DNA of 64,000 nucleotides from Longimicrobiales bacterium (GCA_965202985.1 CBDBCF010000002.1:512001-576000), one strand, 5' to 3'; positions 1 to 64,000 are shown, counted from the stretch's first letter. The notes: a model not told the origin generated them from the letters alone. Numbers and translations are program-made.

Positions 1-568
1 CGACGGCGGCCAGGTCGTCGGGCGAGAGGGGGTCCAGGACCACGACCGGTGCGCGAGAGAGAAGCGGGCGGACCACTTCGAAGCTGGGGTTCTCGGTGGT
101 GGCCCCCACCAGCACGATGTCGCCGGACTCGACCACGGCCAGGAAGGCGTCCTGCTGCGCCTTGTTGAAGCGGTGGATTTCGTCGCAGAAGAGGATCGTG
201 CCGCGTCCGGTCGCGCCACGACGGGCCTTGGCTTCGGCGATGATCTCGCGAACTCGCGCCACCCCTTCGGTGACGGCGCTGAACGGGACGAAGGCGGCGT
301 CGGCGGACGCAGCCGCAAGGCGGGCCAGAGTCGTCTTGCCCGAGCCGGGCGGTCCCCAGAGTAGGAAGCTCGACAGTCGGCCCTGGTCGATCATTGCCCG
401 AACGGGACCGCCCGGACCCACCACCCTTTGCTGGCCGCGGAACTCGGCCAAGGTGCGAGGGCGCATCGACGACGCCAGCGGGGGCGGCGGACCCTTGGCT
501 GTCCCGGCACCGGCGCGATCGAACGGGTGTTCGCCGGCCTTGTCTTCCGGGCCGAACAGGCTGCTCAC
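1..568 (-). CDS. rarA: Replication-associated recombination protein A (AAA+ ATPase), 3' end runs off the window
   Basis: Manual translation (absent from the ORF track) gives PLASSMRPRTLAEFRGQ, Walker A WGPPGSGKTT, LFCDEIHRFNKAQQD and GATTENPSF. GTG start overlaps the cca stop (GTGA). Confidence 0.93.
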   Translation of the reverse strand, partial: MSSLFGPEDKAGEHPFDRAGAGTAKGPPPPLASSMRPRTLAEFRGQQRVVGPGGPVRAMIDQGRLSSFLLWGPPGSGKTTLARLAAASADAAFVPFSAVTEGVARVREIIAEAKARRGATGRGTILFCDEIHRFNKAQQDAFLAVVESGDIVLVGATTENPSFEVVRPLLSRAPVVVLDPLSPDDLAAV

Positions 569-1824
569 GGCTCGGGCTCGCCGGCCAGCGCCAGCAGGGC
601 CGCGTGTTCGTTCCGGGACGGGTCCTCCCACACGGCCTCCAACAAGCGGCGCAGCGTCGCGCCGATCTGGGGGCCCGGCTGCCAACCCCGCTCCATCAAG
701 TCCCCGCCGTCCACCGCCAGGCCCCGCAACGAAAGGGGAACGCCCCGGCGAAGGTCGTCGCGAACCTCGGACAGAAGGCGCAACGTCCGGGCGCGCGCCT
801 CCGGGGCCGACTCCACGCGCAGTGCGGCCGTCCAGAGCCGTGCCGCGTCGCGAACGCCCGCGGGTTGCGCCTCTCCCGTCCATCGTCGCCTCTCCACGGG
901 GTCGCGGAACAAGTTGGGGGACGGCTTTAGGTCGGCCGCGACGGCCACGGCAACGCGCTCCGCGTCGGCCCGCGAGAAGCGGAGTCGGCGCAGAATCCGC
1001 GTGGCGGCATCAGGGGCCACGGGCGGTTCCAGGACGAGCAGGAGGAGCGCGGCCAAGCGCACCAAAGGCCGACGGCCCCGGATTGCGTCCACCAGCGCCA
1101 GCGCGGGCGCTTCAAGGGTGCGGGAGACCTCGGGCATCACCACGGCCAGTGCCTCGGAGTGCTGGTAGAGGGCCAAGGCCCGAGAAGGTCGGCGGGCCTC
1201 CAGCACGCGCACGAGCTCGTCCCGGATGCGTTCCCTGGAGAGCCGTTCCAGTCCGGGGACGGCGGCCACCAGGCCGTCCCAGGTGTCGGAGTCGATCGTC
1301 ATGTCGAAGGCACCGGCGAAGCGCAGGCCGCGCAGGACGCGCAGATAGTCCTCTCGGAAGCGCTCCGCCGGATCGCCCACGGCGCGAAGCACGCGGGCGG
1401 CCAAGTCGCGCCTGCCGCCGTGCGGATCGAGCAGCTTTTGCCGGGCCGGGTGCCAAGCCATGGCGTTCACGGTGAAGTCGCGCCTGGCCAAGTCCTCTTC
1501 GACGGTCCGGGCGAAGGCCACGGTCGCTCGGCGGCCGTCCGTCGCCACGTCGCGGCGAAAGGTCGTGACCTCGTACATGGTGCCGTCCGAACCGAAGACG
1601 CCCAACGTGCCGTGCTCCGGGCCCAGCGGTACGGTTCGGCGAAACACCTGCCGCATCTGAGGCGGCGTGGCCCGAGTCGTCAGGTCCCAGTCCTGGTGCT
1701 CGCCCGGACGCCCCCGAATCGCGTCCCTCACGGCCCCGCCCACGGTCCAAGTCTCGAAGCCGGCCGTCTCCAGCTGCCTTGCCAGCGCTCGAACGGGAGC
1801 GGGCACATCCAGCCGCAGACTCAC
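565..1824 (-). CDS. cca: CCA tRNA nucleotidyltransferase / poly(A) polymerase family
   Basis: VGGAVRD, DWDLTT, EVTTFRRD, DLARRDFTVNAMA, RFREDYLRVLRGLRFA. GTG start overlaps the SDR stop. Confidence 0.9.
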   Translation of the reverse strand: MSLRLDVPAPVRALARQLETAGFETWTVGGAVRDAIRGRPGEHQDWDLTTRATPPQMRQVFRRTVPLGPEHGTLGVFGSDGTMYEVTTFRRDVATDGRRATVAFARTVEEDLARRDFTVNAMAWHPARQKLLDPHGGRRDLAARVLRAVGDPAERFREDYLRVLRGLRFAGAFDMTIDSDTWDGLVAAVPGLERLSRERIRDELVRVLEARRPSRALALYQHSEALAVVMPEVSRTLEAPALALVDAIRGRRPLVRLAALLLLVLEPPVAPDAATRILRRLRFSRADAERVAVAVAADLKPSPNLFRDPVERRRWTGEAQPAGVRDAARLWTAALRVESAPEARARTLRLLSEVRDDLRRGVPLSLRGLAVDGGDLMERGWQPGPQIGATLRRLLEAVWEDPSRNEHAALLALAGEPEP

Positions 1825-2648
1825 CCGGCCAGAACCGCGCCCCCGTTGACGTTGACCGTCTCGCCGGTGACGTGACGCGCCAACGACGAACACAAGAACA
1901 CGATGGGACCGGCCACGTCTTCCGCCGTGGCGACCCGGCCCAACGGAATGGCGGCGTCGATCGCGGCCCTGCCTTCGCCCGACAGCGGCTCGCGGGACAT
2001 CTCGGTGTCGATCCAGCCGGGGGCGACTGCGTTCACTGTGACGTCGCGGCGGCCCACCTCCACGCACAGTCCCTTCACTAAAGCGATGAGGGCGCCCTTG
2101 GTGGCGGCGTAGTCTCCGTGGTACGGTTCGCCCCGCTGACCGGCGGTGGAGCTTACGAGCACCACGCGGCTCCCGGCGTCCATGCGGCGCAACGCTTGGC
2201 GGGTCGAGAAGAAGACGGAATCCAAGTTGACCGCAAGGGTTCGACGCCACCGGACTTCGTCCATCTCCGCGAACGGCACGTCCGCCGGGGGCCAGATCCC
2301 CGCGTTGCCCACGAAGATGTCCAAGCCTCCGAACTCGGCGTCCACCCGAGCAAAGAGGCGGTCCGACGCCGCGGGCTCCGACAGATCGCCCGCCTCTGCC
2401 CAGGCGTCGACCCCGAGAGTTCGCGCTTCCGACACGACTTGCTCGGCCTCTGTCCGGCGACGGCGGTAGGACAGCCCGACATCGGCGCCGGCCCGTGCCA
2501 GCAACCGCGCAACGGCGGCCCCGACCCCTCGCGACCCGCCCGTAACCAGCGCCCGCTTGCCGACCAAGCCCAAGTCCAGCCCGGAGGCCAGCGCTCGGGT
2601 GCCGACTTCCTTTGCTTGGGCGCCGACTTCGTTCCCCGCGGCGTTCAT
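1821..2648 (-). CDS. Short-chain dehydrogenase/reductase (FabG-like)
   Basis: TGGSRGVG, NAG, YAATK catalytic motif, VNAVAPGWIDT. Confidence 0.9.
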   Translation of the reverse strand: MNAAGNEVGAQAKEVGTRALASGLDLGLVGKRALVTGGSRGVGAAVARLLARAGADVGLSYRRRRTEAEQVVSEARTLGVDAWAEAGDLSEPAASDRLFARVDAEFGGLDIFVGNAGIWPPADVPFAEMDEVRWRRTLAVNLDSVFFSTRQALRRMDAGSRVVLVSSTAGQRGEPYHGDYAATKGALIALVKGLCVEVGRRDVTVNAVAPGWIDTEMSREPLSGEGRAAIDAAIPLGRVATAEDVAGPIVFLCSSLARHVTGETVNVNGGAVLAG

Positions 2649-2712
2649 GGAGGGAAATTCGCTTCGGCGGGGCGTGCAGGGCAACCGCGCTTCCGCCAGC
2701 GGCGGTGGGCGT

Positions 2713-3522
2713 TCAGCTGTCGATCCATGCCCTCACTCGTTTGCGCAGCGACTTGGCCTCGGGCAGCGCCGGCACCGGCAGCGGAAGGCGACCTTCGAAC
2801 AAGCGCGCCGGGTTGGCCGAAGCCAGCAGGCGCAAATGTTCTGCGCCTCCCAGAGCGCGCAGGGCGTCGGCCGCGGGTTCCAGTCGAAGCATGTAGTGCC
2901 GATGTCCATGAAAGTCGGAAGACAGGTAGTCCACCAAGCCGGCCGCCAAGAGCCGAAACGCCATCTCCCGAGGCTCGGTGCCGTACTGGCCGGCCAGCGA
3001 TCCGTAGTTGCACTGAAGGTATGCGCCCGCCTCTTTCCAGGCGCGCACTACCGAAAGACCGCTCTCGATGCCGGCGTAGCGCTCCGGGTGCGCTACGACG
3101 GGAATCCAGCCGGCATCGCGCAGCCGGCCCAACGCCTGAGGCGTGCCCGTCGGGGGGACGCGAAACATGGGCCATTCGATCAGCGCGAACGCGGTTCCGC
3201 CCAGCCGCGTGCGGGGGTCCGAGAGGTCGGGATCGGGGATGTCCAGCTTGACCTCCAGGCCACGGCGAAGGTCCAGCTCCGGGTACTGGACGCGAGCGGC
3301 GTCGCGCAGCTTCTTCCAGCGGCGGTCCATGAACTCCAATGTGGCACTGCCGTGTGCGCCTCCTTGGGTCCACGAGGCGCGGAAGTGCGGCGTCGTGACG
3401 ATGCCCTTCACGCCCGCCGCGGTCATGCGTCCGATCGAATGCAGGGCGTCGGCCAGCGTCGGCGACCCGTCGTCCACGCCGGGGACCAGGTGGCTGTGGA
3501 AGTCCCGGTAGCAAGGGTTCAC
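2713..3522 (-). CDS. PHP-family Mn-dependent protein-tyrosine phosphatase (CpsB/CapC/YwqE type)
   Basis: DFHSHLVPGVDDG, TTPH, AHPERY, SSDFHG motifs. Confidence 0.88.
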   Translation of the reverse strand: MNPCYRDFHSHLVPGVDDGSPTLADALHSIGRMTAAGVKGIVTTPHFRASWTQGGAHGSATLEFMDRRWKKLRDAARVQYPELDLRRGLEVKLDIPDPDLSDPRTRLGGTAFALIEWPMFRVPPTGTPQALGRLRDAGWIPVVAHPERYAGIESGLSVVRAWKEAGAYLQCNYGSLAGQYGTEPREMAFRLLAAGLVDYLSSDFHGHRHYMLRLEPAADALRALGGAEHLRLLASANPARLFEGRLPLPVPALPEAKSLRKRVRAWIDS

Positions 3523-3830
3523 TCCGACCACGCCGCGTCCATCTCGGCAACCCGCCGGGCCAAGCGCCGCAGCTCGGGTCCGCGCTCGCCGTTCAGCAGC
3601 GCGAGCTGACAGGCGTAGGTGATGAAGGCGTCGGCCGCCAGGAGCGAGAACGCGGCGGCGCGGTCGTTCGGGTCCATGCGCGCGCACGCCTTCATGGCGA
3701 CGGCGGCGGCGGCGGCGAAACCGTCGGGAGAGGCGGGTCCCGGGGCCTCCAAGTAGGGCCGAAATGCGGGCGGAACGGGCGGTTGACGCTCGTCGATCCA
3801 CTCGGCGATGGAGACGGGAGCTCGCTTCAA
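3519..3830 (-). CDS. Small hypothetical protein
   Basis: Fills the alaS-phosphatase gap exactly, with 4-bp overlaps at both ends. Protein-like sequence (RAAAFSLLAADAFITYAC). Confidence 0.65.
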   Translation of the reverse strand: MKRAPVSIAEWIDERQPPVPPAFRPYLEAPGPASPDGFAAAAAVAMKACARMDPNDRAAAFSLLAADAFITYACQLALLNGERGPELRRLARRVAEMDAAWSE

Positions 3831-6568
3831 CGCGACGCGGCCCCGTCGTGCGCCAGAGTCTTGGCGAACTCGGCGCCCGAGCTTATCGCCTGCGCCAGCT
3901 TCGCCGGATCGCCCACTCCCGCCTGAGCCATGTGGGCCCGGCCCCCGCCCTTGCCGCCGGCCTCGGCCGCCACATGCCGCAGGAGCTCGTCGGCCCGGAG
4001 CCCTGCCGCTACCGCGCTGTCGGTGGCGAAGGCGAAGAGCGCGTGCTTTCCCCCCGGCATCTCCGCCGCAACGACGGCCACGACCGGCTCGGACGATGCG
4101 CGGAAGGCGTCGCCCCACTTGCGGGCGTCGGCCGGGTTGCGGACCTGCAAGCGGACGCCTCGGTACGACGCCGAGCGACCGGCGGCGTCGAAGCCGACCT
4201 CGGCAACCACCTCGCCGCCTCCGCCGTCCGCCCCAACGCGTCGCGCCGCCTCCAGGGCCGTCTCCAGCTCCGCGTGCTCCTTCTGCAAGCGCGCCAGTCG
4301 GCGCTCCACGTCGGCCGGGCCGGTCTTGAGGGCGGCGGCGACGGCCTCGATCCGCCGGCGGTATCCGTCCAGACGACCGAAGGCAGCGCGGCCGGTCACG
4401 GCCTCCAGGCGCCGGACGCCCGCTGCGACGCCGGTCTCGGACACCAGCTTGAAGAGCCCGATCTCGCTCGTGAGCCGGACGTGGGTGCCGCCGCACAGCT
4501 CCATGCCGGCCCCCGGCACCTCCACGACGCGCACTCGCTCGCCGTACTTCTCTCCGAAGAGCGCCATGGCGCCGGCCTTCACGGCCTCGTCGTAGGGCCG
4601 CTCGTCCACCCTCACCGGCCGGCCGGCCCACACCGCCTCGTTGACCAACGCCTCCACCTTCGAGAGTTCGGCCGCGGTCACGGGAGCCGAGTGGGCGAAG
4701 TCGAAGCGCAGGCGGTCGGGCGCCACCAGCGACCCCCGCTGCACGACGTGGCTTCCCACCACGGAGCGAAGCGCCCAGTGAAGGAGGTGCGTGGCCGTGT
4801 GGTTGCGCTCCGTGTCGCCGCGAAGAGCACGGTCCACCCGAGCCGTCACCTCCGCCCCCAAGAACTCCTGGGCCGACGCGGGCACGCCGTGGCCCGAGCA
4901 CCGCCCCTTCGCCCAGATCAGGCCGCCGTCGCGAAGCACCGCTTCCACGTTCATGCTCCAACCCTGCGCCGCCCCGACGATCCGGCCCCGGTCCGACACC
5001 TGTCCCCCGCCCTCGACGTAGAACGGATGCTCTTCCAAGGCCAGGCCCACCAGGGACTCGCCCTGGGAGTCCGCGAAGGTTCGGCAACCGACTACCCGTG
5101 TGTCCGTCGCCATGGACTGGCGCGCGACGTAGCGCTGAAGCCGTTTCGCGCCCTTCACGACCTCGACCGCCCCCTCCTCGGCGCCCCCGGGACCGAACTC
5201 CCCGACCTCCGCCCGGTTCCGCCGGTCCGCCCTGGAACGCTCCCGCTGTTCGGCCAGCGCCCGCTCGAAGCCCGGCATGTCCACGTCCCAGCCCCGCTCG
5301 GCGGCCACGATCCGCGTCAGGTCCGCCGGAAAGCCGAAGGTGTCGTAGAGGCGAAAGACCTCGTCGCCGGGCACCACGGGCCGGTCGGATTCGCCGGCGG
5401 AGGTCTCGGACGGCGCCGAGACGGCGGGCGCCAGGGCGTCCAGGCGGGCCAAGCCGCCCTCCACGGCGTCCAGGAAGCGTTCCTCCTCGCCTCGGACCGT
5501 GGCCAGCAGGTGGTCCCGCCGGTCCGCAAGTTCGGGGTATGCGTCCGCCATTCGATCCACGACGGCCGCGGCCACGTCCGTCAGTACCGGCTCCCGCTTG
5601 CCAAGCAGCCACGCATGGCGCACGCCCCGGCGAAGGATGCGCCGCACCACGTAGCCGCGTCCCTCGTTGGACGGAGACACGCCGTCGGCCAGCAGGAACG
5701 CCACCGCCCTGGCATGGTCCGCCAGCACTCGGTACGACACGCCTTCGGCGGAGTCCGCCCGATACGGGTGCCCCGCGACCTCGGCGACCCGGTCCAGCAG
5801 AGGCCGAAACAGGTCGGTGTGGTAGTTGCTTCCGACGCCTTGGAGCACCGCGGCCAAGCGCTCCAGGCCGGCGCCCGTGTCGATGCTGGGCGCCGGCAGC
5901 GGGTGCAGGACCCCGTCCTCGGCCCGGTCGAACTGCATGAAGACCAAGTTCCACAGCTCCAAGAACTCGCCCGCCTCTCCGCGCGCCTCGAACTCGGGCG
6001 TGTCCGGCGCCGTTCGCCGCTCCGTCTTCGGGCGCAGGTCGTAGTGGACCTCCGAACACGGGCCGCACGGCCCCGTGTCGGCCATCTGCCAGAAGTTGTC
6101 CTTGTCGCCCAGCCGATGGATCCGTTCCTTGGGCACGCCGGCCACGCGGCTCCACAGGTCCGCGGCCTCGTCGTCGGTGTGGTGCACGGTCACAAAGAGG
6201 CGCTCCGGCGCCAGCCCCAGGTCGGCCGTCAGAAACTCCCACGCGTACTCGACGGCGTCCTGCTTGAAGTAGTCGCCGAAGGAGAAGTTCCCCAGCATCT
6301 CGAAGAAGGTGTGGTGTCTCGCGGTGCGCCCCACCTCTTCCAGGTCGTTGTGCTTGCCTCCGGCCCGCACGCACTTCTGCGACGTGACGGCCCGGCGATA
6401 AGGCAGCCGCTCGCGCCCCAGGAACGCGCCCTTGAACTGCACCATCCCCGCGTTGGTGAAGAGCAGCGTCGGGTCCTGGGACGGCACCAGCGACGCGCTT
6501 GGGCGCACCTCGTGGCCCCTGGCCCGAAAGAACTCGAGGAACCCCCGGCGGATCTCGGCCGCGGTCAT
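3827..6568 (-). CDS. alaS: Alanine--tRNA ligase
   Basis: DPTLLFTNAGMVQFK, HHTFFEMLGNFSFGDYFK, editing motifs HTATH and ELCGGTH, C-terminal GKGGG. Confidence 0.98.
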   Translation of the reverse strand: MTAAEIRRGFLEFFRARGHEVRPSASLVPSQDPTLLFTNAGMVQFKGAFLGRERLPYRRAVTSQKCVRAGGKHNDLEEVGRTARHHTFFEMLGNFSFGDYFKQDAVEYAWEFLTADLGLAPERLFVTVHHTDDEAADLWSRVAGVPKERIHRLGDKDNFWQMADTGPCGPCSEVHYDLRPKTERRTAPDTPEFEARGEAGEFLELWNLVFMQFDRAEDGVLHPLPAPSIDTGAGLERLAAVLQGVGSNYHTDLFRPLLDRVAEVAGHPYRADSAEGVSYRVLADHARAVAFLLADGVSPSNEGRGYVVRRILRRGVRHAWLLGKREPVLTDVAAAVVDRMADAYPELADRRDHLLATVRGEEERFLDAVEGGLARLDALAPAVSAPSETSAGESDRPVVPGDEVFRLYDTFGFPADLTRIVAAERGWDVDMPGFERALAEQRERSRADRRNRAEVGEFGPGGAEEGAVEVVKGAKRLQRYVARQSMATDTRVVGCRTFADSQGESLVGLALEEHPFYVEGGGQVSDRGRIVGAAQGWSMNVEAVLRDGGLIWAKGRCSGHGVPASAQEFLGAEVTARVDRALRGDTERNHTATHLLHWALRSVVGSHVVQRGSLVAPDRLRFDFAHSAPVTAAELSKVEALVNEAVWAGRPVRVDERPYDEAVKAGAMALFGEKYGERVRVVEVPGAGMELCGGTHVRLTSEIGLFKLVSETGVAAGVRRLEAVTGRAAFGRLDGYRRRIEAVAAALKTGPADVERRLARLQKEHAELETALEAARRVGADGGGGEVVAEVGFDAAGRSASYRGVRLQVRNPADARKWGDAFRASSEPVVAVVAAEMPGGKHALFAFATDSAVAAGLRADELLRHVAAEAGGKGGGRAHMAQAGVGDPAKLAQAISSGAEFAKTLAHDGAASR

Positions 6569-6590
6569 CGCGCGCGACCTTGGAGGCCGT

Positions 6591-7724
6591 TCACCGAGCC
6601 GGCGCCCCGGCGGCCGCGCGATCTGTCGGGCGTGGCGCGGAGGCGTCGGTTCCGGCGGGCGTCGCCCTGTCCTCGCCAGACTCTTGGGCGGGCGCGACCA
6701 TCCCCAGGGCCGCCTGCAAGCGCGCTTCGATCTCCGCCGCGATGTCCAGGTTCTCGGACAGGAAGCTCCGCACGTTCTCCTTCCCCTGCCCCAGGCGCAG
6801 GTCGCCGTAGGAGAACCACGACCCCGACTTGTCCACGATCCCCTTCTCGACGCCCAGATCGATGAGCAGCCCCGTGTGGCTGATCCCCTGGGCGTAGAGG
6901 ATGTCGAACTCCGCCTGCTTGAACGGCGGCGCGCACTTGTTCTTGACGACCTTGACGCGGGTTCGGTTGCCGATGATCTCCTGGCCCTCCTTGATCGCGC
7001 CGATCCGCCGGATGTCCATCCGCAGCGAGGCGTAGAACTTGAGGGCCCGTCCGCCCGACGTGGTCTCGGGGTTGCCGAACATGACGCCGATCTTCTCCCG
7101 GATCTGGTTGGTGAAGATGACGGCGCAGTTGGAGCGGTTCACGGCTCCCGTCAGCTTTCGCAGGGCTTGGCTCATCAGCCGGGCCTGCAGCCCCACGTGC
7201 GAGTCGCCCATCTCCCCTTCGATCTCCGCTCTGGGAACCAGGGCGGCCACCGAGTCCACCACGATCACGTCCACGGCGTTGCTCCGGATCAGCACCTCGG
7301 CGATCTCCAGGGCCTGCTCCCCGGTGTCGGGCTGCGACACCAGCAGGTTGTCCACGTCCACCCCCAACTTGCGGGCGTACTGGATGTCCAAGGCGTGCTC
7401 GGCGTCGATGAACGCCGCGATGCCGCCGTCCTTCTGGGCGTTGGCGATCACGTGAAGGCAGAGCGTGGTCTTCCCCGAGGACTCGGGACCGTAGATCTCG
7501 CTGATCCGGCCCCGGGGCACGCCTCCGATCCCGATCACGGCGTCCAGGTTGACGGCCCCGGTGGAGATGCCGGCGATCTGGAGGTCGGCCCCCGCCGCCC
7601 CCATTCTCATGATGGCGCCCTTCCCGTAGGAGCGCTCGATCTGGGTGACGGCGGTCTTCAGCGCTTTCTCCCGGTGCCGCTGGTCCTTACCGTTGGAGGC
7701 GGAGGCGATGTGCTTTGCGGTCAT
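6591..7724 (-). CDS. recA: Recombinase RecA
   Basis: [40 protein letters not shown]. Confidence 0.99.
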
Positions 7725-7813
7725 GGTTCGGCCTTTCCCTGGTGGTGTGTCTGCGTGAGCAAGATACCGAAACCGAAGATAAAGCGAAACCCCCTGCCCT
7801 CGGTTGTCGGCGC

Positions 7814-7828
7814 GTACCTTCAAGGTAC
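7814..7828. promoter_or_regulatory. Palindrome GTACCTT-C-AAGGTAC upstream of recA, candidate repressor operator
   Basis: Perfect 7-bp inverted arms about 90 bp upstream of the recA ATG, in the divergent intergenic region. Confidence 0.45.
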
Positions 7829-7897
7829 ACCCGAAACTGGGCGCTTCCATGCTCAGATCGGCACGACTTTCCGGACAACTGCGCGAGGGCGGGCAAC

Positions 7898-9361
7898 GTG
7901 AGTCGAACGTACGACCTGGTGGCCGTGGGCGGCGGCACCGGCGGGCTGGTGGCAGCTGCCGGGGCGGCGTACCTGGGGCTCGGGCCGGCGATCGTGGAGA
8001 AGACGGCTCTGGGCGGCGACTGCCTGTGGACCGGCTGCGTGCCGTCCAAGGCGCTGATCGCGTCGGGGCGACTGGCCCGGAAGATGGAGGAGGCCGGCGA
8101 ACTCGGCCTGCGCCCGGCCGCTGCTCCCCACGACTTCCGCGCCGTCATGGAGCGAATGCGCGCCGCCCGCGCCGTGGTGGCCCGCCACGACGACCCCGCG
8201 CGGTTCCGCGACATGGGGGTCGCCGTGCACTTTGGAGCCGCCCGCTTCCTGGACGCCTCCACGCTGGAGGTGGACGGCGTGGGAACGGTTCGCTCCAAGC
8301 GGTTCGTGGTGGCCACGGGGGCGTCTCCCCGCGTTCCGCCGATTCCGGGGCTGGAGGAGGCGGGGTACTGGACCTACGAGACCGTGTTCGAACAAAACGA
8401 GCTTCCCCCTTCGATGGTCGTCGTGGGCGGAGGGCCGATCGGCATCGAGTTCGCCCAGGTCCTGGCCCGCCTGGGGTCGCGGATCACCGTGCTGGAGGCG
8501 GCGGAGCGGGTTCTCCTTCAAGAAGACCCGGACGTGTCGGCGTTCGTCGAGCGGCTGCTGGACGCGGAGGGCATCGCCGTGCACACCGGGGCGGCCGTGA
8601 CGACGGTGCACGCCGAACTGGGACGGAAGGTCGTGGAGTGGACCCCGGCGGAATCGACCTTGCAGGAGGGCGAAGCGGCTCGCGCACCGGCCCAGCGGAC
8701 CCGCACCCTGACGGCCGACCAGATCTTCGTCGCCGTGGGCCGAAGTCCCTGCACCGGCGGGTTGGGGCTGGACGCCGCGGGCGTGCGCAAGACGCGCGAA
8801 GGCGCCGTGGCGGTGGACCCGTACCTGCGTACTTCGGCGGCCGGCGTGTGGGCCGCGGGCGACGTGGCTGGCGGCCTTCAGTTCACCCACGCCGCCGAGC
8901 ACATGGCCAAGACGGCGCTCCGGAACGCCGTGCTGCCGGGAAGGACGCGCGTTCGCTACGACGACATTCCCAGGGTAACCTACATGGACCCCGAGGTGGC
9001 GCGGGTCGGCTTGGGAGAAGCCGAGGCGGAAGCCGCCGGGGGGACCACGTACCGCTACGAGCTGGCCGACCTGGATCGGGCGATCGTGGACGGCGCCGGC
9101 GTCGGGTTCGTGAAGGTGTCGGCCGACCGCAAGGGGAAGGTCCTGGGGGCCACCGTCGTCGCCCGAGGCGCCGGCGAGATGATCCTGCCCTTGGTCATGG
9201 CCAGGCAGCACGGCCTGAGCCTTGCGAAGGTCGCGAACACGATCTTCCCCTACCCGACGATGACCGAGGGGGTCAAGCGGGCCGCCGGCGCCTACATGCG
9301 GTCGCGGCTGGACTCCGGGGCCGGGCGCACCCTGCAGCGGGTCGTGCGGTGGCTCAGGTAG
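7898..9361 (+). CDS. FAD-dependent pyridine nucleotide-disulfide oxidoreductase (MerA/LpdA-like)
   Basis: GGGTGG, redox motif [22 protein letters not shown]-terminal FPYPTMTE. No terminal Cys-Cys pair. Confidence 0.9.
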
Positions 9362-10995
9362 ATCGGTCTTCGCCGCCGGCCGATGCGGGTCGCGCCGAGC
9401 CTCCGCCGAGCGCCCCCGCGTCCAACGCCCCAAGCCGTCGGCGGTCGCTGGCCAAGCTGGCGGTCCTGGCGGCTCTGCTGGTCGGCGGCTTCTTGGCGGC
9501 GCGCCTCACGCCGTTGGGCGAGCACTTGTCTCGGGAGGGGATCGGCCAGGCCGTGGAGTGGCTTCGCGGAAACCCGTTGGCGCCGGCGGTCTTCGTGGGC
9601 ACCTACGCCGCCTTCACGGCGCTCGCGCTCCCCGGAGCCGTGCTCACGCTGGCGGGCGGCGCGGTCTTCGGCTTCGGCTGGGGCGTCGCCTACAACACGA
9701 TCGCCGCCAACCTGGGCGCCAACGCGGCGTTCTTGATCGCCCGCAACCTGGGCCGGGACGGCGTCCGACGCTTGGCCGGAGACGACTCCAAGACGCTGGC
9801 CCGGCTGGACTCGGTCGTGGCGCGCCACGGGTTTCGGGGCCTCCTCACGCTGCGTCTCATCCCGCTGGTCCCCTTCAACGCGCTCAACTTCGGCTCCGGG
9901 CTCACCAACTTGAAGTGGTCCGCCTACGCCGCCGCCACGGCGATCGGCATCGTGCCGGGGACGGTCGTCTACACATTCTTCGCCGACGCCCTGCTGCAGG
10001 GTTCGCAAGAGGCGTCCCGCGGCGCGCTCGTTCGTCTGCTGGCGGCCGGCGTCCTGCTCGCGGCGCTGAGCTTTCTGCCGGCCCTGCTGAAGCGGCTCCG
10101 GGTGCGGTTGCCGGGCTTGAGGATCGTGGCGGTGCTGGCTTTGGGCGCGGCGACCGGCGGCCGGCCGGCAGCTTCGGCCGAGGCGCAAGAGACCGACCCC
10201 GCCGGCCTTCCCGACCACGACGCGTTCACCCGCGTGCTGGCCGAAGTGGTCGTAGGCGCGGGCGCGGGCGCGGGCGCGAATGGCGCGGGCGCCTCGGACC
10301 ACCCCATGGGACCCGGTGTGGACTACGCCCGCTTGGCCGCCGATCCGTCGGCGCTCTACGCCTACCTAGCAGCGCTGGAAGCCACGCCGCGCGCACTGCT
10401 CGAGGCCGCGCCCCGCAACGACCGCCTGGCGTTCTGGATCAACGCCTACAACGCCTGCATGCTCAAACGGGTGGTGGAGCGCTACCCCATCCAGCCCGCC
10501 GGAGGCCTCTTGGGCCTGAAGAACCGGGCTGCCGGCCGCCCCGCCAACTCCGTCTGGCAGATCGACGATGTCTTCGAAGGTCGGCACTGCCCGGTGGCGG
10601 GCGCCCCCCGCTCCCAGGACGAGATCGAGCACGAAATCGTCCGTCCGCTCGGCGATCCCCGAATCCACTTCGCCGTCAACTGCGCCGCCCGCAGCTGTCC
10701 GCCGCTGGCGCCCCGCGCATACGAAGGCCCCCAGCTGGACGCGCAGATGGACGCCCAGGTGGAGGCTTTTCTGCAGGACCCGGCGCACTTCCGCACGTCC
10801 AAGCAGGCAGGCCGCACCGTCGTGACCGTGAATCGGGTCCTGGATTGGTTCGGCGAAGACTTCGGCGGCCCCGAAGGCGTGCTGTCGTTCCTGGCAGGCT
10901 ACGCCCGGGGGGCGGATCGCGAGGCGCTGGAGGATCCCGGCGCGCGCCTGGAGTTTTTCGAGTACGACTGGACCTTGAACGACAGGGCGCGGTAG
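9349..10995 (+). CDS. VTT (TVP38/TMEM64/DedA-like) membrane domain fused to a DUF547 domain
   Basis: N-half: LPGAVLTLAGGAVFG, LRLIPLVPFNALNF, IVPGT. C-half: LAFWINAYNA, DEIEHEI, DPRIHFAVNCAARSCPPL, WFGEDF, YDWTLN. Start approximate. Confidence 0.82.
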   Translation: MAQVDRSSPPADAGRAEPPPSAPASNAPSRRRSLAKLAVLAALLVGGFLAARLTPLGEHLSREGIGQAVEWLRGNPLAPAVFVGTYAAFTALALPGAVLTLAGGAVFGFGWGVAYNTIAANLGANAAFLIARNLGRDGVRRLAGDDSKTLARLDSVVARHGFRGLLTLRLIPLVPFNALNFGSGLTNLKWSAYAAATAIGIVPGTVVYTFFADALLQGSQEASRGALVRLLAAGVLLAALSFLPALLKRLRVRLPGLRIVAVLALGAATGGRPAASAEAQETDPAGLPDHDAFTRVLAEVVVGAGAGAGANGAGASDHPMGPGVDYARLAADPSALYAYLAALEATPRALLEAAPRNDRLAFWINAYNACMLKRVVERYPIQPAGGLLGLKNRAAGRPANSVWQIDDVFEGRHCPVAGAPRSQDEIEHEIVRPLGDPRIHFAVNCAARSCPPLAPRAYEGPQLDAQMDAQVEAFLQDPAHFRTSKQAGRTVVTVNRVLDWFGEDFGGPEGVLSFLAGYARGADREALEDPGARLEFFEYDWTLNDRAR

Positions 10996-11008
10996 GCCCG
11001 GCCCGCAG

Positions 11009-12418
11009 TTGCCTTCCAGTCGACAGGATCCAGACGCGCCCCCGTCAGGGTCCCTCGCAGATACGTCCCTCGCCGCCGATCGCCCGCTGGGCGTCGTGAT
11101 CCCGGCCCTGGACGAGGCAAGCACCCTTCCTGGCCTGCTCGCCGACCTTTCCAAGCTGGCGCTGGCACACCAAGTCTTGGTCGTGGACGGCGGTTCCCGA
11201 GACGACACCGTGGCCGTCGCCCAGGCCGGCGACGCGCTCGTGCTTCGCGCCCCGACCGGACGCGCCCGCCAAATGAACGCCGGCGCCGCCTTCGTTCGAG
11301 CGCGCTGGCTCCTGTTCCTGCACGCCGACACCCGGCTGGACGCCGCCGCCCGCGACGCCGTTCGACGACATGTGGCCCGGGACGAGCCGATCGCGGCCCA
11401 CTTCCGGCTGGCCCTTGGGCATCCGCACTTCTGGTACCGCCTTCTCGAGGCCGGTCAGCGGGTCCGCGAACGGCTGTTCGGCTTGGCGTACGGAGACCAA
11501 GGACTGCTTCTGCCCAGGGAACTCTTCTTCCAAGCAGGTCCCTTCCCCGACGAGCCCGTCATGGAAGACGTGATCCTCGCCCTGCGCCTGCGACGCGCGC
11601 GCCGGCTGATGCGCCTTCCGGCGGTTGCGACCACCAGCGCGCGCAGATACGAAGAAGAAGGCAAGGTCCGCGCCTTCCTGCGGAACGCCCGCTCGATCTC
11701 TCGCTTCATGGCCGGAGCGCCGCCGTCGGCCCTTGCACCGGACTACGCACCGCGCCGTCGGCGGACCGTGAGCGCGCTTCCGTCGTCGCAGCAACAGTCC
11801 GCAGCGCTGCTCGTGTTTGCGAAGTCCCCCCGACCCGGTGCCGTGAAGACCCGGCTGGCGGCGGCGGTGGGACCCGACGACGCGGCCGAAGCCTACCGGC
11901 GCATGGGCCGCATGATCGCCGTGCAGCTGGCGGACGCCCCGGCGGAGATGGCCGTATGTTTCGATCCTCCCGACGCGGAGGCCGAGATGCGGAAATGGCT
12001 GGACCCGCTGCCGAGTCGCTACCTGCCCCAGGGCGACGGCGACCTGGGGGAGCGGATGTCGCGCATGGTGGGCCGAGCGCTGACCGGACCGGACCGCGCC
12101 GACCAAGCCGTGGTCGTGGGGACCGACGCCCCCGCCGTGGACGCGGCCGTAGTCGCGCGGGCGCTGAACGCGCTCGACTCGGCGGATGTCGTCCTGGGAC
12201 CGTCCACCGACGGAGGCTACTACCTGATCGGCCTGAACGCCCCCTGCCCCGACCTTTTCCGCTCCATCCCCTGGAGCACCAGCAGCGTGCTGGCCGCCAC
12301 GGCGGCCCGCGCTCGGGAGCAAGGCCTGGAGGTCACCTACCTGGAGATGCAGGCCGATGTCGACACGTTGGCCGACCTAACCCCCGACCTGGCCCGGCGG
12401 CTGGGACTCTCGCGCTGA
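11009..12418 (+). CDS. Fused GT2-like transferase (TIGR04283 type) and DUF2064 transferase (TIGR04282 type)
   Basis: N-half: VVIPALDEA, VVDGGSRD, GRARQMNAGA, LLFLHAD, YGDQGL, MED, TSARRY. C-half: FAKSPRPGAVKTRL, QGDGDLGERM, GTDAP, VLGPSTDGGYYLIGL, IPWST, DVDT. Confidence 0.85.
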   Translation: MPSSRQDPDAPPSGSLADTSLAADRPLGVVIPALDEASTLPGLLADLSKLALAHQVLVVDGGSRDDTVAVAQAGDALVLRAPTGRARQMNAGAAFVRARWLLFLHADTRLDAAARDAVRRHVARDEPIAAHFRLALGHPHFWYRLLEAGQRVRERLFGLAYGDQGLLLPRELFFQAGPFPDEPVMEDVILALRLRRARRLMRLPAVATTSARRYEEEGKVRAFLRNARSISRFMAGAPPSALAPDYAPRRRRTVSALPSSQQQSAALLVFAKSPRPGAVKTRLAAAVGPDDAAEAYRRMGRMIAVQLADAPAEMAVCFDPPDAEAEMRKWLDPLPSRYLPQGDGDLGERMSRMVGRALTGPDRADQAVVVGTDAPAVDAAVVARALNALDSADVVLGPSTDGGYYLIGLNAPCPDLFRSIPWSTSSVLAATAARAREQGLEVTYLEMQADVDTLADLTPDLARRLGLSR

Positions 12419-12445
12419 TCCCAGCCGCCGGGCCCGGACTCCGTT

Positions 12446-13513
12446 CTAGCTTCGACCGGAGACCGCCACGGCCACCTTGACGGCGAAGAACTGCAACTTT
12501 TCGTCGTCCCAGTAGGTCGCAAGGAAGCGACCGTCGCGAGTCGCGCTCCAGACTCGGTAGTGCTTGGAAATCCGCGTGCGCGCCAGCACGCGACCGTCGG
12601 ACGAAACCACGACCCACAGGCTGTGGCTAGGCTCAGGCTCAGGCTCGTCCTCGTTCTCCGGAAACACGGACACCACGTTGAGGATGCGGCCGTCTTCCAT
12701 TTCGTGAACGAAGGACGACTTGCTCCATGCGCTCGTGTAGCTGACCGATTGCCTTGGACCTCGGGTGACCGCTCGATCCAGTTCAGAGGACGCAACGATG
12801 CTCTCGTCCTCGACGACCAACTGTTCGCCTCCGCCTTCGAGGTTGGCGTACCGTGTGATTCTGAACGGCGCAGCGTCGGATACGAGGAGTCCTCCGTCTC
12901 GGGTCAGGGCGACCGGGCCTCCCGACGTCGACCGCACGACTTCCCAGTCGTCGTGATCGACCGTCGGGTGCCAACTCTTCACGTGGCGAGCGCGTCGATC
13001 GTAGCGGTGGACGGCGTACTGGGCCAGCTCGTGTTCCCTATCCCAGTCAAAGCCGCCGCTGATCACGAATCCTCCGTCGGGCGTTGCCGCAAACCCCCAC
13101 GACCATATGCCAGCGGGTCTCGGCGCACGGCGGCGCAATCTCTTGTCGGCGTCGAAGAAACCCACCCGCCGGTTGTCGTAGATCACCACGCCGCCCATCG
13201 GAGACGGCACGACCCAGTCTACTCGGCTGACTTCCCGGGGACCGTCGCCCTCCCGGAGAACAACCCGGGTCCGGTTTCCGTCGGCCGATATCTCGTAGAC
13301 CTCGGCGAGACGGTCGTCTCCGACCCAAACGGTGCCGTCCGGCCACTGCGCCATTCCTCCGGGGAAACCAAACGCCGCAGAATCGCCGGTGCTCCACACC
13401 TCGGTCACCGCGACTTCGAGCGGCTCGCGATCTTGACCGGCAACAAACGCCGGCCCAGTCCACAGGCCAGCGACCAGAAGGCCGACAACGGCCACCGTGC
13501 GCGGACTCGTCAT
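12446..13513 (-). CDS. Exported protein, probable 6-bladed beta-propeller (NHL/SGL-like)
   Basis: Signal peptide (MTSPRTVAVVGLLVAGLW...AG-Q), GDGPREV motif, repeated PDG/RDG-hydrophobic-D blades. Confidence 0.65.
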   Translation of the reverse strand: MTSPRTVAVVGLLVAGLWTGPAFVAGQDREPLEVAVTEVWSTGDSAAFGFPGGMAQWPDGTVWVGDDRLAEVYEISADGNRTRVVLREGDGPREVSRVDWVVPSPMGGVVIYDNRRVGFFDADKRLRRRAPRPAGIWSWGFAATPDGGFVISGGFDWDREHELAQYAVHRYDRRARHVKSWHPTVDHDDWEVVRSTSGGPVALTRDGGLLVSDAAPFRITRYANLEGGGEQLVVEDESIVASSELDRAVTRGPRQSVSYTSAWSKSSFVHEMEDGRILNVVSVFPENEDEPEPEPSHSLWVVVSSDGRVLARTRISKHYRVWSATRDGRFLATYWDDEKLQFFAVKVAVAVSGRS

Positions 13514-14388
13514 CGGTCTTCGGCACTTCGGTCTTCGTCGCCAAGCCCAAACGCCCATCGCTGCAACCGGATCGCAAGCGAGTTGGTCGTCACCTCCCAT
13601 CGTCCGTCCGGGAACTCTCGGGCGAGAACGACCCAGCGATCGGAACCGCACGCCGATGCAGCGTAGTAAGACGCACTTACTCGGCGGACAGCGATCAGGC
13701 TGCCTGCATGGTCGACATGCCGGGTGTCGCTCAAGGCGGTCATGGGTTCCTCATCTGGCGTGCAAATCTGGCCATCGGGCCAAAACCGCTTGCGCACCTT
13801 CACGCAAGTGCAACCGCCCGTCGTCTGACAGGTCTGCGACTCGCCCGAGTGGACTTCGGTGCAGCTTGAGCCGCCGCCGCCGTCCTCGCAGTCGCCCCTG
13901 TCGCAGACATGACACTGGGCGGCCACGGGCGCAGGCGCGCTTGCCAGCACGAGAACCGCCAGCACGCCCAGGACCGCTATCGAGGGAGCGAGCCAGCCCA
14001 TCCAGCGGACGCTCCCGTCCGCCGGTCTCTTGGACGGCAAGCTGCGAACCGGTGTTCGCGCACCGGATCGTCCTCGCGTCCGACGCCTTCGGGCGAGTCC
14101 TTGGGAACCGGAAGGACGGGGTCCGATTCGCCGACCCGGAAGAACGGTGGCCAGCCCAACCTGGAAAGATCGGTCGGTGGCGCCGGCGAAGGTGGCCTTG
14201 ATCGGGCCGCCCAGCACTTTCGCGGCCGCGAAGATCGAGGTCCACGGGTTGTCCGTGACGGGCTCGGGAGTTTCGGAGGTCCGCTCCGCGAGCTGCGTGG
14301 GCGAGCGGTCGTCCCCGCAGGCGGCGACCAGCATGGTCCGCGCCAGCGCGGCCAAGGCCGCCCGTCCGATTGTGATGATGCGTCTCAT
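13510..14388 (-). CDS. Hypothetical ORF: lipoprotein-like N-terminus, Arg-rich middle, second signal peptide and Cys-rich domain (functional part may start near 14001)
   Basis: CAGGAG RBS before ATG at 14388 and lipobox-like LVAA-C. Internal MGWLAPSIAVLGVLAVLVLASAPAPVAA-Q precedes an 8-Cys cluster. Stop overlaps the next ATG. Confidence 0.55.
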   Translation of the reverse strand: MRRIITIGRAALAALARTMLVAACGDDRSPTQLAERTSETPEPVTDNPWTSIFAAAKVLGGPIKATFAGATDRSFQVGLATVLPGRRIGPRPSGSQGLARRRRTRGRSGARTPVRSLPSKRPADGSVRWMGWLAPSIAVLGVLAVLVLASAPAPVAAQCHVCDRGDCEDGGGGSSCTEVHSGESQTCQTTGGCTCVKVRKRFWPDGQICTPDEEPMTALSDTRHVDHAGSLIAVRRVSASYYAASACGSDRWVVLAREFPDGRWEVTTNSLAIRLQRWAFGLGDEDRSAEDR

Positions 14389-14618
14389 GAGTTGCTCCTG
14401 GCGAAAGTCCGGGCCGCTTCGCCGCCCTTGTGGCGGTCCCGCGCTCCGGTGTGTGCCAATGGATACTCCAGAAACCGAGATTTGTTCCATTTGGCCGGAC
14501 GAGGGGTTTCGAGCGATCTGCACAGAGGCCGATCCGCACGCGCACCGATCGTGCGTCCCGCGAAGGGCCGGAGAGCATGGACCACCCGCGAATCGTCCCG
14601 CACTGGTCCAGCGCGCCG

Positions 14619-16031
14619 CTACCCCCGCGTGCGCTGCAACCCGTGTTCGTAGCCCTGCCAGATTCCCGGCCTGACGGGTACGTACACCATGTCGTGCGGC
14701 GCCTCGCTGGAGCGCTCGGCGAAGACGGGGACGCCTTCGTGCTCGCCCACCTGGACGATGTTGCCACAGGTCAGTCGGACCTCTTCTCCCGACTTGCTGT
14801 ACTCGCGGTCGTCCAGCGAGATCGACTCGTCTCCGGTGAACCAGTCCTGATCTCCGGCGTAGTCGCCGGCAAACTCCAGGGCGGGCCGGAGGTCGGCCAC
14901 GGAAACCCGAGACGGTCCGACCAGCGTGTCTTGCTGGGCCGTGACGAACACCTGCACCGAGGCACCCGTGGCCAAGCAGAGGCTCGTTGGCGTGCCGGTC
15001 GGCAAGTCCGGCTCGACGGTGCGTTCCATGATCACGGTGTCGGGCGGCGGCGCAGGGAGCGTCACCGTGTCCGGGCCGGGCCGCTCCGCCAGCTTGGGCT
15101 TGCACAGCCCGCCCGCCGCGCCGCAGAAGGCCACGGAACCCATGATGCCGAACTTGCGGCTCCGGAAGGTGGAGTACTTGTCGTAGGCGAGCCCCAGGGC
15201 GAAGGCGCCGGCCCGGATGCCCCCCATGTCCACCTGCACGCCGGCGTTGAGGTCGAAGCCGTTGAACTCGGCCAAGAGGTTGAGAAGCTTGTCGTCGCCG
15301 ATGCCGAAGTGGAGTGCCGACCCGGCGAAGAAGCCGCCGGTTCCCGCGACCTGGTAGAAGTCGACGTTCTTTCCCGCCCGGAAGAGTCCGCTCCCCCAGC
15401 CCGCCGTCAAGCTGACGTCGTGCTCGGGCAGGAACCCGGCGTCCGGTCCGGGGACGTGGGCGGTGGCGACGACGTAGGGCGAAAAGTTGGAGTTGAACTC
15501 GCGGCCGGCGTCCGACACGATGCGGGAATCGGGGTAGCCGAATCGGTTGGGCCGGAATTCGTCCTCGAAAGGATCGAACGTGGGCGACGTGACGTAGCGG
15601 GCACCCACAGCCAGATCGAGTCCCTTGACCGACATCGGCAACAGCGAGACGCGCGCGAACCCGCCCAAGAGGTTGCCGCCCTCGGCCGGGTCGTCGTAGT
15701 GCTGAATGCTGGCGCCGATTTCGGCGCGGTCGAAGAGGCCGACGGCGATCGAGCCGTCCGAGACCCACTTCTCGTAGGGCTCTCCACGGGCGATGAACTC
15801 TCCCGATCGAGTGACCACCAACCTCTCGGCCACCGAGATGCCGAAGCCGGAGTAGGTCCCGGTGACGGCCAAGTGCGGCAGAACCGACGCGACGGGCACG
15901 TCCAGCAGCCCGGAGCCCCAGCGCAGCGTGCCGGACGCCGTGGTGCTCTGGCCGGCGGCGGCGTGTAACGAGGCGGCGAGCCCCAGGCAAGCGATGGTCG
16001 CAACGGGAAGCCTCAAGAGGCGGAACGTCAT
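14619..16031 (-). CDS. Probable outer-membrane beta-barrel protein with Pro-rich linker and unassigned C-terminal domain
   Basis: Signal peptide, Gly/aromatic alternating strands (e.g. LLAEFNGFDLNAGVQVD), PAPPPDT linker. GGAG RBS upstream of the ATG. Confidence 0.65.
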   Translation of the reverse strand: MTFRLLRLPVATIACLGLAASLHAAAGQSTTASGTLRWGSGLLDVPVASVLPHLAVTGTYSGFGISVAERLVVTRSGEFIARGEPYEKWVSDGSIAVGLFDRAEIGASIQHYDDPAEGGNLLGGFARVSLLPMSVKGLDLAVGARYVTSPTFDPFEDEFRPNRFGYPDSRIVSDAGREFNSNFSPYVVATAHVPGPDAGFLPEHDVSLTAGWGSGLFRAGKNVDFYQVAGTGGFFAGSALHFGIGDDKLLNLLAEFNGFDLNAGVQVDMGGIRAGAFALGLAYDKYSTFRSRKFGIMGSVAFCGAAGGLCKPKLAERPGPDTVTLPAPPPDTVIMERTVEPDLPTGTPTSLCLATGASVQVFVTAQQDTLVGPSRVSVADLRPALEFAGDYAGDQDWFTGDESISLDDREYSKSGEEVRLTCGNIVQVGEHEGVPVFAERSSEAPHDMVYVPVRPGIWQGYEHGLQRTRG

Positions 16032-16156
16032 CGTGTGTTCTCCGGTGGATTGGTGGGGCGCCCGACACCCGCGCACGGTGTCGCGGTGTGCCGAACTTTC
16101 GCGCCGTATCGGGGGAATATAGGCGTTTCTGATTGAGATTGGTATAGGTGCACGGG

Positions 16157-16393
16157 CTAGCGAGCGGAGTCCCCGAGTTCCCGTCGGGACCCGGGCGCGG
16201 CTGCGGCGGACCGCTTGGCCATGCGCGAGATCCGCCACGCCCACAGGAGAACCAGCAGCCAGGCGATTCCATAGGCGGCCCAGACGTGGACATAGGGCCG
16301 GAGGGGGACGCCCCGCCCCGCTTCTGCCTGGGCGAACAGAGCGGACGGCGCGGCGAGATGCGCCAAGACGAACGACCGCAGTGCGCGGATCAC
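16157..16393 (-). CDS. ccmD: CcmD-like small membrane protein
   Basis: VWAAYGIAWLLVLLWAWRI helix followed by a basic tail. Directly downstream of ccmC with overlap. Confidence 0.6.
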   Translation of the reverse strand: MIRALRSFVLAHLAAPSALFAQAEAGRGVPLRPYVHVWAAYGIAWLLVLLWAWRISRMAKRSAAAAPGSRRELGDSAR

Positions 16394-17109
16394 CGTGCGG
16401 CCCCGTCTCCGACGGTCGCCGCCTTCCCCGTTCCAGCGGCGAGCCCGGCTCGGTATCGGAAGCAGAGCATGCCCAGGAACAGGCACGTGAACCCGGCCAC
16501 GGACGTCAGGACCGTCGTCCGCATGTCGGGGTGAAGCGTGGGGCCGTCGGGCTTGATGACCACCGCACCGGGATGGAGAGACCGGAACCAGTTCACGCTC
16601 ACGTGGATGAGGGGAATGTTAAGGGAGCCGGCCACGGCCACGACGGCCGCCAAGCGCCGGCCCTTGCGGCGGTCCGCCACCGAGCTGCGGACCAGGAAGT
16701 ACCCCAGGTACGTGAACCAAAGCAGCAGCGTCAGCGTCAGCCGGGGCTCCCACTCCCAGTACGTGCCCCAGGCGATCCGCGCCCAGAGAGGTCCCGACGT
16801 GAGCATGACGGCGCCGAACACCAGCCCGCCCTCGGCCGCGGCTGCCGCGGCTGCGTCGGCGCGCTCGTCGCGCAACCAAAGGTAGGCGGCGCTCGCAGCA
16901 GCCGAGATGCCGAACGCAAGGAAGGTGGTCCACGCCGCCGGCGCATGGATGTAGAAGATCCGCTGCACGACGCCCATCGACGCCTCGGTGGGGACCCAGA
17001 ACGCCACCATCCAGTGCATGACCAAGAGCGTCGCCACCCCCACGCCCACGAGCGCGAGCCCGGCGACGCGGGCGGTGCGAGACTGCTGCGTGGCGGCTGG
17101 GCGTTCCAC
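16390..17109 (-). CDS. ccmC: Heme exporter protein C
   Basis: RIFYIHAPAAW, Trp-rich WGTYWEWEPRLT, WFRSLHP. Confidence 0.9.
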   Translation of the reverse strand: MERPAATQQSRTARVAGLALVGVGVATLLVMHWMVAFWVPTEASMGVVQRIFYIHAPAAWTTFLAFGISAAASAAYLWLRDERADAAAAAAAEGGLVFGAVMLTSGPLWARIAWGTYWEWEPRLTLTLLLWFTYLGYFLVRSSVADRRKGRRLAAVVAVAGSLNIPLIHVSVNWFRSLHPGAVVIKPDGPTLHPDMRTTVLTSVAGFTCLFLGMLCFRYRAGLAAGTGKAATVGDGAAR

Positions 17110-17123
17110 GGCCGGCGGACGCA

Positions 17124-17801
17124 CTACTCGTCCGTTGCGTGACGGAAGAGGACGGCGCCCGCCGCGAGCGACCCGAGCGCAAAGGCCCACAAGAGCCGCG
17201 CGGGTCCCGCGATCTCGGACCAAGGACGGCCCAGGAAGACGCGGGCGGAGGCCGTGGAGCCGAAGAAGACCACGGGCGCCAGCAGGGGGAACGACAGTAC
17301 GGGCAGCAGCGCGTCGCCCAGGCCGCTGTGACTGGAGACGCGGCCGAAGAAGGTGCCCACGGCGGCGAGTCCGATCGTCCCCGGCAGCAGGACGGCGCCG
17401 TGCCACGCCAAGGGTCCCGTGGAGCGAACGCCCAGGAACGCCGTGATCGCGACGAAGGCCGTCACCGCCACGATCGCGGCCAGGACCCAGTTGGCCGCCG
17501 TCTTCCCGGCGAACACGGCGCCCCGCGGCACGGGCGATGCCAGCACGTGGCGGAACGCCCCGTCCTCTTCTTCGGCGTCGAAGGCCCGTCCGGCGCCCGT
17601 GGTGGTCGCAAAGAGGACCACCAGCCACAGCAGACCGGCCGCCGCGCTTCGTCCGGGGACCTGCGTCCGGTCCAGGGACACGGCGAACAGGAACGCGGCC
17701 AGCACAACGAAGGCGCCCATCGCGACCAAGCGTCCGCCCGAGCGAAGTTCGGTTCGCAGGTCCTTCACGGCGAAGAGCCACGTCGCGCGAAGGCTGTTCA
17801 T
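17124..17801 (-). CDS. ccmB: Heme exporter protein B
   Basis: KDLRTELR, FDAEEEDG, LLPVLSFPL; multiple TM helices; ccm context. Confidence 0.88.
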   Translation of the reverse strand: MNSLRATWLFAVKDLRTELRSGGRLVAMGAFVVLAAFLFAVSLDRTQVPGRSAAAGLLWLVVLFATTTGAGRAFDAEEEDGAFRHVLASPVPRGAVFAGKTAANWVLAAIVAVTAFVAITAFLGVRSTGPLAWHGAVLLPGTIGLAAVGTFFGRVSSHSGLGDALLPVLSFPLLAPVVFFGSTASARVFLGRPWSEIAGPARLLWAFALGSLAAGAVLFRHATDE

Positions 17802-18511
17802 GCGGCAGCCTCTGCGACCGCTCCGCCGCCGAACGCCGCCGCGACCTGGCCCGCACGCCCCGGATCGGCGGCGCCCGCCTGCGCGACCCGGCCGCCCCGC
17901 AGCACGACGAAGCGCTCCGCCAGCGCCAAGCCGCGCGCCACGTCGTGAGTGGTCAGCACCACGATCCGTCCCCGACGCGCAAGGTCCCGCAGGACCGCCT
18001 CCAGGGACGCGACCCCCGCCGGGTCCAGGCCCGTGAACGGTTCGTCCAGGAAGACGGCGCGAGGATCGTGGAGCAGCAACCTGGCCAGGGCGGCACGCTG
18101 GCGCTGGCCTCGCGACAGCAGGCGAACCTGCACGTCGCCCGTGTCTTCGGCGCCCACGCGGGACAGCGCGCTCGCAAGGGCGTACCGGTCGGGCGCAAGG
18201 CCGCGGAGCCCCGCGAAGAAGCGCAAGTTCTCCAGGACGGTGAGCCGCTGGTACAGGCCCGTGCGGTGGGAGACCAGTCCACTCTGCGCCCGCCACTCGT
18301 ACCCGGCGCCGGGCACGGGCGCGCCCCCGAAGAGCACGCGGCCCCGGTCGGGGGTCCTTTCGCCGCCCAACACCTTGAGCAGGGTGGTCTTCCCCGCCCC
18401 GTTCGGCCCGAAGACGGCAAGCGTCTCCCCGCCGCGCGCCGACACGTCCACGCCGTCCAGGGCGCGCGTGGCGCCGTAGTCGCACACCAAGCCCCGGCCC
18501 TCCAGCGTCAC
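17798..18511 (-). CDS. ccmA: Heme exporter ATP-binding protein A
   Basis: GPNGAGKTT, LSRGQRQR, LDEPFTGLD; ccm context. Confidence 0.88.
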   Translation of the reverse strand: MTLEGRGLVCDYGATRALDGVDVSARGGETLAVFGPNGAGKTTLLKVLGGERTPDRGRVLFGGAPVPGAGYEWRAQSGLVSHRTGLYQRLTVLENLRFFAGLRGLAPDRYALASALSRVGAEDTGDVQVRLLSRGQRQRAALARLLLHDPRAVFLDEPFTGLDPAGVASLEAVLRDLARRGRIVVLTTHDVARGLALAERFVVLRGGRVAQAGAADPGRAGQVAAAFGGGAVAEAAA

Positions 18512-18963
18512 GCTTGGCCTCCGTCCGCGCCCAGCGGCCTTCCGCAGCCTCCGCAGAACTGCGCGCCGTGGTCGTTCAGCCGACCGCAAGGCTCGCAGCG
18601 AAGCCCCGCCCGAAGCGCCCGGCGGATCGTCGCGATCTCGTCCTCCAGCTCCCGCGAGGCCGCCTCCGCGGGCGTCGCCGGGCTTCCGTCCGCCTCGACG
18701 TCGCCCGGCTCCAGCCGCTGAAGCGCCTCTCGGGAGAGCTCGCTTCGCAGCGCCTCGTAGTCGTCGCCGTCCACCTTGCCGGTGGCGCGGTCGTACTCCA
18801 GGTCGCGCAGGGCCGTCAGCGCCACGCGCCGTCGGGCCGCCGCCTCGTCGTGGAGGTCCGAGTCCTCGTCGCGGAGAGGCGCCCGACGGGCCGAGAAGAG
18901 CGGCTCCAGCACGTACAGCACGATCCCGGCGGCCAGCAGGACGCCGCCCGCCAAGACCGTCAC
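18508..18963 (-). CDS. Membrane-anchored CcmI-N-like protein with C-terminal zinc ribbon
   Basis: N-terminal TM helix, LRDLEYDRATGKVDGDDY, CEPC...FCGGCG. 4-bp overlaps on both sides. Confidence 0.7.
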   Translation of the reverse strand: MTVLAGGVLLAAGIVLYVLEPLFSARRAPLRDEDSDLHDEAAARRRVALTALRDLEYDRATGKVDGDDYEALRSELSREALQRLEPGDVEADGSPATPAEAASRELEDEIATIRRALRAGLRCEPCGRLNDHGAQFCGGCGRPLGADGGQA

Positions 18964-21038
18964 GCCGCGCGCCCAGGGATGCGCGCCGCCGCCCCAAGTG
19001 CGGCCCCTTCTCCGCGCTGCGCGCCGGACCCGCTTACGACGGCCCGCGCCCGACCCTGCCGGCCCGCGGGCCAGAGGCCGATCAGCGTTCCCGCCGCCAC
19101 GATCATCCCGCCGTACCAGATCCACGGCACCAAGGGCAGCACCTTGAACTCGAAGGTGGCAAGCTCGGCGCCCGACTCCAGGTCGACTTCGCGCGGGATC
19201 ACGTACAGGTCCTCGAACGTCGTGCTGCGGATGCCGACTTCGGTGGACGCCTCGTCCATGACCGGGTAGAAGCGGCGTTCGGGCCGAAGGACGCCCAGCC
19301 GCTCGCCGTCCCGGTGGACCGTCAGCAGCGCCGTCCAGCGCCAGTCGTTCTCCTGCACGTCCGGGCTGACGCGGGGCCGGGAGTGCGACAGGCTCTCGTA
19401 GGTCAAGTTGTACTCGTGCCCGAAGGCGGATCGCACCGACCCCGACTCTCCGGGCGCGAGTTCGTGAACCACGGCCTCGTCGAAGGCGGCGCCTGCGATC
19501 CCCGTGAAGACGATCACCACGCCGGCGTGGACCACGTAGCCGCCCCAGCGACGGCGGTTCCTCCGCACCAGCGAGCGCAGGGCCCGAACGTGCCCCTCTC
19601 CCGCGATCCGGGCGCGCGCCCGGGTTCCCTTCCAGAACTCGACGACCACCGTCGTCATCACGAACGCCGCCGTCGCGAAGGTAGCCAGCGCCAAACCGTG
19701 TCGGACGCCCTGCAGGGCCAAGATGCCCGGGACCACTGCGGCCGCGGCCAAGGGAAGCGCAAAGTTCTTGCGCAAGTTCCGCTTCGACGCCTTGCGCCAC
19801 GCGATCACCGGACCGATCCCCATGAGGCACAGCAAGGCCAGCCCGACGGGAATGTTGACCCGATTGTAGTACGGGGGGCCCACGTTGACCTTCTGGCCGA
19901 AGAGCCCCTCCGTGATCAGGGGGTGGAGCGTCCCCCACATCACCGCGAAGGTGATGCCCACCAGGAGCAGGTTGTTGAAGAGAAACGCCGACTCCCTGGA
20001 CAGGAACGACCGGATGTGGTTGTCGCTCCGAAGCGATGGAAGGCGGTGGACGATCAGCACGGCGCAAAACGCGGCGACGCCGCCCATGAAGCCCAGGAAG
20101 ATGTAGGCGATCTTCAGGTTCTCGGCGAAGCTGTGGACCGACTCGATAAGGCCGGAACGGGTCAGGAAGGTGGCGAAGATGGTGAGCAGGAACGTGGCCG
20201 CCACCAGCCCCATGTTCCACACCTTCAGCATGCCCCGGTTCTCTTGGACCTGTATGGAGTGGAGGAACGCCGTGGCCGTGAGCCAGGGCAGCAGCGAGGC
20301 GTTCTCGACCGGGTCCCAGAACCAGTAGCCGCCCCATCCCAGCTCTTCGTAGGCCCACCTCATGCCGAAGACGATTCCGTTCGTCAGGAAGAACCAGCTG
20401 AGCAGGATCCACCGCCGGGTGACGGCGATCCAGCGCGAGTCCAGTCGGTTGGCGAGCAGCGCCGAGACGGCGAAGGCGAACGGAACGGCGAAGGCGGTGA
20501 AGCCCAGGTAGAGGGTGGGCGGATGAATGGTCATCCAGTAGTTCTGCAGCTGGGGGTTGAGCCCCCGGCCGTTGGCGGGCACGAACCCCAAGCGCTCGAA
20601 GGGGTTCACGCCGGCGAAGAGCAGCACCACGATCAGGAACGACAGGATCGCCAGGAGCGTTCCCGTGACGTAGGGCATGAACTCGCGGTTCCGACGGCGG
20701 TTGCGGAACACGGCGATCGAGGCGAAGCCCGACAGCAGGAGAGTCCAGAAGACCAGCGACCCGCGCTGGCCGGCCCAGAGGCCCGCGATCTTGTAGTAGG
20801 TGCCCAGCTCCCGGTTCGAGTAGTTGGCCACGTACCAGTACTCGTACCGGTTGCCCAGGAACGCGGCGACGATGCCCGCGGAGACCAGGACCAGCAGGAA
20901 CGTCAAGGCGTAGACCGACCGTTCTCCGCTCAGGACCAGGCCTCCCCGGCCGGACCGACCTCCCGCGAAGGAGAGGACGGTTCCCCAGAGGGCGACGGGC
21001 AGGGCGATCCAAAGGGCGATCTCGCCCAGGACCGTCAC
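18960..21038 (-). CDS. ccmF: Cytochrome c heme lyase subunit F
   Basis: GLNPQLQ, IHPPTLYLG, WAYEELGWGGYWFWDPVENASLLPWL, SVHSFA. Confidence 0.96.
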   Translation of the reverse strand: MTVLGEIALWIALPVALWGTVLSFAGGRSGRGGLVLSGERSVYALTFLLVLVSAGIVAAFLGNRYEYWYVANYSNRELGTYYKIAGLWAGQRGSLVFWTLLLSGFASIAVFRNRRRNREFMPYVTGTLLAILSFLIVVLLFAGVNPFERLGFVPANGRGLNPQLQNYWMTIHPPTLYLGFTAFAVPFAFAVSALLANRLDSRWIAVTRRWILLSWFFLTNGIVFGMRWAYEELGWGGYWFWDPVENASLLPWLTATAFLHSIQVQENRGMLKVWNMGLVAATFLLTIFATFLTRSGLIESVHSFAENLKIAYIFLGFMGGVAAFCAVLIVHRLPSLRSDNHIRSFLSRESAFLFNNLLLVGITFAVMWGTLHPLITEGLFGQKVNVGPPYYNRVNIPVGLALLCLMGIGPVIAWRKASKRNLRKNFALPLAAAAVVPGILALQGVRHGLALATFATAAFVMTTVVVEFWKGTRARARIAGEGHVRALRSLVRRNRRRWGGYVVHAGVVIVFTGIAGAAFDEAVVHELAPGESGSVRSAFGHEYNLTYESLSHSRPRVSPDVQENDWRWTALLTVHRDGERLGVLRPERRFYPVMDEASTEVGIRSTTFEDLYVIPREVDLESGAELATFEFKVLPLVPWIWYGGMIVAAGTLIGLWPAGRQGRARAVVSGSGAQRGEGAALGAAARIPGRAA

Positions 21039-21457
21039 GCAGCCAGCTCCTCCTTGGCGGCCTCGTACCGACTGCCGCACTTGGTCAGCACCGCGTGCGC
21101 CCGGAAGACGCCGTCGGTTCCAAAGCGGCCCTCCAGCACGACCTCTGCCCGGTCGTTGAAGGTGTCCGGAACCATGTCCTCGTAGCGAACGGGAAACGCG
21201 ATGCCCGGATGCTCGAGATCGGCCACCCTAAACTCGTGAACCGCATGGGCGCCGCCCTCGCGCTCCCAGGACCCCTCGACGACCCGCCCGCTGACCTTGA
21301 CGCCGACTTGCCGGAAGCCGGGATCGGACTCAATCCGCTCCAGCAGCTCGGCGGGCGTGAGGTAGTAAACCATGCTCTCGGTCACGCCGGTCCACATCAG
21401 ATAGGCGACCACGCCCGCGACACCCGCGAGAGCGGCCAAGAAACGACCATTCTTCAT
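21035..21457 (-). CDS. ccmE: Heme chaperone CcmE, Cys (CxxxY) variant
   Basis: VYYLTP, PDTF, VVLEG, VLTKCGSRY. Confidence 0.9.
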   Translation of the reverse strand: MKNGRFLAALAGVAGVVAYLMWTGVTESMVYYLTPAELLERIESDPGFRQVGVKVSGRVVEGSWEREGGAHAVHEFRVADLEHPGIAFPVRYEDMVPDTFNDRAEVVLEGRFGTDGVFRAHAVLTKCGSRYEAAKEELAA

Positions 21458-21584
21458 CTAGCGACTCGACTCCGCGTTCGTGTGGTCCCTGCTCGGTCCG
21501 CCGAAAACCAAATCTAGCGAAGTGCGACCGCCGGGGCTATTGTGCCTCGCCGCCGCTGGCGTCGCGCCCTTGCTTCGCCTCTCG

Positions 21585-23123
21585 TCAGCGCGGCTCGGCA
21601 ACGGCCAGCGCACCCCGCACCGCCGCCTGCCAGCCCGCCCGCAGAGCCGCTCGCTCGTCGGGGCTCATCGACGGCTCGAACGTCCGACCCGGCGGCCACG
21701 CGTCCCTAAAGTCCTCGGGCGAGCTCCAAACGCCGGCGCGAACGCCCGCCAGTCCGGCGGCGCCCAGGGCCGTCGTCTCCACCATCCCGGCCCGACGGAC
21801 CGGGATGCCCAGCACGCCCGACAGGAAGCCCATCAGCCAGTCGTTTCGAGACGCCCCGCCGTCCACCTTGAGGTCCGTCGCGCACGCGCCGGCACCCCGC
21901 TCCATCGCCTCGAGCACGTCTCGGGTTCCGTAGGCCATGGCCTCCAGCGCGGCGCGCGCCAGGTGGGCCGGCCCGGCGCCGCGCGTCAGGCCGGTGATCG
22001 CTCCTCGGGCGTCGGGGCGCCAGTGGGGCGTTCCCAGCCCCGCGAAGGCAGGCACCATGTAGACCCCGCCGTTGCCCCGAGCGCCGCCCTCGGCGTCCAG
22101 CGACCGCGCCATCTCCTCGCTCTCCCCGGCGCTCTCCAGCAACCCCAGGCCGTCCCGCAGCCACTGCACGGCGGCCCCCGCCGCCAAGATCGACCCCTCG
22201 AGGGCGTACGCCCGCTCGCCCCGGGGGCCGCAGGCCGCCGTGACCAGGAGCCCGCCGTCCGCACGCGCCCGCCGGTCGCCGGCGTGAAGCAGCAGGAAGG
22301 CCCCCGTTCCGTACGTGCACTTGCCCTGCCCGCGCTCCCAGCACCCTTGACCGTACAGCGCCGCTTGCTGGTCCCCGGCAACGCCGCAAACGGGAACATC
22401 CACGCCGATGCTCTCGCCGTCCGCGACGCCGAACTCTCCCGCGCTCGGGCGAACCTCGGGGAGAACCGCGCGGGGTACGCCCATCAGGTCCAGCAACTCG
22501 TCGTTCCAGTCGCCTTCGTCCAGATCGTAGAGAAGCGTGCGCGAAGCGTTGGTCGGATCGGTGGCGTGGACGGCGCCCTTGGTGAGGCGGGCCAAGAGCC
22601 AAGCGTCGATCGTTCCGACGGCCAGCTCGCCCGAACGCGCGCGAGCGGCCAACTGCGGCTCCGACTCGAACAGCCACTGCAGCTTGGTGCCCGAGAAGTA
22701 GGGGTCCAGGAGCAGCCCGGTCCGGCGACGCACCATCTCCTCGTGGCCGGCCGCCTTGAGCGCCTTGCAGATCGCCGCCGTGCGCCGGTCCTGCCAGACG
22801 ATCGCGCGGTGCAGCGGCGCCAGCGTTTCGGGGTCCCACGCCACGACCGTTTCCCGCTGGTTGGCCACGCCGGCGGCGACCACGCGAACCCCCGACGATC
22901 CGCCGTGCCCGTGGGCACCGGACGCGGCCAGCGCCTTCCACGCCACGCCGCGCGTGACCCGCCAGATCTCTTCGGCGTCGTGCTCGACCCGCCCCGGCGC
23001 GGGAAAGTGCTGTTCGAACTCGGCATAGGCGCGCCCCAGCACGCGTCCGTCGGCGGATGCGACCAGGGCGGTCGTGCCCGTGGTGCCCTGGTCCAGAGCC
23101 AAGACCGCCTCGGGTCGCGTCAC
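21585..23123 (-). CDS. glpK: Glycerol kinase
   Basis: DQGTTG, NQRET, IVWQDRRT, DPYFSGTK, TNASRT, GDQQAAL, KCTYGTG. Confidence 0.96.
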   Translation of the reverse strand: MTRPEAVLALDQGTTGTTALVASADGRVLGRAYAEFEQHFPAPGRVEHDAEEIWRVTRGVAWKALAASGAHGHGGSSGVRVVAAGVANQRETVVAWDPETLAPLHRAIVWQDRRTAAICKALKAAGHEEMVRRRTGLLLDPYFSGTKLQWLFESEPQLAARARSGELAVGTIDAWLLARLTKGAVHATDPTNASRTLLYDLDEGDWNDELLDLMGVPRAVLPEVRPSAGEFGVADGESIGVDVPVCGVAGDQQAALYGQGCWERGQGKCTYGTGAFLLLHAGDRRARADGGLLVTAACGPRGERAYALEGSILAAGAAVQWLRDGLGLLESAGESEEMARSLDAEGGARGNGGVYMVPAFAGLGTPHWRPDARGAITGLTRGAGPAHLARAALEAMAYGTRDVLEAMERGAGACATDLKVDGGASRNDWLMGFLSGVLGIPVRRAGMVETTALGAAGLAGVRAGVWSSPEDFRDAWPPGRTFEPSMSPDERAALRAGWQAAVRGALAVAEPR

Positions 23124-23785
23124 GGTCGCCAGTCCGCAGCCGAGCGCTCCACGATCTCGCCGGGCAGGTACTCCATCCCCAGTTCGGGCAAGAGGGACGC
23201 GAAAGCGGCCACCGGGAACCCCACGACCGCGTAGTAGTCGCCCTCGACGCGCTCCACCAGCGCCGACCCGCAGCCCTGGATGCCGTAGCCCCCGGCCTTG
23301 TCCATGGGCTCGCCGGTGGCCACGTAGGCGCTCACCAGCTCGGCGGAGAGCGACCGGAAGACCACTCGGGCCGACGCCACGCACGACACCGTCCGACGTC
23401 GGCGCGACAGCGCAAGCCCCGTGTAGACGCTGTGCTCCCTGCCCGACAGCGCCGACAGCATGGCCCGCGCGCCGGCCGCGTCCGCCGGCTTCTCCAAGAC
23501 CGCGCCGTCCACCTCCACGACCGTGTCCCCCGCAACGATCAGCGGCTCCGGCCGACCGCTCTCGCCGCCCGCCCGGGCCGTCGTCGCGACCCGCTCCGCC
23601 TTCTCGCGAGCCAGCCGCTCCACGTAGCCTCGCGCGGACTCGCCCGGGGCGCGCAGCTCCTCCAGCTCGGCGGGCGTCGCGCGGAACCTCAACCCCAGCA
23701 TTCGCAACGCCTGGGCCCGCCGGGGCGACGCCGAAGCCAGAACGACGGGCACCGACCGTGCGCCGGACCGGCCGGTTGCGGTCAC
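23120..23785 (-). CDS. maf: Maf family nucleoside triphosphate pyrophosphatase
   Basis: LASASPRR, DTVV, EKP, DKAGGYGIQG. Confidence 0.93.
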   Translation of the reverse strand: MTATGRSGARSVPVVLASASPRRAQALRMLGLRFRATPAELEELRAPGESARGYVERLAREKAERVATTARAGGESGRPEPLIVAGDTVVEVDGAVLEKPADAAGARAMLSALSGREHSVYTGLALSRRRRTVSCVASARVVFRSLSAELVSAYVATGEPMDKAGGYGIQGCGSALVERVEGDYYAVVGFPVAAFASLLPELGMEYLPGEIVERSAADWRP

Positions 23786-25620
23786 TCGACCGTGACGGAC
23801 TTGGCCAGGTTGCGCGGCTGGTCGACATCGCAGCCCCGCAGGACGGCGGCGTGGTAGGCCAGCAGCTGAAGAGGCACCACCGACAGCACCGGCATCAGGG
23901 GCGCGACCGTGTCCGGGATCACGATCACGTCGTCCACGCGGTCGCGGAGTTCCCGCCCGGCCTCGGTCACCACCGCGACGACACGACCGTGGCGCGCCTT
24001 GATCTCTTCGACGTTGGACAGGGTCTTGGCGTAAAGCCGATCCTTGGGCGCCAGCACGATCACGGGCATGTTCTCGTCTACGAGCGCGATCGGCCCGTGT
24101 TTCATCTCCGCGGCCGGGTAACCCTCGGCGTGGACGTAACTTATCTCCTTCAACTTGAGAGCGCCCTCCAAGGCCACCGGGAACTGGTAGCCCCGCCCCA
24201 GGTACAGGAAGTTCGGCGTGTCCCGATAGCGAAGGGCAAGCCGCTTCACCTGTTCGTCCGTCTTGAGCACTTCTTCAACCTGCGCCGGCAGCTCGCGCAA
24301 CGCGTGGACGATCTCGCGTCCCTGCAGGATCGACATGCGCCGCTGACGGGCCACGGACAGGGCGAAGAGAGCAAGAGCCACGATCTGGCTGGAGAAGGAC
24401 TTGGTGGACGCGACGCCGATCTCGGGACCTGCGTGAAGGTAGATGCCGAAGTCGGTTTCGGTCGCGATGCTGGACCCGATGCCGTTCACGATCCCCATCG
24501 TCGGACAGCCACGGCGCTTGGCTTCGCGCAGCGCGGCAATCGTGTCGGCCGTCTCGCCGGACTGGCTGACTCCCAGCACCAGCGTTCGGGGCGACAGCAC
24601 GGCGTCGCGGTAGCGGAACTCGGACGCGTACTCGGCCACGGCGTGCACGCCGGCCAGCTCCTCCAGCATTCGGGCCCCGATGAGCGCGGCATGCCAGCTT
24701 GTGCCGCAGCCGGTGACGATGATCCGGTCCAAGTCGCCCAGCACCCGGTCCGGCACTTCCAGGCCCCCGAGCTTCGACGACCCTGCTTCCTCCAACAGCC
24801 GGCCCCTCGTCACGTCCTGCAACGCCGAAGGCTGCTCCACAATCTCTTTGTACATGTAGTGGTCGTAGTCGCCCTTGTCGATCTTCTTGGCGTCCCAGGT
24901 GACCACGCTCAACTTGCGCCTGACCTCTTGCCGCGCGGGCCCGAAGGTGCGGTAGCCGCTCGGGCTCAGGACCGCCGTGTCTCCGTCCCGCAGATGGACG
25001 ACCTCTCGGGTGTGCGCCACGACGGCGGCGGCGTCCGACGCGACCAGGTATTCGCCGTCTTGCCCAATGCCCAGCAAGATGGGGCTGCCGTGGCGGCCGA
25101 CCACCACCTTGTTCGGGTCCTGCGTGCTCACCACGGCGATGCCGTAGGGGCCCTCGACCTGCGCCAGGGCGACGGCCACGGCCTCCTCCAGCGAGTCCGA
25201 CTCCTGGAACGCCAGGTCCACCAGGTGGACCAGCACTTCCGTGTCCGTCTCGCTCGCGAACTCGCAGCCCATCTCGCGCAGCCGGGGTCGGTGCGCAGCG
25301 GCGTTCTCGATGATTCCGTTGTGAACGAGAGCGATGTCGCCGCCCTGCGACATGTGGGGATGGGCGTTGGCCTCCGTGGGCGCGCCGTGGGTGGCCCAGC
25401 GGGTGTGAGCGATGCCGCAGGTTCCGGCGGGCATCCGACCATTCACGGCGCGCTCCAGCTCGCGAAGCTTGCCGGCGCGGCGCTTCGTCGCCATTTCGCC
25501 CTGCGGCGTCAGGACCGACAGGCCCGCCGAGTCGTAGCCCCGGTACTCGAGGCACTTGAGGCCGTCCATGAGGATGGGACCCGCCTCTTGCGCGCCCACG
25601 TATCCGATGATTCCGCACAT
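23782..25620 (-). CDS. glmS: Glutamine--fructose-6-phosphate aminotransferase
   Basis: MCGIIGY, HTRWATHG, SQSGETADT, PRNLAKSVTVE. Confidence 0.98.
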   Translation of the reverse strand: MCGIIGYVGAQEAGPILMDGLKCLEYRGYDSAGLSVLTPQGEMATKRRAGKLRELERAVNGRMPAGTCGIAHTRWATHGAPTEANAHPHMSQGGDIALVHNGIIENAAAHRPRLREMGCEFASETDTEVLVHLVDLAFQESDSLEEAVAVALAQVEGPYGIAVVSTQDPNKVVVGRHGSPILLGIGQDGEYLVASDAAAVVAHTREVVHLRDGDTAVLSPSGYRTFGPARQEVRRKLSVVTWDAKKIDKGDYDHYMYKEIVEQPSALQDVTRGRLLEEAGSSKLGGLEVPDRVLGDLDRIIVTGCGTSWHAALIGARMLEELAGVHAVAEYASEFRYRDAVLSPRTLVLGVSQSGETADTIAALREAKRRGCPTMGIVNGIGSSIATETDFGIYLHAGPEIGVASTKSFSSQIVALALFALSVARQRRMSILQGREIVHALRELPAQVEEVLKTDEQVKRLALRYRDTPNFLYLGRGYQFPVALEGALKLKEISYVHAEGYPAAEMKHGPIALVDENMPVIVLAPKDRLYAKTLSNVEEIKARHGRVVAVVTEAGRELRDRVDDVIVIPDTVAPLMPVLSVVPLQLLAYHAAVLRGCDVDQPRNLAKSVTVE

Positions 25621-25628
25621 GACCCGAA

Positions 25629-27077
25629 TTATCGCCCTTGTCGGGAGGCTCTCTCAATGGTTCGACCAGCGCTGCGCACCAAGTGCAGAGCCGCGGGCAC
25701 GTCGTCCTCCGCAGCGTCCGCAGGAGCTTCCGCGATGATGCGCACAACGGGCTCGGTGCCCGAGGGCCGGACATGGAGCCAACTTCGGCGCTCCGACCAT
25801 GCGATGTGGAGGCCGTCGCTGCGGTCCACGTCGCCCGGCGGCAGCTCCCTCTCCAGGGCGGCGTAGCCGGCATCCATGTCCAGCTCCTCGGGAAACGTCA
25901 GCTTGCGCTTGACGATCCGGTACTTCGGGAGCGCGGCGACCCTGGCAGACAGGGGCAGTCGGTCGGCGTCGTCCGGGGCTTCCGTCGGGCGCTCGTCCAC
26001 CAGGTACTGAAGCACGAGCGCCGCTCCGGCCACCGCGTCCCGCGTATGATGAAGCGCCGGCACGATGACGCCTCCGTTGCCTTCGCCGCCCACCACGGCG
26101 TTCTCCTCGATCATGCGCGACGCCACGTTGATCTCGCCCACCGGCGCCCGAACCATGGGACAGTCGTGGCGCGCCGCCACGTCTTCCACGATCCGGCTGG
26201 TGGACAGGCTCGCAACCGTCGTCCCGCGCCGGCGCCGCAGCACCACGTCCGCGGCCAGCGCCAGGGTGACGTCCTCTCCCAAGGCGCGGCCCTTCTCGTC
26301 CACCAACGAAAGGCGGTCGCCGTCCGGGTCCACGGCCAACCCGACGTCGGCGCCGGACCCCACGGTCAGCCGACACAAGTCCTCCAAGTTCGCCGCGGTG
26401 GGCTCCGGGTCCCGCGGGAAGCGCCCGTTGGGCTCGGTTCCGACGGCGTGCACGCTGCACCCCAGGCGCTCCAGCAGCTCGGGCACGACCACGCCCCCCG
26501 CCCCGTTCACGCAGTCCAGGGCGACGCGAATCCCCGCGGCCCGAATGCACTCCGGCTCCACATAGGGAAGCGTCAGGACGCGCTCCAAGTGGCGAGCCGC
26601 GGCGCCGTCGTCGCAGGTCGGGGCGTGAAGAACGTCCCACTGCGCCCGCCGGGGTTCGCGCGTCGTCAGGAACGCCACGAAGCGGGCCATCCGCTTCGCC
26701 GGCAGAAAGGTCCCCGCCCCGACCGCGAACTTGAGGGCGTTCCACTGGGCGGGGTTGTGGCTGGCCGTGACCACGACGCCGCCGGCCGCGTCCGCGTCCG
26801 CCACGGCCATGAGCACGCTGGGCGTGGGCGCGACGCCCAGCTCGGTGACTTGGCACCCCACCGAGATCAGCCCCGCGACGACGGCCCGCTGCAGCATCGG
26901 CCCCGAGGTCCGCGAGTCCCGCCCCACCAGGACGAGCGAGCCGTCCCCCTCCTCTTGCAGGAAGGCGCCGTACGCCGCTCCCAGCGCCGCCCCCAACTCG
27001 GGCGTGAACGGGTCGCCCACCCGCCCGCGAAAGCCGGATACGCTGGTCATGAGGCTGTCGGGCAGGGAGACGGGCAT
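25629..27077 (-). CDS. glmM: Phosphoglucosamine mutase / phosphohexomutase
   Basis: GRDSRTSG, TASHNP, DPDGDR, GGEGNGG, RPSGTEP. Immediately upstream of glmS. Confidence 0.85.
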   Translation of the reverse strand: MPVSLPDSLMTSVSGFRGRVGDPFTPELGAALGAAYGAFLQEEGDGSLVLVGRDSRTSGPMLQRAVVAGLISVGCQVTELGVAPTPSVLMAVADADAAGGVVVTASHNPAQWNALKFAVGAGTFLPAKRMARFVAFLTTREPRRAQWDVLHAPTCDDGAAARHLERVLTLPYVEPECIRAAGIRVALDCVNGAGGVVVPELLERLGCSVHAVGTEPNGRFPRDPEPTAANLEDLCRLTVGSGADVGLAVDPDGDRLSLVDEKGRALGEDVTLALAADVVLRRRRGTTVASLSTSRIVEDVAARHDCPMVRAPVGEINVASRMIEENAVVGGEGNGGVIVPALHHTRDAVAGAALVLQYLVDERPTEAPDDADRLPLSARVAALPKYRIVKRKLTFPEELDMDAGYAALERELPPGDVDRSDGLHIAWSERRSWLHVRPSGTEPVVRIIAEAPADAAEDDVPAALHLVRSAGRTIERASRQGR

Positions 27078-27150
27078 GAAGGAAGCTAGGTCGGGCAGGC
27101 CGAAGGTCAAGCGCGGGGCTAGATTGACGAAGGTCCGCTCGCGCCGGGCC

Positions 27151-28338
27151 ATGCCGTCCTTCAAGGAGATCGCCGTTCCCGTGCCTCGTTCACTGCCCGG
27201 CTTCGCCACCCGTTGCGTGCACGCGGGCCAGAGCCCCGAACCCTCCACGGGCGCGATCACGACTCCGGTCTTCCAGACGTCCACGTACGTGCAGGACGGC
27301 TTGGGACGCCACAAGGGCTACGAGTACGCCCGCCTGCAGAACCCGACGCGTGAGGCGGCCGAGGCCAACGTGGCGGCCCTGGAGAACGGAGCGCACGGCC
27401 TGGCCTTCTCCAGCGGCTTGGCGGCGATCGAGTGCCTGGTCAAGGCCGCTGCGGCCGGAGGCCATGTGGTCAGCGAGGAGAACACCTACGGCGGCACGAC
27501 GCGCATGTTCGTTCACGTGCTTTCGCGCCTGGGGATCGACGTGTCGTTCGTGGACTGCCGCGACTTGGACGCCGTCCGGGCAGCGCTTCGGCCCTCGACA
27601 AAGCTGATCCTGGCGGAGACGCCGTCCAACCCGCTCATGCGGATCACCGACATGGGCGCTTTGGGCGGGGTCGCGCGCGCCGCCGGCGCCCTGTTGTGCG
27701 TGGACAACACCTTCGCGTCGCCCTTCAACCAGAACCCGCTGGACTTGGGCGCGGACGCGGTGGTGCACTCCGCCACCAAGTACCTGAACGGACACTCCGA
27801 CGTGCTTGGCGGCGCGCTGGTCGTGAACGACGACGCCCTGGCCGACGAGCTGCACTTCGTTCGCAAATCCACGGGACCCGTCCCCGGTCCGATGGACTCG
27901 TGGCTGGTCCTTCGGGGCGCGAAGACGCTTCACGTGCGCATGGAGCGCCACAACGAGAACGGCCTCCGGATCGCCCGCTTCCTGGAGTCGCTGCCGCAGG
28001 TTCGGGCCGTCCACTACCCCGGGCTGGCGTCCCACCCGCAGCACGACCTGGCCAAACTGCAGATGCGCGGCTTCTCGGGGATGGTCTCGGCGGAGTTCGA
28101 CGCTTCCCTGGCCCGGAGGCTGGTGGAGCGCACCCGCCTTTTCCGCCTGGCGGAGAGCCTGGGCGGCGTCGAGTCGATGATCTGCGTGCCCGCCCTCATG
28201 ACCCACGCTTCAGTGCCCGAAGACCGCCGGCTCCGCATGGGAATCGGCAACGGACTGGTCCGGTTCTCCGTAGGAATCGAAGACGGGGACGACTTGATCG
28301 CCGACATCGAACAGGCACTGCCCAAGGACAGCTCATGA
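27151..28338 (+). CDS. Cystathionine gamma-synthase/gamma-lyase family PLP enzyme
   Basis: FQTSTY, YARLQNPTR, ETPSNP, DNTFASP, HSATKYLNGHSD, AESLGGVES. Start 27151 or 27181. Confidence 0.92.
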   Translation: MPSFKEIAVPVPRSLPGFATRCVHAGQSPEPSTGAITTPVFQTSTYVQDGLGRHKGYEYARLQNPTREAAEANVAALENGAHGLAFSSGLAAIECLVKAAAAGGHVVSEENTYGGTTRMFVHVLSRLGIDVSFVDCRDLDAVRAALRPSTKLILAETPSNPLMRITDMGALGGVARAAGALLCVDNTFASPFNQNPLDLGADAVVHSATKYLNGHSDVLGGALVVNDDALADELHFVRKSTGPVPGPMDSWLVLRGAKTLHVRMERHNENGLRIARFLESLPQVRAVHYPGLASHPQHDLAKLQMRGFSGMVSAEFDASLARRLVERTRLFRLAESLGGVESMICVPALMTHASVPEDRRLRMGIGNGLVRFSVGIEDGDDLIADIEQALPKDSS

Positions 28339-29408
28339 ATCGCGACGAACACGACGGCCACGACGCTTCCGACGACCGGCACGACGCCCCCCGCGGTCCC
28401 GACGCCTCCGCCGACGCCCCGGACGACGCCCCCGCCACCCGCATCCTGAAGGAGATATCCTCGCGGGCGTGGGAGCACAGCGCGGACCGCGCCGCCTTGG
28501 CCGCGCTCCGCAAGTTGCCGCTCTTCGACCAAGTCCTCCGTGCGCTCTTCGGGTTCTTCGGCGAGAAGCCGATCCGCTTGGCGTTCCAAGCCAACGCCGT
28601 GCGCGTGGGACCGAACCAGTTCCCGCGCATTTGGGAGCTGTACGAAGAGGTGTGCACGACGCTGGACGCGCCCAAGCGCTATCCCCTGCTCGTGTCCCAG
28701 AACCCGGTGGTGAACGCCGGCGCCTACGGCATGGACGAGCCGTTCATCATCCTCAACTCGGGGACGCTGCAGCTGCTGGACGACCGGCAGGTGGCCTACG
28801 TGCTGGGCCACGAAGTCGGCCACATCATGAGCGACCACGTGCTCTACCGCACCATGACCGAGCTGCTGATCAACCTGGCCAAGATGGGGTTCCCGATCGT
28901 GGGGCTTGCCGCCCGCGCGATCCTGATCGGCCTCTTGGAGTGGTCCCGCAAGGCCGAGCTGTCGGCGGACCGGGCCGGGCTGCTGGCGGTGCAGAACCCG
29001 GACGGCGTCATGCGAACGATGCTCAAGATGGCCGGCGGCGGGCGGGACGACGAGACGTCGCTGCCCGAGTTCGTGCAGCAGGCCGAGGAGTATCGCGAAT
29101 CGGGCGACTTGGCGGACCAGGTCTTCAAGGTCCTGAACCTGCTTGCCCAGAGCCATCCGTTCTGGGTGCTGCGAGTGTCCGAGCTGCGGAGCTGGATCGA
29201 GTCGGGCGAATACGACCGCGTGATGCGAGGCGAGTACCCGCGGCGGGGCGAGCCCAACCCCGCCTACAAGGAGGACTTGGCCGAGGCCGCCAACGCCTAC
29301 AAGACCGGCGCCAAGGACCTGCTGGACCAGATGGGCGGCGCTGCCCGCCGTATGGGAGAGAACCTTCGCGGCGTCGGCGAGAACTTCCGCGACACCTTCC
29401 GCAAGTGA
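28335..29408 (+). CDS. M48 family zinc metallopeptidase
   Basis: VNAGAYG, HEVGH, WSRKAELSADR, SHP...R. Confidence 0.88.
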   Translation: MNRDEHDGHDASDDRHDAPRGPDASADAPDDAPATRILKEISSRAWEHSADRAALAALRKLPLFDQVLRALFGFFGEKPIRLAFQANAVRVGPNQFPRIWELYEEVCTTLDAPKRYPLLVSQNPVVNAGAYGMDEPFIILNSGTLQLLDDRQVAYVLGHEVGHIMSDHVLYRTMTELLINLAKMGFPIVGLAARAILIGLLEWSRKAELSADRAGLLAVQNPDGVMRTMLKMAGGGRDDETSLPEFVQQAEEYRESGDLADQVFKVLNLLAQSHPFWVLRVSELRSWIESGEYDRVMRGEYPRRGEPNPAYKEDLAEAANAYKTGAKDLLDQMGGAARRMGENLRGVGENFRDTFRK

Positions 29409-29466
29409 CGGCCGGGCGCTCCGTCGCGACCCGCGTGCACCGCCGCGCGCAAGCCTCGGAGGCGGC

Positions 29467-30800
<1,334 letters not shown>

Positions 30801-30804
<4 letters not shown>

Positions 30805-31121
30805 TCATCACCACGACGCCGGGACTGGAAGGCCACCCGATCCGCGAGTACCTGGGGATCGTGACGGGCGAAGCGATCATCGGCGCCAACATCGTCAAGG
30901 ACTTCCTGGCCGGCATCCGGGACATCGTGGGCGGTCGGTCCGGCGCCTACGAACAGGCGCTTCGCACGGCCCGGGAAGAGGCCCTCCGCGAGATGGCCGA
31001 GGAGGCGCGGGCGCGCGGCGCCAACGCGATCGTCGGCGTGGACCTGGACTACGAGGTCCTGGGTTCCGGGAACGGGATGTTGATGGTGTCGGCCAGCGGA
31101 ACCGCCGTGGCGCTCGACTAG
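30801..31121 (+). CDS. UPF0145 (YbjQ) family protein
   Basis: [51 protein letters not shown]. Confidence 0.92.
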
Positions 31122-31125
31122 CGCG

Positions 31126-32025
31126 GTGCCCGAACTCCCGGAGGCGGAGACGATCGCCCGGGGGCTGAACCAGGTTCTGCCCGGCAAGGCGGTGCGCCGG
31201 ATCGAGGTCGTGCGCGAGGACGTGCTGGCCGCCCCGGCCGCACGGTTCGCCGTCGCCTTGCGGGGGAACCGCATCCGCTGCGCCGGGCGGCGCGGCAAGA
31301 ACGTGGTGCTGGAGTTCGACGACCGCATGCGCGTGGTCGTGAACCTGGGCATGACCGGTCGGTTGCTTCCCCTACCGGCAGCGGACGGGACCGGGCCGGA
31401 TCGCCGCGGTCCGCGCCCTTCGGCGCCGCCTGTCGGGCACCCCGCCGTGGTCTTCCACTTGGACGACGGCGGCCGGCTGGTCTACGACGACGCCCGCCGC
31501 TTCGGCCGACTGTCGCTGCTTCGCGCCGGCGAGTGGAGGCGATGGTCGCGCGGCCTGGGTCCCGAGCCCCTGTCTCCCCGATTTTCGGCCAAGGTGCTCG
31601 GGGCCATTCTCGGCGGGCGCACAGCCCCCGTTCGCTCGATTCTGCTGGACCAGAAGCAGATCGCCGGCGTGGGCAACATCTACGCCGTGGAGGCGCTCTG
31701 GTCCGCCTGCGTTCATCCCCGGCTTCCGTCCGGCGCCGTCGATGCCGAGGCCGTCCGACGCCTGCACCGCTCGCTTCGCAGGGTGCTGCGCGACGCGATC
31801 CGCGCTCGGGGAACGACCCTTCGGGACTATCGAACGTCGGAGGGGACCTTGGGCGGGTTCGGCCCCGCCCTGCGCGCCTACGGACGAGAGGGCGAGTCCT
31901 GCGGCCGGTGCCGAGCGTCGATTCGCCGGATCGTCTTCTCGGGACGCTCCGCCTTCTACTGCCCCGGCTGCCAAGGATCGGGCACCGACCCTCGACGCGT
32001 TCACCCCAAGGCGAAGCCGACGTGA
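31126..32025 (+). CDS. mutM: Formamidopyrimidine-DNA glycosylase
   Basis: N-terminal PELPE, RRGK, LGMTG, LLDQ..IAGVGNIY, C-terminal CxxC..CxxC zinc finger. Confidence 0.95.
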   Translation: MPELPEAETIARGLNQVLPGKAVRRIEVVREDVLAAPAARFAVALRGNRIRCAGRRGKNVVLEFDDRMRVVVNLGMTGRLLPLPAADGTGPDRRGPRPSAPPVGHPAVVFHLDDGGRLVYDDARRFGRLSLLRAGEWRRWSRGLGPEPLSPRFSAKVLGAILGGRTAPVRSILLDQKQIAGVGNIYAVEALWSACVHPRLPSGAVDAEAVRRLHRSLRRVLRDAIRARGTTLRDYRTSEGTLGGFGPALRAYGREGESCGRCRASIRRIVFSGRSAFYCPGCQGSGTDPRRVHPKAKPT

Positions 32026-33578
32026 CGACGCGGCCAACGGACCCGGCGCAGTGCTCACCTTCCTCGCCGCCCTGGCGTCGCCCCGCGCGCCTGATCGCCT
32101 GCTTGGCCGCCGCTTGGCTGGCCCCGCCGTCCGCGTCCGCCCAGCCGGCACGGCAAGCGCCCGGCGAATCGCTGCCTGTCGTACGCCATGTCCTTCCGAA
32201 CGGCATGACGTTCTTGATCCTCGAGCGCCGCCAGTCCCCCACGGCGGCGATGGTGGTGCACTACGCGACCGGCTCCGTCGACGAGCACCTGGGCAACACG
32301 GGCACGGCCCACGTCCTGGAACACCTGATGTTCAAGGGCTCCCGCGAGATCGGCGCCACGGACCACGCCGGCGAGGCCGTCCTGCTGGAGGCCGTGGACG
32401 CGGCCCGCGACTCGATGATCGCGGCGCTGACCGGCCCCCGCCCCGACTCCGCGCGGGCTCGGCGCTTCCGCCGGACGGCCCGGTCGCTGGAGGACCAGGC
32501 CCGCGCCTTCGTGATCCCCAACGAGTTCGACCAGCTGCTGTCGGCGGAGGGCGCGCGCGGCCTCAACGCCACCACGTCCCACGAAGCCACACGGTACTTC
32601 GTCGAGCTGCCGGCCAACCGCGTGGAACTTTGGTTCGCCCTCGAGTCGGACCGCATGGCCAACCCCGTCTTCCGCGAGTTCCTGACCGAGCTGGACGTGG
32701 TGGCCGAAGAGCGCCGCCTTCGCCTGGAGACCAGTCCGGGGGGCGTCCTGGAACGCGCATTCCTGGCGACCGCGTTCCAAGTCCACCCGTACGGCGTGCC
32801 CGTGGTGGGCCACTCGTCGGACTTGGAGACCCTGACGCGACGCCGAGTCCAAGCGTTCTTCCGCGCCCACTACGGCCCCCGCAACGCCGTCGCCGCCGTG
32901 GTGGGCGACGTGGACGCCGATCAGATCAAGGAGTGGGCGGACAAGTACTTCGGGCCGCTCCCAGGCGGCGTGCCGTCCGCTCCCGTCCTGGCGCGCGAGC
33001 CGGAACAGGTGGGAGAGCGCCGCGTCACGGTGGAGTTCGAGGCCGAGCCCCGCGTGCTCGTCGGTTGGCGCGCAGTGGACGTCCGGCACGAGGACGCCCC
33101 CGCCCTGTCGATGCTGGCGGCGGTGCTCTCGGCCGGAAGAACGACGCGCCTCTACCGTCGCTTGGTGGCTGGGGACCGGTCGGCGGTTCACGTGGCCGCC
33201 TACCTGGGACCGGGCACGCGCTACTCGGGCCTCTTCATCGTGTCGGCCGTGCCCCGATCGCCCCATGCCCCGGCAGAAGTCGAGGCGGCCATATACGAAG
33301 AGATCGCCAAGCTGCAGGACACGCCCCCGGACTCGGCGGCGCTGTCCCGCATCCGGAACCAGCTCCGCGCGGGCGAACTGCGCCGGCTGGCTTCGAACCT
33401 GGGGCTGGCGCAGCAGCTGGCCGAATCGGAGGCCGCCCGGGGAGACTGGCGCGAGACGTTCCGCACCGCAGGTCGCCTGACCGGCGTGACCCCCGCCGAC
33501 GTGAGCCGGGTCGCGCGGACGTACCTGATCGACGGTCGCCGCACGGTCGCCACGATGGTCACGAAAGCACCGTCGTGA
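32022..33578 (+). CDS. M16 family zinc peptidase, catalytic subunit
   Basis: LPNG, GSVDE, HVLEHLMFKG (HxxEH), LNATTS, EERR, HPY. Signal peptide present. Confidence 0.9.
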   Translation: MTTRPTDPAQCSPSSPPWRRPARLIACLAAAWLAPPSASAQPARQAPGESLPVVRHVLPNGMTFLILERRQSPTAAMVVHYATGSVDEHLGNTGTAHVLEHLMFKGSREIGATDHAGEAVLLEAVDAARDSMIAALTGPRPDSARARRFRRTARSLEDQARAFVIPNEFDQLLSAEGARGLNATTSHEATRYFVELPANRVELWFALESDRMANPVFREFLTELDVVAEERRLRLETSPGGVLERAFLATAFQVHPYGVPVVGHSSDLETLTRRRVQAFFRAHYGPRNAVAAVVGDVDADQIKEWADKYFGPLPGGVPSAPVLAREPEQVGERRVTVEFEAEPRVLVGWRAVDVRHEDAPALSMLAAVLSAGRTTRLYRRLVAGDRSAVHVAAYLGPGTRYSGLFIVSAVPRSPHAPAEVEAAIYEEIAKLQDTPPDSAALSRIRNQLRAGELRRLASNLGLAQQLAESEAARGDWRETFRTAGRLTGVTPADVSRVARTYLIDGRRTVATMVTKAPS

Positions 33579-35305
33579 CGCATCCGCGCCGTCGCGCCGT
33601 CGGCCGTCGGGCCGCCCGCATCGCGCTGATCGTCCAGGCCGCCCTCGCCCTGCTCGCCATCCAGCCGCTCCCCGTCGTCGCCGCGCAGGCGCAGCCCCCG
33701 GCACGCCCGGTCGCCGAGGGCTCGGTCCGGGACGCCATCGCCGCGCTTCGCTTCCCCGAGCTGCGCTTCACGCCCGTCCGGGCGCAGGTCGCCTCCGTTC
33801 GCGGCGTGCCCGTGTACTACGTGCAGGACCGAGAACTGCCGCTGGTCACCTTCTACGCCACCTTCCGGGGCGGCATCCGACGACTGCCCAGGGACTACTT
33901 CGCCGCGGCGCTGGCGCTGCCCGGCCTCCTGCGCGCCGGCGGCACGGCCTCGCTGCCCCCGGACTCGGTGGACGACCGGATCGAGTCGCTGGCGCTCTCC
34001 ATGAGCTTCGGACAAGGCGGAGAAAGCGCTTCGGCTTGGGTCAACTCTCTGTCGGAGCACGCGGAGACGGCGGTTTCGCTCTGGTCGGAGATGCTTCGCC
34101 TTCCGCGCTTCGATTCGGCCCAGGTGGAGCAGTGGCGCGGCGCGGAGCTGGAGCGCGTGCGGCGGCGCGGAGACGATCCGGGGGCGCTGGCGTTCGGCCT
34201 CTTCAACCACATCATGTACGGCGACCACCCGGTGGGCTGGCAGATGACGCCGGAGGACTTGGAGCCCGCGGATTTGGCCCTCGACAAGCTCCGGTTCGTG
34301 CACCGCGCGGTGGTCTGCCCCGGCGCCATGTCGGTCGGGATCGTGGGCGACATCGGGCGGGCGGAGGCCCTGGACCTGGTGGATCGCATGCTCCAAGGCT
34401 GGCCCCCCTGTTCGGGCGACTTGAGCGACGATCCCGCGCCCCGAATCCGAGACGAACCGGGGGTCTTCGTTCTGCACAAGGAGATCGAGCAGAGCGTCGT
34501 GGTGCTGGCGCACGCGTCCGCCCTTCGGCAGGAAGACGCGCCCGCCTACTTCGCCTCGCGCGTGGCCAACTCGATCTTGGGCGCTTCCGGCCTGTCCAGC
34601 CGCCTCAGCGCCGTCCTGCGCACCCGCGAAGGCCTGGCCTACGGCGCCGCCTCGGTTTGGACGGCGCCGCGCCGGCACGACGGCTTGGTCGGCGCCCTGA
34701 CGCGCACCCGGCCCGACGCCACCCTGGCCGCGGCCCGCCTCCTCCTCGGCGTCGTCGATTCCATGCGGACGGCCCCGCCCTCCACGCAGGAAGTCGCCCT
34801 GGCGATCGACGAAGCCACCAACGGCTTCGTGTTCAACTTCCAGACTCCGTTCCAAGTCGTGGCCCGCCGCATGGCCCTGGACAACATGGAGCTGCCGGAA
34901 GACTGGATGGAGCGCTACCTGGCCGGGGTCCGCGACGTCACGCCGGAGCGCGTCCAGCACGTCTTCCTGCAACACGTGGACCCGTCCCGCATGACGATCC
35001 TCTTGGTCGGCGACACAACCCGGTTCGACGGATCGCCGTCCGAGCTGGGCGCCGTTACGGTCTTGCCTTCGACCCAAAGTGAAGCGCCGCGATCCCTCCC
35101 GTCAGGAACCGCCAACCGACGCCGCGAAAGCCGGCGCTCCGCAGGCGCTCCGCGACGCCCTCCGGGCCCGGAAAGCCCTTCACCGACTCGGGCAGGTAAG
35201 AGTAGGCCCAAGGATGTCCCGACACGCGCTTCCCCACCCACGGCAGGACGTGCTCGAAGTAGAGCCGGTAGGCCGAGCCCAAGAGCCTGCCGGGCGGCGA
35301 CGTGA
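33575..35305 (+). CDS. M16 family peptidase, non-catalytic partner subunit
   Basis: DRELPLV, SSRL..LRTREGLAYG (R/Y pair), no HxxEH. Conserved part ends near 35070 but the ORF runs on to 35305. Confidence 0.85.
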   Translation: MTHPRRRAVGRRAARIALIVQAALALLAIQPLPVVAAQAQPPARPVAEGSVRDAIAALRFPELRFTPVRAQVASVRGVPVYYVQDRELPLVTFYATFRGGIRRLPRDYFAAALALPGLLRAGGTASLPPDSVDDRIESLALSMSFGQGGESASAWVNSLSEHAETAVSLWSEMLRLPRFDSAQVEQWRGAELERVRRRGDDPGALAFGLFNHIMYGDHPVGWQMTPEDLEPADLALDKLRFVHRAVVCPGAMSVGIVGDIGRAEALDLVDRMLQGWPPCSGDLSDDPAPRIRDEPGVFVLHKEIEQSVVVLAHASALRQEDAPAYFASRVANSILGASGLSSRLSAVLRTREGLAYGAASVWTAPRRHDGLVGALTRTRPDATLAAARLLLGVVDSMRTAPPSTQEVALAIDEATNGFVFNFQTPFQVVARRMALDNMELPEDWMERYLAGVRDVTPERVQHVFLQHVDPSRMTILLVGDTTRFDGSPSELGAVTVLPSTQSEAPRSLPSGTANRRRESRRSAGAPRRPPGPESPSPTRAGKSRPKDVPTRASPPTAGRARSRAGRPSPRACRAAT

Positions 35306-35831
35306 ACTCCAGCAGCACCACGCGGCCGTCGGGCGCCAGCACGCGGTGTAGCTCGCGAAGCCCCGCGTCCAAGTCGCTCAGGTTGCGCGCACCGAAGCCG
35401 ACTGCGGCCCCGGCAAAGGCGCCGGCGGCAAGAGGCAGGCGCTCTGCGTCGCCGCACAACGGCAGGACCCGCCGCCCGATCGTCTTGGACAGCCCCTGGG
35501 CCAGCATCGGAAACGCAAAGTCCGCGCCGACCACCTTGCCTCGGAAGCCGGGTTGCCGAGCCAGCTCCAGCGCCAGGTCGAAGGTGCCGGCGCAGGCGTC
35601 CAGGAACACGCCGTCGGGCGCGCGATCCCAGGCCAATGCGCGAACGGCCCTGCGTCGCCACCTGCGATCGATGTTGAGGCTGAGCACGTGATTCAGCAGG
35701 TCGTACCGAGGCGCAATCTCGCTGAAGAGCGTCCGAACCTGGGCGGCCCGATCCCGGCCGGCGGCGGGCTTCGAGCTCCAAGAAGCGGGGCTCGCTTTGC
35801 TTTGCGCGGCCAAGGGCGGCTCCGGGGCCAA
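35055..35831 (-). CDS. ubiE: Ubiquinone/menaquinone C-methyltransferase (UbiE/MenG)
   Basis: FSEIAPRYDLLNHVLS, LDACAGT, GFGARN, LEF, YSYLPESV. Start approximate. Confidence 0.9.
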   Translation of the reverse strand: MAPEPPLAAQSKASPASWSSKPAAGRDRAAQVRTLFSEIAPRYDLLNHVLSLNIDRRWRRRAVRALAWDRAPDGVFLDACAGTFDLALELARQPGFRGKVVGADFAFPMLAQGLSKTIGRRVLPLCGDAERLPLAAGAFAGAAVGFGARNLSDLDAGLRELHRVLAPDGRVVLLEFTSPPGRLLGSAYRLYFEHVLPWVGKRVSGHPWAYSYLPESVKGFPGPEGVAERLRSAGFRGVGWRFLTGGIAALHFGSKARP

Positions 35832-35903
35832 TGAAAGAATTCCGCGACGAGGACGGTAGACGTAGGATAAGAAGGATACGCACACCACGGAGACCGGCGG
35901 AAC

Positions 35904-36497
35904 TTGAACAAGCCCGTTCCAAGCGACAAGGCGCTGGCCGCAAAGGCCTCCGCCGGACACGAGAGGGCGTTCCGCGACCTGATGACGCGCTACGAGAAGC
36001 CCGTCTTCTCGCTCGTCTTCCGCATGGTCCGGGACCGCAGCCTGGCCGAAGACCTGGCGCAAGAAACCTTCATTCGCGCCTTTACCGCCATCCGCAGCTA
36101 CAACCCCAGCTACAAGTTCTCCAGCTGGATCTTCAAGATCGCCCACAACCTGACGATCGACCACCTTCGCAAGAGGCGCCTCGAAACGGTGTCGATCCAC
36201 GGCGCCCCCGACGCGCTCACCGAAGAGGAGCAGGCGCGAACCAGTCTGGAGCTGGAGGATACCGGCGAGCTTCCCGACGCATACGTGGAGAACCTGGAGC
36301 TGGGCACCCAGATCGAACGCGCGATCGGCCGGCTCCGACCCGAGTACCGAACCGCGACGCTCCTGCGGCACGTCGAGGGCTACTCCTACCAGGAGATCGC
36401 CGAGATCATGGACTTGCCCCTGGGCACGGTGAAGACGTACATCCACCGAGCCCGACTCGAACTCAAGGAGATGCTGGCCGACGTGGCGAGACCGTGA
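35904..36497 (+). CDS. ECF RNA polymerase sigma factor (SigW/RpoE-like)
   Basis: AEDLAQETFIRA, FSSWIFKIAHN, SYQEIAEIMDLPLGTVKTYIHRAR. Confidence 0.95.
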   Translation: MNKPVPSDKALAAKASAGHERAFRDLMTRYEKPVFSLVFRMVRDRSLAEDLAQETFIRAFTAIRSYNPSYKFSSWIFKIAHNLTIDHLRKRRLETVSIHGAPDALTEEEQARTSLELEDTGELPDAYVENLELGTQIERAIGRLRPEYRTATLLRHVEGYSYQEIAEIMDLPLGTVKTYIHRARLELKEMLADVARP

Positions 36498-36557
36498 GAA
36501 CTTGTCGCCGAGCCGCGGGAGCCCGTTTGTCGAGGCGACCGCTCCGGCGCCGAAGCG

Positions 36558-36584
36558 TGAAACCCGTTGCCTAAGCAAGTCGTA
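36558..36584 (+). promoter_or_regulatory. ECF-type promoter TGAAAC-N17-CGTA
   Basis: Matches the Bacillus SigW/SigM-type consensus. Lies between the sigma gene and the anti-sigma RBS (AAAGGAG). Confidence 0.6.
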
Positions 36585-36614
36585 ATGGGCGCAACGAAAG
36601 GAGTCGCGTAGACC

Positions 36615-37460
36615 GTGCACAGCCGAGACACAGAACACGTCGGGTTGCCCTCGCAGGCGTCCGCCGACGCCCCGGGCCGGGAACGGGAGCCGGACGAGGA
36701 GCTGGCCGCCCGCGTGGACGTGGCGTTGCACACTTTGCCGCAGCTGGCGCCCGCGCCGGATTTTCAGGTGCGGGTCCTGGCTCAGCTGCGCATCCGGAAG
36801 TTCGCCTGGGTGCGGCTTCGCGCCTGGCTGACCGGCTCGAGCTGCGGCGTTCCCGACCCCTTCGGTGCGCTGTTGGAGGGCGGCATCTCCCGACGGCAGG
36901 CCCGGGCCCTGGCCGCCTTCGTCGCCGTCGACCCCGAAGCCGCCGCGGCCGTGGCCGACCGCAAGCGGCTGGCCGAGAGGATCGCGCGTGTTCCCTCGCT
37001 GGGGCCGCGACTCGGCTTCCCGGACCGAGTCATGGCCCGCGTTCCCGTGACCCCGCTCCCCTTCCGACACCGCGCCCTTGCCCGAGCCCGCGCGCAAGCG
37101 GCCAAGCTGCTTCCGGGGCGCAGGGAACGCTTGGCGGCCGTGTTCGGCCTCGCGTTCGGGCCCGCGGCGGCCTTTGGCGCGGGCTTTGCCGTGCTCAGCG
37201 ACCCGCTGGCCACCGTGGCCAACGTCGGAGGGTTCGCATGGGCTTGGCTCGGAACTTTCTTGCCCCAGCTGGCCGGGGCGTCGGCTGGCGCGCTGGAAGG
37301 CGCTGGCGCCGGCGGCCTCGTCCCCGCGGTCGCGGCTCCCGTCGTTGTCGCCGGACTGTTGGTCCTGGCCGCCCTCGCGGTGTTGTCCAGCTGGATTCTC
37401 TACAGGAACTTCGTCAAGGTCGTCGCGGTGGAGCACCAAGATGTGCAAGTACCGGTATAG
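36615..37460 (+). CDS. Putative membrane anti-sigma factor
   Basis: Follows the ECF gene. Two LP..AP..F..RV-type motifs and two hydrophobic segments. Confidence 0.7.
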   Translation: MHSRDTEHVGLPSQASADAPGREREPDEELAARVDVALHTLPQLAPAPDFQVRVLAQLRIRKFAWVRLRAWLTGSSCGVPDPFGALLEGGISRRQARALAAFVAVDPEAAAAVADRKRLAERIARVPSLGPRLGFPDRVMARVPVTPLPFRHRALARARAQAAKLLPGRRERLAAVFGLAFGPAAAFGAGFAVLSDPLATVANVGGFAWAWLGTFLPQLAGASAGALEGAGAGGLVPAVAAPVVVAGLLVLAALAVLSSWILYRNFVKVVAVEHQDVQVPV

Positions 37461-39018
37461 CCCCCTGGCCGCCTCGGCCGCCGTCGCGCTGGCCGCGCTT
37501 CTCGCCCCGACTTCGCCGGTGCGGGGTCAGGAGCGCAGCGTCTTGTCCAACCAAGTGGAGGTGTCCGCCAGAGCGGCATCGTTGCGCCTGGAGTTCTCCG
37601 AGGGACCGCCCCTGTCAGTGGCGTTCGGGGACGGGAGGGTCGTGGTGGACGGCCAAGTCGTGGGCGACTACCAGCCCGGCGGTCGGGCCGACCAAGCATG
37701 GCGCGAGCTGCTGGCCGCGGTTCTGCCCTTGTCGGACGGCCCCTTGGCGCAGGAACTTGCGCGTTGGAGCCCCGGCCCCGGCCTGCCCGAGGCCGATCTG
37801 GCCCTCTTGAACACAGTGGACCGGGCCATCGACGCCGCCGTTGCCGGAGCATCCGGCGACCTCCAAAGGACGCGCATCGCGCCCGCGGTCGTCGGTCTCT
37901 TGGAGATCCTGTCCAGCGACGGCCGCTTCGGCGAACTCGGCGCGGCCCTGGAAGGCGTGGACCTCGAGTCCATGGAGGTCGTGCTGGACGACGACCGCGT
38001 GGTCGTTCAGGGCGAATCCGTGCACGGCAGCGTCCTCGTGGCCGGGAGCGAGCTGGAGGTGCACGGCCGGATCGCCGGACATGCGATCCTGGTGGACGGA
38101 GTTCTCGTGATCGAGGAAGGCGGAACCGTCGAAGGCGACGCGCGCGTCGTGGACGGCCGAGTGGAGGAACGGGGCGGAACGCTTCGGGGCGACGTGGTCG
38201 ATCTCCTGCACGAGCCGGACGCGAACCGCAACCAGGACATGGACCGGGTCCGGCACGAGATGAGGGAGCAGGTGCGACAGGAAGTGCGGCGCGAAATCGA
38301 ACGAGACCGCTCTCGGGGCCGCGGCGGCTTGCTGGGCAGCCGCGGTCCGGTCGCCCGAGCCTTGGGCGACTTGTTCGAGGCCGTGGCGACGTTCGTGGTC
38401 CTCGCCCTTGCGATGCTGTTGATGGCGCGGATCGCCGGCGAGCGGGTGGACGCGGTGACCGAGGCCATAGGCCACAACCCGGCCCGGAGCGCCGCCGTGG
38501 GGTTCGCGGGCGGCTTCTTGATGCTTCCGATCTACGTGGTGGGGATCGTCCTGCTGGCCGTGTCGATCGTCGGCATCCCTCTGTTGCTGGCGTGGGCCCC
38601 GCTGTTTCCGCTGGCCGTGGTGGCCGCCGGGTTCGCGGGCTACGTGGGCGTCAGCCATCACGTGGGGCGGTGGGTGCTCCGGCAGGACCTTTCTTGGCTT
38701 TCCCGAGCCGACGCGCGAAATCCGGTTCACGTCAAGCTCGTCGGAATGGCCGCGCTCCTGGCGCCGTTCCCCGTGGCCGGCGTTCTCAGGGTGTTTCCCG
38801 TGGTCGGCTGGACGGGGAGCGTCGTGCACGCCTTGGGCATCCTGGGTTGCTTCGCGGCGGTGATCGTAGGCTTGGGGGCGGTGCTCATCACGCGGGGAGG
38901 ACGCTACCCCGCCAGCTCCTACGCCTTTGCCGACGCGCTCGACGACCTGGGGGCGCACCCGGATTGGCCCGATCAGAGCGAGCCGCCCGACGCCCCGTCG
39001 GAAGACGCCCCATCATGA
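37441..39018 (+). CDS. Signal-peptide membrane protein with bactofilin-like beta-helix and multi-TM C-terminus
   Basis: Repeats VHGSVLV, VHGRIAGHAIL, VEGDARVVDG, LRGDVV, followed by several TM helices (SIVGIPLL). Confidence 0.75.
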   Translation: MCKYRYSPLAASAAVALAALLAPTSPVRGQERSVLSNQVEVSARAASLRLEFSEGPPLSVAFGDGRVVVDGQVVGDYQPGGRADQAWRELLAAVLPLSDGPLAQELARWSPGPGLPEADLALLNTVDRAIDAAVAGASGDLQRTRIAPAVVGLLEILSSDGRFGELGAALEGVDLESMEVVLDDDRVVVQGESVHGSVLVAGSELEVHGRIAGHAILVDGVLVIEEGGTVEGDARVVDGRVEERGGTLRGDVVDLLHEPDANRNQDMDRVRHEMREQVRQEVRREIERDRSRGRGGLLGSRGPVARALGDLFEAVATFVVLALAMLLMARIAGERVDAVTEAIGHNPARSAAVGFAGGFLMLPIYVVGIVLLAVSIVGIPLLLAWAPLFPLAVVAAGFAGYVGVSHHVGRWVLRQDLSWLSRADARNPVHVKLVGMAALLAPFPVAGVLRVFPVVGWTGSVVHALGILGCFAAVIVGLGAVLITRGGRYPASSYAFADALDDLGAHPDWPDQSEPPDAPSEDAPS

Positions 39019-39893
39019 CGATTCGAGTCGGCGCGACGGCCGCGCTCCTGGCGATTCCGGTCGCGGCAGCGCCCAGTCCAGGCCCGGCGGCCGCCGCCGC
39101 CCAGAGCTGGAAGACCTTCGTTTCGTCCCGGCAACCTGCGGGCGAAGAGGAACTGCGCGTTCGCGTCAGCTACGGCGCCGGAGCCTTGACGCTTCGGCGG
39201 GGCGGCGACGGTGCGCTCTACCGGCTGGTCCTTCGCTACGACGAGGAATCGGCACAACCTCTGGCCGAGTACCGCGACGGACGCCTGCGCGCGGGCGCCT
39301 CCAAGGCCGACGGACGAGGCATCCGCTTCGCCGGCTTTGGAGACCGAACGTCCCAGAACGCGCTGGACCTGGAGCTGGGAACGGATGTTCCGCTGGAGCT
39401 CGACTTGGCGTTTGGCGCCGGCGAGGCCGAGCTGGACCTGACCGGGCTGCCCATACGCGAGCTGGAAGTGAGCACGGGGGCCTCCGAATCCATGCTCCGC
39501 ATCGATCAAGTCAACCCGGAACGGATGGAGTTGGCGTCGTTCAAGGTCGGCGTGGCGGACTTCCGCGTCCGAGGACTGGGCAACTTGGCCGCCGAAGAGG
39601 TCCGGCTGACGGCGGGGCTGGGCTCGGTGACGCTCGGCCTTGACGGCAAGTGGCCCGCGGACGCGCGCCTAGTCCTGGAGATGGGGCTGGGCGCACTGAG
39701 CCTTCGAGCCCCCGAGGAACTGGGTGTGCAGATCCGTGCCGAAAGCAACTTTCTGGCGTCCCTCGACTTGGAGGGAATGGAAGAACACGAGGACGACGTT
39801 CATCGGTCCGCGAACTGGGAGCGGGCCGAACGGCGCGTAGAGGTCGAAGTGTCGGCCGCCCTGGGAAGCATCGAGTTGGTGAGGACCCCGTGA
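39015..39893 (+). CDS. Exported LiaF/'toast-rack'-like beta-helix envelope protein
   Basis: Signal peptide; repeated units GAGALTL, GAGEAELDL, GASES, GLGSVTL, GLGALSL, ALGSIEL. Confidence 0.7.
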   Translation: MTIRVGATAALLAIPVAAAPSPGPAAAAAQSWKTFVSSRQPAGEEELRVRVSYGAGALTLRRGGDGALYRLVLRYDEESAQPLAEYRDGRLRAGASKADGRGIRFAGFGDRTSQNALDLELGTDVPLELDLAFGAGEAELDLTGLPIRELEVSTGASESMLRIDQVNPERMELASFKVGVADFRVRGLGNLAAEEVRLTAGLGSVTLGLDGKWPADARLVLEMGLGALSLRAPEELGVQIRAESNFLASLDLEGMEEHEDDVHRSANWERAERRVEVEVSAALGSIELVRTP

Positions 39894-39941
39894 GCGCCGG
39901 CCTGCTTGACCCGGGGGGCGGTCAGCTTGGCGGGGCGCGAC

Positions 39942-39995
39942 GGTTCGGCGCAGGCGCAGGGTTCGGCGCAGGCGCAGGGTCCGGCGCAGAGGCAG
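39942..39995 (+). repeat. Intergenic 18-bp tandem repeat x3 (GGTTCGGCGCAGGCGCAG)
   Basis: Two identical copies at 39942-39977 and one degenerate copy at 39978-39995. Confidence 0.85.
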
Positions 39996-40059
39996 GGCGC
40001 GGGTCGTTCCTGTTATCTTGGATTTCGGGCACAATGTCCAGGACCGACCGGAGGACCGC

Positions 40060-40296
40060 ATGATCGCAAGCTTGTTGACCTTTCTGGCCGTAGGGCTCGT
40101 CAGCCTCGTCGCCGTTTGGATCGTCCTCTCGGTGGTGGGCGGCCTTCTGGGGCTCACCATTGGACTCGCCGGCTTCCTGATCTTCAAGGTGGCCCCGCTC
40201 ATGCTCCTGGGCTGGGCCGTCCTCAAGCTCGTCTCCAAGATTCGCGGAGGCGGCGCGCTCACTTCGGCGGACCGTCGCTGGCTGCGGGGCGACTAA
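40060..40296 (+). CDS. Small membrane protein
   Basis: GGAGG RBS; two hydrophobic helices; ends LTSADRRWLRGD. Confidence 0.75.
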   Translation: MIASLLTFLAVGLVSLVAVWIVLSVVGGLLGLTIGLAGFLIFKVAPLMLLGWAVLKLVSKIRGGGALTSADRRWLRGD

Positions 40297-40308
40297 GCCA
40301 AAACCTGG

Positions 40309-41472
40309 TCAGCGCCGGGGCGACAAAGCGCCGAGAGCCTCCAACATGCGGTCGCCGATCGTTCGCAACGCGGCGCCGGCGGGCGACTCGGGGGCGGACA
40401 CCACGGTGGGCCGGCCGTCGTCTCCGGCCTGTCGCACGGCCAAGTCCAGGGGTACGCTGCCCAGGAAGGGGACCGACAGCTCCCGAGCCAGGGCCTCTCC
40501 CCCGCCCCGCCCGAACAGGTCCACCACGTCTTCCGACCCCGGCAGCCGAAAGCCGGCCATGTTCTCGACGACGCCCAGCACGCGCGTGTTGACGCGCTCG
40601 AACATCTTGATGCCTCGGCGCACGTCGCCCGTCGCCACCTTCTGGGGCGTGGTGACCATCACGGCGCCGTCCAGCTCGACGGTCTGAACCAGCGACAGCT
40701 GGGCGTCTCCCGTGCCCGGCGGCATGTCGACCACCATCAAGTCCAAGCTGTTCCACGCCACCTGCTCCACGAACTGCTTGAGGACGCCGGCGATGAGCGG
40801 GCCGCGCATGATCGCCGGCTGATCGGGGTCCAGCAGAAAGCCCAAGCTCATCAGGCGGACGCCGTGAGACCGCAGAGGCTCGATCATCTCGGACCCCTTG
40901 TCGCCCGACACGCTCGGCCGACGGTCCTCGCCGAACATGACGGGGATGTTGGGCCCATAGATGTCGGCGTCCATCAGACCGACGGCCAAGCCTCGCGCGG
41001 CAGCATGGGCAGCCAAGTTCGACGCCACCATGGACTTGCCCACTCCTCCCTTGCCCGAACTCACGGCCACGATGCGCTCGACGCCGGCCAGCACGCCCGG
41101 CTTGGGCACGGGCGCCGGAACCGAGCCGGGACGCAACCCCTGCGTCGGGGGCGTTGCCGTCGGCGCTCCGCCACTCCGGCCGTCGGGACTTCCCCCTGCC
41201 CCCGGCACGCGCCCGGCAGGCCCCGTGCGCGGCAAGCGGACGTCCACCTTGACCGCGCTCACTCCGTCCACGCCCTCGGCGGCCGCCTTGGCCTGCCGCA
41301 CCAGCGCCCCGGGGTCGCCCCGCCGCAGCAAGAAGGAGAAGCGCGCCTGCCCGCCGGCCTCCACCGACAGGTCCTCGATCTGCCCCGCCGCGACCACGTC
41401 TCGACCCGTCGCCGGGTTGACCACGTCGGCAAGGGCGCGGGTCACCGCGGCGGCGAGCCCGCTTTCGCTCAT
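40309..41472 (-). CDS. mrp: Mrp/ApbC (NBP35) Fe-S carrier ATPase
   Basis: SGKGGVGKS, DADIYGP, DMPPGTGD, GVVENM. Confidence 0.93.
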   Translation of the reverse strand: MSESGLAAAVTRALADVVNPATGRDVVAAGQIEDLSVEAGGQARFSFLLRRGDPGALVRQAKAAAEGVDGVSAVKVDVRLPRTGPAGRVPGAGGSPDGRSGGAPTATPPTQGLRPGSVPAPVPKPGVLAGVERIVAVSSGKGGVGKSMVASNLAAHAAARGLAVGLMDADIYGPNIPVMFGEDRRPSVSGDKGSEMIEPLRSHGVRLMSLGFLLDPDQPAIMRGPLIAGVLKQFVEQVAWNSLDLMVVDMPPGTGDAQLSLVQTVELDGAVMVTTPQKVATGDVRRGIKMFERVNTRVLGVVENMAGFRLPGSEDVVDLFGRGGGEALARELSVPFLGSVPLDLAVRQAGDDGRPTVVSAPESPAGAALRTIGDRMLEALGALSPRR

Positions 41473-41482
41473 CGTCCCGGGG

Positions 41483-41713
41483 TCAGACGGCCTCGACGGT
41501 CAGCTCGTCGGACACCTCCGCCCGGAGCTTCCGTTCGATCCCGTCCTTCAGGGTCATCATCGATATGGGACACGACTCGCACGCCCCCATCAGACGGACC
41601 TCCACCTTCCCCGACTCCTTGCTCCACCCCACCAGTTCCACGTCTCCGCCGTCGGACCGAATGGCTGGGCGAATGGATTCCAGCACCGCTTGGATCCGAT
41701 CGATGGTCCTCAT
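41483..41713 (-). CDS. NifU-C/Nfu-type Fe-S carrier
   Basis: IRPAIRSDGGDVEL, GACESCP, TLKDGIE. Confidence 0.9.
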   Translation of the reverse strand: MRTIDRIQAVLESIRPAIRSDGGDVELVGWSKESGKVEVRLMGACESCPISMMTLKDGIERKLRAEVSDELTVEAV

Positions 41714-41959
41714 TCTCCGTCCGGCCGGGGGCGTGCACGGTTCCGACCGGCCTGCGTGTCCGGCCGCTGCGCATCGGCCCAAAGCTACCGACCGCCGTCC
41801 CCAGGCGTCAACCCGCCGGCTCGGCGCTCCATCGACCCTGCGCCGGTCGAGCGGATCCCGCGGCTTTCGTGTTGCGCGGAGGTCGGTTCCTGCCCCACAT
41901 TCTCGGGCCGAACGACGTTGCTTCGCCCTTGTCCACGCCCCCTGCGACCGATACCGCCC

Positions 41960-43588
41960 ATGTCCGGAACGATCCGTGTTCCCGCTCCCGCCAACGAGCC
42001 CGTCCACTCGTACGCGCCCGGCACCGCGCCCCGGTCGGCGCTCAAGTCCGCCCTGTCCCGAATCGCATCCGAGGAGACGGACATCCCGGCGATCATCGGA
42101 GGCAAGGAGGTCCGCACCGGCAGGACGCACTCCGTCTACGCCCCGCACGACCACGGGTTGCGCTTGGGGATCTGGCACGAAGCCGGGGCGGCCGAAGCCA
42201 AGCAGGCGATCGACGGCAGCCGCGACGCGCGGCGGGAGTGGGCGTCGTGGCCCTGGGAGGACCGCGCCGCCGTCTTTCTGAAGGCCGCCGACCTGCTGGC
42301 CGGCTCGTGGCGCCCCGTGCTCAACGCCGCCACGATGCTGGGCCAGAGCAAGACGGCGTTCCAGGCCGAGATCGACGCGGCCTGCGAGCTGGTGGACTTC
42401 TACAGGTGGGGCGCCCACTTCGCCGAGCAGATCTTCGACCATCAGCCCGGCTCGGCGCGGGGGGAGTGGAACCGCTTGGAGTACAGGCCTCTGGAGGGGA
42501 TCGTCTACGCGGTCAGCCCCTTCAACTTCACCGCCATCGGAGGCAACTTGGCCGGCGTGCCCGCCCTCATGGGCTGCGGCGTGTTGTGGAAGCCCTCCAA
42601 GCACGCCGTCCTGTCGGGCTACTACACCTACCGGCTCCTGGAAGAGGCGGGGCTGCCGCCGGGCGTGATCAACTTCGTTCCGGGCGACCCCGCCGAGATC
42701 ACCAAGGCCGTCTTGCGGCACCCCGAGTTCGCGGGGCTCCACTTCACCGGTTCGACCGAGGTCTTCCAGTCGCTGTGGGGCACGGTCGGCCGGAGGATCG
42801 CCTCGTACCGCTCCTATCCGCGGCTCGTCGGCGAGACCGGAGGCAAGGACTTCATCGTGGCCCATGCTTCGGCGGACCCGGACGTGCTCCGAACGGCGAT
42901 CGTGCGCGGCGCCTTCGAGTACCAAGGGCAGAAGTGCTCGGCGGCGTCCCGCGCGTACGTTCCCGAGTCGTTGTGGAAGGTGCTGCGCGACCCCTTGGCC
43001 GACGAGACCAACGGCCTGGCGATGGGCGACCCCCGCGACTTCCGCAACTTCGTCAACGCCGTGATCGACGGAGGCGCCTTTCGCAAGATCACGGGCTACA
43101 TCGAGCGGGTCGGCGAAGGCTCGGGCGCGGACGTCTTGGCCGGCGGCACGTTCTCGGACGCCGACGGCTGGTTCGTGCGCCCGACCGTGGTGCGCGTCGA
43201 CGACCCCGCCCACGAGACGATGTGCGACGAGATCTTCGGCCCCGTGATCGCCGTCTACGTCTACCCCGACAAGGCGTGGAAGGAGACGCTGGACTTGGTG
43301 GACTCCACGTCGCCCTACGCCTTGACCGGCGCCGTGCTGGCCCAGGACCGGAAGGCCGTTCGCCAAGCCCTGGATCGGCTGCGGTACGCCGCCGGCAACT
43401 TCTACGTGAACGACAAGCCCACCGGCGCCGTTGTCGGCCAGCAGCCGTTCGGCGGCAGCCGCGCCTCGGGCACCAACGACAAGGCCGGCTCGATCTTCAA
43501 CATGCTCCGCTGGGTGACGCCCCGGACGATCAAGGAGAACTTCTCGCCGCCGAAGACCTCGTCCTACCCGTTCATGGCGGAGGAGTAG
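41960..43588 (+). CDS. pruA: L-glutamate gamma-semialdehyde (P5C) dehydrogenase
   Basis: NEP, QAEIDAACE, PFNFTAI, FTGST, GETGGK, FEYQGQKCSA, QPFGGSRASGTNDKAG. Confidence 0.95.
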   Translation: MSGTIRVPAPANEPVHSYAPGTAPRSALKSALSRIASEETDIPAIIGGKEVRTGRTHSVYAPHDHGLRLGIWHEAGAAEAKQAIDGSRDARREWASWPWEDRAAVFLKAADLLAGSWRPVLNAATMLGQSKTAFQAEIDAACELVDFYRWGAHFAEQIFDHQPGSARGEWNRLEYRPLEGIVYAVSPFNFTAIGGNLAGVPALMGCGVLWKPSKHAVLSGYYTYRLLEEAGLPPGVINFVPGDPAEITKAVLRHPEFAGLHFTGSTEVFQSLWGTVGRRIASYRSYPRLVGETGGKDFIVAHASADPDVLRTAIVRGAFEYQGQKCSAASRAYVPESLWKVLRDPLADETNGLAMGDPRDFRNFVNAVIDGGAFRKITGYIERVGEGSGADVLAGGTFSDADGWFVRPTVVRVDDPAHETMCDEIFGPVIAVYVYPDKAWKETLDLVDSTSPYALTGAVLAQDRKAVRQALDRLRYAAGNFYVNDKPTGAVVGQQPFGGSRASGTNDKAGSIFNMLRWVTPRTIKENFSPPKTSSYPFMAEE

Positions 43589-44757
43589 CGACCCGCAGAC
43601 GCAGCCGCCGCGGCCAGCGCTTGGTCGAAGTCGGCCTTCAAGTCCTCCACGTCTTCCAGGCCGACCGAGATGCGGACGAAGCCGTCGGGGATGCCCAGAC
43701 CGTTCCGCTCGTTCGGGGGGAGGTCCACGTGCGAGGTGTAGCGGGGTTGCGACACCAGCGTCTCCACGCCGCCCAGGGAGGGCGCGGGCACGGCCAGCCG
43801 CAGGGCGGCGCAGAATCGGTCCGCTGCCGGGCCGCCTCCTTCAAGCACGACCGACAGCATGCCGCCGAAGCCGTCCAGCATGGCCGCGGCCCGTTCGTGG
43901 TCGGGGTGTTCGGGCAGGCCCGGGTGGATCGCCTGGGCCACGCCGGGAGCGTCCGAGAACCACTGGGCCAGCGCCAGGGCCGACCGGTTGTGGCGTTCCA
44001 TGCGGGCGGTCAGCGTGCGAAGTCCCCGGTCCAGCAGCCAAGCCGCCTGCGGGTCGATCGAGGGGCCGTAGAGCTTCATCATCTTGGCCACGCCCGCGAC
44101 CAGCTCGCGGCTGCCCGCCACGGCGCCGGCGATCAGGTCCGAGTGGCCGCCCAGGTACTTGGTGGCGGAATGGACGACGGCGTCCACTCCGTGTTCGGCC
44201 GCGCGAAGGTTGGCCGGAGTGGCGAAGGTGACGTCCGCCGCCAGGACGGCGCCGGCGGCGTCGGCGGCCGCGCGGGCCGCGGCCAGGTCGAAGACGCGGA
44301 GGGTGGGGTTCGTGGGCAGCTCCGCGAACACCACCCGCGTGCCGGGGGCGAGCGCGTCACGCCAGGCGGCGGGGTCGGCCGGATCCACGAAGGTGGTGCG
44401 GATGCCGCGTCGGGGAAGCTCGCGCGCGAGCAGGTCGTAGGTGGCGCCGTACAGGTGGCGGCTGGCAACGACGTGGTCGCCGGACTCCGCCAGAGACAAG
44501 ATCGTCATGGCCGTGGCCGCCATGCCGCTGGCCAGTACCAGGGCCGACTCCGTGCCCTCCATGGCGGCGAGCTTTTCGGCAACGGAGATCTGGACCGGGT
44601 TGTTGCCGTAGCGGCTGTAGCGAAGCTCGACGCCGTCCTGGGGGCCGGACCAGCGGAACGTCGCGCTCCGAGCGATCGACGGAACCACCGGGTCGCCCGG
44701 GCGGGCCGCTCCGTGGCCGGCGTGGATCGCGTGCGTGGCCGTTCGCCGCTCGTTCAC
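43564..44757 (-). CDS. Second trans-sulfuration PLP enzyme (methionine gamma-lyase/cystathionine lyase-like)
   Basis: YSRYGNNP, ASGMAA, ELPTNP, HSATKYLGGHSD, SLGGVETL, RISVGLE. Confidence 0.9.
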   Translation of the reverse strand: MNERRTATHAIHAGHGAARPGDPVVPSIARSATFRWSGPQDGVELRYSRYGNNPVQISVAEKLAAMEGTESALVLASGMAATAMTILSLAESGDHVVASRHLYGATYDLLARELPRRGIRTTFVDPADPAAWRDALAPGTRVVFAELPTNPTLRVFDLAAARAAADAAGAVLAADVTFATPANLRAAEHGVDAVVHSATKYLGGHSDLIAGAVAGSRELVAGVAKMMKLYGPSIDPQAAWLLDRGLRTLTARMERHNRSALALAQWFSDAPGVAQAIHPGLPEHPDHERAAAMLDGFGGMLSVVLEGGGPAADRFCAALRLAVPAPSLGGVETLVSQPRYTSHVDLPPNERNGLGIPDGFVRISVGLEDVEDLKADFDQALAAAAASAGRYSSAMNG

Positions 44758-45347
44758 CGACACAGCTTCGTCGCGGCGCTCAGCGCCCAGAACTCTCCGC
44801 CTTCGCCGACGTAGGCCAAGCGCCGGTCCGCCAGACGTTGCAGGGCGCGCGCCTCTTCTCGGTCCAGTCCCGCTCCCGCCCCGGGGTCGATGCAACCGCA
44901 CCGCTCGAGGTTCGCCCAGGCGTCCCCTTCGGCCTGCTCGACATCTCCCAGCAGCTCGAAGCGCCGATCGCCCACGTCGCACGCGGCCGCAAGCCGGTGT
45001 CGGCGCAGCACCTCCTCCACGGCGTGACGGTGAAGGTTCTCCACGGCCCGAAAGAGGAAGAACACGTTCCCGGGCCGATCGGGGCCCAAGTAGCGCAGCA
45101 CCAGCTTCGCGACGACCTCGTCGGCGCAGCTGAAGTCCAAGATGCGAACCCCGCGAAGGTCCAAGAGCGACACCAACGCGGGGCGCGGATCCGCCAGACG
45201 CTCCTCGATGGCTGCCCGCACCGCTCGCCCCGTGGGTCGGGTCACCAAGTCCGGCCGCATCGACGCCACCGCGGCCCGGGCCACTGCGTACACGTCGATG
45301 CTCACCGGGCGGAGCCCGTCGCCCGCGGTGCGGGTGCGTTCGGTCAC
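44754..45347 (-). CDS. STAS-like domain protein with probable C-terminal winged helix
   Basis: LVTRPTGRAVR, LDLRGVRILDFSCADEVVAKL; C-terminal LQRLADRRLAYV helix-wing pattern. Confidence 0.6.
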   Translation of the reverse strand: MTERTRTAGDGLRPVSIDVYAVARAAVASMRPDLVTRPTGRAVRAAIEERLADPRPALVSLLDLRGVRILDFSCADEVVAKLVLRYLGPDRPGNVFFLFRAVENLHRHAVEEVLRRHRLAAACDVGDRRFELLGDVEQAEGDAWANLERCGCIDPGAGAGLDREEARALQRLADRRLAYVGEGGEFWALSAATKLCR

Positions 45348-46234
45348 GGTTCGGCTCGGTCGGGGATGACGATGTTGACGTGGGCGCCCGGGAAGGGCGT
45401 CAGCCGCTCTTCCATCGGCGGCGTCCGACCCCATTCCGGGGCGTGGGCGATGCGCGCGGTCCCGCTTCGAATGGAAAAAAGGCCTTTCCATCCTTTGACT
45501 CGCTGCCGGATCTGCTGGATCCCCTGACCTCGGCCCGTGTCGGGGAAGCGCGTCTCCCCGTTAAACGCGGCATCGAGCGCGGTTGCGTCGCCCCATCGGT
45601 CGGCGAAGCGGGACGCATGGCGCTCGGCCAGGGAGGCCTGGAAGCCTCGGCCCAAGTCCGAGACCGCGAGCACCACCGCGGCGCGCGGAAGCCCAGGCAT
45701 GCGCTTGTAGGCCTGGGCCGCCACCCAGCCCGACCCCTCTGCGTGCTCGACGATGTTCTGGCAAACCTCGGACAGGATGACCGAGAACCAGAACAGCGCC
45801 GACTTGGGGTAGCGCAACCGTTCGGAGAGAACAATTTCCGCCTGCGACTGGACCTCGTCGACCGCCTTGTGCACGTCCGAGTTGGTGGTGATGGGCGTGA
45901 TCTCCAGCAACGTGTCGGTGGGCCGGCGCGTCCGACGCGGCGACCACGGAAACGGCGAATCGAAGACCTCCGACGCGGCCCGGAAGAAGCCGGCCGCACC
46001 CAGGTAGCTGGTGACCTGCTGGCCCTTCTGGCCCTCGGGCAGGGTCAGCTTGGACGCCACGCCGCTCCGGTCGCGCGCCACCTTGCCGGCGGCCAGGAGC
46101 GCCACCATCCCCGTAGGGTGAACCCACCCCACCCGGCGCGCGTCGAAGAGCAGCGGTTCGCCGGCCGCCACGGCCCGATACAGCACCTCGACGTCGCGGT
46201 AGCCCAGGGACGGCGGCAGCTGCAGTACGCGCAC
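45344..46234 (-). CDS. STAS-like + GHKL (HATPase_c) ATP-binding protein
   Basis: N box SEVCQNIVEHA, G1 box SDLGRG, G2 box GRGQGI, SIRSG, FPGAHV. No HisKA or receiver domain recognised. Confidence 0.75.
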   Translation of the reverse strand: MRVLQLPPSLGYRDVEVLYRAVAAGEPLLFDARRVGWVHPTGMVALLAAGKVARDRSGVASKLTLPEGQKGQQVTSYLGAAGFFRAASEVFDSPFPWSPRRTRRPTDTLLEITPITTNSDVHKAVDEVQSQAEIVLSERLRYPKSALFWFSVILSEVCQNIVEHAEGSGWVAAQAYKRMPGLPRAAVVLAVSDLGRGFQASLAERHASRFADRWGDATALDAAFNGETRFPDTGRGQGIQQIRQRVKGWKGLFSIRSGTARIAHAPEWGRTPPMEERLTPFPGAHVNIVIPDRAEP

Positions 46235-46329
46235 GTCAGGCGGCGGACTGCGGAAACGGGGGGACGGCGGTCGTCGGCTTCACTGCCCCTGAAGGTAACG
46301 GCGAAGGCGGCGGGTTCGTCCCCGCCCGA

Positions 46330-48138
46330 TCACGACCGGTCGTCGCCCAGCTGGAGCACGGCCATGAACGCTTCCTGGGGGATCTCGACGGACCCGACCT
46401 GCTTCATGCGCCGCTTCCCTTCCCTTTGGCGCTCCAGAAGCTTCCGCTTTCGGGTAATGTCGCCCCCGTAGCACTTGGCGGTCACGTTCTTGCGCAGCGC
46501 CTTGACGGTCTCTCTTGCGATGACCTGGTTCCCGATCGCGGCCTGGAGCGCCACCTCGAACTGCTGGCGGGGGATCAGCTCCCGCAGCTTGCGCACCAGC
46601 GCCCGTCCGTGGCGGTAGGCGTTGTCGCGGTGCAGGATCACCGAGAACGCGTCCACGGGCTCGCGGTTTACCATGACGTCTAGCTTGACCAAGTCGCCGG
46701 CGCGATACTCTAGGAACTCGTAGTCCAGGGCCGCGTAGCCCCGCGTGCTTCCCTTGAGCCGGTCGTAGAAGTCCAGGACGATCTCGGCCAGCGGCAGCTC
46801 GAACTCCATCTCGACGCGGCGCGGGTCCAGGTAGCTCATGCCCTTGAAGACGCCGCGCCGGTCGTGGCAGAGCCGCTGCACCGCGCCGATGTACTCCGAC
46901 GGCACCACGATGCGGGCGCTCACGACGGGTTCGGCCACGGACGCGATCTGCGCGCGGTCCGGCAAGGTGGTCGGGTTCTCCACGACCTGCTCGGCTCCGT
47001 CCAGCATGGCGACCCGGTACTTCACGTTTGGCACGGTGGAGACCAGCTTGACGCCGAACTCCCGGTCCAGCCGTTCCTGCACGATCTCCAGGTGGAGGAG
47101 CCCCAGGAAGCCGCAACGGAAGCCAAACCCCAGCGCACGCGAGGTCTCGGGTTCGAAGTGGAGGGCGGCGTCGTTGAGCTTCAGGCGGTGAAGGGCGTCG
47201 CGAAGCTCCTCGTAGCCGTCCGAGTCGCTGGGATACAGCCCGGCGAACACCATGGGCCGGGCCTCCTGGTAGCCGGGCAGCAGCTCGGGCGAGGGGTTCC
47301 CCGCATCCAGGATCGTGTCGCCCACGCGGGTGTCGGAGACGGCCTTGATCGCCGCCACCAAGTAGCCGACTTCCCCGGGGCCCAGTCCGTCCGCCGGGAA
47401 GCGCTCCAGGCGCAGGTGACCCACCTCCGTGACTTCGTACTGGGCCTCCACCGCCCCGAAGGCGATCGTCGTGCCGGCCCGCACGACGCCGTCAAAGACG
47501 CGGATCGTGGGCACCGCTCCCAAGTACTGGTCGTAGTGGGAATCGAAGACGAGGGCGCGCAACGGCGCCTCGAGATCGCCCGCGGGCGGGGGCACCCGCT
47601 CCACGACGGCCTTCAGCACGGCGTCGATCCCCACGCCGTCCTTGGCGCTGGCTTCCAGGACCGACCCCGGCTCCACGCCCATGAGCTCGGCCACCTCCGC
47701 GCGCCGGCGCTCCGGCTCCGCCCCGGGCAAGTCGATCTTGTTCAGCACGGGAACGATCTCCAAGCCGGCTTCCAGCGCCAGGAACAGGTTCGACAGCGTC
47801 TGGGCTTGAACGCCCTGGGTCGCGTCCACGACCAGGATCGCCCCCTCGCACGCCGCCAGCGACCGGGAGACTTCGTAGGTGAAGTCCACGTGGCCGGGCG
47901 TGTCGATCAAGTTCAGGTCGTATTCGCGGCCGTCGTCGGCCGAGTACGACATGCGGACGGCGTGCAGCTTGATCGTGATCCCGCGCTCGCGCTCGAGCTC
48001 GTTGGAGTCGAGGACCTGATCCCGCATCTGCCTGCGGTCCACCGCGCCCGTCGCCTCGAGCAGCCGATCGGCAAGCGTGGACTTGCCGTGGTCGATGTGG
48101 GCGATGATGCAGAAGTTGCGAATGCGGTCTGGGCGCAC
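46330..48138 (-). CDS. lepA: Translation elongation factor 4
   Basis: [50 protein letters not shown]. Confidence 0.98.
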
Positions 48139-48187
48139 GGAGCCGATGTCGTTGGTGGCGCGGGAAGGCAGGGCTTGCGCCCGTTGG

Positions 48188-48204
48188 CATTGTTGACAAG
48201 AATG
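48188..48204. promoter_or_regulatory. TTGACA -35-like hexamer within an imperfect palindrome (TTGTTGACAA)
   Basis: In the AT-richer divergent lepA/TBDR gap. No clean -10 at canonical spacing. Confidence 0.35.
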
Positions 48205-48288
48205 TACTCTACTCTACCCCAATGCCGGCGACTCTTTCTCCCACCCATCCCGCGAGCGAGAGCCCCGCAGATACTGAGGATGATCCCC

Positions 48289-51200
48289 ATGACAGGTCTC
48301 GCTCTCCCGCCTCGGCTCGCCGCGCTCCTCCGACGGTGCGCCGCGCTCGCCGGACTGACGGCTGCGACGTTCGCCGCCCCCGCTTCCGCCCAGAACGCCA
48401 CCGTCGTGGGCACCGTTTCCAACGCCGCCACCGGCGAGCCGCTGCCGTCCGCGCAGGTGTACGTGCCGGCGCTGGAGATCGGCGTCATCTCCCGAGAGGG
48501 CGGGCGCTTCGTCCTCCCCGGGGTCCCGCCGGGCACGCACGAGCTGCAGGTGGACCTGATCGGCTACGTGAGCGTGGTGCGGACGATCACGCTGGCCGCC
48601 GGCGAGACCGCGACCGTGGACCTGCAGATGCACTCCACGGCCTTGCAGCTGGTGGAGATCGTCGTGACCGGCACCGCGTTCGAGGAGTCGCCCGTGACGC
48701 TGCCGTACTCGGTGTCGGTGGCCGGGCGCCGCACGTTGGCCGAGCAGGGAGCGCCCCAAGCCACGGACTTCTTCAAGAACCTGGGGGCCAGCCACGGGAC
48801 GCTGGGCGAGCGGCAGGGCTGGTACAACACCAAGCAGGCCGGCTCGATGCCCGAGACGGTCGCGAACGTGAACCTGCGTGGGCTGGGCTCTTCTCGCACG
48901 CTGGTGCTCCTCAACGGCCGGCGCCAGACGTACATCCCGGTGCGCCAGTACGGCGGGCGGTTCGTGGACGTGAACGCCTTCCCGTCGGTGGCGATCGACC
49001 GGATCGAGGTGCTCAAGGAGGGCGCGTCCGCCGTCTACGGCTCGGACGCCGTGGCCGGGGTCGCGAACTTCCTGACCCGGAACGACTTCGAGGGCTTCGA
49101 GGTGGAGGCCGCGCACGAGTACTTCGCCGCTTCCGGCAACACCAACGTGGGCGCGATCTGGGGCAGCCCCGTCGGCGAAAGCTCCCACGCCGTCGTGTCG
49201 GCCGAGGCGCTGATCAGCCAAGCGCTGCACGTGCGGGACAGGGACTGGGCGCTTCGGGACTTCATCGCCGGCGCCGGTTCCTGGTCGTACACCGGCAACC
49301 CCGGCGCGTTCATCATTCCGCAGCTGACCGGCGAGGAGTCGAGCGAGGAGTTCTCGGCGGCCCTTGTGGACGCGCACTTCGGCGGCCTCGGCGGCGTCTT
49401 CGTGGACCCGGCGTGCCAGTCGTTCGGCGGCCACCTCGAGAACGAGACCTGCCGCTTCCGCTACCAGCCCTGGGACGACTTGCAGCAGGCGACTCGCCAC
49501 GTGCGGGCGTTCGGCGAACTCAACGGCGACTGGGGCGACGAGGGGACCTATCACGTGGAAGGGCTCTTCGCCGTCGCAACCCAGCCCGAGTGGCTGACCA
49601 CGCCTTCCTATCCGCCGATCTACCAGTACACCGACGCTTGGGCGATCGCCTCCGACCACCCCGGCCGCGTGGACTTCTGCGGCAAGAACAGTGCGCACGC
49701 GGGCTTCTCCTCGCAGTCCGAGTGCCTGGAGAACGACTGGTACTTCTACGGCCGCCTCGTGGGGAACAGCGGCCCCGGCCGCATCTTGTCCCGGCAGTCG
49801 GCCACCCAGCGCCTGGCCGCGTCTATGGAGCGCGTGGTGGGCGAGATGGGCGGCGGAGACCTGACGCTGGACGTGGGCGCAAGCTTCTCGCGCGCCTCCG
49901 GCAACGTGAACATCCCGTCCGAGTACGCCTACCGGAAGTTCCTGGCGTTCCGCGGGTTCGGCGGTCCCAACTGCGGCGTGGACGTCGTGCGCGACCCCAC
50001 CACGCCCTCGGGGATGGCGTTGGGACCCCTCAACGGACAGACCGCCGGGCAGGGCGGCTGCATGTACTACAACCCCTTCAGCAGCGCACTGCAGAACTCG
50101 GAGCAACCCGGCGCAGCCTACGAGAACCAAGCCAACCCGGGCTATATGGCGTCGCTGGCCAACTCGCCCGAGCTGCTGGACTGGATCAACGACGAGGTGG
50201 ACTTGGAGGGCGCCGCCAACCTGCTGGTCGGCGACGTGATGATGAAGGGAACGCTGGCCGAGGACCGGGCGAACTTCGCCGCCGGCTACCAGTTCCGCCG
50301 CTTCGCCGTGACCGGCACGCCCAACACCGCGGGGAACCTGGACGTGAACCCCTGTCCGGTGCTGGGCGACCAGAGCTGCGTGGACAAGGCCGGCTCGTTC
50401 ACCTTCACCAACGGCTTCTACCCCTACGACGCCTCGCAGACGGTTCACCGCTTCTTCGTCGAGGTGCCGATGACGTTCGGCGAGCGGTTCAGCGCCCAGG
50501 CCGCCGCCAACTACGAGTTCCACAGCAGCGCCAGCAGCTTCGACCCCCGGCTGGCCATGCGCCTTCAGGTGGCCGACCCGCTGGCGCTGCGCGTGTCCGT
50601 CCAGACCACCTTCCGCACGCCGTCGGTGGACGACGTGCACCCCCAGCAGAACACGGCCTCGGCGTACGTGTCCCAGGTCGGCACCTACAAGGCCACGGAC
50701 ACCTACGGCAACCCGGACTTGAAGCCGGAGCAGGCGTTCACCTACAACGCCGGGCTCAGCCTTCAACTGTCGCGCATGAGGGCGTCGGTGGACTACTGGA
50801 GCTACGACTTCAGCGACATGATCGAGATCCTTCCCTACGACGGCATCGCCCGCGCGTACGATTCGCCTTCGCGCAGTGTCGTCCAGCACCTGATCACCTG
50901 TCCCGGCAACCGCCGCGACGGCTCCTGCGAGGCCCGCAACATCGAGCGGATCCGGCTCGACATGGCCAACTGGCCGGGCGTCACGACATCGGGCATCGAC
51001 TGGCACGCCAGCACCCGGTTGCCCGCCGGCGAGGGCGTCGTGTCCCTGGGCATGGACGGCACCTACACGCGGAGCTACGACGTGAAGGCGCTGTCCGTGT
51101 CGAGCCCCGACTCTCCCGGCTCGTCGGTCGAGCTGCTGTCCGCCCAGTCGGCCGTGGGCAAGCTCAACTGGGGCAGCCCCGTGGCACCCCCCCTGCCCCG

Positions 51201-51510
51201 CTGGAAGATGCGCTTCTCCCTGGGCGTGCATCAGGGCGACTACAGCCTGGTCAACTACCTCAACAGCGTGTCGTCCTACGAGAACGACGCCTTCGTCGGC
51301 ACCCAGTACGAGCGCGTGGACCGCTGGATGACCTGGGACCTGAGCGTGCTGCGGCGTACCCGAGGCAACTTCGATGTGTCCCTCTCCGCCCTGAACCTCC
51401 TCGACGCCGATCCGCCCTTCGTGGCCTGGGAGCAGAACTACGACGGCTTCACGCACAGCGCCCGCGGCCGGCGGATCAAGATGTCGGTTACGTGGAAGGC
51501 TGGGGGGTAG
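48289..51510 (+). CDS. TonB-dependent receptor with N-terminal carboxypeptidase-regulatory-like domain
   Basis: Signal peptide; EIVVTG, VNLRGLGSSRTLVLLNGRR, RIEVLKEGASAVYGSDAVAGVANF, GNPDLKPE, NLLDADPP. Start 48280 or 48289. Confidence 0.95.
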   Translation: MTGLALPPRLAALLRRCAALAGLTAATFAAPASAQNATVVGTVSNAATGEPLPSAQVYVPALEIGVISREGGRFVLPGVPPGTHELQVDLIGYVSVVRTITLAAGETATVDLQMHSTALQLVEIVVTGTAFEESPVTLPYSVSVAGRRTLAEQGAPQATDFFKNLGASHGTLGERQGWYNTKQAGSMPETVANVNLRGLGSSRTLVLLNGRRQTYIPVRQYGGRFVDVNAFPSVAIDRIEVLKEGASAVYGSDAVAGVANFLTRNDFEGFEVEAAHEYFAASGNTNVGAIWGSPVGESSHAVVSAEALISQALHVRDRDWALRDFIAGAGSWSYTGNPGAFIIPQLTGEESSEEFSAALVDAHFGGLGGVFVDPACQSFGGHLENETCRFRYQPWDDLQQATRHVRAFGELNGDWGDEGTYHVEGLFAVATQPEWLTTPSYPPIYQYTDAWAIASDHPGRVDFCGKNSAHAGFSSQSECLENDWYFYGRLVGNSGPGRILSRQSATQRLAASMERVVGEMGGGDLTLDVGASFSRASGNVNIPSEYAYRKFLAFRGFGGPNCGVDVVRDPTTPSGMALGPLNGQTAGQGGCMYYNPFSSALQNSEQPGAAYENQANPGYMASLANSPELLDWINDEVDLEGAANLLVGDVMMKGTLAEDRANFAAGYQFRRFAVTGTPNTAGNLDVNPCPVLGDQSCVDKAGSFTFTNGFYPYDASQTVHRFFVEVPMTFGERFSAQAAANYEFHSSASSFDPRLAMRLQVADPLALRVSVQTTFRTPSVDDVHPQQNTASAYVSQVGTYKATDTYGNPDLKPEQAFTYNAGLSLQLSRMRASVDYWSYDFSDMIEILPYDGIARAYDSPSRSVVQHLITCPGNRRDGSCEARNIERIRLDMANWPGVTTSGIDWHASTRLPAGEGVVSLGMDGTYTRSYDVKALSVSSPDSPGSSVELLSAQSAVGKLNWGSPVAPPLPRWKMRFSLGVHQGDYSLVNYLNSVSSYENDAFVGTQYERVDRWMTWDLSVLRRTRGNFDVSLSALNLLDADPPFVAWEQNYDGFTHSARGRRIKMSVTWKAGG

Positions 51511-51599
51511 GGGTTGATCGAGGCGGCGTGGCTTTCTGCGGTGCAAACCCAGCGGCAAACCGCGGAGGCCGGCTTCGTCCTTGACGCGAGGAAACGAGG

Positions 51600-53129
51600 A
51601 TGCCGACTTACGATGTGACCGACATCTACGGCAACTGGTCGGCGATCAAGGCACTGGTGGATGGCGGGCAGCTCCAGACCCCGCTGTTGCGGGAGCTTTA
51701 CGCCGAACTTCAGCGCCGAAGTCCCGACTTCAAAGGCTTCGCGGGCGACATGTTCCGCGAGATGACCGGCTACCCGTCAGACGAAAAGCTCGGCCGCCTT
51801 TCGCTGTACAACTCGTTCAACAAGCTCGTGCCAAAGCTGTCAGTCGACAAGAAGCTAGTGCGGGTGGCGCACCGATCGAATGCTAACGTATACCAGGTAA
51901 GCGCGGTAGACGCACGCCGCCCAGAGGAGCAGGCGTCGGTACACGAGGTCGCACGGAACACGAAGTCGAACCCATGGCCCAACGACATGACGAAGTCGAT
52001 TCCCCGACAGCCTCCAAGCCCGATCGACGACTCGGCGTCTCAAACCTCGCCAAAGTCTTTCGGAGATTCCGAAGACGTAGAGGGTATCGACGAGCCAAAG
52101 TCTCCTTGGAGCGGATACCCATTGGACGAACTTCTGATTCGGCCGCAAAACCGCACTGTTTACGAAGTCGTCCGGAGAATCAAGAACAAGCAGTATGTCA
52201 TGGATCCGGATTTTCAGCGCGATTTCATTTGGACAAAGGCCCAACAGAGCAAGTTGATCGAGTCTGTGATCCTGCGAATCCCCTTGCCGGTCTTCTACCT
52301 CGCCGAGGACGAGCAGGGCCGAATGGTCGTCGTCGATGGTCTCCAAAGGTTATCCACGTTCTACAGCTTTCTTGAGGACGACCTGGTGTTGCGCAGCCTG
52401 CACCGTACCGACCTCAATCGCAAACGGTTTTCGGATCTCCCGCCCAAATTGCAGAATCGGGTTGAAGACTGTGATTTGATCTTCTATACCATTGATTCCA
52501 AAGTGCCGATGCAGGCCAAATTGGACATCTTCGATCGGGTCAATGCTGGTGTGCCATTGTCCCGGCAACAGATGCGGAACTGCTTGTTGATGGGAAACGG
52601 AACAAAGTTCTTGAAGCTCGAATCCCGCTCCGAATTGTTCCAGAAGGCGACCGGCAGAAGCTTGAAGTCCGACATGATGCGGGATAGAGAGTTTGTAAAT
52701 CGATATTGCGCATTTCGTCTGGAGAGCTTGGACGATTATCGCGGCGACATGGACGATTTTCTGGTCCTTGCCCTAAAGCGTATGAACAAGATGGACGATC
52801 ACCAGCTAGCGAGCCTGTCGAAAGGGTTTCGCAACGGTCTGGAGAACAACTTCGTTGTATTTGGTCGACATGCTTTCCGTCGCCACACCCAGTCACAGCA
52901 ACATCGCAACGTTCTGAACGCATCGCTGTGGGATGTTATGTCCACTGGATTGTCGTTCTATTCCAAGGGTCAGGTCGTCGAGCAGAAACAATACCTCAAG
53001 GATGCATTCTACAACCTTTTGGACGACGAAGACTTCGATGCATCTATCACCAAGGGAACCAACAGCACGAAGCGTGTGAAATATCGATTCAGGGCAACCC
53101 GTAGAATGCTGACGAAGGTCCTGGGATGA
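51600..53129 (+). CDS. DUF262 (ParB/Srx-like) protein, Menshen NsnA-like, with extra N-terminal domain
   Basis: PDFQRDFIW, LIESVILRIPLPVFY, VVDGLQRL, IFDRVNAG..LS.Q. Visibly lower GC than the backbone. Confidence 0.85.
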   Translation: MPTYDVTDIYGNWSAIKALVDGGQLQTPLLRELYAELQRRSPDFKGFAGDMFREMTGYPSDEKLGRLSLYNSFNKLVPKLSVDKKLVRVAHRSNANVYQVSAVDARRPEEQASVHEVARNTKSNPWPNDMTKSIPRQPPSPIDDSASQTSPKSFGDSEDVEGIDEPKSPWSGYPLDELLIRPQNRTVYEVVRRIKNKQYVMDPDFQRDFIWTKAQQSKLIESVILRIPLPVFYLAEDEQGRMVVVDGLQRLSTFYSFLEDDLVLRSLHRTDLNRKRFSDLPPKLQNRVEDCDLIFYTIDSKVPMQAKLDIFDRVNAGVPLSRQQMRNCLLMGNGTKFLKLESRSELFQKATGRSLKSDMMRDREFVNRYCAFRLESLDDYRGDMDDFLVLALKRMNKMDDHQLASLSKGFRNGLENNFVVFGRHAFRRHTQSQQHRNVLNASLWDVMSTGLSFYSKGQVVEQKQYLKDAFYNLLDDEDFDASITKGTNSTKRVKYRFRATRRMLTKVLG

Positions 53130-54268
53130 TCGCTCGAATCGATCTCTATCGCTTCAAGTGCTTCTCCGTCTTGAAGTTGCCTCTTTCACCGCTTACTTTA
53201 TTGTCGGGTACGAATGCATCCGGAAAATCGTCCGTATTGCAAGCACTAGCATTGCTTCATCAGACGATTCGCGAACACCAATGGTCTACGAGACTGATGC
53301 TCAACGGTCTCGCGGTTCGGCTGGGAACCGTCGCCGACGTCATTGATCAGATCGAGGGCCGGACGTCGTTCGACATTGCGCTTTGGGACGACGACGAGGA
53401 GTACCGATGGAACTTTGGAGGACATCGCACCCAGATGTCAATGGAAATCACCAGGATATCAGCAGGCGGAAAAACATATGAAGAGCCTCGACCGCTGCTC
53501 CGATTGCTACCAGAAGAGATTGGTGGTCAGTCGTTGGCCACGCGACTTCGAGATTTGAGTTACTTGACGGCAGAGAGACTTGGACCAAGGGACTACTATC
53601 CGTTGGAGGACCCACAATCGACGCCGGTTGTCGGCCCGGCCGGGGAACACACGGTGAGTGTCTTGCAGTCGGGAGAGGAAGTTCCCGTACTCGACGCCTT
53701 GGCCCTAGAGGGAACGCCGCCGACACGGTTGCGACAGGTCGAGGCACGCATGGAGAAGTTCTTCCCGAGTTGCCAGTTGGCAATCGACACGATTCCGCAC
53801 GCGAACGCGGTGCGACTCGGCATTCGCACCTCGAGCGACACCGGATTTCATCGCCCCGGTCACACCGGGTTTGGGCTGACCCAAGTCTTGCCTGTTGTGG
53901 TGGCCGCCTTGTCGTCCAAGAGCAACGGTCTGCTGTTGATCGAAAACCCGGAGGTGCATCTTCACCCGGCTGGCCAAGCGAGTATGGGACGGTTTCTGGC
54001 AGAGGTGAGTGCCGCGGGCGTTCAGGTCATTCTCGAAACCCACAGCGACCACGTCCTCAATGGCGTCCGTCGGGCGGTCAAGGACGGCAAGGTACGTCCG
54101 CAAGATGTAGCCCTGCACTTCTTCCGGTCGCGAACGGGAGGGAAGGAGACACGGCTTCCACAGGTCGAGAGTCCGAGCCTTGACGCCGACGGCAACGTTG
54201 ACGTGTGGCCCGAGGGCTTTTTCGACCAGTTCGACAAGGACATGAACTACTTCGCGGGGTGGGCGTGA
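53126..54268 (+). CDS. ABC/AAA_21 ATPase with DUF3696 tail, Menshen NsnB-like
   Basis: FKCF, GTNASGKS, AERLGPR, TGFGLTQVLP, IENPEVHLHP, ETHSDH, WPEGFFDQ. ATGA overlap with the upstream gene. Confidence 0.88.
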   Translation: MIARIDLYRFKCFSVLKLPLSPLTLLSGTNASGKSSVLQALALLHQTIREHQWSTRLMLNGLAVRLGTVADVIDQIEGRTSFDIALWDDDEEYRWNFGGHRTQMSMEITRISAGGKTYEEPRPLLRLLPEEIGGQSLATRLRDLSYLTAERLGPRDYYPLEDPQSTPVVGPAGEHTVSVLQSGEEVPVLDALALEGTPPTRLRQVEARMEKFFPSCQLAIDTIPHANAVRLGIRTSSDTGFHRPGHTGFGLTQVLPVVVAALSSKSNGLLLIENPEVHLHPAGQASMGRFLAEVSAAGVQVILETHSDHVLNGVRRAVKDGKVRPQDVALHFFRSRTGGKETRLPQVESPSLDADGNVDVWPEGFFDQFDKDMNYFAGWA

Positions 54269-54269
54269 G

Positions 54270-55226
54270 GTGGACCTTTTTGCCAACGACCGGTCAATTC
54301 ATCACCAGTTTCAGGACTTGTCTTTGTTTCGCGAGGCAATATTGCGACTTGCTGACATGCGTAGAGTTGCGAGGCGCTGGGGTCAAGAAGTCTACTGCAG
54401 TCGCGAGATGGCCCAGGTCGAGCCGGTGCGGGACGTTCCCATGCCGAAAGCGATTCAACGGCTGTCGCATCCGGAGAAGAACGCTGTGATGTCGTGGTTG
54501 ACCCGAGCGGGGCCGTTCTGGGACGACTTCGATCGCCACGGAAGAGACGAGTGGCTGGAATGCGACAGCGACGTTGTGACCGACTCCGCTGTTGCCGAGG
54601 CGGCCTTTCGCAGCATTCACGGCTTTCCATCCGGGCTGATCAGCGCTGATCCTTCGGCGTGGACCCGGTCTCCCGTTCGGGTGACGTGGCGCGTCAATGA
54701 CGACACGGTCCGCCAGGCGGTGGACATCGAGAACTGGTGGGACCAGACCGCGCTACTCGCGGCACTCGAGAATGCCGCCCCTCATCCGACCTCTTGGGAC
54801 GAACTTTATAGGGTTGCGACACGCAGGTTTAGCAGGCTCTTTTTTTGCAAGGACTGCTTCGACCCGCTCAAGGGCCTTCCGTTTGCGAGCGGAGCGGCGG
54901 GTCACCTTGGGGTCCTTCTAGGAATCCTCGACCGCTTCGCGGGCTGCTTTGACGAGGGCGGGCGTCGTACGTCCGAAGGTCATCGACTGGTGGAACAGTA
55001 CTTCACCGGGGACAGCGCGCTGTTTTCGGATTCGTCGGATTCGGAGAAGCGGCAGTTTCGACGTCAACTTACGTTTCGCGATGAATCTTTGCCCGGCGGA
55101 AGAACGATCTGCGGCTGGCACGGCAAGATGAAGCGCCACACGATCCGGTTTCACTTTTCGTGGCCGGTGCGGGCGAACGAACGGATCAGCGTCGTCTACG
55201 TGGGACCAAAGCTCACCAAGTCCTAG
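54270..55226 (+). CDS. Hypothetical protein, probable Menshen NsnC-like effector
   Basis: Third gene of a tight operon (1-bp gap). C-terminal WHGK..RFHF..VVYVGPKL resembles RelE/ParE-fold ends (inference). Confidence 0.65.
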   Translation: MDLFANDRSIHHQFQDLSLFREAILRLADMRRVARRWGQEVYCSREMAQVEPVRDVPMPKAIQRLSHPEKNAVMSWLTRAGPFWDDFDRHGRDEWLECDSDVVTDSAVAEAAFRSIHGFPSGLISADPSAWTRSPVRVTWRVNDDTVRQAVDIENWWDQTALLAALENAAPHPTSWDELYRVATRRFSRLFFCKDCFDPLKGLPFASGAAGHLGVLLGILDRFAGCFDEGGRRTSEGHRLVEQYFTGDSALFSDSSDSEKRQFRRQLTFRDESLPGGRTICGWHGKMKRHTIRFHFSWPVRANERISVVYVGPKLTKS

Positions 55227-55297
55227 CGCAGTGTTGGAGAACAAGCTAGCGTACCGTAGTGGAAACCAGTGTCGTGCCCGGAAGCAAGGAGTAGAGA

Positions 55298-56128
55298 ATG
55301 CGACATCGAGACAGAACTGACATCTACGGCAACACTGTTGGACACCAGCCGAGTTCCGTTCCTCGAGTGCGGGATCTCTACTGGCCCACATTGTTGGCGC
55401 TTAGATCGTTCGGTGGTCTGCCAGCGACGAAGTCCGAGGTCATGGCTTGGGTGGCCGACCACTTGCGACTTCCGGGCTCCGTGGTTCGGCTTCTTCACCG
55501 AGAGGACGGCAGCAGCCCCGAGACGGAACTTGGCTACCGCATCACGTGGGCGCTGAGCGGACTCAAGAAGATCGACACCGCCCACAATCCGGTCCGGGCC
55601 CATTGGGTGGTCACCGATTTTGGCAGGAATATCAGAGACGAGCAGCAACTCCAAGAACTGAACGACGCCTTCCGGCGGCAACATCGGGTCCACCGGAGAG
55701 CCCCGGCGAGCAGGAACACGCGGGACTGGGTTCTGGCGTCAATGCGGATGCTCGTCGCTGCTGGCGTCGCTGAGCCGTCGCTGGACCAGATCGAGTACGC
55801 TGCCAAGGCCGTCGGCTGGAATGGCGCCAGCAGATCCCTCCGGAACGCGACGTGGAATGCGAAGCGTGAGGGACTTCTCATCGCCGCGGGGCATGGGCGC
55901 TACAGACTGGCGGAGACGGCACCCCGCGGGAACTTGCCAGCGCAGCAGCCCGCCGCGGGGTCGGTCAACAAACCCGGGAATGTGCCAGCCGAGGTGCCCG
56001 CGGACGATCCGGTCCCCGAACCGGCGGCAGTGGGCAACCCCGATGATGCGCTGGTGCAGTGCGTGAAGAGGCTGTCAGACGTCGTGGAGGAACTGAGGGA
56101 CGCGGTTGACGGCTTGGCCGGGAGATAG
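55298..56128 (+). CDS. Mrr N-terminal-like winged-helix protein lacking a nuclease domain
   Basis: LYWPTLLAL, YRITWALSGLKK, RAHWVVTDFGR fit Mrr_N. Second HTH-like region ends GLLIAAGHGRYRL. AAGGAG RBS. Confidence 0.7.
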   Translation: MRHRDRTDIYGNTVGHQPSSVPRVRDLYWPTLLALRSFGGLPATKSEVMAWVADHLRLPGSVVRLLHREDGSSPETELGYRITWALSGLKKIDTAHNPVRAHWVVTDFGRNIRDEQQLQELNDAFRRQHRVHRRAPASRNTRDWVLASMRMLVAAGVAEPSLDQIEYAAKAVGWNGASRSLRNATWNAKREGLLIAAGHGRYRLAETAPRGNLPAQQPAAGSVNKPGNVPAEVPADDPVPEPAAVGNPDDALVQCVKRLSDVVEELRDAVDGLAGR

Positions 56129-56144
56129 CTGGCCGGCGTTACGC

Positions 56145-57011
56145 TCACACGAACTCCACGCCCTCCATCTCGCCGAACCGTTGCACCATGATCTCCACGG
56201 CCTCCGGGTTGTTGTCGACGAGGACGAAGCGGCGGTCTAGCTCGTGGGCGGCTGCCCCGAGGGTTCCGCTGCCCGCAAAGGGATCGAGAACGAGGTCGCC
56301 GGGGCGCGACGACGCCTGCACGATGCGCCGGACCACGCCCAAGGGCTTCTGCGTCGGGTAGCCGGTGCGCTCCTTGCCGCTGGTCGGGACGATGGTGTGC
56401 CACCACGTGTCGGTGGGCAGCTTGCCGCGGGCGGCTTTTTCGGGTCCCACGAGTCCGGGCACCATGTAGGGGATGCGCTCCACGGCCTCCGAGTCGAAGA
56501 AGTAGCGGTCGGGGTCCTTGGCGTAGAAGAGGATGTTGTCGTGCTTGGCGGGCCACCGGCGCTTGGGGCGGCCGCCGAAGTCGTAGGCCCAGATGATCTC
56601 GTTGACGAAGCACTCGCGGCCGAAGATGTCGTCGAGCAGGACCTTGGCGTAGTGAACCTCGCGGTAGTCCAGGTGCAGGTAGAGGGAACCGGTGGGCGCC
56701 AGCAGGCGGTGGGCTTCGCGCATCCGGGGAGCCAGGAAGGCGCCGTAGTCGTCGAAGGCGTCGTCGAAGGCGCGGGTCTTGCCCTGCTCGGTTCGATAGC
56801 GCTGGCCCTGGAAGCCGGTGCGGTCACCGGCGGGATCGCGGACGGTGCGGAGGCGCGTTCGGGCTTGGGCGCGGCCGGTGTTGAAGGGCGGGTCCGCGTA
56901 GACGAGGTCCACAGAGCCGGAGGGCATCCGGCGCAGGACGGGAAGGCTGTCGCCGAAGTGCACTCGGCCTCGGACGGCGGCTTGACCGGCTCGCTGGGGC
57001 TTGGGGCTCAA
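56145..57011 (-). CDS. Orphan beta-class N6A/N4C DNA methyltransferase
   Basis: DLVYADPPFNTG precedes YPTQKP and LDPFAGSGT. TTG start overlaps the kynureninase stop. Confidence 0.9.
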   Translation of the reverse strand: MSPKPQRAGQAAVRGRVHFGDSLPVLRRMPSGSVDLVYADPPFNTGRAQARTRLRTVRDPAGDRTGFQGQRYRTEQGKTRAFDDAFDDYGAFLAPRMREAHRLLAPTGSLYLHLDYREVHYAKVLLDDIFGRECFVNEIIWAYDFGGRPKRRWPAKHDNILFYAKDPDRYFFDSEAVERIPYMVPGLVGPEKAARGKLPTDTWWHTIVPTSGKERTGYPTQKPLGVVRRIVQASSRPGDLVLDPFAGSGTLGAAAHELDRRFVLVDNNPEAVEIMVQRFGEMEGVEFV

Positions 57012-58213
57012 CGGGGCGCGAGCTGGGATGCGACTTCGCCCAGTGCGGCGGCCGCGTCGTCCAGCTGGGCGTCGGTCACGTAGGGGGCCGGCCCCAGACG
57101 GAGCAGGCTGCCCCGATGGTCCACGTAGACGCCCCGCTCGCGCAGAAGGCGGACGAAGTCGGCGGCGAACGGGGTCTCCAGCACGAGAAAGCCGCCCTTG
57201 CGATCCAGGGGGACGGCACGGTCGCGGGAGAGCACGGCGGGGTCCAGGTCTAGGGCGTCTACGGCGGTGGCCAAGCGGCGAATCTGGGCCAAGTTGGATG
57301 CGCGAAGGCGGTCGGCGGTCAGGCCGTGCTCCGCGAAGAACTGGAAGACGGCGGCGGCGCGGTAGTGGCTGACGGGGTCGTAGGTCGCGCCCGCGAAGCG
57401 CACGTGGCCGGTGCCGTAGCGGACCGGAGGGCTGGGCCGGGCCAAGCCGCCCTCGGACTCTGGCGCAGGCGCTTGGGCCAGCGTGCCGAACTCGGCGAAC
57501 CAGCCCGTGAGGACCGGGCGCAGGGCGCACTCGGCGGGAAACCGCAAGAAGCAGTTCCCTTCCCCGAGCTGACAGTACTTGTAGCCGCCGCCCACCACGA
57601 ACGCGCTGCCCAGCCCCGTCTCGCGCACCGAGAACGGTACTGCCGCCAAGGAGTGGTAGGCGTCCACGAGGAGCTCGGCGCCGACCTGCGCGCAGGCATC
57701 CGCCACGCGGCCCAGCCCATCGACGATCGTCGCGTCCCGGAAGAGGACCGACGACACGAGAACCGCGGCCGTTCGCTCGTCCACGGCGCTCCCCAGCCGG
57801 TCGGCCACGCCCGCGTCCCCGCTGCTCAACGTCGCGACTTCGACGCCTTCCTCGCGCAACCGGCCCAGCTGGCGGCGGATCGTGCGAAACTCCCCGTCGG
57901 TGGTGACCAGACGCGGACGCTCGCGCAGGGGCAGCGCGGACAGGAAGCGGACCACGAGCTCGTGCGTGTTCTGGCCGAGGGCGATGTGGCCGTCCGGGTC
58001 GTCCAGAAGCCGCCGGAAGCCGGCCCGCACCTTGTCGGCCATCGCGAAGGCGCGGTCCCACTTGTCGTCCACCAGCTCGGCCGCGTCCAGCCACGCCTGC
58101 TGCTGGGCGTCGAAGCCCACGTCGGGCCATGCTTGGTGCGAGTGGCCCGTAAGCAGGACCCGCTCCCCGACTCGGAATCGGGCGTAGCGGCGGGCCAGGT
58201 CCTCAGGCCGCAC
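57008..58213 (-). CDS. kynU: Kynureninase-like class V PLP enzyme
   Basis: LLTGHSHQAWPD, DKW, TDGEF, DAYH, GGGYKYCQLGEG, GWF, LRLGPAPY. Confidence 0.8.
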   Translation of the reverse strand: MRPEDLARRYARFRVGERVLLTGHSHQAWPDVGFDAQQQAWLDAAELVDDKWDRAFAMADKVRAGFRRLLDDPDGHIALGQNTHELVVRFLSALPLRERPRLVTTDGEFRTIRRQLGRLREEGVEVATLSSGDAGVADRLGSAVDERTAAVLVSSVLFRDATIVDGLGRVADACAQVGAELLVDAYHSLAAVPFSVRETGLGSAFVVGGGYKYCQLGEGNCFLRFPAECALRPVLTGWFAEFGTLAQAPAPESEGGLARPSPPVRYGTGHVRFAGATYDPVSHYRAAAVFQFFAEHGLTADRLRASNLAQIRRLATAVDALDLDPAVLSRDRAVPLDRKGGFLVLETPFAADFVRLLRERGVYVDHRGSLLRLGPAPYVTDAQLDDAAAALGEVASQLAPR

Positions 58214-61200
58214 CGGCGGCGGCCCGTTGGCCGAGGATGATCGAGATGTAGTCGTATTCGTCCGTGCGCTCCGGAAAGACGATGTGGGCCTGCGCAAATC
58301 GCTCGCGCGTCCACGTGCCGTCGTCGTACGACCGGCGCAGATCCTCGTAGGGCGTGTTCGAAACAATGTAGGAATCCAGGGAGACGTTCTTCGTCCGGGA
58401 CCGGGCGGCGGCGTTGCGCGCCAACGCGGGCAGGCGCTCGTGCAGGCGGGCCTTGTCGTCGTGCCGATACGCCCGCGCGTGGACCATGCCGTGGGGCTCC
58501 ACGAACACCACCCGCTGGGCCGGCCCTTCCTTGATCCACAGGATGAAGTCCGGGTAGAAGCCGCGCGTGTCGAAGAAGCCGATTCCCCTGCCCTGCGTCA
58601 GGTTTCGCAACAGGAAGAGCTCCCTGCCCCTGCCGAAGTCGTCCACATGCGCTCGACACCGGGCACGCAGGTCTTCGACGAACTGCGCTTCGCCGGCGTT
58701 GAGCCCCGGAGGCGTGGTCTGGATGCGGGCGTCCCGATCGACCAGCAGCGGCTGATACAGATGCCGGTCGAAGTAGATGCCGGGCAGGTCCGCCGTGGCC
58801 GTTCGATAGATGCGATCGCCTTCCGCGATCAGCTCCCGTATCGCTTCCACCAGCGCCGTCTCGCCGCGGGGCACACGAACCGCGTAGCGGGGGAAGTTCG
58901 CGTCCCGCTCGCTCACCTTGTCGTACACGACCTGCTCGGTGTCCCACCGCTCGCGACGAACGCGGCAGAACTTGTCCACGTACTTCTTCAGAACCGTCAG
59001 CACGACATCTTCGAGAAGCTGCATGTCCTCGACGCTCGTTGGGACCGAAACGTGTTCGTCTGCGATCAGGTCGTAGAGCCCGCGTCCTTCCTCCGATTCG
59101 ACGATCCTCCTTGTCGCTTGGGAGTCGAGAGCAAGGTTCGCCAGCCCCTGGCCGTCCGCATACTCGACCAGCTCCAGGTGGACCTTCTGCCAGTCGACCA
59201 GGGCAAGGCTCGTTGCCGGGATCGACTGGGACTGCCCCGACCGGGCGTCGCGGTCCCTAATGCCGTCTTCGTCGGCGTCCAACGTACGCACGCGCACGGA
59301 CTTGTCCACGCGCACCCGGATCGCATCGTCGCGCTCGAGAAACACGTCCTCCTCGTCCACAAAGGAGCGTTCGTCGGGCATCCGGGGAACGAGCAGGCCC
59401 CGGTCCAGGAACGCGCGGTTGGGCTTCGCGTCCAGGCGAAGCTCCACCACGTCCCGCGTGTCCACGCCCTCCTGCTCCAAGTAGTTGCGGAACTGGAACA
59501 TGTAGTCGGCGCGGACGGCGAAGATGTCCAGCGTTTCCAGGAGCTTCACGTCGGGCGGGTGCTCGCCGTCCAGAGCGGAGCTCCGCTTGAGACCGAAGCC
59601 CTTGCCGCGCAGACGGACCCCGCGTCCGAAGAGCTGGATGATCTGCGACCCCTCCGTGCGACCGATGTTCATCAGCCCCATGTTCGCGACCCGCCAGGAG
59701 TTCCAGCCCTCCATGAACTTTCTGGCGCCGACCAGGACGTTGACGCCGCCCTCGGGGTCGGCGATGCCCTCGAAGAGCGAGTCGCCGACGACGTCGTGCT
59801 CGAAGACGAAGCCGGGGTCGTCCTGCCGGGCAAGCTTGACGAACGCTCCGACGTCGCCGATGTAGATCACGCCGAAGCAGCGGTCGGCCGTGCTCGCCCG
59901 AAGGCCGATCTCTCCCCGGCTGCCGCGCATCGACCCCAGGTGAAGGCCGCCCGAGGCCGATGCGTGAAACACTCGCGCCAATACGTCTCGATACAGGGCC
60001 TCTGCCGACAGACCGTCCTCGCGTAGGGACGCGAACCTGTCCGCGAACACGTCCCGTCCGTCGGCTCTTCGCAATCCGCTGTCGCCTTCCAGAAGCCTGG
60101 ACGCCGTCTCGACCGCCCAGCCGTCTGGGTTCGCGAGCACGCGGTGGAAGAAGCGAGCCACCGTCAGCACGTCGCTTCTCTTCTGCTTTCGCAGGGAGTA
60201 GACGGCGTTGACGGTGCCCCCGACGAACACCCACAGCGGATGCTCGAGGTTGTAGGGTCGAATCGCGGGCTCGTGCTCGTCGAAGGCCCGCATCTGCTCG
60301 TAGAACGACAGCAGGTTGCCGAGGAGCAGCGTGTCGGTCGCGTCCTGCTCCCGTTCCTCTTGCAGGTTCAGGATGCGGAAGTCCTTGCCGTATCCGTCGC
60401 TGTGGAAGTACCGATACGAGTAGTCGAAGCCGATCGACTTGCCGTACTCCGCCGTCAGCTTCTGGTTTCGCGCCGACGCCAAGGCTTGGCCGAAGGTGGC
60501 GCTGTACTCGAAGGTGAAGCCGCCCTTCCCGACCGCTTCGCGCGCCCTTCGCCACGCCTCGCCGCCCGTGCCTCGGTGCCCTTCGTCGACAAAGACCAGG
60601 TTGGCGCCCTCGAACGCCTCCACGGGGACGCTGGCGCCGCCGCCCCGCTTCTTCTCGACGAGCTTGGTGATCTCGACCACCTGCACCGTGTCCCTGTCGA
60701 GCGCCAGCAGGCCGCTGTCGTCGAGGTCGAAGCGCCGGCACGGGATCCCCGACGCGCGCATCTCGGCGATGTGCTGGCGGGTCAGGCCCTCGTTCGGCGT
60801 GACGAGCACGATGTTGTCGAGCGGCCGAGCGTTGTAGTGCAGGAACTGGCGGTAGTTGACGTGCATGATCAGCGTCTTGCCGCTGCCCGTCGCCATCCAG
60901 TAGGCGAGTCGGCGAAGGTCCGACGTTTGCATCGTCGGAAATCGGTCGTCGTACGTCTTGTACTGGTTGCGCTTGTAGGCCGCCTCGTTCAGCGACTCGA
61001 CCAGATCCGCGGGACGCCGAAGGGCCCAGTCCAAGTAGAGCTCCGTGTACAACGCCGCCGCGTGCTGAAAGTAGCGGAACACGATCGGGCGGCCACGGCC
61101 CGCGTTCACGGCTCGCAGGTGGGCCCGAATGTTCTGGTCGTAGCGGACCAAGTCCTCCAAGGGCGCCTTCGCGCGCCGTCCCCGCGACTCCAGACGTCTG

Positions 61201-61355
61201 TGGACGTAGCTCCTTCCGGTGTCGTCGTAGCCTTCCGCGCACTCCTTCAAATCGGCTAGCATTTCTTGGTTCGTCTTGTAGCCGAACTGCTCGTGAAGCC
61301 ACGCGAGAAGAACCAGCCGCCGATCCAGCTTGGTCTTCGAGGTCCGCTTCGTCAC
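58203..61355 (-). CDS. res: Type III restriction enzyme Res subunit (SF2 helicase + PD-(D/E)xK nuclease)
   Basis: MATGSGKT, VFVDEGH, EYSATF, KFMEGWN, QLFGRGVR, FYPDFILW..FVEPHG. Confidence 0.9.
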   Translation of the reverse strand: MTKRTSKTKLDRRLVLLAWLHEQFGYKTNQEMLADLKECAEGYDDTGRSYVHRRLESRGRRAKAPLEDLVRYDQNIRAHLRAVNAGRGRPIVFRYFQHAAALYTELYLDWALRRPADLVESLNEAAYKRNQYKTYDDRFPTMQTSDLRRLAYWMATGSGKTLIMHVNYRQFLHYNARPLDNIVLVTPNEGLTRQHIAEMRASGIPCRRFDLDDSGLLALDRDTVQVVEITKLVEKKRGGGASVPVEAFEGANLVFVDEGHRGTGGEAWRRAREAVGKGGFTFEYSATFGQALASARNQKLTAEYGKSIGFDYSYRYFHSDGYGKDFRILNLQEEREQDATDTLLLGNLLSFYEQMRAFDEHEPAIRPYNLEHPLWVFVGGTVNAVYSLRKQKRSDVLTVARFFHRVLANPDGWAVETASRLLEGDSGLRRADGRDVFADRFASLREDGLSAEALYRDVLARVFHASASGGLHLGSMRGSRGEIGLRASTADRCFGVIYIGDVGAFVKLARQDDPGFVFEHDVVGDSLFEGIADPEGGVNVLVGARKFMEGWNSWRVANMGLMNIGRTEGSQIIQLFGRGVRLRGKGFGLKRSSALDGEHPPDVKLLETLDIFAVRADYMFQFRNYLEQEGVDTRDVVELRLDAKPNRAFLDRGLLVPRMPDERSFVDEEDVFLERDDAIRVRVDKSVRVRTLDADEDGIRDRDARSGQSQSIPATSLALVDWQKVHLELVEYADGQGLANLALDSQATRRIVESEEGRGLYDLIADEHVSVPTSVEDMQLLEDVVLTVLKKYVDKFCRVRRERWDTEQVVYDKVSERDANFPRYAVRVPRGETALVEAIRELIAEGDRIYRTATADLPGIYFDRHLYQPLLVDRDARIQTTPPGLNAGEAQFVEDLRARCRAHVDDFGRGRELFLLRNLTQGRGIGFFDTRGFYPDFILWIKEGPAQRVVFVEPHGMVHARAYRHDDKARLHERLPALARNAAARSRTKNVSLDSYIVSNTPYEDLRRSYDDGTWTRERFAQAHIVFPERTDEYDYISIILGQRAAAGAA

Positions 61356-64000
61356 GACGCGCCCCCCGACCGGAACATGCGCCTCTTGAAGAGCGGGTCC
61401 AGCGCCGTCGCTTCGCGGATGAGAGAGCTCCCGTTCACAAACACTTGGTCGGCCCCGTTGACGAATCCCTGGGCTGCCACGAACTCCTTGTCCCGGACGA
61501 AATCCGCCCTGCCCCAACCCTCCGTGTCCCGCCAGATCACGACAATCCGCCGCCTATTGACGGTTCCGGTTTGCACAAGGTACCGCCGTCCGTCGTCGTG
61601 GTGGACGCGGCGCGTCGCCACGCGAAGGCCCAGCAGGTAGGCGAACGTCTCCGGGAGGTCCGCGACGACCTCGCGCACTTGGCCGTTCGCCCCCGCGCGA
61701 AGCATGTACGAGAACGGCTTGTCCAGATCGAACACGTTCAAGAGCGTCGCGCTGTCCTTCGTCTCCCACCGGAGCATGTACCTGAGGACGTAGCCATCGA
61801 GCTCCAGCGCGCGCTGGCCCGCCTCGCCGTCGAAGCTGATGTTGCTCAGCGCGTCCTCGTAGCTCTCGATCCGCACGTACTTGACGACCTGCGGCCCCCT
61901 TTCCGCTTCCTCGGGCGTCGCCGCGCGCTTCGGCTTGCCGTCCTTCCACTCGGGCGCGAAGACGACCTTCTTCAGCCGAGGCAGCAGCATCTGGTCGAAG
62001 TACTCCCCCATCTCGACCAGAACGAACCGCCGGGCGCCCCCGTCGCGGCGGTTGAGGTCGACGACCGCGTGAGCCGTGGTGCCGGATCCGGCGAAGTAGT
62101 CCAGCACCGTTCCGTCGTGACGGGCCAGCAGCACGGCGCACCGGTCCACGAGCTGCGTCGGCTTGGGCTTGATCTCGTCGATCAGCCCCCTCATCTCGCC
62201 GTTTCCGAAGAGGTTCAGCAAGAGCTTGGTGGCGTCGGTCGTCGTCTTCACGTCGTCCCACAATGTCGTAGGCACCATGCCCTTGGCGCGCGCGTGCCGA
62301 AGGTAGCGCTTGCACATCGGCTTGGCCTCGCCCGACCGCCCGAACACAATCTGGCCGGCAGCGAGCAGCCGCTTCGTCTTGGCCGCGTCGAACCGCCAGT
62401 GGCGGCCCTCCGGCGGCCAGTGCTCCTCGCCCGTCTCGGGGTTGACGATCGGGTAAAGCAGGTTCTCTCGGACGTTGGGCGCGTCCATGGGGTCCAGGAC
62501 CCAAGGCCCCTGGGGATCGTCGTCCGGGTTGGAGAACTTCAAGTCGACGTGCGGCAGTCTGAACTCCGTCTTCTTGGACTCCAGGAACGTCCTGTCGGCC
62601 GCGAAGAAGGTCGTGTGGTTGGTGGAGATCGAGATCAGCGCGTCGTTGGACACCGACTTGCGACTGTTCCAGATGACGTCGGCCACGAAGTTCTCCCGGC
62701 CCCACGTCTGCTCTAGAACCCCTCGCAACACGGCGTATTCCCCGTCGTCGGTGCTGACGAAGATGCCCGCGCGCTGGGAAGCCAGCCTCCGCGAGGCGGC
62801 CAAGCGGTCGTTCATCATCGACAGCCACGAACTGTGTCGATAGTTGTCCTTGTAGACGAACTTCTCGTTCTGGCCGGTGTTGTAGGGCGGGTCGATGTAG
62901 ATGCAGTCCACTTCGTCTCTGTGCCGCTCCTCCAACAGGCCGAGCGCCTGCCAGTTCTCGCCGTGCACCAACGTGCCTGCGGTCATGCCGTCCAGGTCCT
63001 CCCACGACCCGAGAAGCCGGTCGACGAACGACTGCGAGAAGTGCCGCGTGTCGAGAACGAGCGTCGGATGCCGCCGGAGGAAGGCCAGCCGCGCGTCCGC
63101 TTTGTCCTCTTCGTCCACGAACAGCAGCTCGCGCCACTCGTTCCACTGTTCTTCGCACTCGGCGATCTCCGGGTGGAACGCCTCGCCTATGCACCTCAGG
63201 GTGACGCAGTACTGGGTCTCCGTTACGAACTTGCGCTTCTCCCACAGCATCTTCTGAAAGGACTCGATCTGGTCCAAGAAGTCGATGATCCTGTGGCCCA
63301 CGGTTCCGATCACGCGCACCGTCTGAAACCAGCCTTCCGATCTTTCCTCGCCGGCCGTCAGGACGTTCGCTACGTTCATGACTTCGTTCTTGAGGTAGAA
63401 GTCGAGCTCGTTCGTCAAGAACCTTTTCAGGTCCTTGTGAACGAAGTAGTCCGACGTGTTGCGCCTCGTGTACTGCCGAAGGTGATGCTCGAGAATCGTG
63501 ACCACTTCCCCGCTGGCCCTGGTCCGGCGCTCCGCGGTCAGGGCGGCGTGCGCGCGCGCAGCGTTGCTCGTCTTCGTCAGGTGTTCCGGTATCGCGACGA
63601 GCGCGCGAGCAATGATCTCTTCCTGCGCGCCGTTGACGCCCTTCTTGCCGTTGCCGAGGCTCTCGTCCTTCGTCAGCGGACGGTATTCGAACGGAATCGC
63701 AAGGTGGGAGGCTTGGTCGTCCCATGCGATCTGGTCGATCCGAGGCACGAAGAAGCGCCGGTCGCCCTTGATGTTGTCCTGTTCGACGTCGGCGGCCGCC
63801 AGGCGGAAGGCGACGCTGACGCCCTTGGCGTTGAATGCGTAGTCGCGGAATACCTCTGTCGTCTTGACGTAGTACTGATCCTTGTTGGACCAGTGCAGAA
63901 GAACCTCTTCGCCGTTGTACGGGACCGCGTAGCGCTGGCGCATCGAGTACCGGCGCTGGGACATGAAGTCGCCGCGGTCGTAGTACCGGCCGAAAAAGGT
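61352..64000 (-). CDS. mod: Type III RM Mod subunit (DNA methyltransferase), 5' end outside the window
   Basis: CIYIDPPYNTG, SSWLSMM..RL, PKP, LDYFAGSGTT, LVEMG, IESYEDAL. GTGA overlap with res; frame open to the window edge. Confidence 0.92.
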   Translation of the reverse strand, partial: TFFGRYYDRGDFMSQRRYSMRQRYAVPYNGEEVLLHWSNKDQYYVKTTEVFRDYAFNAKGVSVAFRLAAADVEQDNIKGDRRFFVPRIDQIAWDDQASHLAIPFEYRPLTKDESLGNGKKGVNGAQEEIIARALVAIPEHLTKTSNAARAHAALTAERRTRASGEVVTILEHHLRQYTRRNTSDYFVHKDLKRFLTNELDFYLKNEVMNVANVLTAGEERSEGWFQTVRVIGTVGHRIIDFLDQIESFQKMLWEKRKFVTETQYCVTLRCIGEAFHPEIAECEEQWNEWRELLFVDEEDKADARLAFLRRHPTLVLDTRHFSQSFVDRLLGSWEDLDGMTAGTLVHGENWQALGLLEERHRDEVDCIYIDPPYNTGQNEKFVYKDNYRHSSWLSMMNDRLAASRRLASQRAGIFVSTDDGEYAVLRGVLEQTWGRENFVADVIWNSRKSVSNDALISISTNHTTFFAADRTFLESKKTEFRLPHVDLKFSNPDDDPQGPWVLDPMDAPNVRENLLYPIVNPETGEEHWPPEGRHWRFDAAKTKRLLAAGQIVFGRSGEAKPMCKRYLRHARAKGMVPTTLWDDVKTTTDATKLLLNLFGNGEMRGLIDEIKPKPTQLVDRCAVLLARHDGTVLDYFAGSGTTAHAVVDLNRRDGGARRFVLVEMGEYFDQMLLPRLKKVVFAPEWKDGKPKRAATPEEAERGPQVVKYVRIESYEDALSNISFDGEAGQRALELDGYVLRYMLRWETKDSATLLNVFDLDKPFSYMLRAGANGQVREVVADLPETFAYLLGLRVATRRVHHDDGRRYLVQTGTVNRRRIVVIWRDTEGWGRADFVRDKEFVAAQGFVNGADQVFVNGSSLIREATALDPLFKRRMFRSGGAS

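Follow-up and report, generated by a model that had tools for sequence, protein, structure and literature searches.

A Type II Menshen operon with a rare predicted winged-helix NsnA head, and a likely remnant of that head on the next gene, in a variable chromosomal slot of a Longimicrobiales bacterium

Two genes lying 3.7 kb apart on the chromosome of a Longimicrobiales bacterium encode the same hexapeptide, TDIYGN, at residues 7-12 of their products, and share an identical 15-mer there (GACATCTACGGCAAC). What does this repeat record: a working module common to both proteins, the scar of a rearrangement, or chance? We addressed this question in a window of 64,000 nt, the whole stretch of DNA analysed, taken from a genome of 3.86 Mb. 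The first-pass annotation had noticed the repeat, read the first three genes as a Menshen-like operon and suggested that with the gene following them (gene 4) they may make up a four-component defence variant. The features discussed below are collected in Table 1.

Table 1. Coordinates of the features at the locus, counted from the first nucleotide of the window.
Feature	Position	Strand	Basis
Variable slot, TonB-dependent receptor gene to PLP-enzyme gene	51519..57029		blastn of the window against L014, L013 and L003; alignments
nsnA ORF (head, linker and DUF262 body)	51600..53129	+	
NsnA residues 1-105, extra N-terminal head, predicted winged helix	51600..51914	+	AF2 model, homologous heads
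15-mer copy 1, codons 8-12 of nsnA (DIYGN)	51621..51635	+	exact repeat
NsnA residues 106-158, Pro/Ser/Asp-rich low-confidence linker, head to body	51915..52073	+	pLDDT, profile start
NsnA body, ParB-type DUF262/GmrSD_N and C-terminal domain	52074..53129	+	PADLOC NsnA, Pfam GmrSD_N
NsnB, ABC-type ATPase with DUF3696 tail	53126..54268	+	PADLOC NsnB, Pfam
NsnC, predicted effector	54270..55226	+	PADLOC NsnC PDLC03896
Gene 4: likely head stump, Mrr_N winged helix, conserved non-catalytic C-terminal region, terminal helix	55298..56128	+	Pfam Mrr_N
Gene 4 codons 1-12 (MRHRDRTDIYGN), likely remnant of head start	55298..55333	+	aligns to head residues 1-12
15-mer copy 2, within gene 4 codons 1-12	55319..55333	+	exact repeat
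Gene 4 codons 13-17 (TVGHQ), likely remnant of head end	55334..55348	+	alignments to family tail V-H-E/Q
219-nt (73-codon) segment absent in frame from a natural gene 4 allele	55814..56032	+	contig record 14, run X3
Small N6/N4 DNA methyltransferase, convergent with gene 4, in inserted island	56145..56981	-	Pfam, PADLOC

The first three genes are Menshen nsnABC, as had been proposed. PADLOC recognised NsnA (E 4.2e-115, residues 159-508), NsnB (E 2e-102) and, over its full length, NsnC (E 1.8e-104), and Pfam placed GmrSD_N (E 4.6e-23) at residues 191-330 of NsnA and AAA_15, AAA_21 and DUF3696 (1.2e-15) in NsnB; no Pfam family was found for NsnC. Read in translation, NsnA contains FQRDFIW, DGLQR and FDRVN, the motifs of the ParB-type DUF262 domain being defined as QRxxxW, DGxQR and FxxxN in the Menshen survey of Li et al. 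(Nucleic Acids Res 2025, PMC12065111); NsnC of Menshen is characterised by an inPIN-like N-terminus and an effector C-terminus. The nsnA stop and nsnB start codons overlap (ATGA, 53126-53129), and nsnC starts one base past the nsnB stop. The operon has a lower GC content than its flanks (0.49-0.61 vs 0.67-0.73), again as first described. Gene 4 sits 71 nt past nsnC; purine-rich Shine-Dalgarno-like sequences precede the ATG codons of both nsnA and gene 4, the latter with AAGGAG 6 nt upstream. A promoter and terminator scan, not tuned to this phylum, detected no promoter-like site; nor did it place a terminator-like site in the gap that separates nsnC from gene 4, so that co-transcription of nsnABC with gene 4 is possible.

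The PADLOC NsnA profile match begins only at residue 159, and is preceded by a linker and a head of about 105 residues. In Type II Menshen, described as a class in 2025, NsnA carries an added N-terminal sensor domain, wHTH domains included (PMC12065111). Since an extra globular domain likewise stands N-terminal to the DUF262 body here, the operon belongs to Type II; with its rare NsnA head it is an ordinary example of what is already known, not a new type of system. By its AF2 model (residues 1-125), the head is a separate, confidently modelled domain, with a mean pLDDT of 80.8, every 10-residue block between residues 11 and 100 at or above 84 and about 90 overall there, and values below 50 in linker residues 106-124. 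The same model, built from 8 sequences, predicts a winged helix: DSSP assigns helices 26-40, 48-56 and 68-82, a strand 45-46 and a hairpin (86-92/95-100), which together give the order helix-strand-helix-helix-hairpin, and two short helices that include TDIYGN-W precede this core. Nearly all VIA-align matches were winged-helix domains, among them cullin WHB, Fur, MarR, Z-alpha/Z-beta and RPA2 WH, at Z 5.3-6.8, which lies below the tool's caution line of Z 8 and could reflect a common arrangement. Foldseek returned no match to the model at E<=0.001 (best E 0.025), and no Pfam family was detected in NsnA residues 1-160 at E<=10. The head is not Mrr_N (PF14338), being negative in Pfam and reaching a probability of 0.14% against the gene-4 family in hhalign. 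A sequence search of the PDB with the head and gene-4 profiles gave nothing below E 0.36, NCBIfam holds no family for NsnA, gene 4 or relatives of either, and the ESM Atlas yielded only unnamed clusters for the head (0.94-0.95).

How much does the repeat itself say? By itself, a repeated 15-mer is unremarkable in the window, which holds 44 of them in 24 separate exact pairs. Yet in six frames of the whole genome this 15-mer and the hexapeptide each occur at these two places only, and the relaxed motif T[DE][IL]Y[GR][ND] three times. If the peptide is taken as given, the chance that the codons are identical is ~0.03 under the codon usage of the island and 0.27 under that of the host, and all five codons are the major synonymous ones; these probabilities suggest that the nucleotides are identical largely because the peptide is conserved. 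Contigs of sequencing runs from four studies (records 7, 14, 21 and 30) span the junction from nsnC into the head of gene 4 with no differences, and the repeat is therefore not a misassembly. In BLASTP, NsnA and gene 4 align over a 12-residue head only (8/12 identical, E 0.033). A similar segment reported after the motif in both proteins (TPLLRELY vs VPRVRDLY) does not hold up, lying outside this alignment and finding no echo in the profile comparison of the two families; both segments have counterparts in P0002, a full-length homologue of gene 4, where about 90 residues of the same chain separate them. Of the first 18 nt, 8 are the same in both heads; of the next 18 nt, which comprise the repeat and its flanks, 17 are. 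Simple descent does not explain this unevenness, which may stem from a codon-bias coincidence or a short conversion.

Gene 4 does carry Mrr_N, as first annotated (34.7 bits against a gathering cut-off of 29.5, E 2e-08, residues 27-112; 37-50 bits in its homologues). Its C-terminal 135 residues (142-276) showed neither Mrr_cat nor any other family at E<=10 and ESM Atlas scores of at most 0.83, and its homologues match no PADLOC family. Upstream of Mrr_N, gene 4 aligns with head residues 1-12 and resumes at the V-H-Q tail, exactly at the passage of P0002 into Mrr_N; TVGHQ joins directly to the pre-Mrr_N segment, as does SIVHQ in P0002. What remains of the head is residues 1-12 and about the last 3-5, with ~98 residues missing between them, and positions 1, 2, 4, 5 and 7-12 fall within the variation of the head family. 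From these alignments, an in-frame deletion probably left the match in gene 4 behind as a stump. The first-pass proposal of a shared wHTH module thus stands for NsnA, whose head is a predicted winged helix, but not for gene 4, which retains only the two ends.

Gene 4 is known in another shortened form: contig record 14 joins 55813 to 56033, with GTC GGC / GTG GGC at the edges of the 73-codon deletion, and P0001, of 203 aa and from another sample, is the protein of this allele. Full-length relatives of gene 4 were found in 2 of 314 genomes of the family, and a scan of JGI metagenomes for the gene-4 family gave none. The homologues P0003 and that of genome G442 show no clear head remnant. Window gene 4, P0002 and P0003 share 58-61% identity, values that do not order gain and loss; the change is unrooted, and a gain of the head by P0002 instead of a loss by gene 4 of the window is possible. 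The AF2 model of P0002 (4 sequences, mean pLDDT 47) was poor and was left out of the fold search.

The head is rare. Among 1,835,955,588 representatives only four proteins (clusters) match it at E<=0.001; it occurs in none of 400 other genomes of the phylum, in 1 of 313 other genomes of the family, and in no JGI metagenome contig or viral contig. A scan of genome contigs with a single head protein found nothing, and one with the head alignment found contig L003 and a false positive, L004, in which VTDIYGDW is an internal peptide of an unrelated Sphingobium ORF of 622 aa, the beginning of which resembles a flavin-binding oxidoreductase. Rare as it is, the head sits on three types of partner. 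It is conserved in three further NsnA proteins with DUF262 (P0005, P0007, P0008); it precedes an Mrr_cat nuclease in P0006, P0010 and a gene of genome G441 (L003:10010-10807, Pfam 2e-22); and in P0002 (405 aa) it precedes Mrr_N and the gene-4 C-terminus, so that this protein combines two distinct winged-helix-type domains in a row. P0009 is a rearranged, tandem-head protein in which the opening residues of an Mrr_cat domain run in frame into a head start. Identity between the heads of P0005 (NsnA) and P0006 (Mrr_cat) is 86%, rising to 93% in the half with recognition helix and wing. The bodies of the head-bearing NsnA proteins are 84-91% identical to that of the window, whereas among their heads identity is only 52-77%; the nearest NsnA proteins lacking a head have 71-78% body identity. 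Within the family, recognition helix and wing show clear allelic variation.

The chromosomal context puts these partners side by side. Each of four congeneric genomes has a content of its own between one and the same pair of convergent core genes. The slot, 5,511 nt in the window, is empty in G440 (53 nt), which provides the site without cassette that the first-pass annotation had proposed to look for; in G442 it contains a gene-4 homologue alone, without Menshen, in G441 a head-Mrr_cat gene and a methyltransferase gene, and in the window head-nsnABC, stump-gene 4 and the methyltransferase gene. Nucleotide similarity to G441 spans the 5' half of the head (51612-51776, 79%) and reappears at the methyltransferase gene (87% identity); dS within the head rises from 0.30 in its first half to 1.4 in its second. 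The methyltransferase (Pfam N6_N4_Mtase 9e-44, PADLOC MTase_II 2.9e-140) and the head are both at the slot in the window's genome (G000) and G441, and both absent there from G440 and G442. A functional coupling of the two, though possible, is not supported: headless G442 has a 78% identical methyltransferase copy elsewhere, with neighbours that include no recognisable nuclease. We saw neither an integrase nor a tRNA, and no direct repeat on the flanks.

We consider it probable that the locus is a Type II Menshen system with a rare predicted winged-helix head on NsnA, and that the match in gene 4 is the stump of an in-frame deletion and not a shared working module. The head would bind DNA and add target recognition to NsnA, behind which NsnB and NsnC would act as transducer and effector, the roles proposed for them in print (PMC12065111). 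An ancestor would have had two head-bearing genes in tandem, head-nsnABC followed by a head-Mrr_N gene, from the second of which ~98 codons of head were then deleted in frame; exchange of the effectors behind the head would proceed through recombination in its conserved 5' half.

A four-component Menshen variant, with gene 4 as working partner and the M-x5-TDIYGN head as shared docking or sensing element, is quite unlikely. Gene 4 does lie on the same strand after only 71 nt and no terminator-like site, its head peptide is near the family consensus even though the rest of the domain is gone, and Mrr_N is among the published NsnA sensor domains (PMC12065111). Against this, nsnA, nsnB and nsnC overlap or abut and gene 4 follows a gap; in G442 a homologue occupies this slot with no Menshen genes beside it, full-length relatives are as scarce as stated above, P0003 and the homologue of G442 have no clear head, and a natural allele lacks 73 more codons. 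In the head model TDIYGN-W is packed into the domain (pLDDT 79-93) and is thus unlike a free peptide. Coincidence between unrelated N-termini, sharing a hexapeptide written in preferred codons, is more readily set aside, as highly improbable: exact 15-mer pairs are common in the window, the codons are the major ones and a near match occurs inside the Sphingobium ORF, but the hexapeptide is found just twice in six frames of 3.86 Mb, at the same residues of two nearby genes, the positions of gene 4 listed above fit the head family, and the gene-4 homologue P0002 has a whole head at the same place.

The repeat could also mark an insertion, in which Menshen body genes split a resident P0002-like head-Mrr_N gene and left the 15-mer as junction. 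P0002 would represent the uninterrupted gene, the left edge of divergence from G441 falls inside the head, and the GC content of the cassette is below that of head and host. We nevertheless regard this as unlikely. The right junction connects head residue 12 to about residue 111, which is no homologous crossover, so that a deletion-type event would still be called for and the count of events would go from one to two; the two heads disagree in their first six codons, which are therefore no target-site duplication. Three other lineages also have head-NsnA fusions joined at this point, and no joint of 51635 to 55334 was seen among 15 of the 31 joints in the sequencing-run contigs. The earlier suggestion that the 15-mer is a mark of recombination is retained as regards its link with a rearrangement, and disfavoured as regards an insertion of the cassette. 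With the in-frame deletion as preferred reading, a broader one may be added, possible though on balance doubtful: the head would be an exchangeable targeting cassette, recombination in its 5' half swapping the effector of the slot (Mrr-type nuclease, Menshen, nuclease-less Mrr_N protein) and allelic variants of recognition helix and wing retargeting any effector, in a shufflon-like specificity system of which the gene 4 stump and P0009 would be debris.

Compared with Type II Menshen as published, the operon has the same gene order and families and the same placement of an extra globular domain before the ParB-DUF262 body. Winged helices, among which the survey distinguishes the sensor families PS-wHTH1-8, are the commonest published class of added NsnA N-terminal domains, and recruitment is clade-specific in both cases, as the head-less nearest relatives indicate here. 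The operon adjoins methyltransferase and Type III-like R-M genes, a neighbourhood reported for 27.9% of Menshen loci (PMC12065111). It differs in that the head is not Mrr_N, and in that it is shared with Mrr_cat at the same slot and probably left as a stump on the next gene. An extra N-terminal wHTH on NsnA is thus already in print, contrary to the first impression that the arrangement was undescribed; the sharing with Mrr_cat at one slot and the stump are absent from the portions of the survey drawn on here. The head-Mrr_cat proteins (Pfam Mrr_cat 2e-22 to 6e-17; PADLOC PDC-S02 and mREase_IV) share the layout of Mrr Type IV REases, Mrr_N winged helix and Mrr_cat PD-(D/E)xK, with the head in the place of Mrr_N; gene 4 also has Mrr_N, but neither Mrr_cat nor another catalytic domain was found in it. 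The recognition domains of the Type IIS enzymes FokI and BpuJI have served as models for wHTH sensors of NsnA (PMC12065111), and they too set a DNA-recognition winged helix before a separate catalytic or signalling body, the arrangement predicted here; they were not among the best 50 VIA rows for the head, and no sequence or structural match to them was seen.

Defence hotspots are variable slots between conserved core genes that hold different defence cassettes in related strains. The slot described here resembles them, with its four contents, one of them empty, in four congeners, but exchange seems to draw on the homology of the 5' half of the head, which is a coding module, and on the methyltransferase gene. 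A puzzling repeat becomes in this way a readable history of a sensor domain moved between anti-phage effectors within one genus and one slot, with its states next to one another: an unoccupied slot, a head borne by a nuclease, by NsnA or by an Mrr_N protein, and a stump. The Menshen survey inferred an 'independent integration of sensor domains' from phylogeny (PMC12065111); this slot offers a clear snapshot of sensor-head shuffling. Because the head family is tiny and its recognition helix and wing are allelic, it would make a convenient test of whether the N-terminal domains of NsnA set phage specificity.

The match between nsnA, the first gene of the Menshen operon, and gene 4, the Mrr_N gene that follows the operon, most likely stems from a shuffled sensor domain of which gene 4, at a defence hotspot, retains a stump, and not from a new four-part system. 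The four ORFs agree with the first-pass annotation, and the protein starts that it reported, MPTYDV-TDIYGN for NsnA and MRHRDR-TDIYGN for gene 4, are borne out, as are the two copies of a 15-mer within the TDIYGN coding sequence, at 51621 and 55319; with one flanking codon, the repeat amounts to 17/18 nt. Repeated 15-mers are common in this GC-rich window (44 listed, counted as 24 separate pairs). Across all six frames of the entire 3.86-Mb genome, neither the 15-mer nor the hexapeptide occurs outside these two sites, and at each of them the hexapeptide occupies residues 7-12. If two peptides are the same, the chance that their codons agree as well is 0.03-0.27, depending on the codon usage assumed, and the signal therefore lies in the protein sequence. 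Sequencing-run contigs of four studies span the two gene starts and the junction of nsnC with gene 4 and show no difference there, which rules out an assembly artefact; the sharing of the motif is real and non-random. A one-mismatch copy of the 15-mer at 50698-50712, inside the upstream TonB-dependent receptor gene, encodes TDTYGN in ...ATDTYGNPDLKPE...; since the receptors of congeners conserve it too, its likeness to the TDIYGN motif looks like chance.

Features of the variable slot and its downstream neighbours (window coordinates)
Feature	Position	Strand	Length	Remark
nsnA	51600-53129		509 aa	
nsnB	53126-54268		380 aa	
nsnC	54270-55226		318 aa	
gene 4	55298-56128		276 aa	
small N6/N4 methyltransferase	56145-56981			convergent with gene 4; adjoins PLP-enzyme gene on one side
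PLP-dependent enzyme	57008-58366	-		core gene
Res (Type III-like)	58203-61517			on other side of PLP-enzyme gene
large N6/N4 Mod	61352-64000			runs off window

PADLOC identified genes 1-3 as NsnA (4e-115), NsnB (2e-102) and NsnC (2e-104), and Pfam detected GmrSD_N/DUF262 and DUF3696 among them. The NsnA profile covers residues 159-508 only, so residues 1-158 are extra, and within residues 1-160 no Pfam family was found even at E<=10. Relatives of the first ~105 residues, hereafter the head, are rare: HMMER, run exhaustively over 1.84 billion representatives, returned 4 proteins and a word-based search 5. The head turned up in one of 313 further genomes of the family and in none of 400 others from the phylum. 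Eight heads align over ~105 residues with 22 invariant positions. AlphaFold2 modelled this alignment with a pLDDT of ~90 over residues 11-100, as two short helices containing TDIYGN-W followed by a helix, a short strand, two helices and a hairpin. Matches among 48,161 solved chains were almost all winged-helix domains, at Z scores of 5.3-6.8 that fall below the caution line of 8, and the weak matches returned by Foldseek were mostly winged-helix proteins as well. The head is thus predicted, with that caution, to be a winged helix. It evolves faster than the NsnA body, albeit on small samples (58 and 43 codons): between the window head (51600-51914) and that of the congener G441 (L003:10010-10330), dN/dS is ~1.0 for the first half of the domain and 0.38 for the second.

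This head is found with three different partners: DUF262 (P0005, P0007, P0008), a Mrr_cat nuclease (P0006, P0010 and one congener's gene), and Mrr_N with the whole remainder of gene 4 (P0002, 405 aa). The NsnA bodies of head bearers are 84-91% identical to that of the window; for the closest proteins whose length leaves no room for a head (335-394 aa), the figure is 71-78%. The heads carried by these 84-91% identical bodies share only 52-77% identity, whereas the head of P0005, an NsnA, and that of P0006, a Mrr_cat protein, are 86% identical (93% over the half with the recognition helix and wing); the kinship of the heads therefore does not follow partner type. P0009 (280 aa, from the HMMER search) shows a further rearrangement involving a head: here a head and the first Mrr_cat residues (WRDNAM) are directly followed, in the same reading frame, by the start of a second head. 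Past the first half of this second head the family resemblance is gone; P0009 may be a tandem pair that was fused or frameshifted.

Residues 27-112 of gene 4 form a Mrr_N domain that exceeds the Pfam gathering score, with nothing recognisable by Pfam downstream. When gene 4 is aligned with P0002, its residues 1-12 match the head and then jump to the head's last residues (TVGHQ vs SIVHQ), after which the two proteins are colinear, ~98 head residues being absent in frame. The second similarity proposed between NsnA and gene 4, TPLLRELY versus VPRVRDLY, is not homology, because BLASTP of the NsnA N-terminus aligns only 12 residues with gene 4 and a profile comparison of the head and gene-4 families found nothing (probability 0.14%). 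P0002 has both types of segment, at different places in its chain.

The TonB-dependent receptor and PLP-enzyme genes flank this locus in four genomes of the genus, and the contents between them differ. In the window, 5,511 nt hold the head-nsnABC operon, the stump with gene 4 and the methyltransferase gene; G441 carries head-Mrr_cat and the methyltransferase; G442 carries solely a 288-aa gene-4 homologue (44% identical, Mrr_N 4e-13) devoid of a head; and G440 is empty, with 53 nt. This empty site (L014:1050-1102) is a GC-rich hairpin that separates the two convergent core genes and probably serves as a terminator in both directions. In the window, the island starts directly after GGTTGAT, a shared stretch behind the stop codon of the receptor gene. 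Nucleotide similarity between the window and G441 is 79% over the first half of the head (51612-51776), then disappears, and resumes with the methyltransferase gene (87%). Between the two heads, dS rises from 0.30 in the first half to 1.4 in the second. Both observations are consistent with a crossover within the head.

The first-pass annotation had considered gene 4 as part of a four-component defence variant. A promoter and terminator scan revealed no terminator-like site between nsnC and gene 4, so their co-transcription is possible, but nsnA, nsnB and nsnC show translational coupling, and gene 4 lies beyond a 71-nt gap and has an AAGGAG of its own. Moreover, the gene-4 family occurs alone in G442, and full-length relatives were found in 2 of 314 family genomes; in the other 17 genomes with matches these cover the Mrr_N part only, and the ORFs concerned range from 73 to 1,369 aa, with most near 300 aa. 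A natural allele from another sample (P0001, 203 aa; X3 record 14) has also lost 73 further gene-4 codons in frame, through a 219-nt deletion (window 55814-56032) whose edges share GTC GGC / GTG GGC and which takes out a large part of the conserved C-terminal region together with the Pro-rich linker. A four-component system is consequently very unlikely.

At the slot, two of the four genomes have both the head and the methyltransferase, and the two others have neither. Their coupling is not supported, since G442 carries a 78% identical methyltransferase elsewhere in a genome lacking any head, with no recognisable nuclease beside it. A second copy in G441 (L036) is split into pieces ~2.4 kb apart (G441:C1:855386-855619 and 858076-858681), 79% and 71% identical to the window's enzyme, and may have been interrupted by an insertion. 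The PLP-enzyme gene, present in all four congeners, separates two variable defence segments. Res and Mod, beyond it, are common to the window and G441 at 92% nucleotide identity, above the 82-87% of the flanking core genes, and are absent at this position in G440 and G442.

PMC12065111, the sole paper on Menshen domain architecture found in our literature search, already describes Type II Menshen with wHTH sensors (families named PS-wHTH1-8) and Menshen neighbourhoods with methylases and Type III R-M. Following the computational proposal outlined there, NsnA would be the sensor of phage DNA, NsnB the transducer and NsnC the effector; the head may add to NsnA a winged helix reading sequence or modification. 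The locus is a useful snapshot of domain shuffling.
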